The notes beneath the pieces were generated by a model. The model was not told the DNA's origin and ran no database searches. It saw only the letters and a list, made by a program, of their open reading frames with translations. A stretch of DNA of 37,955 nt, from contig JBAXOJ010000003.1 of the NCBI GenBank assembly GCA_037133315.1, positions 1 through 37,955 on the forward strand. Reading direction: 5' to 3'. Below, piece by piece: positions 1-37,955 of this stretch; positions within the stretch are counted from its first letter, which is position 1; each line of letters begins with the position of its first letter. A program made the translations under genes and the position numbers. Source of the DNA: Clostridia bacterium. Its GTDB lineage: Bacteria > Bacillota > Clostridia > JBAXOJ01.

Positions 1-932
1 AAATCCAAGTTGAAATTGTCGCTGTCCAATAAATTTTCGGGAATTTGATAATGGTTTTTGATTGCCGAAAAAATGTCATCTGGCGTCGTGACAAAGATCG
101 CACCATCTTTCAACATTTTATTGGTGCCAAAGAAATTCTGCCTTGTAATCTCGCCCGGTACTGCAAAAATATCTTTACCGTACTCATTGGCGTAATCGAC
201 CGTAATGCGCGTCCCGCTATCTGGACCTGCTTCTGTAACAAAAACACCGGCGGACATGCCAGCGATAATGCGGTTTCTTTGTGGAAACGAAAATTTCGAT
301 GGCCGAGTCCCTGGCGGCAATTCACTGATAACGGCACCATTTGAAACAATCGTCTCCATCAAATTACAATTTTCTCTTGGGTATGGCACATCCACGCCAT
401 TTCCCAGCACTGCAATCGTCCTCCCTTTCCCCTTCAGCGCACCCGCGTGCGCGTAGGTATCCACTCCCCTGGCCAGTCCACTAACAATGGTAACGCCATT
501 TTCTGCAAGCTTTTTCGCAAACGAATATGCAATATCCAAACCGTAACTCGACGCCGTCCTGGAACCGATGATTGCCAATAGTTGATCCGATGCCAATAGT
601 TTCCCGCGCACATAAAGCACCATGGGACAGGCTTCTGTATATTTTAATAACGTTGGAAAATCTTCATGTCCAGGGAAAACAATTTGAATTTTTTTGTCCT
701 CACATGACGCAACAATCCGCTTTGCATTTTCTTTCAAGTCCTTTCTAAGGATACTTTCAATCAATGTCGACCAGTCCTGATTGGCCCGCACTAAATCGGG
801 CAACTGTGTGACATCCATCGCATTCCAAAGGTTCTCATACCCATCGCAAAGGACCAACAACTTTTGTAGCTTTTGCTGGTTAATCCCATTGATCAGTGAA
901 AACCAAATCCAAATCAACTCTTTCTCGATCAT
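1..932 (-). CDS. dprA: DNA-processing protein DprA (3' end runs off the window)
   Basis: Not in the ORF track. Manual minus-strand translation from the ATG at 932 (GGGGAGGG SD upstream) gives MIEKELIWIWFSLINGI...LAIIGSRTASSYG...IVSGLARGVDTYAH...FPQRNRIIAG...FAVPG, the hallmark DprA/Smf motifs. Lies directly downstream of comM/yifB. Confidence 0.93.
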   Translation of the reverse strand, partial: MIEKELIWIWFSLINGINQQKLQKLLVLCDGYENLWNAMDVTQLPDLVRANQDWSTLIESILRKDLKENAKRIVASCEDKKIQIVFPGHEDFPTLLKYTEACPMVLYVRGKLLASDQLLAIIGSRTASSYGLDIAYSFAKKLAENGVTIVSGLARGVDTYAHAGALKGKGRTIAVLGNGVDVPYPRENCNLMETIVSNGAVISELPPGTRPSKFSFPQRNRIIAGMSAGVFVTEAGPDSGTRITVDYANEYGKDIFAVPGEITRQNFFGTNKMLKDGAIFVTTPDDIFSAIKNHYQIPENLLDSDNFNLD

Positions 933-2451
933 AAGTACAACCCTCCCCTAATTTCAAAATTTTAAATTGAGTTGCCTCTGCTATATGACGCACTTCAATA
1001 CATTTTTCTGCATTCATGTCAGCAATCGTCCGCGCAACGCGAACCACTCTCGTGTATTCACGACCGGAAAACCTCTTGTTACTATATACGCTTTCCAGCA
1101 AACGACTTGCCTCAGGCGTCATTTTACAATATTTTTTGAACAACTGAAGTGGGAGCCAACTGTTACAGTTAAATCGCTCATTTTTGTAACGATTTTCTTG
1201 AATCATTCGTGCCGTAGTTACCCGCTTTTTAATCTCTGCTGAAGTTTCCATCTTCTCCGTGCTTTCCAGTTCAGAATAACTCACGGATGCCACCTGAATA
1301 TTCATATCAATCCTATTCAAAAGCGCGCCACTCACTTTGCTGAGATAATCCGTGCGTTGAAACGTTGTACAAGTGCATCGTCCATCCTCAAATAAGTATC
1401 CACATTTGCATGGATTAGCTGCACAAATCAACATTACTTTAGATGGAAATGTTTCGTTAGAAAGAAGTCTTGAAACTGTAATAAAACCGTCTTCTAAAGG
1501 CTGTCGTAATGCTTCTAGCACCTCGCTTCGATACTCCGGTAACTCGTCAAGAAAAAGCACCCCATTATGCGCCAAAGTAATCTCCCCAGGTCTAGGAATC
1601 TGGCCCCCTCCAGTCATGCTCGCCATTGTACAAGAATGATGTGGAGCACGAAAAGGGCGGTGATGCAAGATCCCATTCACCTTTGTCTTCCCAGAAATAC
1701 TATGAATTTGGGTCGTTTCAAGTGCTTCAAGATAATTCATATCAGGCAAAATACCAGGAATCCGCTTCGCCAACATGGTCTTTCCAGAACCTGGGCTTCC
1801 CATCATAAGTACGGAATGCCCCCCGCTAACCGCAATTTCAAGCGCTCTTTTTGCCTCAGAATGTCCTTTCACCTCAGAAAAATCCAATGTCTGAAAATCC
1901 AATTTAGAAGTATCCTTTTCAGCCCTCTGATGATCAAGAGAGATTTCTCCTGAAAGGTATTGTATCGTTTGCAAAAGGGAAGATACTCCTATCACCTTTA
2001 TATCTTCCACAATAGAAGCTTCCTCGAAATTTTCGAGTGCAACAAATACCTGTTTCATTTCTCTACCGCGGGCCGCAAGCATCATCGAAACGACCCCACA
2101 GACGCCCTTAACGGAGCCATCAAGAGAGAGTTCTCCAATAAACAAACTGTGCTGAATGGCAGAGTTCATTTGGCCGCTTGCAGTTAAAATCCCAATCGCG
2201 ATGGCAAGATCAAATCCAGTTCCTTCTTTTCTTAATAATGCGGGCGAAAGATTCACAACAATTTTCCGGTTTGGATATTCAAATCCAGAATTCTTAATTG
2301 CAGCCTTGACCCGCTCTTTCGATTCTTTCACTGCATTGTCTGCCTGTCCAACAATTTCAAACATCGGAATCCCATTGGAAATAAACGTTTCAACTTCGAC
2401 GCAATACCCGGTGATCCCTTTCACTCCACAACATAAAACCTTTGATAACAT
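880..2451 (-). CDS. comM: YifB/ComM family Mg-chelatase-like AAA+ ATPase
   Basis: VKESKERV, NLSPA, GELSLDG, Walker A GSPGSGKT, RPFRAPHH, LAHNGVLFLDE, NPCKCG, ARTIAD. Start moved to the ATG at 2451 (MLSKV). Confidence 0.92.
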   Translation of the reverse strand: MLSKVLCCGVKGITGYCVEVETFISNGIPMFEIVGQADNAVKESKERVKAAIKNSGFEYPNRKIVVNLSPALLRKEGTGFDLAIAIGILTASGQMNSAIQHSLFIGELSLDGSVKGVCGVVSMMLAARGREMKQVFVALENFEEASIVEDIKVIGVSSLLQTIQYLSGEISLDHQRAEKDTSKLDFQTLDFSEVKGHSEAKRALEIAVSGGHSVLMMGSPGSGKTMLAKRIPGILPDMNYLEALETTQIHSISGKTKVNGILHHRPFRAPHHSCTMASMTGGGQIPRPGEITLAHNGVLFLDELPEYRSEVLEALRQPLEDGFITVSRLLSNETFPSKVMLICAANPCKCGYLFEDGRCTCTTFQRTDYLSKVSGALLNRIDMNIQVASVSYSELESTEKMETSAEIKKRVTTARMIQENRYKNERFNCNSWLPLQLFKKYCKMTPEASRLLESVYSNKRFSGREYTRVVRVARTIADMNAEKCIEVRHIAEATQFKILKLGEGCTYDRERVDLDLVFTDQWD

Positions 2452-2518
2452 AAAAAACACCCCTGGAAATATATTACAATAATTCCCAGAAGTTTGCAAG
2501 CCGAATTTCGAATTATTT

Positions 2519-4942
2519 CTATTTTTCTTCTAAAACTACCTCAATCAACATTTGTACGACCTTAGGGTCAAATTGCGTTCCCGCATGCTTTTTGATTTCT
2601 TCGATTGCTTCTTCAACATTGATCATTTTACTATATGCACGCACACTCGTCATCGCGTCAAACGCGTCCGCGACGGCAATGATTCTCGCTTGTACCGAAA
2701 TCTCTTCCCCCTGTAAACCCCTCGGATATCCACTTCCATTCCACTTTTCGTGATGTGAAAGGACATCGTCCGCAATTCTTGAAAATTCAACAACAGAACT
2801 TAAAATCCGATAGCCGATTTCCGGATGGCGATGTATTTCCTTCCATTCTTCCGCATCGAGTGCCCCGTCTTTGTTCAGTATTTTTTCATCAATGCCAATT
2901 TTTCCAATGTCATGCATCAAACCTGCCGTCCGAATTTGATTGATCTCTTCTTGAATAAAGCCCATACGCGTTGCAATGGATTCACAAATCTTGCTTACTC
3001 TTTCTGAGTGAAGCATCTCGCGATGGCTTTTCTCAAATAAAGTATGTAGGATCAATTCCATAATACTACTTCTCATACTCGTGCTTTCGGATAGTTTATT
3101 ACGATACATTTCATCTTCTGCTCTCTTAAAAACTTCTTTCATTTCATCAGACGGCAGTTCTTTGATCGCATATCCAATGGAAACGGACAAAGGAATGTTG
3201 TTGATTTTTTGGCCTGCGCAATACTCATGCACACGCCGAATAATCTTGCTTGCATAGTCATAGGTCGTTTTCGGTAACAAGATGATAAACTCATCGCCAC
3301 CGATACGCGCAACAACATCTTCCGGACGACATTCCTTTTTCAAAACACGCGCTACCATCTCTAACAGCAAATCCCCTGATTTATGCCCAAATGCATCATT
3401 CGTAAGCTTCAACCCATTCACATCAACCATAATTAAAGACAACGGCAAGTACTCTTCTTGGTTAAATTCAATCAATGATTCATCATAAAATTTCCTGTTT
3501 TTCACGCCAGTTAACTGATCATTATTACTGAGTCTCTGAATCTCTTTTTCTGCTCGTTTTCTCGCATCAATATTGCGGCTTACGCCAACCACTTCAATCT
3601 CACCCTCTTGATTCAATCGCAGTTTTGCTGAGACTTCGACCCAGATGATATCGCCGTTTTTATGCGGTTGTTGAATCTCCGAAATGTAAAAATCATTACT
3701 GACTGGATTTTCAATAAAGGCAGGAATATATTTTTTCAAATCTTCATTAATCTTAGCGAGTGAATCGGGCACCAATGCATCTTCAAGACGCTCATCAATG
3801 GCTTCTTCCGATGTATATCCTCGTAAATAAAAAATCGAAGGGCTAATGTAGGTAAATTTGTTTTTTACCGTATTTAAAATCCAAATGACGTCCGAGGCAT
3901 TCTCCGTCAAAAGTCTGTATTTTTCTTCGCTCTTCTTGATTTCTTCGTTTGCTATAACCTTATCGGTAATATCAATCAATAAGTAATTGACAAATCCATT
4001 TTTTATATCGATGACGCTTCGTTTCACATCAAACCATCTTTTATTTCCGACGATTTCAATGGAAACGATTTCCCCATCTTTCAGGTCCCTAGCGATGTTG
4101 GAATGCCCATCCATTTCCATTTTAAAAAGTGCATTTGCCGTTTTATTATAAGAGATTAAATCACCAAATTTATCAAATAAAAAAGCCGGTTCTCCAATCT
4201 CAAAAAAGGTACTCTTCCATCGTTTGATTTGAATCTCAAACATATTGTTTCTTGTTTCGTTCACTAAAAACAGAATACTCATCAGAATAATTGTAAAAGG
4301 TACCGGATCAATATATTTATCAAACCCTAAAATGATAATGAGAATCGTCAACCAAGGAATCTGGAAAGATAACAACATGAAACGAAGACTTTTACGTTTG
4401 TTATTGCTCATCCTTATTGTTTTCCCTTTTTGATATGCGCGGAAAATCATCACAGTCGAAAAAACGACAAAGAACGCATGAAAGAGTAACAAAGAATAAA
4501 AACTCGGCCCTTTCACTGTAGTCACAATCCCAAACCCATAAATCTGAAGTAAGTCAATCTGCTTATAGATAAAATGATGAAATGGATTCGTAATAAATAT
4601 AACCCAAAGAATGAAGGATAGATAAAAAAGTATTATTTTTATCCATAATTTTATTTTCACATTTACGATGTCTGCAACAAAAAGAATCCCAAATGCAGGA
4701 ACAAACGTCGCGCCAAAAAATTCAAAGTTGCGCACTAGAAGCATGGTATCGTAAGAGGTACAATTGAGTTCTAAAAAATAGCCAAAAGAATAGATTGCAG
4801 CAGCAACCATCACAAGAGAAAAATAATTTACTTTACTTTCCTCCCGATGTTTGAAAAGCACGATACCCAAAGCGATATACGCAATAGAGATGAGCGGAAT
4901 GCTATTCACGATTAAGTGTAAAAACACAATTTGTAAGTCCAA
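2519..4942 (-). CDS. Membrane sensor with 7TM, PAS, GGDEF and HD-GYP domains (c-di-GMP cyclase/phosphodiesterase)
   Basis: Hydrophobic N-terminal ~230 aa; PAS (YRLLTENASDVIW...WVEVS...GVSRNI); DQLTG, NDAFGH, RPED I-site and GGDEF; HDIGK, HHEKWNGSGYP and VADAFDAM. Confidence 0.9.
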   Translation of the reverse strand: MDLQIVFLHLIVNSIPLISIAYIALGIVLFKHREESKVNYFSLVMVAAAIYSFGYFLELNCTSYDTMLLVRNFEFFGATFVPAFGILFVADIVNVKIKLWIKIILFYLSFILWVIFITNPFHHFIYKQIDLLQIYGFGIVTTVKGPSFYSLLLFHAFFVVFSTVMIFRAYQKGKTIRMSNNKRKSLRFMLLSFQIPWLTILIIILGFDKYIDPVPFTIILMSILFLVNETRNNMFEIQIKRWKSTFFEIGEPAFLFDKFGDLISYNKTANALFKMEMDGHSNIARDLKDGEIVSIEIVGNKRWFDVKRSVIDIKNGFVNYLLIDITDKVIANEEIKKSEEKYRLLTENASDVIWILNTVKNKFTYISPSIFYLRGYTSEEAIDERLEDALVPDSLAKINEDLKKYIPAFIENPVSNDFYISEIQQPHKNGDIIWVEVSAKLRLNQEGEIEVVGVSRNIDARKRAEKEIQRLSNNDQLTGVKNRKFYDESLIEFNQEEYLPLSLIMVDVNGLKLTNDAFGHKSGDLLLEMVARVLKKECRPEDVVARIGGDEFIILLPKTTYDYASKIIRRVHEYCAGQKINNIPLSVSIGYAIKELPSDEMKEVFKRAEDEMYRNKLSESTSMRSSIMELILHTLFEKSHREMLHSERVSKICESIATRMGFIQEEINQIRTAGLMHDIGKIGIDEKILNKDGALDAEEWKEIHRHPEIGYRILSSVVEFSRIADDVLSHHEKWNGSGYPRGLQGEEISVQARIIAVADAFDAMTSVRAYSKMINVEEAIEEIKKHAGTQFDPKVVQMLIEVVLEEK

Positions 4943-4954
4943 TTAAATAACCTC

Positions 4955-5527
4955 TTATTTTTCTTTTACAAAACTACTCCAAGTATCTGCATATTGTAAC
5001 AATAACGTCAAGGGTGTTTCCTTCGTCGCGACAGACGCGTTGTCATCCACATACTGACCATCATGATACACAATCGCTTGCATCTCCTCTTCCGTCAATT
5101 GAAAGTATTGTAGGATGAGATAAACACTCCGAATTGGCACACTTAAATAAGTGAGTTTTGTATTGAACGCAAACGGAATCGATGCCGGATATCCATATTG
5201 CTTTTGCCGTTCCGTTGGCTCGTTTTTAATATATTGCGGATGTCCAGGCATCCCTGCTTTCCCAAGATCGTGCAACAATCCAACAATCACACAACTTTCA
5301 TCTGTGATATGCGGTGCCAGAGTTGCTTTGATTTGAAGCAAAGTCTCGGCAACATTACAAGAATGCTCCAATAAACCACCCTCCACGCACAAATGAAACT
5401 TTGTGCTCGCTGGCGACGATAGCCAACTCGTCTCTTTCTCGAGAAACTCTATGAATCTTTGAAACGCTTCTTTGCGAACAATCACCTTTTCCTTCAATTG
5501 TTCATATCTTTTCATTACCTCACTCAT
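4955..5527 (-). CDS. HD-domain metal-dependent hydrolase
   Basis: PASTKFH-GGLLEHS, LLHDLGK, AIVYHDG, QYAD motifs. Start moved to the ATG at 5527, which has a GAGGGGTG SD. Confidence 0.85.
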   Translation of the reverse strand: MSEVMKRYEQLKEKVIVRKEAFQRFIEFLEKETSWLSSPASTKFHLCVEGGLLEHSCNVAETLLQIKATLAPHITDESCVIVGLLHDLGKAGMPGHPQYIKNEPTERQKQYGYPASIPFAFNTKLTYLSVPIRSVYLILQYFQLTEEEMQAIVYHDGQYVDDNASVATKETPLTLLLQYADTWSSFVKEK

Positions 5528-5615
5528 GTGAACACCCCTCTTTGTTTCATTTATATTATATACCAACTTTGAAGCGCGTGCCACATCTGCGAAATATGTC
5601 TTGGTTTTTTATTCC

Positions 5616-5654
5616 TTGACAATGCCGACAAATTGTTAGAAAATACTTCTAATA
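5616..5654 (+). promoter_or_regulatory. Putative promoter/operator of the Rh-type channel gene
   Basis: Perfect TTGACA at 5616-5621 but a weak -10. AATTGTTAGAAAATA (5631-5645) is 12/15 to the CodY consensus AATTTTCWGAAAATT. Imperfect inverted repeat TGTTAGAA-N5-TTCTAATA. Confidence 0.35.
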
Positions 5655-5669
5655 TATTAACTGCATTCA

Positions 5670-5705
5670 GCACAATGACGTGTATTGAAAAGCTTAACGA
5701 GGAGC
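5670..5705 (+). promoter_or_regulatory. Dual-hexaloop ANTAR-binding RNA motif overlapping the SD
   Basis: GCAC-AATGAC-GTGT, an 8-nt linker, then GCTT-AACGAG-GAGC. Both loops are 6 nt with A1 and G4. The second hairpin contains GAGGAG. Confidence 0.7.
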
Positions 5706-5712
5706 GATTTAT

Positions 5713-6909
5713 TTGAAGAAGAAAATTGGTTTTATTAGTTTCATTACGGTCTTACTTTCCATCTTTATGTCAGCACAATGCTTTGCCGAGGGAACAGGCG
5801 TTGGGTCTGACCCTGTGACGGTGACCACGCAGTACAATTTTTCAATTGGAATTCTTGCCATGCTTTTGGTCGGATTCGGATTTTTAATGGTATTTGTTAA
5901 AAATGGTGGTTTTAATGCCACAACTGGGACATTTCTAGTGGTTGCAACGGCGTTGCCACTCTATTTGTTTTTGCGTTCGACTGGCATTCTTTCGAGCGAA
6001 CCCTTTCCCATTGAAAGCGTAAAATCGTTTCTATTTGCTGAGTTTGCTGCTGCAGCTGCATTAATTGCGATGGGCGCCGTTTTAGGGCGACTCAAAGCAT
6101 ATCAATACGCACTTGTGGCCCTATTGATTGTGCCAGTCTATCTGTTCAACGAGTGGATGGTCTTGGATGGCGGCCTCAGTTTCCTCTTCAGCAGTTTCAA
6201 AGATGCGGCTGGCGTAGGCGTATTCAAAGACACCGCGGGTTCCATCATCATCCACGCATTTGGTGCATACTTTGGATTAGGTCTTGCCATTGCGTTGACA
6301 CGCAAACAACACCGCGACATCGCGGTTACCTCCGATAAAACTTCGGATCGATTTTCAATTCTGGGTTCGATGGTCCTCTGGATTTTCTGGCCAAGTTTTT
6401 GTAGCGCAATCGTTGCACCAGCGCAATTTCAACTCACTGTAGTTAATACCGTGCTCGCACTGTGCGGCGCTACCCTCGCTACCTATATTGTGAGCACCCT
6501 ACTACGCAAAGGCAAACCTGCCATCGCAGACATAGCGAATGCGTCCCTCGCTGGTGGTGTTGCCATCGGCGCAACGTGTAATATTGTCAATCCATATCAA
6601 GCCTTCGGCATTGGTATCATCGCTGGTGTTCTTTGTGTGGTCGGCTATGTGCTCATCCAGCCGATTGTAGAAAAGAAACTGAGAATCGTAGATACCTGTG
6701 GTGTACACAATTTGCATGGCATGCCTGGCCTTTTAGGCGGACTAGCTGCCATTCTATTTGTTCCGAGTGTCGTTCCTTCGGTCCAGTTAATCGGTATCGT
6801 ATTTACTGTCGTTTTAGCCTTTGTTGTAGGAACGGGTAGTGGATATATCATTCGCCTTACTGGTTTAAAACAACAACCTTACGAAGATGCAGACGAATTT
6901 GCAGAATAA
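5713..6909 (+). CDS. Rh-type (Rh50-like) ammonia transporter, Amt/Rh superfamily
   Basis: Multi-TM protein with Rh signatures MLLVGFGFLM, DTAGSIIIHAFGAYFGL, LWIFWPSF, ASLAGGVAIG and DTCGVHNLHGMPGLLGG. TTG start with a GAGGAG SD. Confidence 0.88.
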   Translation: MKKKIGFISFITVLLSIFMSAQCFAEGTGVGSDPVTVTTQYNFSIGILAMLLVGFGFLMVFVKNGGFNATTGTFLVVATALPLYLFLRSTGILSSEPFPIESVKSFLFAEFAAAAALIAMGAVLGRLKAYQYALVALLIVPVYLFNEWMVLDGGLSFLFSSFKDAAGVGVFKDTAGSIIIHAFGAYFGLGLAIALTRKQHRDIAVTSDKTSDRFSILGSMVLWIFWPSFCSAIVAPAQFQLTVVNTVLALCGATLATYIVSTLLRKGKPAIADIANASLAGGVAIGATCNIVNPYQAFGIGIIAGVLCVVGYVLIQPIVEKKLRIVDTCGVHNLHGMPGLLGGLAAILFVPSVVPSVQLIGIVFTVVLAFVVGTGSGYIIRLTGLKQQPYEDADEFAE

Positions 6910-8085
6910 TTAAAATAAAGAAATGCCAAAAATTTTCAATCCATAATAAAATCCTATGGACGAAATTGCGCCAATGATCATCGTCGCAGGAATGGTAAAC
7001 ACCCATGTCCAGACGATGTTTTTGGCAATGCCCCATTTTACAGCCTTGGTTCTTTTCGCGGTCCCAACACCCAATACAGCAGATGTGATGACATGGGTGG
7101 TACTGATTGGTGCGTTCAAACTTGAAGCAATCGTAATGACGGTTGCTGCAGTCGCTTCAGCAGCAAAGCCTTGAATTGGTCTAAGCTTGATAATGCTGAC
7201 CCCCATTGTTTTAATGATTTTCCAGCCACCCGTGGCAGTCCCCAACGCCATTGCTAAGGCACAAGCAATCATGACCCACAAAGGAATCCCTGTAACCCCA
7301 TTTTCTATTGGTGTTAATGCAACCTTCAAACCCGGCGAACTAGACGCTGCAACCAATGCAAGAGTGATGATACCCATCGATTTTTGCGCGTCATTTCTAC
7401 CGTGTTCAAATGCCATAAATGCCGCTGAAAAAATCTGGAGTTTTGAAAACCATCGATTCACGGTGTTTTGCGTCAGTTTTTGCAGAGCAAAATAAATGAA
7501 CTTCATCAGTGCGAATGCAATCAAAAACCCAATCACTGGCGAAGCAAATAATGGTATCACTACTTTATTAATGACGCCGTCCCATTTTATATTGGAGAAC
7601 ACAGCAACTTCATTAATAATGTAATAAGTCACCGTCGCGCCTAAAAGACCGCCAATTAAAGCGTGAGAGGAACTGCTCGGGATGCCGAAATACCACGTGA
7701 TTAAATTCCAGACAATCGCACCCACAAGTGCTGCCAAAATGACATATTGTGGCAAACTACCAATACTGGTACCTTGCACATTGGAGATTTTTTCAGAAGT
7801 CACAAGCCCCGAAGCAATGGTTTTTGCTACGCCGTGGCTGACCAGGGCACCAATAAAATTTAAAACAGCTGCCATCATAATCGCCTGGGTTGGTGATAAA
7901 ACTCGTGTGGAGACCGTCGTTGCAATCGAATTTGCCGTGTCATGGAATCCATTGATGAAGTCAAATCCAATCGCAAAAACCACTACAAGTATAAGCATGA
8001 GCGCGGTAGAAAAAGAAAACTGCGAGATTCCACCTAATAAATCAAGATTGGTAAATTGAAGAAAGTCATGAAGTAGTTTATCCAT
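6910..8085 (-). CDS. pit: Inorganic phosphate transporter, PiT family
   Basis: INGFHDTANSIAT, PSSSSHALIG, HGRNDAQKSMG, PISTTH. Start moved to 8085, coupled to the DUF47 stop. Confidence 0.92.
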   Translation of the reverse strand: MDKLLHDFLQFTNLDLLGGISQFSFSTALMLILVVVFAIGFDFINGFHDTANSIATTVSTRVLSPTQAIMMAAVLNFIGALVSHGVAKTIASGLVTSEKISNVQGTSIGSLPQYVILAALVGAIVWNLITWYFGIPSSSSHALIGGLLGATVTYYIINEVAVFSNIKWDGVINKVVIPLFASPVIGFLIAFALMKFIYFALQKLTQNTVNRWFSKLQIFSAAFMAFEHGRNDAQKSMGIITLALVAASSSPGLKVALTPIENGVTGIPLWVMIACALAMALGTATGGWKIIKTMGVSIIKLRPIQGFAAEATAATVITIASSLNAPISTTHVITSAVLGVGTAKRTKAVKWGIAKNIVWTWVFTIPATMIIGAISSIGFYYGLKIFGISLF

Positions 8086-8701
8086 GCTTAATGACAACCC
8101 CCTCAACTAGGTTTGCAACATCTTCAATCTTATCCATGGTCTTTTCGAGATAATCGAAAATATACTTCCACTTCATCGCCTCAAGCATGTCCATTTTGCC
8201 GCCAAAAACAATTTTCAAGCCATTCATAAAGAATTCATCACAATCATTCTCAAGTTTATTAATGTTCACGATGTTGATTTGAATCGCATCTGGCTTTTTA
8301 TAGTTGTGAAGTCCGGCCATCAATGCAACCAATTCTTGAGCTGCTTCATGAATCGTTCCAATCATCTTTTTCGCTTCTTCTTTCATCTCACTTAATCCAA
8401 ATACCACCATTCTTGTCGATGCATCTTCTATTGCATCTAAAATGTCATCAAGATGCTTCGCTATCATGTGAATATCTTCTCGATCGATTGGTGTAATAAA
8501 GGATTTGTGTACCAACTGATAAATCTCGTGCACCATACAATCGCATTTGGACTCCATTTCGTCAATCGCTTTGACATTCTTTTCTAGCGTACTAAAATCC
8601 ATAGATATTTCCACTAACTTTTCACTGGCTTCTGCAATACAAACTGCAACCTCACTAAACTTGTCAAAAAACATGTTTTCCTTTTTTGTATTTCTAAACA
8701 T
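8078..8701 (-). CDS. DUF47 PhoU-like phosphate transport regulator
   Basis: E..CD...FITPIDREDI...LDDILD...LENDCD...D.IEDVAN pattern; immediately upstream of pit. Confidence 0.9.
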   Translation of the reverse strand: MFRNTKKENMFFDKFSEVAVCIAEASEKLVEISMDFSTLEKNVKAIDEMESKCDCMVHEIYQLVHKSFITPIDREDIHMIAKHLDDILDAIEDASTRMVVFGLSEMKEEAKKMIGTIHEAAQELVALMAGLHNYKKPDAIQINIVNINKLENDCDEFFMNGLKIVFGGKMDMLEAMKWKYIFDYLEKTMDKIEDVANLVEGVVIKHG

Positions 8702-8737
8702 TAAGAATTCTCCTCATATATTTTTTTGTTTATCTTT

Positions 8738-8787
8738 TGTAAAGTCATTGTAATATTCACGTAAAGTTTATCCTCATACATTGTAAA
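8738..8787 (-). promoter_or_regulatory. PhoP-like direct repeats (Pho boxes)
   Basis: Minus-strand TTTACA/ATTACA/TTTACG/TTTACA at 8738, 8749, 8760 and 8782, all in 11-bp phase, upstream of the DUF47-pit operon. Confidence 0.55.
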
Positions 8788-8846
8788 AAATCGAAAGCAA
8801 AAAAGCAATCGATTTTCTACATTTCTTAAATTTAATTAAAAGAATT

Positions 8847-10805
8847 TTATTTGTTTTCTTTCTCTAAAGCAAATGCTTCGTCTCGTTTTGTGTTATCTTT
8901 TTGTGTAAATAACGAAACAACTACCAAAACAATAAAGCTAATTGGCACTGAAAAAATTGCAGGGTTACTGATTGGCATCGGCGCTTTCACGTTCACAAGA
9001 TGATAAACCTGATCGTAAGTTTCCTGAGATAAGAGAATCATACCAAGAGCAACCACAAGCCCAACGACGATAGATGAAATGACACCTTTTGCTGTCGTCT
9101 TCTTCCAAAACAGAATCATTATAATTGCAGGCAAATTGGCAGATGCGGCAATCGCAAAAGCCCAACCTACAAGGAACGAAACGTTCATCCCTTTAAAAAG
9201 AATGCCTAGAAGAATCGCCACTGCGCCAACTCCAAGAGCGGCAATTTTACCCGCCTTCACCTTTGTTTTGTCCGTCATTTTCTTTTTCATCTTAAAGAAG
9301 TTATCCATCAAATCATGCGCAACTGCGCCTGATGCGGCAACTATCAGTCCACTTACTGTGCCGAGTACGGTCGCAAAGGCGATTGCAGAAATGATAGCAA
9401 AAATCGAGACACCAAAACTCTTAGCAAGCAATGGGGCGGCCATGTTTTCGTTTGTCAAATCCAATACGCCGTTTGTCATTGCACCAAGTCCCATATAAAG
9501 TGTTAATAAGTAGAACAGTCCAATCGCCAAAATTGCGACGATGGTCGATTTCCGCGCTGCAGCGGCACTTTTAACGGTATAATAACGAATTAAGATATGA
9601 GGCAATGCGGCCGTTCCAAGGAACAACGCGAGCATCAGAGAAATAAAATTCAGTCGGTCATTTGTCGTCGCGCCCTTTTCTGTATCTACTTTGTACTTTA
9701 ATCCTGGACTTAAGACATCTCTACCCGCGGTCGGCTTTTGATAATAGACTGTAAGCGTATTTGCACCGTCAGCAATGACCTCTTTCCCCCAGCGAAGGAC
9801 GGTTGAATTTTTAATTGCTTCCGAAAAGCTAAACAAGTCCATCGTACCACCGGTCTCTGCGACCTCATTTCCTTTTACAATAATTTTGCTCAGATTCCCC
9901 ACCGCATAAAACTTCCCATTTGCTTTGGGTTCTCCATTATAAAGTTCCTTTCCATCAGCGAGTTTTGCAATGGTTTGGGTCTCTTCAAGAACAGTTTTAT
10001 CTGCGCTGAGCTTCCACATGTTTTCTATCCCGTCTTTTGAGACTTTTGCAAAAGTCATATCATCTTGATTAAAAACATTCAGCAATTTATAGGCTGGATC
10101 TTTGAGACTCATTGCTTCTCCATTCAGCGAAACCGGCAAAGTTACAAATTTATGATATGGTACGTTGCCAGCTTGGTCAGGAGTAGTAGAAAGCCCGCGA
10201 GAAAGCACGAGGAAAACAAGTACTAATGAAAAGATAATTAACAAGCCACCTTTGAGAAATTGAACGTAAGTGGTAGACGCCATCCCAGCGGTTGCAACAA
10301 TGACTATAACAATGACCCCAACCATGATAACCCCAAGTTCATGTGGTAGCCCTAGCAATGGAGTAACAAGTGAACCAGCTCCAACCATCTGAGGGATTAA
10401 ATAAAAAATTGATACCAACAATGTGCTAATAGCGCCCGCAAGGCGAATTCCTTTTGATTTAAACTTAGAATCCAAAGCATCTGTAAACGTATATTTACCG
10501 AGGCGTTTCATCGGTTCAGCAACGACGAAAAGTGCAACCATCCATCCTGCTAAGTAACCAATGGAATACAGGAATCCATCATATCCCGACATTGCAATCA
10601 TGCCACAAATCCCTAAGAAGGATGCTGCAGATAAATAGTCGCCTGCAAACGCGACCCCGTTTACCGACCAGTGAATGGAACCACCTGCCGCAAAATAGCC
10701 AGAAGCAGATTTTGTTTTGCGCGCGAAATGGTATGAAATTGCTAACACTGCTAAGATAAAAATGACAAATATGCCGACCGCCAAGGGCGAAGAAGTATAA
10801 TTCAT
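8847..10805 (-). CDS. actP: Cation/acetate symporter, ActP-like (sodium:solute symporter family)
   Basis: NGVAFAGDYLSAASFLG, YLIPQMVGAG, GTAALPHILIRYYTV, AFATVLGTVSGL, AASANLP; coupled to DUF485. Confidence 0.88.
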   Translation of the reverse strand: MNYTSSPLAVGIFVIFILAVLAISYHFARKTKSASGYFAAGGSIHWSVNGVAFAGDYLSAASFLGICGMIAMSGYDGFLYSIGYLAGWMVALFVVAEPMKRLGKYTFTDALDSKFKSKGIRLAGAISTLLVSIFYLIPQMVGAGSLVTPLLGLPHELGVIMVGVIVIVIVATAGMASTTYVQFLKGGLLIIFSLVLVFLVLSRGLSTTPDQAGNVPYHKFVTLPVSLNGEAMSLKDPAYKLLNVFNQDDMTFAKVSKDGIENMWKLSADKTVLEETQTIAKLADGKELYNGEPKANGKFYAVGNLSKIIVKGNEVAETGGTMDLFSFSEAIKNSTVLRWGKEVIADGANTLTVYYQKPTAGRDVLSPGLKYKVDTEKGATTNDRLNFISLMLALFLGTAALPHILIRYYTVKSAAAARKSTIVAILAIGLFYLLTLYMGLGAMTNGVLDLTNENMAAPLLAKSFGVSIFAIISAIAFATVLGTVSGLIVAASGAVAHDLMDNFFKMKKKMTDKTKVKAGKIAALGVGAVAILLGILFKGMNVSFLVGWAFAIAASANLPAIIMILFWKKTTAKGVISSIVVGLVVALGMILLSQETYDQVYHLVNVKAPMPISNPAIFSVPISFIVLVVVSLFTQKDNTKRDEAFALEKENK

Positions 10806-11134
10806 TTATCATCCACTCCTTTCACGTCTTTTTCAACATCTGCATTAATTGCAATTTCTTCCTCGTCTAACTCTCCCGCTCTTTTCTCCGCTCGGGTACA
10901 AAGATGGTTATAAATAACCGCCAAAACAACCGCAAACGCAATGAGACCAAATCCATACACAATAGCTAGATTCAAACTTCCAATGTCTAATTTCATCCAT
11001 TTTGGTTCAAATACATTGATAAAAATAAATCCCGCATATACAATCGTATACACACAAAACATAATTACCCCTAACCTTGATTTGTAATCGGCCGCCCCAT
11101 CCTTGCCCCATTCCGTAGAAGGTCCATGTGCCAT
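10802..11134 (-). CDS. DUF485 (YjcH-like) small membrane subunit of ActP
   Basis: Two TM helices; 4-bp overlap with actP; probable start MAHGP at 11134. Confidence 0.8.
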   Translation of the reverse strand: MAHGPSTEWGKDGAADYKSRLGVIMFCVYTIVYAGFIFINVFEPKWMKLDIGSLNLAIVYGFGLIAFAVVLAVIYNHLCTRAEKRAGELDEEEIAINADVEKDVKGVDDK

Positions 11135-11271
11135 TTCCCTCGCTCCTCTCAAATTTCCTTCGTTTTTTACTACAATTTTCGACAATTTTTATAATTATAT
11201 CACCAACTTTTTATGAAAACAAGACATAATTATCACCTAGTACTAGTTATTTTTTTCACAATTAAAAATGC

Positions 11272-11306
11272 AAAAAAAAAGCCACTGTTTCTGATGAAAC
11301 AATGGC
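11272..11306 (-). terminator. Intrinsic terminator after nrdR
   Basis: Minus strand GCCATTGTTTC-ATCA-GAAACAGTGGC followed by T9. Confidence 0.85.
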
Positions 11307-11329
11307 ATAAAATCATTCTGAAAGAATTT

Positions 11330-11788
11330 TTATTTGTTTTCCTTGACCATCTTTTGCAGTTCATCCAAAAATGTACTAATGTCCTTGAATTGTCGATAGA
11401 CCGACGCAAATCTAACATAGGCAACATCATCCAACAATTTCAACCGGTCCATGATCATCTCGCCGACTTCGGAAACACTGATTTCCTTATGCAAGGTGCC
11501 ATAAATCCTGCCTTCAATTTCATCCACAATCTTTTCCAACTGGGAGCGCGAAACCGGACGCTTCTCGCAGGCTTTTTCCAGCCCTTTCAAGAGCTTTTCA
11601 CGGCTAAACGGCTGGCGGCTCAAATCTTTCTTGATAACCATCAACGGCATGTCTTCCACCTTTTCATAGGTGGTGAAACGTTTCTGACAACCGGTACACT
11701 CACGGCGTCGCCTGATTGCATATCCCTCGTCAGTCGGCCGGGAATCAATTACTTTGTCTTCGTCAAAACTGCAATACGGACATCTCAT
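11330..11788 (-). CDS. nrdR: Transcriptional repressor NrdR
   Basis: MRCPYC...VIDSR...[16 protein letters not shown] Zn-ribbon; ATP cone; [10 protein letters not shown]. Confidence 0.97.
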
Positions 11789-11818
11789 CTGATCACCTAT
11801 CTTTAGAAAGGATTTTTA

Positions 11819-12979
11819 TTATTTAAACTTCTTTCTTAAAAATACTGGAATATCTAAATCCTCGGAGGTGTCTTGCTTCGGCGCGATGGGCTCAAACGTC
11901 GGTGCAGGATCTGGAACAGCGGGAACATCCGCAGCGCGATTTGAACTAAACGGAGAAGTTCCTGTAAACGCAGGTGGAGCTTCATACTTTGGCACCGGGC
12001 GGGCATATCTGCCTGTGTTTTGCGTTGGTTCTTCAAATCCGGTTGCGATGACTGTCAAGATAACCTCATCACCAAGTTCTTCGTCGATCAATGCGCCAAA
12101 GATGATGTTAGCATCTGGATCCACTGATTTCGAAATCATTTCCGTCGCTTCGTAAATTTCATGCAAGGATAAGTCGCTGCCACCCGTTACATTGATGAGA
12201 ACAGATTGTGCGCCTTCGATGGAAGTTTCCAACAATGGGCTGTTGATTGCCGCTTTCGCAGCATCTTCTGCTCTGTTTTCACCGTAACCATGACCAATAC
12301 CCATATGACAAACGCCTTTTTGTTTCATAACCGTTGAAATATCAGCAAAATCGAGATTGATCAGTGCAGGTACCAAGATCAAATCGGATACGCCTTGTAC
12401 GCCTTGTAGCAATACATCATCCGCCATGCGGAACGCATCCACCATCGTGGTTCTCTTGTCCGAAATTGCTAACAGTTTTTCATTTGGAATCGCAATGAGG
12501 GTATCTACAACAGCCTTTAATTTATCAATGCCAATCTCCGCGCTTTGCAATCTTCTTCTTCCCTCAAATGCAAATGGTTTTGTCACCACAGCAACCGTCA
12601 AGATACCAAGGTCTCTTGCAATCGCAGCAACAACAGGCGCAGCACCAGTACCCGTACCACCGCCCATACCAGCAGTAATGAAAATCATATCCGATCCCTT
12701 AATGATTTCGGTGATTTCGTCTACACTTTCTGCAGCCGCTTTCTCGCCGATTTCCGGATTTGCACCAGCACCCAGTCCTTTGGTCAATTTCTCGCCAATC
12801 TGAATCTTTATGTGTGCATCCGAAGAGTGAAGTGCTTGTCTGTCTGTGTTAATTGCAATAAAGTCTACCCCTTGAAGGCCTGACGCAATCATTCGATTAA
12901 TTGCATTATTGCCTGCTCCGCCACAACCTACAACTTTTATAACCGCCATGCGATCACATCCCATTTCCACATCAATCAC
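11819..12979 (-). CDS. ftsZ: Cell division protein FtsZ
   Basis: [30 protein letters not shown] and the C-terminal DIPVFL peptide. Confidence 0.98.
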
Positions 12980-13066
12980 GGTAAATCCTCCTTTATATCT
13001 CTATTGTCATGTTTAAAATTCATGCAACTACTATAAAACATTTTAGCATAATAATCAATATTTTCA

Positions 13067-14332
13067 CTAAAATAGTTTTTTAATGATTCGCTTTAATCTT
13101 TTCTGTATCACGCGGATCTTTCGTTTCCACTCCTCAAATCCCATCTTTGGAATCTCATCTTCATCCTCTGGCGTCAAAATATCACTTGCTTTCATTTGCT
13201 TTTTCCCTTGCACCGAAACGTATTTGATCATCGCAATGGCAATTCCGTTTTCAGGACTTTCCCCACCGATATTCCGCCAAGAAGCGTTGCGCGCTGGCAA
13301 TTTGAAGACCGCCTCAGCCATTTGCGGGGCACCATCCATGTAATGAATGCCTGCCCCCGACAGGACGATGTTCTGGAAACTGCCCGTAAAGCCTGCATCC
13401 GTGATGCTTTGTTTTACGAGTTCAAAAATATCATAAATTCTTGCTTCAATAATCTCAATTGTTTCGGACACGCGAATTGATTTTCGGCGACTGGTCTCGA
13501 TGTCTTTGACGTAGACATCTTGGTCGTTTTCAATCAAACTTGTCAAGGCGAGCTCGTACTTTCTCTTAATTTTCTCCGCTTCATGAAGCGAAATCTTTAA
13601 ACACACGGCCAGATCACTAGAAATATGATGACCACCAACCAAAATCGATTGATACAACACAAGTTTTCCATCCATGTGGATTGAAAAATCAGTCATGCTC
13701 CCGCCAACATTTAGTAAGAGTACACCCGTTTCCTTTTCTTCGTCATTCAACACAACGGTGGATTCGGCCAACGCCTCTAAAATAAACCCGTCGATTTTTA
13801 TCCCAACGTTTTGCATGCTTTTGATGACGGACTGGACATAGATCGAATTCCCGAGTACGACATCCGCTTCGAGCCCTACCGTAGAGGCTGACATGCCCAA
13901 AGGATCGACGATGCCTTCATACTGGTCAATAAAATATTGCTTTGGAATGACATCCACAAGCGCCATGCCTTTTGGAGCATTGACTTGGCAAATTTTTTCG
14001 AGGAGTGATGTAATTTCGTTTTGCATCACAGTGAACGTACGGTTCGTCAAAGGGATACTCGTCGTGCGTTCTAGCACTAAGGAATGTAACCCGAAAAGAT
14101 TGACGTACGCAGAGCAAACCCGAAGATTTGCTTCACGTTCGGCAATGCCGACCGAACGCGCAATTGCATCCGCCACTGTGTCGATATCTACAATAATTCC
14201 TTTTTTTATCCCGTCATGATGTGAAATTCCCTTGCCATGAATCTCCACCCAGCCCCTGCCATCAATGTTTCCAATGATAGTGACAATTTTCGAGGAGCCT
14301 ATATCGATTGCGACAACTACATCTTTCATCAA
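13067..14332 (-). CDS. ftsA: Cell division protein FtsA
   Basis: IDIGSSKI, GIKKGIIVDI, DPLGM, VGGHHISSD, AEKIK, IIEARI; directly upstream of ftsZ. Confidence 0.92.
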   Translation of the reverse strand: MMKDVVVAIDIGSSKIVTIIGNIDGRGWVEIHGKGISHHDGIKKGIIVDIDTVADAIARSVGIAEREANLRVCSAYVNLFGLHSLVLERTTSIPLTNRTFTVMQNEITSLLEKICQVNAPKGMALVDVIPKQYFIDQYEGIVDPLGMSASTVGLEADVVLGNSIYVQSVIKSMQNVGIKIDGFILEALAESTVVLNDEEKETGVLLLNVGGSMTDFSIHMDGKLVLYQSILVGGHHISSDLAVCLKISLHEAEKIKRKYELALTSLIENDQDVYVKDIETSRRKSIRVSETIEIIEARIYDIFELVKQSITDAGFTGSFQNIVLSGAGIHYMDGAPQMAEAVFKLPARNASWRNIGGESPENGIAIAMIKYVSVQGKKQMKASDILTPEDEDEIPKMGFEEWKRKIRVIQKRLKRIIKKLF

Positions 14333-14715
14333 TCATGTCCTCCTTCGTCGTTCTGTTCAGGAAGCACTATTTTATCCTTTTTCGACATATTAGACAACAG
14401 TATTCTTCTAATTAATGCAAAATTCAAGAATAATCGGTTTCCAAATGCGAAAATCGCTGCCAAATACAACGGCATCCCCAGTTGGTCGCCAACATATGCC
14501 AGCCCCGCAGCAATAATTGCATTGCCAAAGAATCCCGAAATAAATATCTTTAAATCAAATTTATTTTGCAACCGGGCAGAAAACGCCCCAAAAATCGAGT
14601 CGAGTGCAGCAAGAATGCCGACCGCTACATAGATGGAGTACACGGGTGAAATGTTAAATGGAATAAAAAATATCCCGATGATAACTCCTAAAATCAATCC
14701 TAGTATTGGCAGCAT
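14329..14715 (-). CDS. sbp: Small basic protein Sbp (DUF1290)
   Basis: ILAALDSIFG...FISGFFGN...YLAAIFAFGNRLF.NFA.IRR; dcw position. Confidence 0.88.
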   Translation of the reverse strand: MLPILGLILGVIIGIFFIPFNISPVYSIYVAVGILAALDSIFGAFSARLQNKFDLKIFISGFFGNAIIAAGLAYVGDQLGMPLYLAAIFAFGNRLFLNFALIRRILLSNMSKKDKIVLPEQNDEGGHD

Positions 14716-14742
14716 GTTCTGTTCTCCCCTTTTCTCCAAATC

Positions 14743-15588
14743 TCAATCTTGTGCAACCTTCCAAATTAAATCTTCCGTCGTAGCGTAATCGAGTGTCCCT
14801 TTTTCCCCTACTTTGATTTTTGCCAACGATGCGTTGATAAAAGTCAAACGATAAATGAGTTGCGAATCTTCATAATCATTGATTTCGCCAAGCAGTACTT
14901 TGATATCCCCCGTCAAGTCCATGGCGATGTTGTTTGGCTTGGATACGTCAAACGCCGTGATTCTTGAAATCAATTCCTTAGGCAACTTGCTTTGGTAGTC
15001 TTGAAACAGTTTTATCAGGCGATTCACTTTGACTACCCCACTGGACGCATTCATTTTTGTCTGCCCACCAACTTTTTTTTCTGCAAACGCAAATCCCTTG
15101 AGCACCATCCGATTGTCGTTCGGCTTTTTTGAAACAATGTTCAAAATGACGCCTTCCGCATCCACAAGAGCAAACTTTTTATCAAATGGGAGATACAGAA
15201 ACGGAGTTCGTTCCGTTATCTTAATAACCAACTTTCCTCCAAGCCCAAATTTAAAATCGACGTTTTTAATATAAACATACTTTGCACGCAAACGGTCCTT
15301 ATATGGTTGCCAGGTCATAAACACTTTGTCAATCAAAGACCCTTCCACCGTATAAAATGCATTTCCGCCGATTGGCAATTTTGCTGTATCAAGGATGCTT
15401 TTCGTCGTAACCACTCGGTTGCCCTCCACCGATACTTTGCTAATATTGCAGACAGGCGAAACTGCTACGGCTACGGCCACAATCATCAATACAATGAGGA
15501 TCATCAAAACGCGAAACACAACGCCTGATTTTTTCTTTTTTCGCTTGCGTTTCCTCGCGGAAACATTTTTTCTTTTGTATTCTGCCAT
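14743..15588 (-). CDS. divIB: FtsQ/DivIB-type cell division protein
   Basis: Basic N-tail, single TM, POTRA-like region (VSVEGN...IKITERTP...LVDAEG), C-terminal GTLD. GGAGG SD before the ATG at 15588. Confidence 0.8.
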   Translation of the reverse strand: MAEYKRKNVSARKRKRKKKKSGVVFRVLMILIVLMIVAVAVAVSPVCNISKVSVEGNRVVTTKSILDTAKLPIGGNAFYTVEGSLIDKVFMTWQPYKDRLRAKYVYIKNVDFKFGLGGKLVIKITERTPFLYLPFDKKFALVDAEGVILNIVSKKPNDNRMVLKGFAFAEKKVGGQTKMNASSGVVKVNRLIKLFQDYQSKLPKELISRITAFDVSKPNNIAMDLTGDIKVLLGEINDYEDSQLIYRLTFINASLAKIKVGEKGTLDYATTEDLIWKVAQD

Positions 15589-15688
15589 TTTAACCTCCGG
15601 CACCTTGCTTTGTGCCTAATTTTACTTCAAATTTCATACAATTACAATGATATTTAATTGAAAATTTATGTTTTTATTGATTTTTCTA

Positions 15689-15718
15689 TTGCTTTTGCAA
15701 ACGCAACTGTGGTAAAAT
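15689..15718 (+). promoter_or_regulatory. SigA-type promoter of rpmB
   Basis: TTGCTT-N18-TAAAAT with an extended -10 TG. Confidence 0.55.
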
Positions 15719-15763
15719 TTCAAATGCTGTCTAACAGTCATACTAAAAAAGGAGGTGTTTTCA

Positions 15764-15970
15764 TTGGCAAAGTGCGTAATCTGCGAAAGAGGAACTATTT
15801 TCGGTAATAACCGAAGTCATGCCATGAATCAAACCAATCGGTCATATAAGACAAATGTAAGAAAAGTAAGAATCGTGATCAACGGGACGAACAAAGCTTC
15901 TTATGTTTGCACAAGATGCTTACGTTCGAATAAAGTGACTAGAGCCGTTAAAGAAACCAGAGCGGTATAA
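15764..15970 (+). CDS. rpmB: 50S ribosomal protein L28 (Zn-binding form)
   Basis: AKCVIC...GNNRSHA...R.YK.N...VCTRCLRS. AAGGAGGTG SD before the TTG at 15764. Confidence 0.95.
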   Translation: MAKCVICERGTIFGNNRSHAMNQTNRSYKTNVRKVRIVINGTNKASYVCTRCLRSNKVTRAVKETRAV

Positions 15971-16585
15971 ATCGCAAAGATCAGAAACCACACAGTCCGA
16001 ACACTTCGGATTTCGTGATGTACAAGTTTCTCTGCCATGTTCAATTAGAACATGGCATAATTTATTCCATTTTGAATCGACTAACAACTTCATCAAATCA
16101 TGTTCCACTTTGTTTGGGTCGTCCTGCTTTGTCAGGCCGATTCTCTTTGCTATTCTTCCCACGTGGGTATCCACAACGATTCCTGGCAACCCAAACGCTT
16201 CTGCTCGCACGACATTGGCGGTCTTTCGACCAACCCCTGGCAAACGCAATAGCGCCTCCATATCCACTGGAACAACCCCGCCAAATTCGGTCACAAGCAG
16301 TTTGCAGGCGGCTTGGATGTTTTTTGCTTTGTTTTTGTAAAACCCAGTGGAATGGATCAGCCGTTCCAGCGTTTCCAGTTCGATTTGCGCAAAATCCGAA
16401 GCTGTCTGAAGGATTTCAAACAGCCCCGGTGTCACTTTGTTTACTTGTTTATCGGTACATTGTGCGGAAAGTTGCGTCGCCACCAGCAACTGCAATGGAT
16501 TCTGAAACACAAGCGAGCATGTGGCATCAGGATACCGTGCAACCAACCGTTCGTATAGCAATTCCGCTTTTTGCTTTTTCTGCAA
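15920..16585 (-). CDS. nth: Endonuclease III
   Basis: LSAQCTD, HhH LPGVGRKTANVV, VDTHV, and the [4Fe-4S] motif C-X6-C-X2-C-X5-C. Confidence 0.95.
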   Translation of the reverse strand: MQKKQKAELLYERLVARYPDATCSLVFQNPLQLLVATQLSAQCTDKQVNKVTPGLFEILQTASDFAQIELETLERLIHSTGFYKNKAKNIQAACKLLVTEFGGVVPVDMEALLRLPGVGRKTANVVRAEAFGLPGIVVDTHVGRIAKRIGLTKQDDPNKVEHDLMKLLVDSKWNKLCHVLIEHGRETCTSRNPKCSDCVVSDLCDLYRSGFFNGSSHFIRT

Positions 16586-16600
16586 AATAGCCTCCCTCTC

Positions 16601-17899
16601 TTATCGTTCTTCTCCTAATGTCAAAGTTAATGGAACATATTTTGAATCTCGATATATTTCTACACTGATGACATCGCCAGGCTTGTGCAGTTTCTTCTCT
16701 ACATCCAACTCTTTGAACGTTTTCGTCCGTACACCATTCAGCTTCGTAATGATATCACCAATCTTGATTCCAGCTTTTTCTGCAGCGCTGCCCAGGTCTA
16801 CAAGCGCAACATAAACACCTTCTGGCATGCCTTTCGCATCCGCGAACGCTTTCGTGTAACGATTGTCAATGTTGATGCCAATATTCGGACGCCCTTTCAC
16901 ATATTTGTTCAAAATCAGTTCATCCGAAATGGTCTTTGCTGTGTTAGAAGGTATTGCAAATCCAATGCCCTCGAATTCAGTTGCTGAGATTTTAGAACTG
17001 TTGACCCCAACCAGTTGGCCGGCTAAGTTCACTAATGCACCACCGCTGTTACCAGGATTAATAGATGCATCCGTTTGAATCAGCTTCACTTCAGACCCTT
17101 CTCCTTGTAACGAACGATTCAATCCACTCACATATCCAACTGTAACAGATCCCTGCAACTCCATGCCGCCTGGGTTACCAATCGCGACCACCTGAGTTCC
17201 AACTTCCACTGTGCTAGAATCCGCAAACTCAATGGCCGGCAATCCAGTTTCTTCAATTTTAATGACGGCTAAATCGGTTCGCGAATCCCTGCCAACGATT
17301 TTCGCGGGATAACTCTTGTCGTTATTTGGCAGAACCACTTCGATTTTAGCATCCGGCAAAAGAATGCCGTTTTGGTCTAACGCCGCGTCAACGACGTGAT
17401 TATTTGTCATGATGTATCCATCTGTTCGAATGATAATCCCTGAACCAGAACCCTGCGATTCTTGCGGACCAAAAAAACCACTGTCCGTCACAGCCGTGAC
17501 ATTAATCCCCACTACACTCGGACCCGCTTTTTTTGCAACCAGAGTGATTGCATTTGAAGTCTTATCATTGATTTCAACAATTGGCGAAAGGGTCGGAGTC
17601 GGCGTATTGAAAAAATTTGGCAACGCGTCTTTGTTGAAGGAAAGAAATCCAATCAAAAGACCACAAGCCAGAATACTTCCCACAAGGGCACTCCCTACAC
17701 TGACTAAGATGATACGGCCCATCCCAAATTGCTTTTTCTCCTTTGGCTTCCGCCCGCTCTCTGGAGGTTGAAAATAAAAGCCTGTGTAATTCTCTTTCGC
17801 AGGCGCACTTGGCACCTCTGGCATCTCTGGTATCGCAGACACCTCTAAGATCTCTGGCACCTCTTGCTCCGTTTGTTCGTTTCTAAAATCTTCATTCAT
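16601..17899 (-). CDS. htrA: HtrA/DegP-family membrane serine protease with a PDZ domain
   Basis: TM anchor, GSGSG, TNNHVV, DLAV, QTDASINPGNSGG, one PDZ domain. Confidence 0.93.
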   Translation of the reverse strand: MNEDFRNEQTEQEVPEILEVSAIPEMPEVPSAPAKENYTGFYFQPPESGRKPKEKKQFGMGRIILVSVGSALVGSILACGLLIGFLSFNKDALPNFFNTPTPTLSPIVEINDKTSNAITLVAKKAGPSVVGINVTAVTDSGFFGPQESQGSGSGIIIRTDGYIMTNNHVVDAALDQNGILLPDAKIEVVLPNNDKSYPAKIVGRDSRTDLAVIKIEETGLPAIEFADSSTVEVGTQVVAIGNPGGMELQGSVTVGYVSGLNRSLQGEGSEVKLIQTDASINPGNSGGALVNLAGQLVGVNSSKISATEFEGIGFAIPSNTAKTISDELILNKYVKGRPNIGINIDNRYTKAFADAKGMPEGVYVALVDLGSAAEKAGIKIGDIITKLNGVRTKTFKELDVEKKLHKPGDVISVEIYRDSKYVPLTLTLGEER

Positions 17900-17938
17900 C
17901 TAAACCAACTCCTTTATCTTTATCATATAATAATAATT

Positions 17939-17968
17939 TGAACAAAATATGAATAAATTCCAAACAAA
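17939..17968 (-). promoter_or_regulatory. 11-bp-phased direct repeats upstream of htrA (OmpR-family operator candidate)
   Basis: Minus strand TTTGTTTG / TTTATTCA / TTTGTTCA at 11-bp spacing, followed by TATTAT. Confidence 0.4.
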
Positions 17969-19429
17969 TTATTGACTAATCCAAAACTCAAACGTAGACC
18001 CTCTGCCGATCTCGCTGCGTACAGAAATTTCTCCGCCATGCAAGTGGATGATTTCTCTTGCAATGGAAAGTCCGAGTCCTGTGCCCGATTGAATCGCGCC
18101 GCGCGACTTGTCCGCCTTATAAAACCGCTCAAATACTTGAGAAAGATTCTCCGCTGACATCCCTTCTCCCGTATCCGAAACACTTACAAACACCTTGTTT
18201 CCTTCGACGCGGGTCGCGACTTTGATCGCGCCATTTTCTGGCGTAAATTTGATTGCATTGGAAATCAAATTAATCATGACTCGGTCTAACAAATCCGAAT
18301 CTCCCTTGACTTTGCAGTCGGCTTCGTCGAACGAAGTCTCAAACACGATGTTCTTTTGTAGTATGAGCGACTCCAACTTTATGACGCTTCTGCGCACGAG
18401 TTCATTGAGATCCACGAGGAACATTTCTGCAGAAAGTTTTCCCGATTGCATGCGCGATAAATCGAGCAAGTCATCCACAAGTCTACTTAATCGAGTGGTT
18501 TCTTCCCGTACGATTTGTAGATAATAATCCCGTTTATTGGGCTCAATGGTGCCGTCCAGCATCGCATCGATAAATCCTCGCATGGAGGTCATCGGGGTCC
18601 TGAGCTCATGCGAGACGTTTGCGATGAAATCGCGACGCATGTTTTCGAGGTTCTCGAGAGACACTGCCATGGCATTGAAACTCCGTGCCAGTTGCCCAAT
18701 CTCGTCTTTAGAATTTTCGGTCACCCTTTGCCCCATCTCACCCTTCGCCATCCGCGCGGACGCTATGCTCATTTCCTTGATTGGTTTGGTAATCCGCCGC
18801 GTTATGAAATATAAACTCAGCAACACGCCTAAAATTGCAATGGCGCCCCAAGCAATATACATGTTGATGGCGTTTTGACGCGTCTGGTAGACTTCTGGCA
18901 TTTTCACAAATGAATACACGATAAACTGCCCGCTCAGGCCCTCCGCCGTAATCTGCTTCAGCTCTGCTACCGTCAAAATATCCTGCCCGATGCTTTTAAA
19001 TAGCCCATAAAAATCGCCACTAGTCTGAATGTCCTCGCCAGTTTTCAATACGGCACTCGTCTGGCGCGGATCACCGAGAGAGTAGTAGGTCCCATCGAAC
19101 TTGAGGGTGTTTTTTAGAACCGCAGGATCCGTCAACCCGTCAATAATTCTTCCGTTTGTGTCCGCAATCCAAATGAGCGCACCGGTCGTCTGCTCGATGC
19201 GCGCGATGTTGCGCTGGAAAATGTTTTTCATGATTGGGTTAGTCGTTTCCCCAAGATATTCGTTGTAGATGTTCCCAACGTCCTCCGCTGCCAATTTCAA
19301 TTCACTGACCTTTGATGCAGTCATCGTCTGCTGCAAATAGGCAAATAGCGCAAAGCCAGTGACGATAAACGTCACAATCAAGGTCACCGAAATGATAAGG
19401 ATTAGCTTGCCAAATAGCGTTCTTGTCAT
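17969..19429 (-). CDS. HAMP-domain sensor histidine kinase
   Basis: Two TM helices, HAMP (DEIGQLARSFN), H-box SHELRTP, N-box NAIKF, DTGEG, FERFYK, GTGLGL. Confidence 0.95.
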   Translation of the reverse strand: MTRTLFGKLILIISVTLIVTFIVTGFALFAYLQQTMTASKVSELKLAAEDVGNIYNEYLGETTNPIMKNIFQRNIARIEQTTGALIWIADTNGRIIDGLTDPAVLKNTLKFDGTYYSLGDPRQTSAVLKTGEDIQTSGDFYGLFKSIGQDILTVAELKQITAEGLSGQFIVYSFVKMPEVYQTRQNAINMYIAWGAIAILGVLLSLYFITRRITKPIKEMSIASARMAKGEMGQRVTENSKDEIGQLARSFNAMAVSLENLENMRRDFIANVSHELRTPMTSMRGFIDAMLDGTIEPNKRDYYLQIVREETTRLSRLVDDLLDLSRMQSGKLSAEMFLVDLNELVRRSVIKLESLILQKNIVFETSFDEADCKVKGDSDLLDRVMINLISNAIKFTPENGAIKVATRVEGNKVFVSVSDTGEGMSAENLSQVFERFYKADKSRGAIQSGTGLGLSIAREIIHLHGGEISVRSEIGRGSTFEFWISQ

Positions 19430-20118
19430 TTTTTCTTGACCTCAAATTTGTAGCCAACGCCCCAAACAGTATGGAGTTGCCACTCGGCTTGCTCCGGCAT
19501 CAGCTTCTCGCGGATGCGTTTGACGTGGACGTCAACCGTGCGGCTGTCTCCGAAAAAGTCAAAGCCCCAGACCTGCTCGAGCAGTTGTTCGCGTGTAAAC
19601 ACCTTGTTGGGATTCGACGCCAAAAAGTGCAGCAATTCGAACTCTTTCGGCGGCATCGAGAGTTCCACATCATGAAACATCACGGTATAACTGGACGCAT
19701 CAATTTCGAGCCCCTCGAATACTAGCTTGGCCTTATTCTCTTCTGCATGAACGACCCCGCTTGAGCGCCGCAAAACGGCCTTAATGCGCGCCATAATCTC
19801 TTTCGGCTCAAATGGCTTCACGATGTAGTCATCCGCCCCTAATTCAAGCCCCAACACGCGATCAAAGACCTCACCCTTGGCCGTCAGCATAATCACAGGC
19901 ACATTCGACTTCTGGTGAATTCTTTTGCAGACCTCCAGCCCGTCGATGCCGGGCAACATCAAGTCAAGCAGCACCAAATCTGGCTTTGCAGTCTCCAACT
20001 TCTCAAGACCCTCAAGGCCGTTTGCCGCTGGAATGAATTCGTACCCTTCCTTTTCGACATAAAGCCGCAACAGTTCTCTGATATGTGCGTCGTCGTCAAT
20101 CGCTAAAATTTTAACCAT
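19426..20118 (-). CDS. OmpR/PhoB-family response regulator
   Basis: Receiver (IDDD, LDLMLP, GADDYIVKPF) and winged helix (SRTVDVHVKRIR, TVWGVGY). GAGGTG SD before the ATG at 20118. Confidence 0.95.
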   Translation of the reverse strand: MVKILAIDDDAHIRELLRLYVEKEGYEFIPAANGLEGLEKLETAKPDLVLLDLMLPGIDGLEVCKRIHQKSNVPVIMLTAKGEVFDRVLGLELGADDYIVKPFEPKEIMARIKAVLRRSSGVVHAEENKAKLVFEGLEIDASSYTVMFHDVELSMPPKEFELLHFLASNPNKVFTREQLLEQVWGFDFFGDSRTVDVHVKRIREKLMPEQAEWQLHTVWGVGYKFEVKKK

Positions 20119-20197
20119 GTCTGTCACCTCTGCTTTCAGTTTACTGAAAAAGTATTAAGATTCTATTAACAAACTAAAAATATTCTATCACAAAAAA

Positions 20198-20226
20198 TGG
20201 ACAATTGTCTTGATTCATGGTATATT
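20198..20226 (+). promoter_or_regulatory. SigA-type promoter of ychF
   Basis: TGGACA-N17-TATATT with an extended -10 TG. Confidence 0.55.
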
Positions 20227-20276
20227 TTTAACTTGCAAAGCAAGTGGTTTGCAAGCGAAAGGACAGATGATATCAA

Positions 20277-21392
20277 ATGAAATTAGGAATTGTAGGCCTG
20301 CCGAATGTCGGCAAAAGCACGTTGTTCAATGCAATTACAAAGGCCGGAGCGGAATGTGCCAATTACCCGTTCTGCACCATCGAGCCAAACGTCGGCGTCG
20401 TCACGGTACCAGATGAACGGCTCGATAAACTCACGCAAATGTATGCCTCCCTGAAAACCATCCCCGCCATCATCGAGTTTGTCGATATCGCCGGGCTGGT
20501 CAAAGGCGCAAGTCGCGGCGAAGGCCTCGGCAATAAATTCCTCTCCCACATCCGCGAAGTGGATGCGATTTTGCACGTCGTGCGGTGCTTTGAGGACGGC
20601 AACATCATCCACGTCGACGGCGCAATCGGACCCGCGCGCGATGTTGAAACCATCTCCCTCGAGCTGATCTTCGCGGACATGGAGCTGGTCGAACGCCGCA
20701 TTGACCGGTTGCGCAAAATGCTCAAAGGTGACAAAGGGCTTCAGGTCGAAATCGACTTGCTCGTGCGCCTTCTCACTCATTTGGAAGCCGGCAAACCCGC
20801 ACGCACCCTGGAGATGACGCCGGAGGAGGCCGATCTGGCACGCGGCGTGTTTTTGCTAACGTCGAAACCAGTCATCTACGCCGCAAACATCTCCGAAGAC
20901 GACATCGTCGACCTCTCTAGCGATGACAGCGACGAGACCTCCGGCAATCCGTTTATTGTTGAATTGAAGAAATTTGCACACGCCGAAGGCTCTGAAGTCA
21001 TCGTCGTGTGTGCGAAAATAGAAGAAGAAATCGCACAGCTCGAGGATGCCGAGAAGGCGGAGTTCCTGGAAGCCCTTGGCCTCAAGGAATCTGGCCTGGA
21101 CAAGCTGGTGCGCGCGAGTTACAAGCTGCTTGGACTCATTAGCTTCCTGACGGCGGGCCCACAGGAGACCCGTGCTTGGACCATCACGAAGGGCACGCGC
21201 GCGCCGCAGGCGGCCGGCAAGATTCATACCGACTTCGAAAAGGGCTTCATCCGTGCCGAAATCGTGGCCTACGATGACCTCATGTCCCACGGCACGTACG
21301 TCGCCGCCAAGGAAAAAGGCCTGGTCCGCAGCGAAGGCAAGGACTACGTCATGAAAGACGGCGACGTGACACTTTTTAGATTTAATGTGTAA
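20277..21392 (+). CDS. ychF: Redox-regulated ATPase YchF (Obg family)
   Basis: [37 protein letters not shown] domain, and the FRFNV end. Confidence 0.98.
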
Positions 21393-21398
21393 AGGGAA

Positions 21399-21600
21399 AA
21401 GGTAAAGGCAGGCCGCTGGCGCAATGGTAGGGGCAGGCCGCTGGCGCAATTGCAGGCGTAAAAGCAAGTGCGAGAAGGTAAAAGCAGGCCCCTGGCACTA
21501 TTGCAGGCGTAAAGGCAAGTGCGAGAAGGTAAAAGCAGGCCGCTGGCGAAATTGCAGGCGTAAAGGCAAGTGCGAGAAGGTAAAAGCAGGCCCCTGGCAC
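21399..21600 (+). repeat. GC-rich 51-bp tandem repeat (~3.3 copies plus a partial copy)
   Basis: Unit GCAGGCC(G/C)CTGGC....TTGCAGGCGTAAA(A/G)GCAAGTGCGAGAAGGTAAAA starts at 21433, 21484, 21535 and 21586; partial copy at 21399-21424. Confidence 0.95.
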
Positions 21601-21636
21601 GCTTGGCCGTTCGCTAACAGCTCGGAACCAGCGAAC

Positions 21637-21913
21637 TTTAACAAAATTCTTCACATAATTGAATTCCTTGTATAAAATTAATCAAAATTCAGCACCTCAC
21701 ACAACCAAATCTAGAGGTTTTAACAAAAAACAGGGGTTACGAAAAATCCTTGTATAAAATACTTGATTATTTCACGTTTTTTTATACAAGGATTCTGAAA
21801 CAATGCGGTTTTTTGTTAAATCCAATTAATTCCTTATCGATAATCGATAAATCGGCACATGGTTTCAAGCAATTTTATACAAGGAATTCTAGAATGATAT
21901 ATATTTTGTTAAA
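21637..21913. repeat. Four copies of a bipartite 41-bp motif TTTAACAAAA-N18-TCCTTGTATAAAA, two forward then two reverse
   Basis: Forward at 21637-21677 and 21719-21759; reverse at 21780-21820 and 21873-21913. Both boxes and the 18-nt gap length are identical in all four. Confidence 0.93.
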
Positions 21914-21961
21914 ATGAGTTACCCTTACCTTTTATCTTTTCCATTTATCCCACCTACGCGT

Positions 21962-22083
21962 TTGCGCCCGCGGCATGCCTTTACCTTCTCGCCTTTGCAC
22001 CTCTTTTGCGCCATCGGCATGCACTTACCTTCTCGCCTTTACACTTCTTTTGCGCCAGTGGCATGCACTTACCTTCTCGCCTT
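21962..22083 (-). repeat. GC-rich 44-bp tandem repeat (~3 copies), inverted relative of the 51-bp array
   Basis: TTGCGCC...GGCATGC..TTACCTTCTCGCCTT starts at 21962, 22006 and 22050. Its reverse complement shares the core GCGAGAAGGTAA..GCA.GCC...GGCGCAA with the left array. Confidence 0.93.
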
Positions 22084-22140
22084 CTTATGCGAGATAAAAC
22101 GAGCGAGTCTCATCCGCGACCAGGCACAGAGGGTCATTTT

Positions 22141-23049
22141 TTATCTCAGTAACGAATAAATGCTTGATGAAAAAAATATATAATCAAGTAAAAATAATTC
22201 AATCAAGTATGGAATAATAAACAAAGTAAAATTCAAGCCTAAAGAAGTTTTTTTAAATGGATAGCTAGATTTAGATAATTGATAGAATTTGTAATTTAAA
22301 ATTAAAAATAATAATACTGACAAACCCATTGAAACGAGTGATGCAATGAAGTATATGGCGCGATTTTCATTTTTAAAAAAACAAAATATGACTAACAAAG
22401 GCATAATCCCAATAAAAAAACTTAACAAAAACCCCGCAACAAAAAAGTTTATTTCCTGTCCACGCAGCGCCCCCAGCGCCTCCGCCACCTGCGCTTCCAG
22501 TTCTGCGGGGCCGGCGTTGTTGTCGAGTACCACGTCCGCCAACGCCAAGTAGTCCGCAGGCGCGAGCTGCGTTTCCATGCGGCGGAGGCATTCTTCGCGC
22601 GTGTAGCCGCGGTCGGCCATCAGGCGTGCGATTCGCAGCTCCAAATCGGCATCCACCACCCAGACGGTATCGCACAGATCCAGGAAGCCGTCCTTCACCG
22701 GCAGCGGCACGTCGAGCGCGACGAGACGAATGCCCTTTTCCTTTAGCTTTTGAACATCGGCTTTCATTTGGACGGCGATGTGTTTGTGCAGGATCGCCTG
22801 CAGTTGTGAAAGGGCGACGCTGTCGCCAAACACCAAGTCCGCGGTCTTTTTGCGGTCAAAATTGCCGGCCGCATCCAAGATGCGTGGCCCTAATGTTTGC
22901 GTGAGCGCGTCAAGCAGTGGACCTTTTTGCGAGACTAGGCGCCTCGAGATTTCGTCCGCGTCAATGATGGCCACGCCGCGCGCCGCTAGGAGTCCAGCGA
23001 CGGTTGACTTGCCCGCGCCAATGCCGCCGGTCAGGCCAATAATTTTCAT
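22141..23049 (-). CDS. coaE: Dephospho-CoA kinase with an AT-rich C-terminal membrane extension
   Basis: MKIIGLTGGIGAGKST, IDADEIS, DVPL, RLMADRG, ADVVLDN. Directly downstream of polA. About 103 extra hydrophobic residues after ~22455. Confidence 0.9.
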   Translation of the reverse strand: MKIIGLTGGIGAGKSTVAGLLAARGVAIIDADEISRRLVSQKGPLLDALTQTLGPRILDAAGNFDRKKTADLVFGDSVALSQLQAILHKHIAVQMKADVQKLKEKGIRLVALDVPLPVKDGFLDLCDTVWVVDADLELRIARLMADRGYTREECLRRMETQLAPADYLALADVVLDNNAGPAELEAQVAEALGALRGQEINFFVAGFLLSFFIGIMPLLVIFCFFKNENRAIYFIASLVSMGLSVLLFLILNYKFYQLSKSSYPFKKTSLGLNFTLFIIPYLIELFLLDYIFFSSSIYSLLR

Positions 23050-23050
23050 T

Positions 23051-25720
23051 CTATTTGGTTTCATACCAGGAATACCCCCATTTTGCCTCCGCGCGCAACG
23101 GCACGCAAAGCTGCGCCGCGCCCTCCATGCAGGCGTCCACGATTTTGGCGACGGCCTCTGCCTCGTCTTTTGGCGCCTCCACGAGAATTTCGTCGTGGAC
23201 CTGCAGAATCAACTTGGCCTTGAAGCCCTGCGCCTTAAGTTCGGCATACACGCGCACCATCGCCACCTTCATGATGTCAGCCGCGGTGCCTTGGATTGGG
23301 GCGTTCATGGCGACGCGTTCGCCGAAGGAACGCATGTTGAAGTTGGATGCGTGCAACTCAGGAATGTAGCGCCTGCGTTTCATCAACGTCTCAATATACC
23401 CCGTGCGCTTGGCCTCGACCACAGACGCTTTCATGTAATCACGCACGCCCGTGTAAAGGGCCAGATACTCTTCGATGTAAAGCTTCGCCTCGCGGCGCGT
23501 GATGCCCAAATCGCGGGACAGCGAAAAGTCGCTGATGCCGTATACAATGCTGAAATTGACCGTCTTCGCCCGGCTGCGCATGAGGTTGGTGACCTCGCTT
23601 GCTGGGACGTTGAAAATCTGTGTGGCGGTCGTGGTGTGAATGTCTTCGCCGTTGTTGAAGGCATGGATCATGGTTTCATCCTGCGCCACGTGCGCCAGGA
23701 CGCGCAACTCAATCTGCGAATAGTCGGCATCCACGAGTAGTCGGTCCGGTGCGCCGGCCACAAAGACCTTTCGGATTTCGCGTCCCAGTTCGTGTCGGAC
23801 CGGGATGTTTTGGAGGTTCGGCTCGGTGCTGCTGAGCCGCCCTGTCGAGGTCGCCGTCTGGTTGAAGTTCGAGTGAATCCGCCCGTCCGACGGATTAATC
23901 GCCGCTAAGAGCCCGTCCGCATAGGTCGACTTCAGCTTCGCAAGTTGGCGGTATTCAAGAATCAGATTGACGATGAGATGGTCGCCACTCAACTGGTCCA
24001 GCACGTCTGCGTCCGTAGAATAGCCCGTCTTCGTCTTTTTCACAGGCGGCAGGCCAAGTTCCTCAAAGAGCACCACGCCCATTTGCTTGGGAGAGTTGAT
24101 GTTGAAGGTGCGCCCCGCGTGTTCGTAGATCGCAATCTCCAAAAGCCCGATGCGTTCGCCCAACACCCGCCCGTATTCCACAAGCTGGTCGCGATCCACT
24201 GTGAAGCCTTCGTGTTCCATCGAGGCCAACACGCCGACCAGCGGCAGTTCCACATCAAAATAAAGCGCGTCTTGCCCGTTTTCGCGCACGCGTGCATGCA
24301 AACTTTCAATCGTCACCGAAACGACAGCCGCCTTATCGGCATCACTCTGCCCGATTCTCGCAGCCACAATCCCCGTGAACGCCTCCGCGATTTCCTCGAT
24401 CCCGCGGTTCCCGAGCGACGGATTGATGACATAGGCCGCCACGAGCATATCCCCCGCCAGGCCTTGCAGTTCCGCCCCGCGGTCTTGAAGCCAGACGCAA
24501 AACTGTTTCATTTCGAAGCCGTATTTCGCTATGGACGCGTCCGTCATGACGTCGCGCAGCGCATCAAAGACCCCCGACTCGGGAAACATCAGTTCGTTGC
24601 ACTCAATCTGCCACGCATCGCCCCCACAGTGGAGCCCCAACCCGTCCAGTCGTGTGCCGTACACGTCACGATTGACCGAGGCGAAGAGGCTCACCTGCCC
24701 CGCCGTTTTGATTGCTGCGCAAACACCAGCCAGTTCGTTCAATTCATGGATTTTCACAATGTGTGGGTGAAACGCCTTCTCGTCCACGGAGATTTCTAGG
24801 ATGCCACCCGGCGCTCCTATGTTTTCGCCTTGGGCGGTGAGTTTGAGACGATTGATCATCGATTTAAAGCCGAGTTTCATAAAAATCTCGTACAATTTGG
24901 TTCTATCATAATCCTCGATGAGGTAGCCCTCGAGGTCCACAATCCCGGGGACTTCGCGGCAAATGGTCGCCAGTTCGCGACTCAAAAACGCCATCTCTTT
25001 ACTCGTCTCGAGCTTCAATTTGAGGGCAGGCTTGGTGATTTCGTCAAGGTGCGCGTAGAGCCCCTCAAGGTTGGTGTATTTTTGAATCAGCTCCATCGCG
25101 GTCTTTTCTCCAACGCCCGCAACGCCTGGGATGTTGTCGGACGAATCCCCCATCAGGCCTTTGATATCAAGCATCTGTGCTGGCGCAACACCGTACCGCT
25201 CGTGCACGGCTCCCACGTCATAGATGTCGAGCGTCGTCTTGCCCATACTCGTCTTTGGCAGACGCACCGTCGTCTTTTCGGTCACGAGCTGAAACGCGTC
25301 TTTGTCGCCGGTGAGAATGATGGCGTCATGCCCTGCCTCCTCCGCCAAACGCGTCACGGCGCCGATGATATCATCCGCCTCAAAGCCTTCGACCTCCAGG
25401 CGCGTAATCCGCATGGCATCCAAGATTTCTTTCATCATTGGCATCTGCACGGCCAGCTCTGGCGGCATGCCTTTGCGTTGGGCTTTGTACTGGTCGAATT
25501 TCAGGTGCCGAAACGTCGGCGCCTTCAAATCAAACGCCACCGCCAAGTGCTGCGGCTTGACTTCCTCCAACTCTTTAAAGAGGATGTTGAGGAAGCCAAA
25601 AAGTGCGTTGGTGGGCGTGCCGTCTGCCGCCGTCAGGTTCTGCCCCGACGTGCCATAAAACGCCCTATTCAAAATGCTATTGCCATCAATCACGAGCAAC
25701 TTTTCGCTGGTCTCCATCAT
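23051..25720 (-). CDS. polA: DNA polymerase I
   Basis: 5'-3' exonuclease (IDGNSILNRAFY, EADD, GDKD, GDSSDNIPGV); PolA motifs TGRLSSTEPNLQNIP, DYSQIELR, AKTVNF, NAPIQG, QVHDE. Confidence 0.98.
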   Translation of the reverse strand: MMETSEKLLVIDGNSILNRAFYGTSGQNLTAADGTPTNALFGFLNILFKELEEVKPQHLAVAFDLKAPTFRHLKFDQYKAQRKGMPPELAVQMPMMKEILDAMRITRLEVEGFEADDIIGAVTRLAEEAGHDAIILTGDKDAFQLVTEKTTVRLPKTSMGKTTLDIYDVGAVHERYGVAPAQMLDIKGLMGDSSDNIPGVAGVGEKTAMELIQKYTNLEGLYAHLDEITKPALKLKLETSKEMAFLSRELATICREVPGIVDLEGYLIEDYDRTKLYEIFMKLGFKSMINRLKLTAQGENIGAPGGILEISVDEKAFHPHIVKIHELNELAGVCAAIKTAGQVSLFASVNRDVYGTRLDGLGLHCGGDAWQIECNELMFPESGVFDALRDVMTDASIAKYGFEMKQFCVWLQDRGAELQGLAGDMLVAAYVINPSLGNRGIEEIAEAFTGIVAARIGQSDADKAAVVSVTIESLHARVRENGQDALYFDVELPLVGVLASMEHEGFTVDRDQLVEYGRVLGERIGLLEIAIYEHAGRTFNINSPKQMGVVLFEELGLPPVKKTKTGYSTDADVLDQLSGDHLIVNLILEYRQLAKLKSTYADGLLAAINPSDGRIHSNFNQTATSTGRLSSTEPNLQNIPVRHELGREIRKVFVAGAPDRLLVDADYSQIELRVLAHVAQDETMIHAFNNGEDIHTTTATQIFNVPASEVTNLMRSRAKTVNFSIVYGISDFSLSRDLGITRREAKLYIEEYLALYTGVRDYMKASVVEAKRTGYIETLMKRRRYIPELHASNFNMRSFGERVAMNAPIQGTAADIMKVAMVRVYAELKAQGFKAKLILQVHDEILVEAPKDEAEAVAKIVDACMEGAAQLCVPLRAEAKWGYSWYETK

Positions 25721-25799
25721 GTCGCCACGCTCCTCCGCGTATTCAAGTACTTTGGGTAGATTATATCATTTTTGCGATTCGAAATGGAAATAAAATTTG

Positions 25800-25839
25800 A
25801 TATTTGTAGTTTACAAATATTCCCATTCTATGATATGAT
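25800..25839 (+). promoter_or_regulatory. Putative promoter of the RAYT-like gene with an overlapping perfect inverted repeat
   Basis: TTTACA (25810-25815)-N18-TATGAT (25834-25839) with TGn extension. ATATTTGTA-GTT-TACAAATAT at 25800-25820 covers the -35. Confidence 0.55.
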
Positions 25840-25867
25840 AACCTTTCAAATTGGGGAGGCGGTTTTC

Positions 25868-26878
25868 ATTAGGTATTTCAGTTTTCATGTCTGGATTCAC
25901 GGGTTTGGCAGCCAGTCTTTGTGTCGCGACGACGCGGACAAATTCGAGATGGTGCGTACACTCGCTAAAACCTGCCTTGACACCGATCGCGGACTATTCG
26001 GGTATGACGCACTACACACGCATCTGCACTTTATGTTTGGGTTGCGTTGGGGTGCACGCGAGGATCCGCCTGCTGGTTGGGCTGTCGTACAAATCAAGGA
26101 TTTTTGCCATCTTCTGCGTCGGCGTTATGGGGCGTATTTTAGGCATCGCTACCCGCATTTCAAGGGCGATTTGTTCGCGCGCGAACACGACAACTTTACC
26201 GCGTCCGGGAATCCCGATGCCTTTGTGGCGCAGCTCAAATACCTGCATCACAACAGCGTGGGTGCGCGGATTTTCGACGTCTATGAAGAAAATCCATTTT
26301 GCTCCTTCCCACTCTATCTCTCCGCCTTTGTGCACAATCCCGAGATCCAGAACGTGCCCATCGTGCGGGCTGTCTCACAGAATCCCGCGTATTTGCCAAT
26401 CTACGATGCACTCGACATGGAATATGCGTTAGGCCAATTCCGCGGCCACTTTGACCAACGCGTCCGCAACTTCATCAAGCAGCACGAATCCTACCTACAA
26501 TACCGAAGCCGCAATGCGCAACATAGGCATAACCAACTTGGGGTCGGCACGCTATTCCGCGACGCCGATGCGCTCCAAATTGCGAATACGAGCGGTCATC
26601 AAGTCCTGCGTCTCATCGACCAAATCAACGGGCGCAAATCCGAACTCCTTTTGTCAGGCGCCTCGTCGCCTCAAGAGGCGTCGGACACCTTTCGCTCCTT
26701 CTTTCCTTTTGATGAGGACACCGTGGATGTTAAAAAACACTTTTTGCACATTCGAGACCAGTATCCAGACGCGTTTCAGAAATTTATCCAAGCGCTGGGG
26801 CAAACTTGCACCCAAAGAGGCCTATCCGCGATGACTGGGATTTGCCGTGCAAACATCAAAACCCTCCTTACACAGTAA
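25868..26878 (+). CDS. Divergent REP-associated tyrosine transposase (RAYT)-like HUH/Y1 nuclease with putative C-terminal HTH
   Basis: FHVWIHG...RDDADK...GYDALHTHLHF (HUH)...RYGAYFRHRY...GDLF...KYLHHN (catalytic Tyr position)...PFCSF..Y follows the Y1_Tnp/RAYT motif order. C-terminus TQRGLSAMTGICRANIK is HTH-like. Start uncertain: ATT at 25868 has a GGGGAGG SD; the frame is open from 25772. Confidence 0.75.
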   Translation: MRYFSFHVWIHGFGSQSLCRDDADKFEMVRTLAKTCLDTDRGLFGYDALHTHLHFMFGLRWGAREDPPAGWAVVQIKDFCHLLRRRYGAYFRHRYPHFKGDLFAREHDNFTASGNPDAFVAQLKYLHHNSVGARIFDVYEENPFCSFPLYLSAFVHNPEIQNVPIVRAVSQNPAYLPIYDALDMEYALGQFRGHFDQRVRNFIKQHESYLQYRSRNAQHRHNQLGVGTLFRDADALQIANTSGHQVLRLIDQINGRKSELLLSGASSPQEASDTFRSFFPFDEDTVDVKKHFLHIRDQYPDAFQKFIQALGQTCTQRGLSAMTGICRANIKTLLTQ

Positions 26879-27127
26879 GGAGGGCAAATCCGTACCACTC
26901 TTTACAGTAAGGACGCGAAATCCGTACCACGTCATTCGATGAGCTTGCAATCTAGTGGCGCCAAAAGTATTTTCACGCTTGCTCGAGCATTAAAACGAGA
27001 GAAATAATGATAAAAGATATAAAAAAACGTACAAAAAGCAAAATGTAAAGGCATTTGTCGTTTTTCGCGGTACGGATTTACCTCACTTACTGTGTTTTGA
27101 GCAGTAAGGACACGAAATCCGTACCAC
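26872..27127. repeat. Cluster of four 27-bp REP-like repeats, consensus ACAGTAAG-N6-AAATCCGTACCAC
   Basis: Forward at 26872-26898, 26904-26930 and 27101-27127; reverse at 27067-27093. The first copy contains the TAA of the RAYT-like gene. Confidence 0.9.
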
Positions 27128-27165
27128 TCAAGTTAGTCCGAGAACTTTCCCATCGCGCACAAGCA

Positions 27166-28317
27166 TTATGATTTGCGATACCGCCCATTCCTCTTTAATG
27201 CCATGATTTCTTCAATAATTTGATTGACCGCACCTGGCTTTGCAAGCACGAATGCCTGTTTGCTCATGCGCGCCAAGATTGCTGGGGTCCCAAGCAGGTC
27301 GTTGATTGTTTCTGAAAGGACAGCGGCGCTCAGGTTGCTTTCTAATACCAGAAAAGCAGCGCCTTGTTTTTGAAAGGTAAGGGCATTTTTCTCCTGGTGG
27401 TTCGCCGTGACGTTTGGCGACGGAATCAAGATGGAAGGAAGCCCCATGACCGCTAACTCAGAGAGCGTAATCGCACCTGCGCGGCAAATGATTAAATCCG
27501 CGGCGGCATAGACTTCCGCGACGTTATGGATAAAGCTTCGAATTTCGACACCAACTGGCACGGGACTTGCCGCAAACTGCCCAAGCACGGCCTCGTAGCG
27601 CCCTTCGCCGGTCGCAAACAAGAGTCGATAACCCTTGACTTGATTGCTAAATTGACCCACCTGGATGGGCGATTGGTAAAAATTCTGGATGAGCGAAACC
27701 ATGGTTTCGTTGATTTTTTCCGCGCCCAAACTTCCGCCCATGACGACCACCAAGCGGTCACCGACGGTGAGATTCATTTTTTCGCGACATTCTTTGCGGT
27801 TCACCGTCAACAGTTCTTCCCGCACTGGGTTCCCTGTGAGCGAGACATACCGGGCTGATTTGAAAAACTGCCGCGATTCCTCGAACGAAATACAGACCGT
27901 GTCAACAAAGCGTGCGAGCAGTTTGTTTGTCACACCAGGCACTGCATTTTGCTCGTGAATCAAGGTTGGAATTTTCATGCGAGACGCGCAAAACAACACT
28001 GGGCCACACACATATCCGCCCATGCCGATGACAATATCGGGCTGAAAACGTTTTATGATTGCCTTCGCGTCCGCATAGCCCTCAAACATTTTTTGAAACG
28101 AAGAAAAGAACTCCAACCCAATTTTGCGCTGGAATCCGCTGACGCGAATAAATTCAATTTGAAATCCTTCTTGCGGGATGATACGTGATTCCATCCCTTT
28201 TTCCGTGCCGATAAATAATATTTCTACGCCATCTTGTTTTTTGACTAATCTCTTCGCCAAAGCAATCCCGGGATAAATATGACCCGCCGTCCCGCCGCCT
28301 GCGATGATGATCCGCAT
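27166..28317 (-). CDS. murG: MurG glycosyltransferase
   Basis: GGGTAGHIYP, GMGGYV, HEQNA, TGNPVR, GGSLGA, CRAGA, HQEKNA. Confidence 0.97.
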   Translation of the reverse strand: MRIIIAGGGTAGHIYPGIALAKRLVKKQDGVEILFIGTEKGMESRIIPQEGFQIEFIRVSGFQRKIGLEFFSSFQKMFEGYADAKAIIKRFQPDIVIGMGGYVCGPVLFCASRMKIPTLIHEQNAVPGVTNKLLARFVDTVCISFEESRQFFKSARYVSLTGNPVREELLTVNRKECREKMNLTVGDRLVVVMGGSLGAEKINETMVSLIQNFYQSPIQVGQFSNQVKGYRLLFATGEGRYEAVLGQFAASPVPVGVEIRSFIHNVAEVYAAADLIICRAGAITLSELAVMGLPSILIPSPNVTANHQEKNALTFQKQGAAFLVLESNLSAAVLSETINDLLGTPAILARMSKQAFVLAKPGAVNQIIEEIMALKRNGRYRKS

Positions 28318-28336
28318 ACATCTCAACTCCTAGAAC

Positions 28337-29503
28337 TTATTCTTTTTCCGCCTGCGTCACTATTTTATCACTATTTCGGGAAATATTCAGTAAAATCCCC
28401 ATGGAATACATCAAAAAAATCAGAGATGTTCCGCCATAACTAAAGAACGGCAGAGAAACGCCTGTGACAGGCATTAAAGAGGTTACGACCAAGATGTTCA
28501 TGATAATTTGAGTTGCTAGAATTGTGGTTATACCGATTGCGAGGTAGGATGAAAATTTGTCAGGCGCATGGGCTGCGATGGAAAATCCACGAAAGATCAG
28601 ATATCCAAATAACATGATGACAATCAGCGCGCCGATAAATCCGGTTTCCTCCACAAGAATCGCGAAGATGAAGTCGTTTTGGGGTTCTGGCAGGAGGAAT
28701 TTTTGGGCACTTTGACCCAGCCCTTTTCCAAACCAGCCGCCTGAGCCAATTGCCATGAGAGAATTGACAATCTGCCAGTTCTGCCCTTGGATGTTTTCGG
28801 GGTTAAAGGGGTCTAGGAAAGCGAACACGCGCGCTTTCCGAAACGATTCCATGGCAATGAGTAGCACTCCCATGCCAATCCCACCAGCCAAAATAGTAAA
28901 GAAATATTTCAGCTTTGTGCCTGCAATCAATAGCAAAACAACGACGGGAAGCACAATAATTACGGTTGCACTCAGATGGTGTTGCAGCTGCAAGATAACA
29001 GCCACAGCCACTATTACGATTGCATAAAAAATATAATTTCGAATGCGGTCTAATTTTAGATTCATTTTTGAAAGTTTGTATGAGATTAATATGACCATCG
29101 CAATTTTCATGAACTCAGATGACTGGATTGTCACAGAGCCAAAAAACAGCCACCTCCTGGCACCGTTGACTTCATGTCCCAGCGGCGTAAATACTGCAAC
29201 TAGCAGCACAAGTCCAAATCCAAAAATAGGCCACGCAAATTTTCTATACACTTTATAATTCAAAAATATGGCGACAAGCATTCCGACTGAACCAATCCCA
29301 AGCATAATGAGTTGTTTTTTCAAATAGGACAACGAATCTCCAGACTCACTGTATGCCGTTGGTGCACTTGCATTAAACACCATATAGGTACCTATGATGA
29401 GCAGGACGGCTACTACTATGAAAAGTTGTACATCAAATTGTCCGCGTTTCACACCCTGCCTCCTCTCGAAAACTCTCGAAACCGCAGAAAGCATGCATTC
29501 CAA
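28337..29503 (-). CDS. ftsW: FtsW/SpoVE SEDS peptidoglycan polymerase
   Basis: NGARRW, QSSEFMK, AIGSGG..GKG, LPEPQNDFIFA, PVTGVSLPFFSYGGTS. Confidence 0.93.
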   Translation of the reverse strand: MECMLSAVSRVFERRQGVKRGQFDVQLFIVVAVLLIIGTYMVFNASAPTAYSESGDSLSYLKKQLIMLGIGSVGMLVAIFLNYKVYRKFAWPIFGFGLVLLVAVFTPLGHEVNGARRWLFFGSVTIQSSEFMKIAMVILISYKLSKMNLKLDRIRNYIFYAIVIVAVAVILQLQHHLSATVIIVLPVVVLLLIAGTKLKYFFTILAGGIGMGVLLIAMESFRKARVFAFLDPFNPENIQGQNWQIVNSLMAIGSGGWFGKGLGQSAQKFLLPEPQNDFIFAILVEETGFIGALIVIMLFGYLIFRGFSIAAHAPDKFSSYLAIGITTILATQIIMNILVVTSLMPVTGVSLPFFSYGGTSLIFLMYSMGILLNISRNSDKIVTQAEKE

Positions 29504-29543
29504 AGTTTCTCAATTTCTCGACTCCTTCTACTATCGTTCTATT

Positions 29544-30500
29544 TTACAAAGTAACGATTACAGCGCCGATGACACATGTAACCAGGCACACTGCCCAAAA
29601 GACCGCAACCACGGTTGTTTCTTTCCACCCCATCAGTTCAAAATGATGGTGAATGGGCGCCATTTTGAAGAAGCGCTTGCCCGTCGTCTTGAAATAAAAC
29701 ACCTGGATCGCGACAGAAAGTCCCTCAATGACAAAGACCGCGCCTACGACAAAAATCAGCAAAGGACTCTTCATCATCAGCAGCAAAGCTGCCAACGCAC
29801 CCCCGAGCGCAAGCGAGCCTGTGTCCCCCATAAAAACTTTGGCGGGGTGTCGATTATACAGCAAAAAACCCATGCAACCGCCTGCAAGGAGCGCTGCATA
29901 CTGCCCATATCCGTTCCACGCGAGTGGGACTAAGCTTGCCATAAAAACTAAAAACAGCATGACAAGGATCATCAATCCCGCAAGAAGCCCGTCGAGCCCA
30001 TCTGCAAAATTCACAGCATTGGTCGTGCCAAAAAAATAAACGAGAACAAAAATGACGTAAAAGATCTGACTATTGACAACGCCGATTACCGGAAGCCAAA
30101 TGTCGAACCCCAGATTCGTGAAGAATAACGTGTAAAAAGAAAATGCCAAAGAAAATAGCACAATCATGATTGATTTCTGTTTGATACTGAGACCGTTCTT
30201 ATGTTTGCGCACGACCTTTAGATAGTCATCAAGAAAGCCAATCAGTCCGAAGAAAAAAGTGGATACGACAACCGGGATGAGGCTTGGTTGGAAAAAGGAT
30301 AACACCGCTCCGCCAAGCAACACAGGAATCAGAAAAATCAGCCCACCCATGGTCGGCGTTCCCGACTTGACAAAATGCGTCTTCGGCCCGTCATCTCGGA
30401 CTGTTTGTCCTACTTTCAACCGTTTCAAAAATGGAATCAGCAGTGGTCCGAGCAGTGCACTCAATGCAAATCCGGCGACAAGCATGATGAGCATATCCAT
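29544..30500 (-). CDS. mraY: Phospho-MurNAc-pentapeptide transferase
   Basis: KSGTPTMGG, DDYLK, NAVNFADGLDGL, FMGDTGS, MAPIHHHFE. Confidence 0.97.
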   Translation of the reverse strand: MDMLIMLVAGFALSALLGPLLIPFLKRLKVGQTVRDDGPKTHFVKSGTPTMGGLIFLIPVLLGGAVLSFFQPSLIPVVVSTFFFGLIGFLDDYLKVVRKHKNGLSIKQKSIMIVLFSLAFSFYTLFFTNLGFDIWLPVIGVVNSQIFYVIFVLVYFFGTTNAVNFADGLDGLLAGLMILVMLFLVFMASLVPLAWNGYGQYAALLAGGCMGFLLYNRHPAKVFMGDTGSLALGGALAALLLMMKSPLLIFVVGAVFVIEGLSVAIQVFYFKTTGKRFFKMAPIHHHFELMGWKETTVVAVFWAVCLVTCVIGAVIVTL

Positions 30501-30501
30501 G

Positions 30502-31905
30502 TCATTGACCCCCTTTCTGCTGGGTCAAAAACTGAAAGATTTGCTCCATTTTCGCTCCACGAGATCCCTTGATTAAGACCGCATCCCCAGGTCTGAGCGT
30601 TTGCGCCAAAAACTCTTGCGCCTCCGTGTGGTGCGTGAAGCACCTGATGTTTGCGGGAGCAAAACCCGCCTCTAGCGCCCCTGAAACGGTATAATTCCCA
30701 AAGTCCCCGACGGTGACCAAAAAGTCGATTTCACTTTGCACAGCAGATGCCCCAACCTCGCGATGCGCTTGCTCGGTCCAGTCACCAAGCTCAAGAATAT
30801 TGCCAAGCACAGCGAATTTCCTGCCGGAAACATTGAGTTCATGCAACACATTGAAGGCCGCCTTCATAGATGACGGGCTCGCATTATAACAATCATTGAT
30901 TATTTTTACCCCATTCGCATCACAAATAAACATCCGCATTGCGTCATCCGATGTAAAATCGTGCAGCGCCTCAATCATATCCCCGACTGGGATGCCAAGG
31001 ACGGAGCCGGTTGCGATTGCCGCAAGTGCGTTGTAGACGTTGTGTGCGCCGGGTACTTTGAGCGTGACGTCATATAGTTCGCCATGCATCGACAAAGTAA
31101 ACACACAGCCCTCTTCGCCCTTGCCAAAGACCCCTTCTGCACGGATGTCGGCGCCTTCTTCTGTCCCAAAGGTCACAACCCGTCGCCCGACAAAATCTTT
31201 CACCCCAGCGAGCATCGCGTCGTCGCTATTGATGATCAGGACACCCTCTGGGCCCATGCCATCCATGATTTCGAGTTTTGCTTTTAAAATATTTTGCTTT
31301 GAACCTAGATTTTCAATGTGCGAGATGCCGACGTTCGTGATTACCGCGACATCTGGGGCCGCGATGTTGGATAGCCAACTGATTTCGCCGAGGTGATTCA
31401 TCCCCATTTCGAGGACCATCGCATTGTATTCGGATTCCATGCGAAACACAGACAGCGGAAGTCCGACCGCATTATTGAAGTTGCCTATGTTCTTAAGAGT
31501 CGAAAACTTTTTATTCATCACAGCATGGATCATGTCTTTGGTGCTGGTTTTTCCTACGCTGCCGGTGATTGCAACGACAGGCACGTCAAACGTATGCCGG
31601 TACCACTTTGCCATTTCGCCAAACGCGCACAGGGTGTCTTCCACGAGGATAATGACCTTATCCGGCATGTTGAGCTCTTCAGCGGCCGCAGCATTGGAAA
31701 TCAAGGCACCCGCAGCCCCTGCCCCGAGTGCATCCTTTAAAAAGTTGTGTGCATCGAAATTGTCACCAATTATGGGCACAAAAAGAGAATCCTTTTCAAT
31801 TTTTCTGGAATCAGTCCCGATATTGGAAAAGACGGTTTGGATGTCCCCCGCTATGCATGTGCCGCCTGTGGCAAACAAAATGTCTGCGCCTGTAAAGTCC
31901 CTCAT
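30502..31905 (-). CDS. murF: MurF ligase
   Basis: TDSR, ITGSVGKTSTK, NFNN, EMGMNH.GEI, NDCYNASP, KGSRG. Confidence 0.96.
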   Translation of the reverse strand: MRDFTGADILFATGGTCIAGDIQTVFSNIGTDSRKIEKDSLFVPIIGDNFDAHNFLKDALGAGAAGALISNAAAAEELNMPDKVIILVEDTLCAFGEMAKWYRHTFDVPVVAITGSVGKTSTKDMIHAVMNKKFSTLKNIGNFNNAVGLPLSVFRMESEYNAMVLEMGMNHLGEISWLSNIAAPDVAVITNVGISHIENLGSKQNILKAKLEIMDGMGPEGVLIINSDDAMLAGVKDFVGRRVVTFGTEEGADIRAEGVFGKGEEGCVFTLSMHGELYDVTLKVPGAHNVYNALAAIATGSVLGIPVGDMIEALHDFTSDDAMRMFICDANGVKIINDCYNASPSSMKAAFNVLHELNVSGRKFAVLGNILELGDWTEQAHREVGASAVQSEIDFLVTVGDFGNYTVSGALEAGFAPANIRCFTHHTEAQEFLAQTLRPGDAVLIKGSRGAKMEQIFQFLTQQKGGQ

Positions 31906-33362
31906 TCTTTCACCTTTAATTCTGCTAAAATTTCCGCTACAATTTCCCGCTCATCGAAATGAATGGTGGTGTCTTTAAAAATTTGATAGGTCTCGTGCCC
32001 TTTTCCAGCAAATATAATGATGTCATCTTGCTGCGCAGTTGCGATGGCATGGCGCATGGCTTCCGGCCGATTTGTGATTTTGATATAACTGCCGTCCGTC
32101 TTCTGCATGCCCACTTCGATGTCCGCAATGATCGCTTCTGGCTCTTCATTACGCGGATTATCGGATGTGATAATGGTAAAGTCGGCGTACTTGCCCGATA
32201 CCTCTCCCATTTCAAACCGTCTTGCCCGATCGCGATTGCCCCCGCATCCAAAGACGCTGACAATTCTGCCTGGCGCGTATTCTCTCACTGCTTTTAAGAG
32301 ACTCTCTAAACTCATCGCATTGTGCGCATAGTCAATCATGACGGTAAATTTCTTATTTGAAAACACAATTTCTGTGCGTCCTTTGACTTTAAAGTGCGCG
32401 AGCCCCGCAAGAATGGATTCTTTGCTCACACCTAACAGTGCACAAACGCCGATTGCCGCGAGTGCATTGCTCACATTAAATGCACCAGGGACAGATAGCA
32501 TCACATGGTCGCTCCACCACGGCGTAATGACATCAAATGAAATGGCATCCGGCTTTGCAATGATGTTTTGAGCAAAAATATCTGCCTTGTTTTCAATTCC
32601 ATAGGTTAAAAATCCAGTTGGCGCGACGGCCTTGACACGTTGCACGTCGTGCATGTCTGCGTTAATTAAAAACTGCTTGCACATAGGCGGAAATTTGAGC
32701 TTTTGCATCAAATAATCTTCAAAATCAGTGTGTTCATTTGGTCCGATATGGTCACTTTCGATGTTGGTAAAGACGCCAATTTCAAACGAACAGCATGCCA
32801 CGCGATCGAGCATCAATCCCTGTGAGGACACCTCCATCACAGCTACATCTGTATGTTTCTCCAACATTTCGCAAAACAACGCCTGCAGGTCATAGGCCTC
32901 TGGCGTAGTTCTTTCTGTATATAAAATTTGCTGGCCAATCATGTTTGCAATGGTGCCAATCAATCCAACTTTCTTTCCTTCTACCTCAAGAATTTGCTTC
33001 ATCATATAGGTCGTCGTGGTCTTTCCCTTCGTTCCTGTAACGCCAACCACCGGAAATCGACCAGTCGGATGCGAAAAGAATTTGTCAGCAACAAACGCGA
33101 GTCCTGTTCTTGTGTTTTCAACAAGAACTTCGGTACACCCAGCGGGAATGCCAACTTCGTGACTTGTCAAAAATGCCACAGCCCCATTTTCATAGGCCTG
33201 CATCACATACTGATGCCCGTCCACGGTGGTTCCATCAATACACACAAAGAGTGCATTCTTTTTGACTTTTCGTGAATCATACGCGATATCTGAAATATCA
33301 ATATCCAAATTCCCGTTTACCGTTTTTATTTCCAAACCATCAATGATTTGACGCAACAACAT
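31902..33362 (-). CDS. murE: MurE ligase (meso-DAP type)
   Basis: GVTGTKGKTTT, MEVSS, DYAHN, FGCGGNRD, DNPR, AGKGHE. Confidence 0.96.
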   Translation of the reverse strand: MLLRQIIDGLEIKTVNGNLDIDISDIAYDSRKVKKNALFVCIDGTTVDGHQYVMQAYENGAVAFLTSHEVGIPAGCTEVLVENTRTGLAFVADKFFSHPTGRFPVVGVTGTKGKTTTTYMMKQILEVEGKKVGLIGTIANMIGQQILYTERTTPEAYDLQALFCEMLEKHTDVAVMEVSSQGLMLDRVACCSFEIGVFTNIESDHIGPNEHTDFEDYLMQKLKFPPMCKQFLINADMHDVQRVKAVAPTGFLTYGIENKADIFAQNIIAKPDAISFDVITPWWSDHVMLSVPGAFNVSNALAAIGVCALLGVSKESILAGLAHFKVKGRTEIVFSNKKFTVMIDYAHNAMSLESLLKAVREYAPGRIVSVFGCGGNRDRARRFEMGEVSGKYADFTIITSDNPRNEEPEAIIADIEVGMQKTDGSYIKITNRPEAMRHAIATAQQDDIIIFAGKGHETYQIFKDTTIHFDEREIVAEILAELKVKE

Positions 33363-33374
33363 GATTTGATCACC

Positions 33375-35198
33375 CTATTTCACCGCATATTTTCGTGCCA
33401 CTTTTAAGTATGCTAACGTTTCTTCAAAAATTTTCCCAGCAACAGGTGCAGCGATGGTTCCACCCATATGGCTTTTCCCTTTGGGATTATCTAAAATAAC
33501 GAGAACGCAGATTCTTGGGTTGTCCGCCGGAGCAAACCCTGAGAATGACGCAATATAGCGATTTTTGTCCGTCGTCTGAGAGGTGCCTGTCTTGCCCGCA
33601 ATCTGATATCCATCAACAATGGCTTTCGAGCCCGTACCTTCTTCCACAACGCCGGTCAAAATATCTCTTAACGTATCCGAAGTTTTCTGCGAAATGACGC
33701 GACGCACCATCATCGATTCAATGTCTTTAATGACGTTTCCTTTGTTATCCGAAATCTCTGTCACGAGTCTCGGTTCATAAAGCGTTCCGCCGTTGGCGAT
33801 TGCGCCATACGCCATAATCATTTGAATCGGTGTCACCGTAAAACGTTGGCCAAAGGCCGCTACGGACATGTCTAGCACGGTGGGATCGGGTTGCGTAATT
33901 CCCTTGTTTTCGCCAGGTAGTGTGATGCCAGTCGCCTCCAAAAAGCCGAAAGATTTCATATATGCATAGAATTTCGTGACGCCCAACTTCTGTGAAAGCA
34001 ATGAGAATACTGGGTTACACGAGTTATAGACGGCTTGCTCAAAGGTCTCCCAACCATGAATTCCGCCCGACGTCTTGCGCCAGCAGTTGATGAAATATCG
34101 ACCCATTTGAATGGTTGCGTCGGTCACCTGCGTCGTCGGTGTGACAATGCCCTCTTCGAGCCCTGCACTAGCGGTAATCGCCTTGAACGTGGAGCCTGGC
34201 TCATATGAGTCGGATACGGAGCGATTCCTCCATACCGTTTCATTGAGAATTTCAACTGGGCCTTTCGTTCGGCCACTGCCCCATTTCTCGATATTCAATC
34301 CAGCGATTTTTGGTGCAGCATACGGTGCATTTGGATTATAATCGGGCTTTGAAACAAGTGCAAGAATGTCACCAGTCCGCGGGTCGGTCACAATTGCAAC
34401 CGCACCGTTTTTTACCTTATTGTCTTTGATTGCTTTGTCGAGTGCCTTTTCAGCGAAATATTGAATGGTTTCATCAATCGTCAAATGCACATTAAACCCA
34501 TCTGTGGAATCAATTCGTTTCTCTCCACCACCTGCTAATGATGCGCCACCACCGACCGATCCTGCGCCAATTTTCCCAGACTTGCCTTCTAAGTAGTCAT
34601 TATAAGTTTTTTCAATCCCATATAATCCTGTATTATCCGTTCCCAAAAACCCTAACACATGAGAGGCAAAATTCCCGTTTGGATAATACCGTTTGTAATC
34701 ATCGCTGTATACGATGCCGTCGACTTTGTTTTTCTCCGCCCAGGCTTCCAATGCTTTTTTATCTTTTTCCTCTACTTTTCTTTTCACGAGATAATACTGC
34801 GATTTGACATCGAGTTTCTCAAGAATGGGCTTCTGGTCCACTTTGAGAATTTTTGCTATCCCAGCTACGATCTTCTTTTGAGACAGCTGATTGCGTTCAA
34901 TAATAAATTTTGGATTGATGGTAATCATGTAAACTTTCGCACTGATGGCAAGGGGCTTCCCTGTGCTGTCAAATATGGTGCCTCTGCGTGGCGTGATTTC
35001 CTTGTTTCGGCTCTGCACTTCAAACGCACGGCGTGCGAGACCCTCTCCTTCGACGATGGTACGATACCCGACACCACCAATCAGACAAATAAAAAAAAGA
35101 CACGTCATGACAACGACTAATGTCAAACGTTTTTTTGACTGCTTTGAAATCTTTTTTCTCATTGAATATGCCACGCTGACCAACCTCTTTCTAACCAA
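33375..35198 (-). CDS. Class B penicillin-binding protein (FtsI/SpoVD family), no PASTA domains
   Basis: TM anchor, RGTIFD, RYYP, EPGSTFK (SxxK), SCN (SxN), KTGT. Start may lie slightly downstream. Confidence 0.92.
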   Translation of the reverse strand: MVRKRLVSVAYSMRKKISKQSKKRLTLVVVMTCLFFICLIGGVGYRTIVEGEGLARRAFEVQSRNKEITPRRGTIFDSTGKPLAISAKVYMITINPKFIIERNQLSQKKIVAGIAKILKVDQKPILEKLDVKSQYYLVKRKVEEKDKKALEAWAEKNKVDGIVYSDDYKRYYPNGNFASHVLGFLGTDNTGLYGIEKTYNDYLEGKSGKIGAGSVGGGASLAGGGEKRIDSTDGFNVHLTIDETIQYFAEKALDKAIKDNKVKNGAVAIVTDPRTGDILALVSKPDYNPNAPYAAPKIAGLNIEKWGSGRTKGPVEILNETVWRNRSVSDSYEPGSTFKAITASAGLEEGIVTPTTQVTDATIQMGRYFINCWRKTSGGIHGWETFEQAVYNSCNPVFSLLSQKLGVTKFYAYMKSFGFLEATGITLPGENKGITQPDPTVLDMSVAAFGQRFTVTPIQMIMAYGAIANGGTLYEPRLVTEISDNKGNVIKDIESMMVRRVISQKTSDTLRDILTGVVEEGTGSKAIVDGYQIAGKTGTSQTTDKNRYIASFSGFAPADNPRICVLVILDNPKGKSHMGGTIAAPVAGKIFEETLAYLKVARKYAVK

Positions 35199-35664
35199 AC
35201 ACTGCTTTCAGGGTATTGGCAAAAAAACTAAATATGCTGCTGTCGGGCGTACTTTCTGCGGCTGGCGTCGCGACAGATAAATCTTGTACTGGTACAGATA
35301 CTGGTACCTTTTGATTTGCTCCTGGCTTCTGCATGTCCAACTCATAGATTGCCTTGCTTTTGATATGATTTAGATCCAGATTTTTCTCTATAAATACTTT
35401 CATTTGGGTGTTCTTATCAACGAGCTCATAATACTGTTTCTTTTCGTCCGTAAGTTTGTAGTCAAGTTGCAACATGCTGTTATACCGATACATGACAATC
35501 CCAACGAGTAAAACAACCGCAATCACGGTAACAATCCAAGGCAAACTGATTTTTTTGGTTTGCTCTGGCGCCTCATTTTTTTGCACTTTCAAGTCAGGAC
35601 GACGAGATTCATATCCTCTTTTTGGGGCAACCGCGCCGCTGACGTATTTTGTTGTCTGATACAT
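35191..35664 (-). CDS. ftsL: FtsL-like cell division protein
   Basis: Single TM followed by a coiled coil and LDM..P; positioned between rsmH and the PBP gene. Confidence 0.75.
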   Translation of the reverse strand: MYQTTKYVSGAVAPKRGYESRRPDLKVQKNEAPEQTKKISLPWIVTVIAVVLLVGIVMYRYNSMLQLDYKLTDEKKQYYELVDKNTQMKVFIEKNLDLNHIKSKAIYELDMQKPGANQKVPVSVPVQDLSVATPAAESTPDSSIFSFFANTLKAVFG

Positions 35665-35698
35665 AGTTTCGCCCCCTCGTGCATTTCCTTGGTCTTGT

Positions 35699-35732
35699 GA
35701 TGATTAGCCGGATTCAACACCGGCCAATCATC
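35699..35732 (-). other. Strong mRNA hairpin upstream of ftsL (no U-tract)
   Basis: Minus strand GATGATTGGCCGG-N8-CCGGCTAATCATC: 13-bp stem with one G-U pair. Confidence 0.6.
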
Positions 35733-35743
35733 AACAAGTTTCA

Positions 35744-35830
35744 AGTTTCTTTGGTTTCTTTTCTTCTTTTCTCTTTTGTGTGTTTTACTCTTTTTTCCTT
35801 AGTGTGTTTTACTCTTTTTTCTTTCGTAGA
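35744..35830 (-). repeat. 24-bp purine-rich tandem repeat (reads TKEKRVKH on the minus strand)
   Basis: GTGTGTTTTACTCTTTTTTC at 35778 and 35802, with degenerate flanking copies. Confidence 0.8.
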
Positions 35831-35883
35831 TTTCAACTTCTTTATCGAACGTGCATTGTAACCTTCATCTTTTGAAAAAACTT

Positions 35884-36837
35884 TTATGAAAAATCTAACT
35901 TTTCAATCACTCGTAATTTTGCACTGCGGGCCCGCGGGTTACGATCCAGTTCTTCCGGTTGCGCCACGATTGGTTTTCTGACTGGCAGTCTACCGCTTGC
36001 TTGGAATCCACAAATACAGACTGGAAAATTCTTTGGACAACTGCATCCGTTGATAAATGCGGAAAACGTTTCTTTCACAATCCTGTCCTCGAGAGAATGA
36101 AATGTAATGATACACATTCGTCCTCCTGGTGCGAGAAGTGAAAATCCGTTTTTAATTGCCCTCTTTAACACCCCCAGTTCATCATTTACCTCAATCCTGA
36201 TTGCTTGAAACGTGCGCTTTGCAGGATGTGGTCCGTCTCTTCTGGCACCCGATGGCACCGCTTTCTTTATGATCGAAACCAGTTCCCCCGTCGTACGGAT
36301 GGGGCTGATTTTTCTCTCGTTGACAATGAATTCTACAATGCGTGCGGTCCACTTCTCTTCTCCAAAGTTGTATAGAATTCGTTCTAGCTCTTCTTTCGAA
36401 TACTGATTGATGACCATTTCGGCATCCAACTTGCTTGTGCGGTCCATCCGCATGTCGAGTCTTGCATCCTGCTGATAACTAAATCCTCGTTCTCCTTCAT
36501 CCAGTTGCCACGATGACACTCCGATGTCCATCAATATCCCGTCTACTTGGTTCACGCCGTGTGCTTCGCATGCTGTCTTGATGTGTTCAAAATTCGATTT
36601 TACTAGTTCGTACCGTGCCGGTAACGCCAATGCTTGCAATCTTTCTGCCGATACCTTCAGTGCGTCTTCGTCTTGATCTAATCCAATCAACAGTCCCTCT
36701 TTGCTTAGCCTTTTCAATATCTCACTGGCATGTCCTGCTCCGCCCAAGGTCCCATCTACGTACGTGCCGTCCCTTTTAATCTTTAACCATTCCATACAGG
36801 CTTCTAATAATACTGGTTGATGTTCAAACTGGATCAT
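35884..36837 (-). CDS. rsmH: 16S rRNA m4C1402 methyltransferase RsmH
   Basis: HQPVLL, DGTLGGAGH, DIGVSS.QLD..ERGFSY, FQAIRIEVN, TFHSLEDR, NPRARSAKLR. Confidence 0.98.
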   Translation of the reverse strand: MIQFEHQPVLLEACMEWLKIKRDGTYVDGTLGGAGHASEILKRLSKEGLLIGLDQDEDALKVSAERLQALALPARYELVKSNFEHIKTACEAHGVNQVDGILMDIGVSSWQLDEGERGFSYQQDARLDMRMDRTSKLDAEMVINQYSKEELERILYNFGEEKWTARIVEFIVNERKISPIRTTGELVSIIKKAVPSGARRDGPHPAKRTFQAIRIEVNDELGVLKRAIKNGFSLLAPGGRMCIITFHSLEDRIVKETFSAFINGCSCPKNFPVCICGFQASGRLPVRKPIVAQPEELDRNPRARSAKLRVIEKLDFS

Positions 36838-36852
36838 TTGCTTCTCAGCTCC

Positions 36853-37290
36853 TTAAATGCCTAGCGAAGCCATTTTTTTGGTTAAATCCTTTGGCACAGA
36901 ATTGTTTTGATTGTGCTTGTTCTTGTTCAACCAATTCTCTTTCGACCAAATCTCCACTCTCGATAGTACGCCAAAGAGGTAGGTTTCTTTTGTCAGTCCT
37001 GCATACTCTCTCAAATAGCCTGGAAGTGATATTCTGCCTTGTTTGTCAAATTCACATTCAGCTGCGCCAGAGAAGAAAAACCTTACAAAATCTCTCACAT
37101 CATCATCGGTCAAAGGCAACTCTTTCATTTTTCCTTCGAGTCTGCCCCACTCTTCTAAATTGAAAACATACAAGCAGTTGTCTAACCCTTTGGTTATCAT
37201 GAATTTTTCTTTCAATCCTTCTCTCAGCTTCGCAGGAACGATGACGCGCCCTTTCGGGTCTAAATTATGTTGAAATTCACCATAAAACAT
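36853..37290 (-). CDS. mraZ: Transcriptional regulator MraZ
   Basis: MFYGE...DPKGR...DKQGRI...EIW. Confidence 0.97.
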
Positions 37291-37320
37291 TCCTGCACCC
37301 CCTTTAATCGGAATCGATAC

Positions 37321-37357
37321 CCACTTTTCACCACTGTCTTACACTTTTCACCACTTT
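37321..37357 (-). promoter_or_regulatory. Four MraZ-binding repeats
   Basis: Minus strand AAAGTGGTGA AAAGTGTAAG ACAGTGGTGA AAAGTGGG: 10-bp period, directly upstream of mraZ. Confidence 0.85.
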
Positions 37358-37363
37358 GTGACT

Positions 37364-37392
37364 ATAATAATCCTATTTCATATAAAAATCAA
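37364..37392 (-). promoter_or_regulatory. SigA-type promoter of the dcw operon
   Basis: TTGATT-N17-TATTAT just upstream of the MraZ boxes. Confidence 0.55.
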
Positions 37393-37413
37393 TAGTTTTT
37401 TAAAAATTTTCTA

Positions 37414-37452
37414 CAAAATAAAAGCCGTTGTGTGAAAAATCAACACAACGGC
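37414..37452 (-). terminator. Intrinsic terminator after rodA
   Basis: GCCGTTGTGT/ACACAACGGC stem, then TTTTATTTT on the minus strand. Confidence 0.75.
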
Positions 37453-37475
37453 ACATAAAAGCACAAGATATAGTT

Positions 37476-37955
37476 TTAGAACGGATCTCGTTTTCTCATT
37501 GATACGCTTAAAATGATGCCAACCGCAATAAACACCGTCAACATCGAACTATTCCCCAAACTAAAATAAGGCAACGGGATACCAGTAATGGGTAGCAACC
37601 CTAAATTCATCCCAATATTCTCAATAAAATGGAATCCCAGCATGCCTGTGATGCCTGCAATCAAAAGCGTCCCATAATTGTCTCGCGCACGTTGCGCAAC
37701 ATAAATACAGCGAATCAATAACAAAACAAACAACACAATGATGATAGAAGAACCGATAAATCCAAGTTCCTCGCCGCTCACAGTAAAAATAAAATCAGAC
37801 TCCTTGATCGGCACCATCCCTTTTAAATTTTGCGGCCCCCCGAAGAGCCCCTTCCCCAGAAGCCCACCCGAACCAATTGCGGTTTTAGCGCGGATGATTT
37901 GATAGGCCGAGTCATCCGTAACCGTGGCTGGATTGAAAAATGCCAGGATGCGCTC
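37476..37955 (-). CDS. rodA: RodA-like SEDS protein (3' part; 5' end outside the window)
   Basis: The frame continues upstream of the listed ORF (AYQIIRAKTAIGSGGLLGKG); ESDFIFTV.GEELGF, ENIGM, PITGIPLP. Confidence 0.85.
   Translation of the reverse strand, partial: ERILAFFNPATVTDDSAYQIIRAKTAIGSGGLLGKGLFGGPQNLKGMVPIKESDFIFTVSGEELGFIGSSIIIVLFVLLLIRCIYVAQRARDNYGTLLIAGITGMLGFHFIENIGMNLGLLPITGIPLPYFSLGNSSMLTVFIAVGIILSVSMRKRDPF

What the first reader, a model, noticed from the sequence alone, without database searches (positions are those of the whole stretch)
21637..21913. Four bipartite sites with exactly conserved 18-nt variable spacers in a nested inverted layout
Seen: TTTAACAAAA-N18-TCCTTGTATAAAA occurs twice forward and twice reverse. 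All 23 box positions and the gap length are identical in the four copies, while the gap sequences and inter-copy distances differ. The outer copies share extended GAATTCCTTGTATAAAATT and the inner copies share AAC next to the first box, consistent with 1:4 and 2:3 pairing in a ~277-nt nested hairpin or cruciform. Inference: fixed boxes with a free but length-constrained spacer point to selection as protein or recombinase binding sites, a structured ncRNA, or a non-autonomous hairpin element. I do not recognise the motif from any named family.
Basis: partly seen in the sequence, partly recalled or inferred. Interest (0 to 1): 0.75.

Follow-up and report, generated by a model that had tools for sequence, protein, structure and literature searches.

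The report
Four-site repeat element with cognate nuclease
The four sites are one copy of a dispersed 265-base repeat whose conserved boxes are most likely docking sites for a previously unnamed, widespread nuclease-like protein, a pairing that resembles known repeat-plus-enzyme partnerships in bacteria but uses different parts.

Summary
The four 41-nt sites (10-nt box, 18 nt, 13-nt box; + + - -) are one of 17 loci of a 263-277-nt element, here called F1, in this 2.1-Mb genome. Box positions differ at 3.6% between copies and all other positions at 45%, yet every segment length is fixed (spacers 17-18, linkers 41, centre 20). There are no decayed relics and no covariation supporting an RNA fold.

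A motif-free scan found three more families (F2-F4) with other box sequences but the same four-site, 82-nt-period plan, about 49 elements in all.

Three of five paralogues of an orphan ~280-aa protein sit beside an F1, an F2 and an F3 copy (P = 3.4e-4). The protein has a helical hairpin, modelled as a dimer interface, and a C-terminal restriction-endonuclease-like fold. Its family has 7353 clusters, and no named homologue is annotated. Homologues in other genomes also sit beside arrays of box-spacer-box sites. One such genome has about nine clusters, seven of them of four sites.

Best reading: a solo, non-autonomous copy of a repeat family bound, and perhaps moved or maintained, by a cognate dimeric nuclease. 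This is analogous to REPIN/RAYT (interspersed repeats kept by a single-copy HUH transposase). Binding and cleavage are inferred, not shown.

The parts
21637..21677 (+). Outer site of the B arm: box 1 TTTAACAAAA, 18-nt spacer, box 2 TCCTTGTATAAAA
   Evidence: Exact match. Aligned with 16 other copies.
21678..21718 (.). B linker, 41 nt
   Evidence: Length is 41 in 16 of 17 copies. The sequence is only loosely conserved.
21719..21759 (+). Inner site of the B arm
   Evidence: Exact match.
21760..21779 (.). Centre, 20 nt, on the dyad axis of the element
   Evidence: Length is 20 in 17 of 17 copies.
21780..21820 (-). Inner site of the A arm
   Evidence: Exact match.
21821..21872 (.). A linker, 52 nt here (41 nt plus an 11-nt insertion); contains the TTATCG..CGATAA mini-palindrome
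   Evidence: Length is 41 in 14 of 17 copies, 42 in 2, and 52 only here. See the alignment.
21873..21913 (-). Outer site of the A arm
   Evidence: Exact match.
21391..21609 (-). Left array of the GC-rich unit (about GCGCCAGCGGCCTGC.TTTACCTTCTCGC), period 51. This is a separate repeat family that usually flanks F1 cores.
   Evidence: TRF 21433-21598, 3.3 copies. Census: 49 strict copies, 25 of them within 700 nt of a core.
21961..22092 (+). Right array of the same GC-rich unit, period 44, inverted relative to the left array
   Evidence: Folding is not significant (z -0.75 and -1.73).
25772..26878 (+). Not part of the element. One of six paralogues of an orphan HUH-motif protein, with its own REP-like repeats downstream.

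Best explanation
Window 21637-21913 is one solo copy of an interspersed, non-coding, dyad-symmetric element, family F1, with 17 loci in this genome.

Each arm carries two 41-bp bipartite sites 82 bp apart, and the arms face each other across a 20-bp centre. The boxes are DNA recognition sites for a sequence-specific dimeric protein. Each subunit reads one box, and the two reading heads are held a fixed distance apart. That is why the spacer is free in sequence but fixed in length. The fixed 82/61/82 layout brings four bound dimers into one higher-order complex.

The most likely protein is the F1-linked member (G000:C107:5809-6663) of an orphan family. It has an N-terminal helical-hairpin dimerisation module and a C-terminal PD-(D/E)XK (Vsr / TnsA / I-Bth0305I-like) nuclease domain. 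Its paralogues pair with sister families F2 and F3.

The partnership resembles REPIN/RAYT: a single-copy enzyme gene lies next to one copy of its repeat, and many solo copies are dispersed and kept intact.

Shown here: the repeat family, its geometry, box-specific conservation, gene adjacency, the nuclease fold, and the same association in other genomes. Inferred: binding, dimeric reading of the two boxes, cleavage, and any role in copying or maintaining the repeats.
For: (1) Family and geometry. There are 63 sites against 0 for the control pattern. A profile search finds only the 17 loci and no relics. Spacers are 18 or 17 nt, linkers are 41 nt in 14 of 17 and 16 of 17 copies, and the centre is 20 nt in 17 of 17. 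Box mismatches total 43 of 1564 positions.

(2) Selection on the boxes. Pairwise divergence is 3.6% in boxes and 45% elsewhere. The nearest-neighbour non-box divergence is 28-52%. In one orthologous strain pair, 0 of 92 box positions changed against 19 of 174 non-box positions (p = 2e-4).

(3) No RNA support.

(4) A motif-free scan gives 36 loci at spacing 80-84 and 0 at each of four control spacings. These fall into four families with different boxes.

(5) Three of five paralogues lie within 160 nt of an F1, an F2 and an F3 copy. Among all ORFs, 56 of 1667 do so. Hypergeometric P = 3.4e-4.

(6) Fold. The C-terminal model has pLDDT 95.8. Structural matches are I-Bth0305I Z 9.2 (rmsd 3.0, 94 residues), Bax1 8.6, TnsA 8.0 (115 residues) and Vsr 7.5. 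Foldseek gives Bax1 E 1e-3 and DrdV 3e-3. E, D, E-H and K are invariant in 50 sequences.

(7) The homodimer model scores 0.46 against a best control of 0.17. In the tool's calibration, 20 of 30 solved homomers and 1 of 23 single chains reach the mark. Runs agree in at least 59% of contacts, with partner pLDDT at least 68. The interface is the helical hairpin.

(8) Other genomes. 14 of 27 homologue loci have recurring box-spacer-box sites against 3 of 20 control loci (p = 0.0096). Genome G069 has 34 TTTACCCCAA-N19-TTGGGGTAAA sites (control 0) in about nine clusters, seven of them of four sites. One cluster of five sits directly upstream of a homologue. A second G069 paralogue has a different box family.
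Against: No binding or cleavage has been measured.

Two of the five paralogues (C1, C195) have no recognised element beside them. Family F4 has no gene assigned. The assembly is 88% complete and both contigs end close by.

The position of the element relative to the gene varies: downstream for F1, upstream for F2 and F3.

The second orthologous strain pair showed 2 of 92 box changes against 2 of 174 non-box changes, which is no contrast. The pooled p is 0.004.

Thirteen of 27 homologue loci elsewhere showed no recurring palindromes under my exact-7-mer rule.

Fold matches have modest scores (Foldseek E >= 1e-3). The dimer model used a 5-row alignment.

No target-site duplication or clean empty site was found, so mobility is not demonstrated.
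Confidence: 0.6

Rival explanations
1. Operator arrays of a regulator. The nuclease-fold protein, or another DNA-binding protein, uses the four-site modules as architectural or regulatory sites (silencing, insulation, autoregulation). The modules were spread long ago, and nothing is moved or cut today.
For: Boxes and geometry are conserved in place at every locus, with no young copies: nearest-neighbour non-box divergence is at least 28%. There are no relics. In other genomes the arrays lie directly upstream of the homologue, overlapping its ribosome-binding region. All inter-site distances keep helical phase (82, 61 and 93; 53 and 104 in sister families).
Against: Copies lie in every kind of context: between convergent genes, inside an operon, and abutting a stop codon. 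The catalytic-type residues E, D, E-H and K are invariant in 50 homologues, which argues for an active nuclease. A related species carries a copy at a non-homologous place, so the module has been copied to new sites.
Confidence: 0.2
2. Classical MITE. This would be an internally deleted derivative of a DDE transposon whose long ends each carry two transposase sites, as in Tc1/mariner IR-DR ends or Mu/Tn7 multi-site ends. The neighbouring nuclease-like genes would be coincidental.
For: It has terminal inverted repeats of 43 nt (81% complementary), sharp ends at TTTAAC...GTTAAA, a constant size, no ORF, and many intergenic copies. One copy supplies the stop codon of a helicase gene. Sister families are as expected from related transposons.
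Against: No target-site duplication was visible at 18 copies. No longer element has the same ends. There are no DDE_3, rve or resolvase genes, and the only DDE_Tnp_1 gene lies on an unrelated AT-rich contig without the boxes. All copies are old, yet their boxes are intact. The gene adjacency is unlikely by chance.
Confidence: 0.1
3. Structured RNA or single-strand hairpin. The element is transcribed, or becomes single-stranded, and folds into the nested 1:4 / 2:3 hairpin. In that form it acts as an sRNA, an RNase III substrate, or a substrate of the HUH-motif (RAYT-like) proteins of this genome.
For: The inner pair folds strongly (-31.8 kcal/mol, z -7.5). Six HUH-motif paralogues, each with its own hairpin repeats, exist in the genome. 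Weak sigma-70-like matches occur inside the sites (8 found against 2.5 expected).
Against: The covariation term is +0.35. Only 1 of 50 pairs has a double change, and single box changes break pairs. The spacers would form 18x18 internal loops. Rfam has no match. No terminator-like site was found. None of the six HUH-motif genes is flanked by F1-F4. Sister family F2 sites are not self-complementary.
Confidence: 0.07

Closest known systems
REPIN / REP sequences with their RAYT (HUH Y1) transposase
   Same: Short non-coding palindromic repeats are dispersed in intergenic DNA and inherited vertically for long periods. A single-copy cognate enzyme gene lies beside its own repeats, and several enzyme/repeat pairs can exist in one genome. 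(Established knowledge; I saw only the search listing of bioRxiv 10.1101/2021.07.10.451892.) This genome also has six HUH-motif genes with their own repeats.
   Different: Here the repeat is a 265-bp, AT-rich, four-site module with bipartite boxes and free spacers, not a 20-40-nt GC-rich hairpin doublet. The candidate enzyme has a PD-(D/E)XK fold, not an HUH fold. F1 copies differ from one another by 45% outside the boxes.
I-Bth0305I (EDxHD homing endonuclease family) and Vsr
   Same: This is the best structural match of the C-terminal domain (Z 9.2, rmsd 3.0, 94 residues). I-Bth0305I is a multidomain homodimer that footprints about 60 bp (abstract of PMC3239194). That parallels a dimer reading two boxes about 30 bp apart.
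   Different: I-Bth0305I lies in a phage group I intron and recognises a 14-bp pseudopalindrome centred on its cut site (same abstract). The protein here is free-standing, has a different N-terminal part, and is linked to repeated four-site arrays. There was no sequence-level match to any PDB chain for the HUH family, and this family was not tested that way.
TnsA of Tn7 and multi-site transposon ends (Tn7, Mu, IR-DR Tc1/mariner)
   Same: It has the TnsA-like fold (Z 8.0, 115 residues). Each arm carries two protein sites in direct order, with the arms inverted, as in IR-DR ends and Mu/Tn7 ends (recalled knowledge).
   Different: No TnsB-type (rve) or DDE_3 gene is in the assembly. No cargo lies between the arms and no target duplication was seen.
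MITE-like repeats such as Correia (CREE), ERIC, RUP and BOX
   Same: These are small, non-coding, palindromic and intergenic, with many copies. A 13-nt string of the Correia terminal repeat resembles box 1. I recalled that string, and it is present in the Correia papers listed.
   Different: Those families are conserved along their whole length. None is described with four phased bipartite sites or with a linked nuclease gene. The resemblance to Correia is a short AT-rich string and was not tested further.

Membership tests
Classical MITE | Terminal inverted repeats, small size, no ORF, many copies | tested here: met
   43-nt arms, 81% complementary. Size 263-277 nt at 17 loci.
Classical MITE | Target-site duplication at both ends | tested here: not met
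   No direct repeat is adjacent to the ends in 18 copies inspected. Where flanks are alike, it is the GC-rich unit array.
Classical MITE | Autonomous parent with the same ends and a DDE transposase | tested here: not met
   All sites lie in quads. PF13358, PF00665 and PF00239 are absent, and the one PF01609 gene lacks the boxes. The assembly is 88% complete, so absence is not proven.
REPIN / REP-RAYT | Cognate HUH Y1 gene flanked by the repeat | tested here: not met
   The six HUH-motif paralogues are each flanked by other repeat families, none of them F1-F4. PF01797 was not matched.
REPIN / REP-RAYT | Single-copy enzyme gene beside one copy of its repeat, with solo copies elsewhere (the working principle) | tested here: met
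   This holds for the PD-(D/E)XK-like paralogues with F1, F2 and F3, and in G069.
Structured non-coding RNA | Compensatory base changes, or a match to a described family | tested here: not met
   Covariation term +0.35; 1 of 50 pairs has a double change. Rfam: 0 at gathering threshold, and only chance-level rows at E <= 10.
Sigma-70 promoter | Two hexamers 16-18 nt apart | tested here: not met
   The TTAACA of box 1 and the TATAAA of box 2 are 27 nt apart (read from the sequence). The scan finds only 9-10 of 12 matches that use spacer bases.
PD-(D/E)XK nuclease superfamily (the protein) | Restriction-endonuclease-like alpha/beta core | tested here: met
   pLDDT 95.8. The top 30 VIA rows and the top Foldseek rows are nearly all nucleases of this fold.
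PD-(D/E)XK nuclease superfamily (the protein) | Acidic and lysine catalytic residues in place | tested here: inconclusive
   E32, D62, E77-H78 and K94 are invariant in 50 sequences. I did not superpose them on a known active site.
EDxHD homing endonucleases | Gene embedded in an intron or intein, cutting the empty allele | tested here: not met
   The genes are free-standing between ordinary genes.
Tn7-like (TnsA with TnsB) | Partner rve-type transposase | tested here: not met
   PF00665 gave no match in G000.

The most novel reading that the evidence does not exclude
A large protein family (7353 clusters; every named homologue seen is called hypothetical) of dimeric PD-(D/E)XK nucleases forms, together with four-site box-spacer-box repeat modules, a new class of persistent genomic partnership. 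Each paralogue co-evolves with its own repeat family. It keeps the boxes of all solo copies intact by cutting and templated repair (a homing-like gene conversion) or by moving the copies. Four bound dimers would assemble on the phased sites into one synaptic complex.
Probability: 0.35. Interest if true: 0.85.

Novelty: new variant of a known kind. Interest (0 to 1): 0.78.

Why it matters
If the pairing holds, it gives a function and a DNA target to a family of thousands of 'hypothetical' proteins. It adds a second enzyme type (a restriction-fold nuclease) to the repeat-plus-enzyme partnerships so far known mainly from REP/RAYT.

It also offers natural sets of matched protein/site pairs (F1-F4, plus pairs in other genomes). 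From these, the recognition code of a long, bipartite, fixed-spacing DNA reader could be worked out.

Practically, such elements and their GC-rich neighbours break assemblies. Many of the loci here lie at contig ends.

Tried and rejected
Rfam at gathering threshold and at E <= 10 gave nothing meaningful.

Searches for the F1 motif elsewhere:
- Species-representative genomes gave 0. A looser palindrome gave two plain AT-rich hairpins in unrelated MAGs.
- Viral contigs gave 0. Plasmids and phages by blastn gave 0.
- 40 same-class genomes gave 0.

Literature: a search for the box strings returned only vector and primer papers. Searches on endonuclease plus interspersed palindromic repeats found nothing describing this element.

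Earlier notes of this scan returned nothing.

Motif comparisons made from memory (alternative sigma factors, dif/Xer arms, LytTR, BirA, TnrA and similar) gave no convincing fit and are not used.

I looked for a DDE, serine or tyrosine recombinase partner. There is no DDE_3, rve or resolvase gene. There are two tyrosine recombinases and one DDE_Tnp_1 gene with no link to the boxes.

I examined the HUH-motif protein family as a possible partner. It has its own repeats, not F1-F4. It has no Pfam match and no PDB sequence match, so its HUH assignment rests on motifs read by eye.

The VIA search with the full-length model was swamped by coiled-coil matches.

Reads: only contigs were available. One RNA-library contig from a roughly 93%-identical relative joins 21455 to 22464 without the core, and a DNA contig joins 22040 to 22466. 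These show that the spacer region varies between relatives. They are not a clean empty site, and they give no evidence on transcription.

GC-rich arrays are not significantly structured.

Full report
**Observation.** The pattern TTTAACAAAA-N18-TCCTTGTATAAAA is present four times with no mismatch, at 21637 and 21719 on the + strand and at 21780 and 21873 on the - strand. None of 100 shuffles gave any match. The region lies between the 3' ends of a ychF-type GTPase gene (20277-21392, +) and a coaE gene (22141-23064, -). It is bracketed by two arrays of a GC-rich 44-51-nt unit in inverted orientation.

**It is a repeat family.**
- The window's own genome (2.12 Mb, 226 contigs, 46% G+C, 88% complete) has 63 matches at <=2 mismatches. 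The reversed control pattern has none.
- The matches fall into 17 loci, nearly all with the order + + - -. Two contig-end pieces are joined into one locus by a metagenome contig.
- The element has sharp ends (TTTAAC ... GTTAAA) and a size of 263-266 nt. The window copy is 277 nt because of an 11-nt insertion in one linker.
- The two arms differ in their linkers (A and B), so the element has a polarity. The window copy has B on the left.
- A profile search finds only these loci and no decayed copies.

**Conservation pattern.**
- In the 17-copy alignment, box positions differ pairwise by 3.6% and all other positions by 45%. Even nearest neighbours differ by 28-52% outside the boxes. Box mismatches total 43 of 1564 positions.
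- Lengths are fixed despite this divergence. Spacers are 18 nt (sometimes 17). Linkers are 41 nt in 14 of 17 and 16 of 17 copies. The centre is 20 nt in all 17.
- Two strain-level comparisons of the same locus gave different results. One showed 0 of 92 box changes against 19 of 174 elsewhere (p = 2e-4). The other showed 2 of 92 against 2 of 174. Pooled p is 0.004.
- My inference: 82, 61 and 93 bp (and 53 and 104 bp in the sister families) all differ by near-multiples of a helical turn, so the sites stay on one face of the DNA.

**Not an RNA fold.** RNAalifold returns the nested hairpin only through the boxes. The covariation term is +0.35 and 1 of 50 pairs shows a double change. Single changes break pairs, and the spacers do not pair. 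Rfam gives nothing. The promoter and terminator scan gives only weak promoter-like matches and no terminator.

**Distribution and mobility.**
- The F1 motif was not found in 40 same-class genomes, species-representative genomes, viral contigs, plasmids or phages.
- Twelve metagenome contigs carry it. Most are the same organism.
- One contig comes from a relative about 89% identical in a flanking gene. It has a copy at a non-homologous place and without GC-rich flanks. Its closest paralogue shares about 22 and 9 further bases beyond the boxes.
- Copies sit between convergent genes, inside the hypF-hypC spacer, upstream of genes, and once supply a stop codon.
- No target duplication was seen.
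- Contigs of relatives show that the ychF-coaE spacer varies. There is no clean empty site and nothing on transcription.

**A superfamily.** I scanned for any 8- or 9-mer repeated at a set distance whose reverse complement is likewise repeated downstream. It gives 36 loci at 80-84 nt and none at 60-64, 70-74, 90-94 or 100-104 nt. They form four families:

| Family | Box 1 | Box 2 | Inner-to-inner distance |
|---|---|---|---|
| F1 | TTTAACAAAA | TCCTTGTATAAAA | 61-62 |
| F2 | AAATAACTTTT | TTTGTATAT | 53 |
| F3 | TTTACAA | AAAAGTGTATAAA | 104 |
| F4 | TTAACC | AAACTTATAAG | 52-53 |

All four keep two sites per arm 82 nt apart. There are about 49 elements in all. F4 copies lie next to F1 copies in contigs C6 and C44, and about 1 kb away in C34.

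**Candidate cognate protein.**
- An all-against-all comparison of 1667 ORFs shows a five-member orphan family of ~270-290 aa, 34-41% identical to the first member.
- Three members adjoin elements. The C107 gene ends 27 nt before an F1 copy, and that copy is the most divergent F1 copy. The C40 gene starts about 130 nt from an F3 copy. The C26 gene has an F2 arm upstream at the contig end.
- Only 56 of 1667 ORFs have an element within 160 nt, so 3 of 5 gives P = 3.4e-4. This is before allowing for the roughly 50 families I looked through.
- Pfam and NCBIfam give no family.
- The profile finds 7353 clusters in 1.84 billion representatives. The named homologues are all 'hypothetical protein' of Bacillota.
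- The full model (pLDDT 77) shows a long helical hairpin, a small sheet and a C-terminal alpha/beta domain.
- The C-terminal domain, modelled with 50 sequences (pLDDT 95.8), matches PD-(D/E)XK nucleases: I-Bth0305I Z 9.2, Bax1 8.6 and 8.3, TnsA 8.0 and Vsr 7.5. Foldseek gives Bax1 E 1e-3 and DrdV 3e-3.
- E, D, E-H and K are invariant in 50 sequences.
- A homodimer model passes its controls: 0.46 against a best control of 0.17. In the calibration, 20 of 30 solved homomers and 1 of 23 single chains reach the mark. Contact agreement is at least 59% and pLDDT at least 68. The interface is on the helical hairpin.

**Other genomes.**
- Homologues at E <= 1e-20 occur in 17 of 299 other same-class genomes, usually in several copies.
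- Recurring box-spacer-box sites occur in 14 of 27 homologue loci against 3 of 20 control loci taken at a distance of about 10-40 kb on the same contigs (p = 0.0096). Four or more sites occur in 10 of 27 against 0 of 20.
- In G069, five TTTACCCCAA-N19-TTGGGGTAAA sites lie directly upstream of one homologue. The genome holds 34 such sites (control 0) in about nine clusters, seven of them of four sites, with a period of 52-53. Another G069 paralogue has a different box family upstream.

**Reading.** The window feature is a solo member of a repeat family. Its boxes are recognition sites of a cognate dimeric nuclease-like protein, and its fixed geometry suits a four-dimer complex. Whether the protein moves the repeats, repairs them by conversion, or only binds them is open.

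**Rivals.** The alternatives are a purely regulatory or architectural role, a classical MITE of an unseen DDE transposon, and an RNA or single-strand hairpin role.

**Side finding.** The genome also holds six paralogues of an orphan protein with HUH-type motifs, which I read by eye. One lies in the window at 25772-26878. Each is flanked by its own REP-like repeats.

Noticed in passing
window 25772-26878 (+) and about 26900-27350; also G000 C58:4929-6011, C15:21483-22517, C89:2228-3238, C75:9649-10392, C106:5229-6263: Six paralogues (30-39% identical) of an orphan ~370-aa protein with conserved THxHF, RRYGAYYR and YIHxN motifs (HUH/Y1-like, read by eye). It has no Pfam match and no PDB sequence match. 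Each is flanked by its own family of REP-like hairpin repeats, as RAYT genes are.
   Followed up: partly
window 21391-21609 and 21961-22092; 49 strict copies genome-wide: A GC-rich 42-51-nt unit (GCGCCAGCGGCATGC.TTTACCTT..CGCC) occurs in tandem arrays. 25 of 49 copies lie within 700 nt of an F1 core, usually in direct orientation on both sides. Copy number differs between strains. The TTACCTT core also occurs inside the repeats that flank three of the HUH-motif genes.
   Followed up: partly
window 22141-22463: The coaE ORF runs on for about 107 codons into a unique AT-rich stretch after the CoaE domain ends (aa 185). Contigs of relatives join near 22464-22466 without this stretch, so the tail looks like read-through into inserted DNA.
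   Followed up: partly
G000 C20:1228, C32:5271, C42:13913, C45:14907, C49:11130 and others (F2); C16:61, C22:14524, C40:2873 and others (F3); C6:3048, C9:15286, C38:312 and others (F4): Three sister families share the four-site, 82-nt-period plan but have other boxes. F4 copies lie beside F1 copies in C6 and C44.
   Followed up: yes
G000 C19:19515, C58:4805 and 6181, C181:3125, C183:15 and 2258, C34:2331, C64:6550: Eight isolated palindromes TATACAA-N20-22-TTGTATA (six at N22, none at any other gap from 0 to 60). Their half-site matches box 2 of F1. Two of them lie in the repeats flanking the C58 HUH-motif gene.
   Followed up: no
G000 C101:6703-7003, C39:8664-8964, C54, C70, C81, C6:23672 and others: A separate ~300-nt interspersed repeat family, 80-93% identical between copies. 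At C101 it replaces the outer A site of the F1 copy.
   Followed up: no
G000 C212 (2148 nt): An AT-rich short contig carries the only DDE_Tnp_1 transposase gene of the assembly. Its composition is unlike the rest, so it may be foreign or mis-binned.
   Followed up: partly
G000 C1:1-225: Upstream of the C1 paralogue of the nuclease-like family, a CTTATTTGAGT box recurs about 40 nt apart at the contig start. This may be the arm of a fifth element family.
   Followed up: no

Follow-up and report, generated by a model that had tools for sequence, protein, structure and literature searches.

A divergent RAYT-like HUH nuclease gene and an adjoining composite repeat between polA and murG of an uncultured Clostridia bacterium: a probable REPtron-like unit

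In the stretch of DNA analysed here (the window, 37,955 nucleotides), one open reading frame without a conventional annotation lies among housekeeping genes, and the question is what it encodes and whether it is connected with the repeated sequences at its 3' end. The gene is on the plus strand at 25868..26878 (336 amino acids from an ATT codon, with the stop codon at 26876-26878), within an open frame that spans 25760-26878. The initial annotation described it as a divergent RAYT-like HUH tyrosine nuclease between polA and murG, without an accompanying tnpB. Both neighbors were named by NCBIfam: polA at 23051-25720 (minus strand, 1013 bits) on the 5' side, and murG at 27166-28326 (minus strand), followed by ftsW and mraY, on the 3' side. 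No tnpB-like ORF adjoins the gene among the ORFs of the window, in agreement with that description, and no RNA family was found by Rfam in 25600-27300.

Searched alone, the window protein had no meaningful match in Pfam or NCBIfam and no relative among genome contigs, and a word-based homolog search returned only two proteins. A profile of seven family members was searched against 1.84 billion proteins and matched 3950 of them at E ≤ 1e-3. Fourteen of these were full-length (E ≤ 1e-30), and the remaining matches covered only the N-terminal ~155 residues (profile positions about 3-158). Proteins belonging to Pfam Y1_Tnp were matched at E 7e-16 and weaker, and 20 of 22 more distant relatives that were scanned exceeded the Y1_Tnp cut-off. 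The family itself did not: none of its 14 representatives reached the gathering cut-off of Y1_Tnp (PF01797, 23 bits), with 22.4 bits the best score, and in the genome that contains the window PF01797 touched only RAYT-like paralogs, three of the six, all below the cut-off. A search of PDB sequences with the seven-member profile returned nothing meaningful. The Pfam/HHpred comparison suggested in the initial annotation was thus negative for a direct Pfam match but positive between profiles, since hhalign aligned the 17-member family with 41 canonical Y1_Tnp proteins at a probability of 99.9% (E 2.1e-32). The sole PDB sequence match of the joint profile was 4er8, the E. coli TnpA-REP protein bound to a REP hairpin. 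The family is homologous to the Y1/HUH proteins through this transitive profile evidence, and this branch of the superfamily goes wholly unnoticed in standard annotation with Pfam and NCBIfam.

All of the motifs listed in the initial annotation were present, in the same order: F6-H7-V8..H11-G12, D21-D22-x-D24, H52-L53-H54, R85-R-Y-G-A-Y-F-R-H-R-Y95, G100-D-L-F103, Y125-L-H-H-N129, and P143..S146...Y150. They lie in the HUH/Y1 catalytic core, residues 1-156 (25868..26335, plus strand), which is supported by a 63-sequence alignment, the profile, and the fold match to 4er8. In that alignment the columns of the two HUH histidines (H52 at 26021-26023 and H54 at 26027-26029), of the predicted catalytic Tyr125 (26240-26242) and of Asn129, a predicted metal ligand (26252-26254), all on the plus strand, were nearly invariant, so the two histidines and the tyrosine are intact as had been claimed. 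Through the profile these four residues paired with H59, H61, Y115, and N119 of 4er8, the last of which is a metal ligand (residue roles as given in the passages of Quentin et al. 2018, PMC6006769, used here). Y125 and N129 were invariant within the 17-member family, and the window protein has kept every family-invariant residue (G88, R92, G100, Y125, N129, and E140) in addition to H52 and H54. The loss of other usually conserved positions was also confirmed, with the CLMxNHxH context altered and the NP after the tyrosine changed to NS. The family signature is Y-x3-N; the proline of Y-x3-N-P was replaced in 16 of 17 sequences and kept only in P0015. At this position the window protein has serine, and most relatives have Ser, Ala, Thr, or Gly. 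Two residues of canonical GHLFQxR, the Gln and the Arg, are also missing from the family.

An AlphaFold2 model of the window protein (pLDDT 95.8, pTM 0.93) gave the same answer as the profiles. The structure proposed for comparison in the initial annotation, E. coli TnpA-REP, was the top match in both fold searches: 4er8 in Foldseek (E 2.2e-4, TMt 0.64) and 4er8_A in VIA-align (Z 12.3, rmsd 3.0, 146 of 165 residues, model range 1-214). A homodimer prediction scored 0.00, which is no answer on monomer versus dimer. The transposases of IS200, IS608, and ISDra2 were also similar in fold (Foldseek E 3e-3 to 4e-2, VIA-align Z 7.4-8.9) and in profile. This similarity, together with the hairpin-forming sequences that adjoin the gene and the presence of several gene copies in the genome, would be expected of the transposase of an autonomous, self-copying insertion sequence of the IS200/IS605 type. 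However, IS608 TnpA (Z 8.9) was aligned over residues 1-117 only, ending before the tyrosine helix, whereas the alignment with TnpA-REP, a monomeric enzyme, included that helix. The Y-x3-N signature and the lack of tnpB also speak against such a transposase, as do the nature of the gene copies, the repeats, and the relatives of the locus.

The 2.1-Mb MAG to which the window belongs contains six paralogs (designated C3, which is the window gene, C15, C58, C75, C89, and C106), five of which were absent from the initial annotation. They are only 31-34% identical to each other, and none has a near-identical twin; the copy-number comparison that had been suggested therefore argues against an ordinary IS200.

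Beside the window gene is a composite REP-like element of 255 nt (26873..27127, plus strand) in which two direct units are separated by a spacer from an inverted pair. Unit 1, CAGTAAGGAGGGCAAATCCGTACCAC (26873..26898, plus strand), overlaps the stop codon and is followed by a second direct unit (26905..26930, plus strand) and by an A+T-rich spacer (26931..27066), which contains AAAAAGCAAAATGTAAAGGCA at 27033-27053. The inverted unit 3 (27067..27092, minus strand, three mismatches to the unit pattern) and the direct unit 4 (27102..27127, plus strand) complete the element. Zero matches were expected by chance for the four 26-nt units, three direct and one inverted. Units 3 and 4 can form a 61-nt imperfect hairpin with ends of the GTGG...CCAC type, and a perfect 10-bp hairpin, CCCTCCTTAC-aca-GTAAGGAGGG (26862..26884), spans the stop codon, with the start of unit 1 as its 3' arm. 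Folded as single-stranded DNA, the composite had a predicted energy of -44.8 kcal/mol (z -5.26). The arms of the unit 3-4 hairpin were compared in nine copies: compensatory changes were found in 12 of 26 pairs, a number reached by none of 500 shuffles, and 85% of cells were paired compared to 77.6% in the shuffles, none of which was as high. This co-variation could come from how inverted copies arise, besides selection for pairing. No dispersed repeat was found in the gene's 5' flank, so the earlier observation that repeats abut only the 3' side stands.

The same layout, with fixed unit spacing, recurs at nine further loci, of which five are full and four are partial or single. All nine are extragenic; this is a modest copy number, counted in a fragmented MAG. 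Units in these copies had zero to five mismatches, the spacers were unlike the one beside the gene, and no near-identical copies indicating recent movement were found among the window-type elements of the genome. Of 31 credible units, 27 start with GTGG when read on the opposite strand, but these letters were also part of the search pattern, and GGGG replaces GTGG at the orthologous loci. Contigs from three public runs, in which rare variants are dropped, showed neither a joint that spans the element nor an empty site.

Orthologs of the window protein, 52% and 61% identical, were found on two metagenome contigs. In both of these related contigs the gene is beside murG (69% and 63% identical), so the synteny asked about in the initial annotation is kept in two diverged relatives. 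Both loci have also kept the arrangement of two direct units, spacer, and inverted pair, with a different unit sequence; gene and repeat have co-diverged. By eye, the AAAAAGCAAAATGTAAAGGCA stretch is similar in both. Diverged orthologs beside murG and the lack of near-identical copies support the claim that the gene is host-resident. In combination with the low identity of the paralogs, the nine further loci that have the element but not the gene, and the repeat-free 5' side, this locus conservation makes it very unlikely that the gene is the transposase of a self-copying insertion sequence, an explanation that we disfavor.

None of 59 murG loci of other genomes had a family member within 2.5 kb, and a sample of about 800 genomes from the class and the phylum contained no full-length member. 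For MurG, the best matches (45% identity or lower) were from Clostridia/Bacillota MAGs, so the description of the family as clostridial holds broadly. In a tree of the family, C3, C15, C58, C75, and C106 each paired with a representative other than their own sequence, and C89 paired only with its own copy (P0004). From this placement, five of the six paralog lineages, all except C89, appear to be common to other source organisms.

Every one of the six paralog loci had at least one flank with a dispersed repeat. In total, 8 of 11 paralog flanks carried such a repeat, compared to 48 of 280 control flanks, and by our own arithmetic six of six would occur by chance with a probability of ~5e-4. There was no cross-match among the six paralog-adjacent repeat families, and two of the paralogs, C58 and C106, were bracketed on both sides by copies of their own element (92% and 97% identical). 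The claim that the gene has its own repeat family is thus supported as an association, with a dispersed extragenic element at the gene and a distinct family at each paralog. GTAAG was considered as a guide motif shared by the six families but was not supported, as words of this kind were found in the flanks of only four of the six loci. No 6-mer or 7-mer was significantly enriched across the six families (best p 2.9e-3 among 1512). By eye, GTAG was seen beside hairpins in the C75 and C58 families.

Not all of the repeats accord with a one-to-one partnership. Dispersed repeats in 17% of the control flanks (48 of 280) show that the genome is repeat-rich, and 31 of these 48 flanks fall outside the six paralog-adjacent families. 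This indicates that the pairing of paralog with repeat family is not exhaustive and that adjacency by itself is weaker evidence than it appears. The proteins might instead be Y1/HUH-derived DNA-binding proteins with a function unrelated to repeats, similar to subclass 2.1 or the TIRYTs, in which case the adjacency would be a by-product of the repeat-rich genome. Two of the closest canonical relatives, P0090 and P0134, have Bac_DnaA_C-like tails, and Quentin et al. (2018, PMC6006769), in the passages used here, describe subclasses 2.1 and 2.3 as having large C-terminal domains and no flanking REPs, with more than five diverged copies possible in subclass 2.3. We nevertheless consider this reading unlikely: nearly invariant His, His, Tyr, and Asn would not be expected in a pure DNA binder, each of the six paralogs has a repeat-bearing flank from a different family, two are bracketed by their own element, unit 1 overlaps the stop codon in the window, and the orthologous loci keep the architecture with changed units.

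The part of the protein beyond the core consists of two segments. Residues 157-266 (26336..26665, plus strand) form a family-specific helical region that is absent from canonical Y1_Tnp relatives and includes an invariant G243-H244. In the full model, pLDDT was 96-98 for residues 161-240 and fell to 82-86 at 251-270. The C-terminal half folded by itself, with an alignment of 8 rows, had a pLDDT of 63.9, and much of the 157-266 region was below 50. In a fold search with this half model all Z scores were under 5, which assigns no fold to residues 157-266, and a search of the ESM Atlas with residues 157-336 returned only unnamed clusters (0.91-0.92). The C-terminal helical tail, residues 267-336 (26666..26875, plus strand), might contain a helix-turn-helix. 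It resembles Spo0J, KorB, ParB, and DnaA domain IV at Z 3.5-5.0, within the noise range, and hhalign aligned it to the corresponding part of canonical relatives; the tails of two of them, P0090 and P0134, scored below threshold on Bac_DnaA_C. No Pfam HTH family, including Bac_DnaA_C, HTH_23, and HTH_28, was above the cut-off for the window protein, and one family member matched HTH_30 at E 0.054. The initial annotation of extra residues ending in an HTH was therefore correct as to the extra sequence, a region of ~110 residues and a tail of ~70, but the identification of the tail as an HTH meets low structural scores.

The start of the gene is unusual in that the codon at 25868 is ATT. In an alignment with the L027 ortholog, it falls exactly on the ATG of that gene (IRYFSFHVWIH compared to MKYLVFHSWIH), and a Shine-Dalgarno-like GGGGAGG, read from the sequence, is present at 25853..25859 (plus strand), 8 nt before the ATT. 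AGGAGG or GGAGGGG precedes the ATG or GTG starts of the paralogs and the ortholog at the same distance. The nearest alternative in-frame ATG, at 25835, would give a 347-aa form (P0001); this ATG lies inside the predicted -10 hexamer of a promoter-like sequence, TTTACA-18 nt-TATGAT (25810..25839, plus strand), with TG before the second hexamer and 10 of 12 consensus matches. Promoter-like sites are not in excess in this region, with 2 found and 2.2 expected from shuffles. By eye, the C15 and C89 paralogs are preceded by similar TTTACA...TATTAT boxes. ATT starts occur in some bacterial genes, at a low level.

In the other ortholog, L026, the first ~40 residues are missing, with loss of the first strand and helix, and there is a stop upstream. 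Together with the ATT start, this indicates that the window's lineage of the family may be decaying. The window gene could then be a relic, with little or no translation and no remaining action on its repeats, in a family that is RAYT-like now or was formerly. The diverged copies of the window-type element and the lack of near-identical ones showing recent movement would be consistent with this. However, the 336-codon frame is intact with every family-invariant residue kept, the ATT is preceded by a good Shine-Dalgarno sequence, and low-level initiation would suit a nuclease. We consider a relic to be unlikely.

These data indicate that the ORF is probably a resident (domesticated) Y1 HUH single-stranded DNA nuclease of the TnpA-REP/RAYT kind, which forms a REPtron-like unit with the 255-nt composite at its 3' side. 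If it is active at present, the 26-nt units would be exposed as imperfect hairpins in single-stranded DNA, for example at a replication fork, and bound by the HUH core. H52, H54, and N129 would coordinate a divalent metal ion, with Y125 cutting the strand to form a 5'-phosphotyrosine link. Rejoining by strand transfer would copy or move the non-autonomous element to other intergenic sites, and in this way would maintain the roughly ten loci of the window repeat family. The helical region and the possible C-terminal HTH may provide extra DNA binding, targeting, or regulation of the active site. Each of the six anciently diverged paralogs would serve a separate repeat family.

Mobile DNA that is maintained in bacterial lineages through vertical descent is exemplified chiefly by REPIN-RAYT systems, which have been studied mostly in Proteobacteria, where a genome has one to three RAYTs. 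The results here raise a broader possibility, which we judge to be evenly balanced: that in an uncultured, deep-branching Clostridia lineage with a small genome, RAYT-like nucleases of a new architecture (HUH core, family-specific helical region, and HTH-like tail) have undergone a private radiation to at least six to eight ancient members, each partnering a separate family of composite hairpin elements of ~60-270 nt. Taken together, these elements would be present in at least a tenth of the intergenic flanks. Such a multi-REPtron genome would be outside the Proteobacteria, and its partnerships would be vertically inherited and co-diverged. If the REPtron-like reading holds, the six diverged pairs of nuclease and repeat in a single 2-Mb genome would be a natural panel for how a Y1 HUH enzyme reads hairpins, through the cross-specificity of the paralogs, and would allow questions about the role of the large C-terminal domain and the coexistence of several repeat populations to be addressed. 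Orthogonal HUH enzymes with distinct single-stranded DNA targets are useful as protein-DNA tagging tools.

Comparison with known systems places the window protein nearest to TnpA-REP. It shares the HUH/Y1 core with class 1, the IS200/IS605 transposases, and recognition of subterminal or imperfect hairpins in single-stranded DNA is common to class 1 and TnpA-REP (PMC6006769, in the passages used here). It differs from class 1 in having Y-x3-N where Y-x3-Q is given in the same source, in the structural alignment with IS608 that stops short of the tyrosine helix, in having neither tnpB nor identical multi-copy units, and in the position of the gene outside the repeated element.

TnpA-REP/RAYT proteins make up class 2 of the TnpA-Y1 superfamily, for which the passages used of Quentin et al. 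(2018, PMC6006769) give the signature Y-x3-N-P and REPs with a 5' GT[AG]G tetranucleotide. The window protein resembles them in its HUH motif and single tyrosine with an asparagine four residues on, in its best fold match, in having no near-identical gene copies and one locus kept in relatives, and in abutting hairpin repeats dispersed in intergenic DNA, which is REPtron-like. Two further likenesses are to points in that source: one protein per repeat family where several coexist, and REPs with a "double foot" GT[AG]G...C[TC]AC, which the GTGG...CCAC pair resembles. There are also differences. At 336 aa the protein is much longer than TnpA-REP (165 aa), to which it adds the helical region and the tail; it scores below the Pfam Y1_Tnp cut-off; and its family has, in all but one of 17 members, lost the proline of Y-x3-NP and has changed CLMxNHxH and GHLFQxR contexts. 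Its repeat is a fixed four-unit composite rather than a simple REP or REPIN, its host is from an uncultured Clostridia lineage, and its genome has six deep paralogs, an unusually high number, compared to the 1.3-1.8 RAYT copies per replicon found in the part of PMC5581495 used here.

Further parallels are offered by subclasses 2.1 and 2.3, both described in the passages used of PMC6006769 as having large C-terminal domains without flanking REPs. Subclass 2.1 there consists of long TnpA-REP-like proteins with Bac_DnaA_C, HTH_23, or HTH_28 tails and includes most TIRYTs. The nearest canonical relatives of the window protein, Y1_Tnp proteins of ~250-370 aa, some with Bac_DnaA_C-like tails, are similar to these, but the middle helical region of the family is unmatched in them. 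Subclass 2.3 is similar in length (about 325 aa) and in having more than five diverged copies per genome, but the same passages report it from Chromatiales and Alteromonadales, and its insertions, located between beta1 and alphaA, have no counterpart in the window protein. Unlike either subclass as described there, all six paralogs in this genome are adjoined by REP-like elements.

The open reading frame at 25868-26878 (plus strand) encodes a member of a divergent family of RAYT-like Y1 HUH proteins (RAYT, REP-associated tyrosine transposase). All of the motifs named in the initial annotation were found in the 336-residue translation, in the order stated: FHV..HG (residues 6-12), DD.D (21-24), the HUH motif H52-L-H54 (52-54), RRYGAYFRHRY (85-95), G100-D-L-F103 (100-103), Y125-L-H-H-N129 (125-129), and P143..S146...Y150 (143-150). 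The proposed Pfam comparison with Y1_Tnp gave a divided result: the protein alone had no meaningful match in Pfam or NCBIfam, but a profile of its family did reach Y1_Tnp proteins. Five further paralogues, with 32-34% identity, were found in the source genome (G000), a 226-contig MAG of 2.12 Mb that is 88% complete. A profile built from the G000 paralogues and one metagenome relative was searched against 1.84 billion proteins, yielding 14 full-length representatives at E<=1e-30, 93 matches at E<=1e-10, and 3950 at E<=1e-3; outside the 14, matches spanned only the first ~155 residues. The Y1_Tnp cut-off (23 bits) was passed by 20 of the 22 more distant matches scanned, two of which had a sub-threshold Bac_DnaA_C tail, and by none of the 14 family representatives (best 22.4 bits). 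Within G000, PF01797 matched the paralogues alone, every one below the cut-off.

Alignment of the 17-member family to 41 canonical Y1_Tnp proteins with hhalign had a probability of 99.9% (E 2.1e-32, 258 columns), and the joint profile had a single match among PDB sequences, E. coli TnpA-REP (4er8, E 3.7e-8), bearing out the RAYT-like identity first proposed. D24, H52, H54, Y87, G100, F103, Y125, N129, and S146 were invariant or nearly so in 63 aligned sequences. The HUH columns aligned with H59/H61 of 4er8 and the Y-x3-N columns with Y115/N119. Quentin et al. (2018, PMC6006769) distinguish Y-x3-Q (class 1), Y-x3-NP (class 2), and Y-x4-Q (class 3) in the TnpA-Y1 superfamily, describe N119 of the TnpA-REP monomer as a metal ligand, and give Q131 of IS608 TnpA as its counterpart. 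Tyr and Asn were kept in all 17 family sequences, while the Pro that follows gave way to Ser, Ala, Thr, or Gly in 16 of the 17, the exception being the representative P0015. The protein is thus homologous to TnpA-REP-like Y1 HUH enzymes, with its catalytic and metal-binding residues intact.

The proposed structural comparison gave a concordant result. The AlphaFold2 model (63-row alignment) had a pLDDT of 95.8 and a pTM of 0.93. Foldseek ranked 4er8 first in the PDB (E 2.2e-4, TMt 0.64), followed by ISDra2, IS608, IS200, and Sulfolobus TnpA. VIA-align against 48,161 chains also ranked 4er8 first (Z 12.3, rmsd 3.0, 146/165 residues, model range 1-214), and then IS608 TnpA (Z 8.9), which aligned over residues 1-117 only, ending before the Tyr helix. 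In the obligate dimer of IS608 TnpA this helix is domain-swapped, while TnpA-REP is described as monomeric (Messing et al. 2012, PMC3479197). Because the IS608 alignment stops before the swapped helix while that of 4er8 covers 1-214, the Tyr-helix arrangement predicted by the model resembles that of RAYTs. Residues 157-266 were helical and confident in the full model, had no counterpart in relatives, and were poorly predicted when folded without the core (8-row alignment), possibly because they pack on the core or just because the alignment was shallow. The HTH-like tail suggested initially found support in hhalign, which paired the last ~70 residues with the tails of canonical relatives, but not in structural comparison with HTH domains (Spo0J, KorB, ParB, DnaA domain IV), where Z values of 3.5-5.0 were within noise; a C-terminal HTH is a plausible prediction.

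As had been noted, the gene lies between polA (23051-25720) and murG (27166-28326), both on the minus strand, with ftsW and mraY beyond murG and coaE beyond polA; all were above NCBIfam cut-offs. The 307-aa dephospho-CoA kinase reading frame (22141-23064, minus strand) matched the CoaE model over residues 7-194 only, and its last ~110 residues form a hydrophobic, low-complexity extension toward a repeat cluster, which may be read-through or a fused tail. G+C content was 48-57% between 18000 and 28000 (56-57% in polA) and 38-45% across most other parts of the window.

The open frame extends from 25760 to 26878, and the codon at 25868 is ATT. Four observations favour it as the start: GGGGAGG stands 8 nt before it; a codon-level alignment places it opposite an orthologue's ATG (MKYLVFHSWIH versus IRYFSFHVWIH); the start codons of the paralogues, ATG or GTG preceded by AGGAGG-type sites, fall at this position; and the nearest in-frame ATG (25835, giving the 347-aa form P0001) sits within the -10 hexamer of the sole promoter-like site upstream, TTTACA-18-TATGAT (25810-25839, plus strand), although such sites were no more numerous in the region than in shuffles.

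At the 3' end of the gene was a composite repeat of 255 nt (26873-27127) with three direct copies and one inverted copy of a 26-nt unit, CAGTAAGGA-nnnn-AAATCCGTACCAC, where chance predicted none. Unit 1 overlaps the stop codon. Unit 2 lies at +32, and an A+T-rich spacer of 136 nt separates it from inverted unit 3 and unit 4, which form a 61-nt imperfect hairpin. BLAST of the 5' flank against G000 found no dispersed repeat, so the restriction of repeats to the 3' side was upheld. Identical layout and spacing were seen on four other contigs (C8, twice; C29; C33; C194), with partial or single copies on C10, C58, C38, and C179, and every copy was extragenic. As single-stranded DNA the element had a folding energy of -44.8 kcal/mol (z -5.26). 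The inverted pair was compared in seven G000 copies and two from orthologous loci (nine in all): 85% of cells paired, whereas shuffles gave 77.6% and slid partners 33-43%, and 12 of the 26 pairs had changes on both sides; none of 500 shuffles matched these values, though covariation of inverted copies can also come from how they arise. Read on the opposite strand, the units open with GTGG and GTGG...CCAC bounds the pair, although the search pattern contained these letters and the orthologous loci have GGGG; the arrangement recalls the "double foot" GT[AG]G...C[TC]AC REPs (PMC6006769).

Each of the six paralogue loci in G000 had dispersed repeats in at least one flank (8 of 11 flanks of 400 nt, by BLAST); for the window's gene, a repeat family of its own had been proposed in the initial annotation. 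The repeat family was different at every locus, and flanks of different paralogues did not cross-match. The family recurred on about 24 other contigs for C106, about 18 for C75, 7 for C89, 6 for C58, and 3 for C15, and for the window's copy (C3) on 4 by BLAST and at 9 loci by pattern. C58 and C106 were bracketed on both sides by their own element, in copies 92% and 97% identical. As a control, 280 flanks taken downstream of long ORFs were compared; a non-self match was present in 48 of them (17%), and 34 of the 280 had such matches on three or more contigs. At this rate the chance of repeat-bearing flanks at all six loci is ~5e-4, which is significant but not overwhelming since G000 is unusually repeat-rich. 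Seventeen of the 48 belonged to a paralogue-adjacent family and 31 did not; coding paralogy probably accounts for part of the 31, and the remainder mean further repeat families without a known partner in the incomplete assembly. Paralogues and repeats are paired in a family-specific manner, in a layout like that of a REPtron (a RAYT gene plus its REP repeats). It is unlikely that the protein is instead a derivative that binds DNA but has no relation to the repeats.

No short word common to all six families was significant; by eye, strong hairpins have GTAG beside them in two families, C75 and C58, and GTGG in two others, C3 and C89. Many G000 contigs end in or near repeats. Downstream of coaE is a large composite cluster (21389-22083) with ~60-nt units containing GCGAGAAGGTAAAAGCAGGCC in tandem at its left side, the reverse complements of these units (GGCATGC.CTTACCTTCTCGCC) at its right, and hairpins built on CCTTGTATAAAAT in the middle; portions matched up to 11 other G000 loci. 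Short stretches at 29466-29528 (the ftsW-mraY junction), 2646-2821, and 3287-3322 matched 6, 2, and 1 other loci, respectively.

Orthologues of the window's gene were found on two metagenome contigs, L027 (52% identity) and L026 (61%). Both adjoin murG (69% and 63% identical, respectively), followed by same-strand ORFs similar in size; in L027 a gene other than polA lies upstream. At both loci a pair of direct units is still followed by a spacer and an inverted pair, with altered units (AGTAAGG-n-TTTTTTGTACCC in L027, CAGTAAG-n-ATTTGTGTACCCC in L026), showing vertical persistence with co-divergence of protein and repeat. By eye, a ~20-nt spacer stretch, AAAAAGC.AAATGTAAG.GCA, is alike in all three loci (window 27033-27053, L027 about 1490-1515, L026 about 1128-1150), the spacers having otherwise diverged, and GAAGGTAAG-like words occur in elements of the C58, C106, and C8/C29 families. 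Downstream of the L027 element (1690-1850) are two tandem arrays, of CGCACCT-type heptamers and of about nine copies of GCGTTAGCGGGC. In the L026 orthologue (1-190), the N-terminal ~40 residues, comprising the first strand and helix, are missing, and a stop closes the frame upstream, about 100 nt before the contig end; it is probably truncated or inactive. This copy and the ATT start would both fit decay of the gene at the window's locus, a reading that is improbable, if slightly less so than an unrelated DNA-binding role.

No near-identical copies of the gene were present in G000, in keeping with the host-resident character proposed for it, and an autonomous IS200-type element is very improbable. 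In a maximum-likelihood tree of 21 family and 6 outgroup rows, none dropped, the family was monophyletic (100/100). Of the six paralogues in G000, five paired with representatives other than their own sequence (C106-P0006, C15-P0009, C58-P0010, C3-P0002-P0007-P0012, and C75-P0016-P0005), and therefore the duplications predate the split of the source organisms. C89 paired only with its identical copy P0004, joining P0008 weakly, and two clades had no G000 member. At E<=1e-20, no full-length family member was found in 40 relatives (none related more closely than "same class"), in the 399 class genomes that were scored (one more was left unscored), or in 400 genomes of the phylum. None of 59 murG loci of other genomes had a family member within 2.5 kb, and the top MurG matches among species genomes, from Clostridia/Bacillota MAGs and isolates, were at most 45% identical. 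Contigs identical or near-identical to 25700-28300 occurred in three public runs (X1-X3) from three studies labelled lake water metagenome; X1, with 96% of sampled words present, may be the source sample.

By analogy, the gene likely encodes a RAYT-like enzyme acting on its own repeat units. Following chemistry established for TnpA-REP and IS200/IS605 TnpA (PMC3479197, PMC6006769), it would bind single-stranded DNA at the imperfect hairpins that its units form, and Y125 would cut to form a 5'-phosphotyrosine link, with a metal held by H52, H54, and N129. Rejoining could then copy or move the non-autonomous composite elements, and the added helical region and tail may serve in DNA binding, targeting, or autoinhibition.

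Most of the defining RAYT features tested were present, suggesting that the system works like a RAYT. It differs in that the protein lacks the signature Pro and falls below the Pfam cut-off, and a GT[AG]G guide is not clearly established for its repeats. A keyword search of the literature, which was not exhaustive, did not turn up any account of the family. The canonical proteins closest to it resemble subclass 2.1, in which a C-terminal HTH is present. PMC6006769 reports no flanking REPs for subclasses 2.1 and 2.3, whereas this family combines a large C-terminal region with REP-like elements. RAYTs are given as 1.3-1.8 copies per replicon (PMC5581495), so the six deep paralogues of G000 are unusual.
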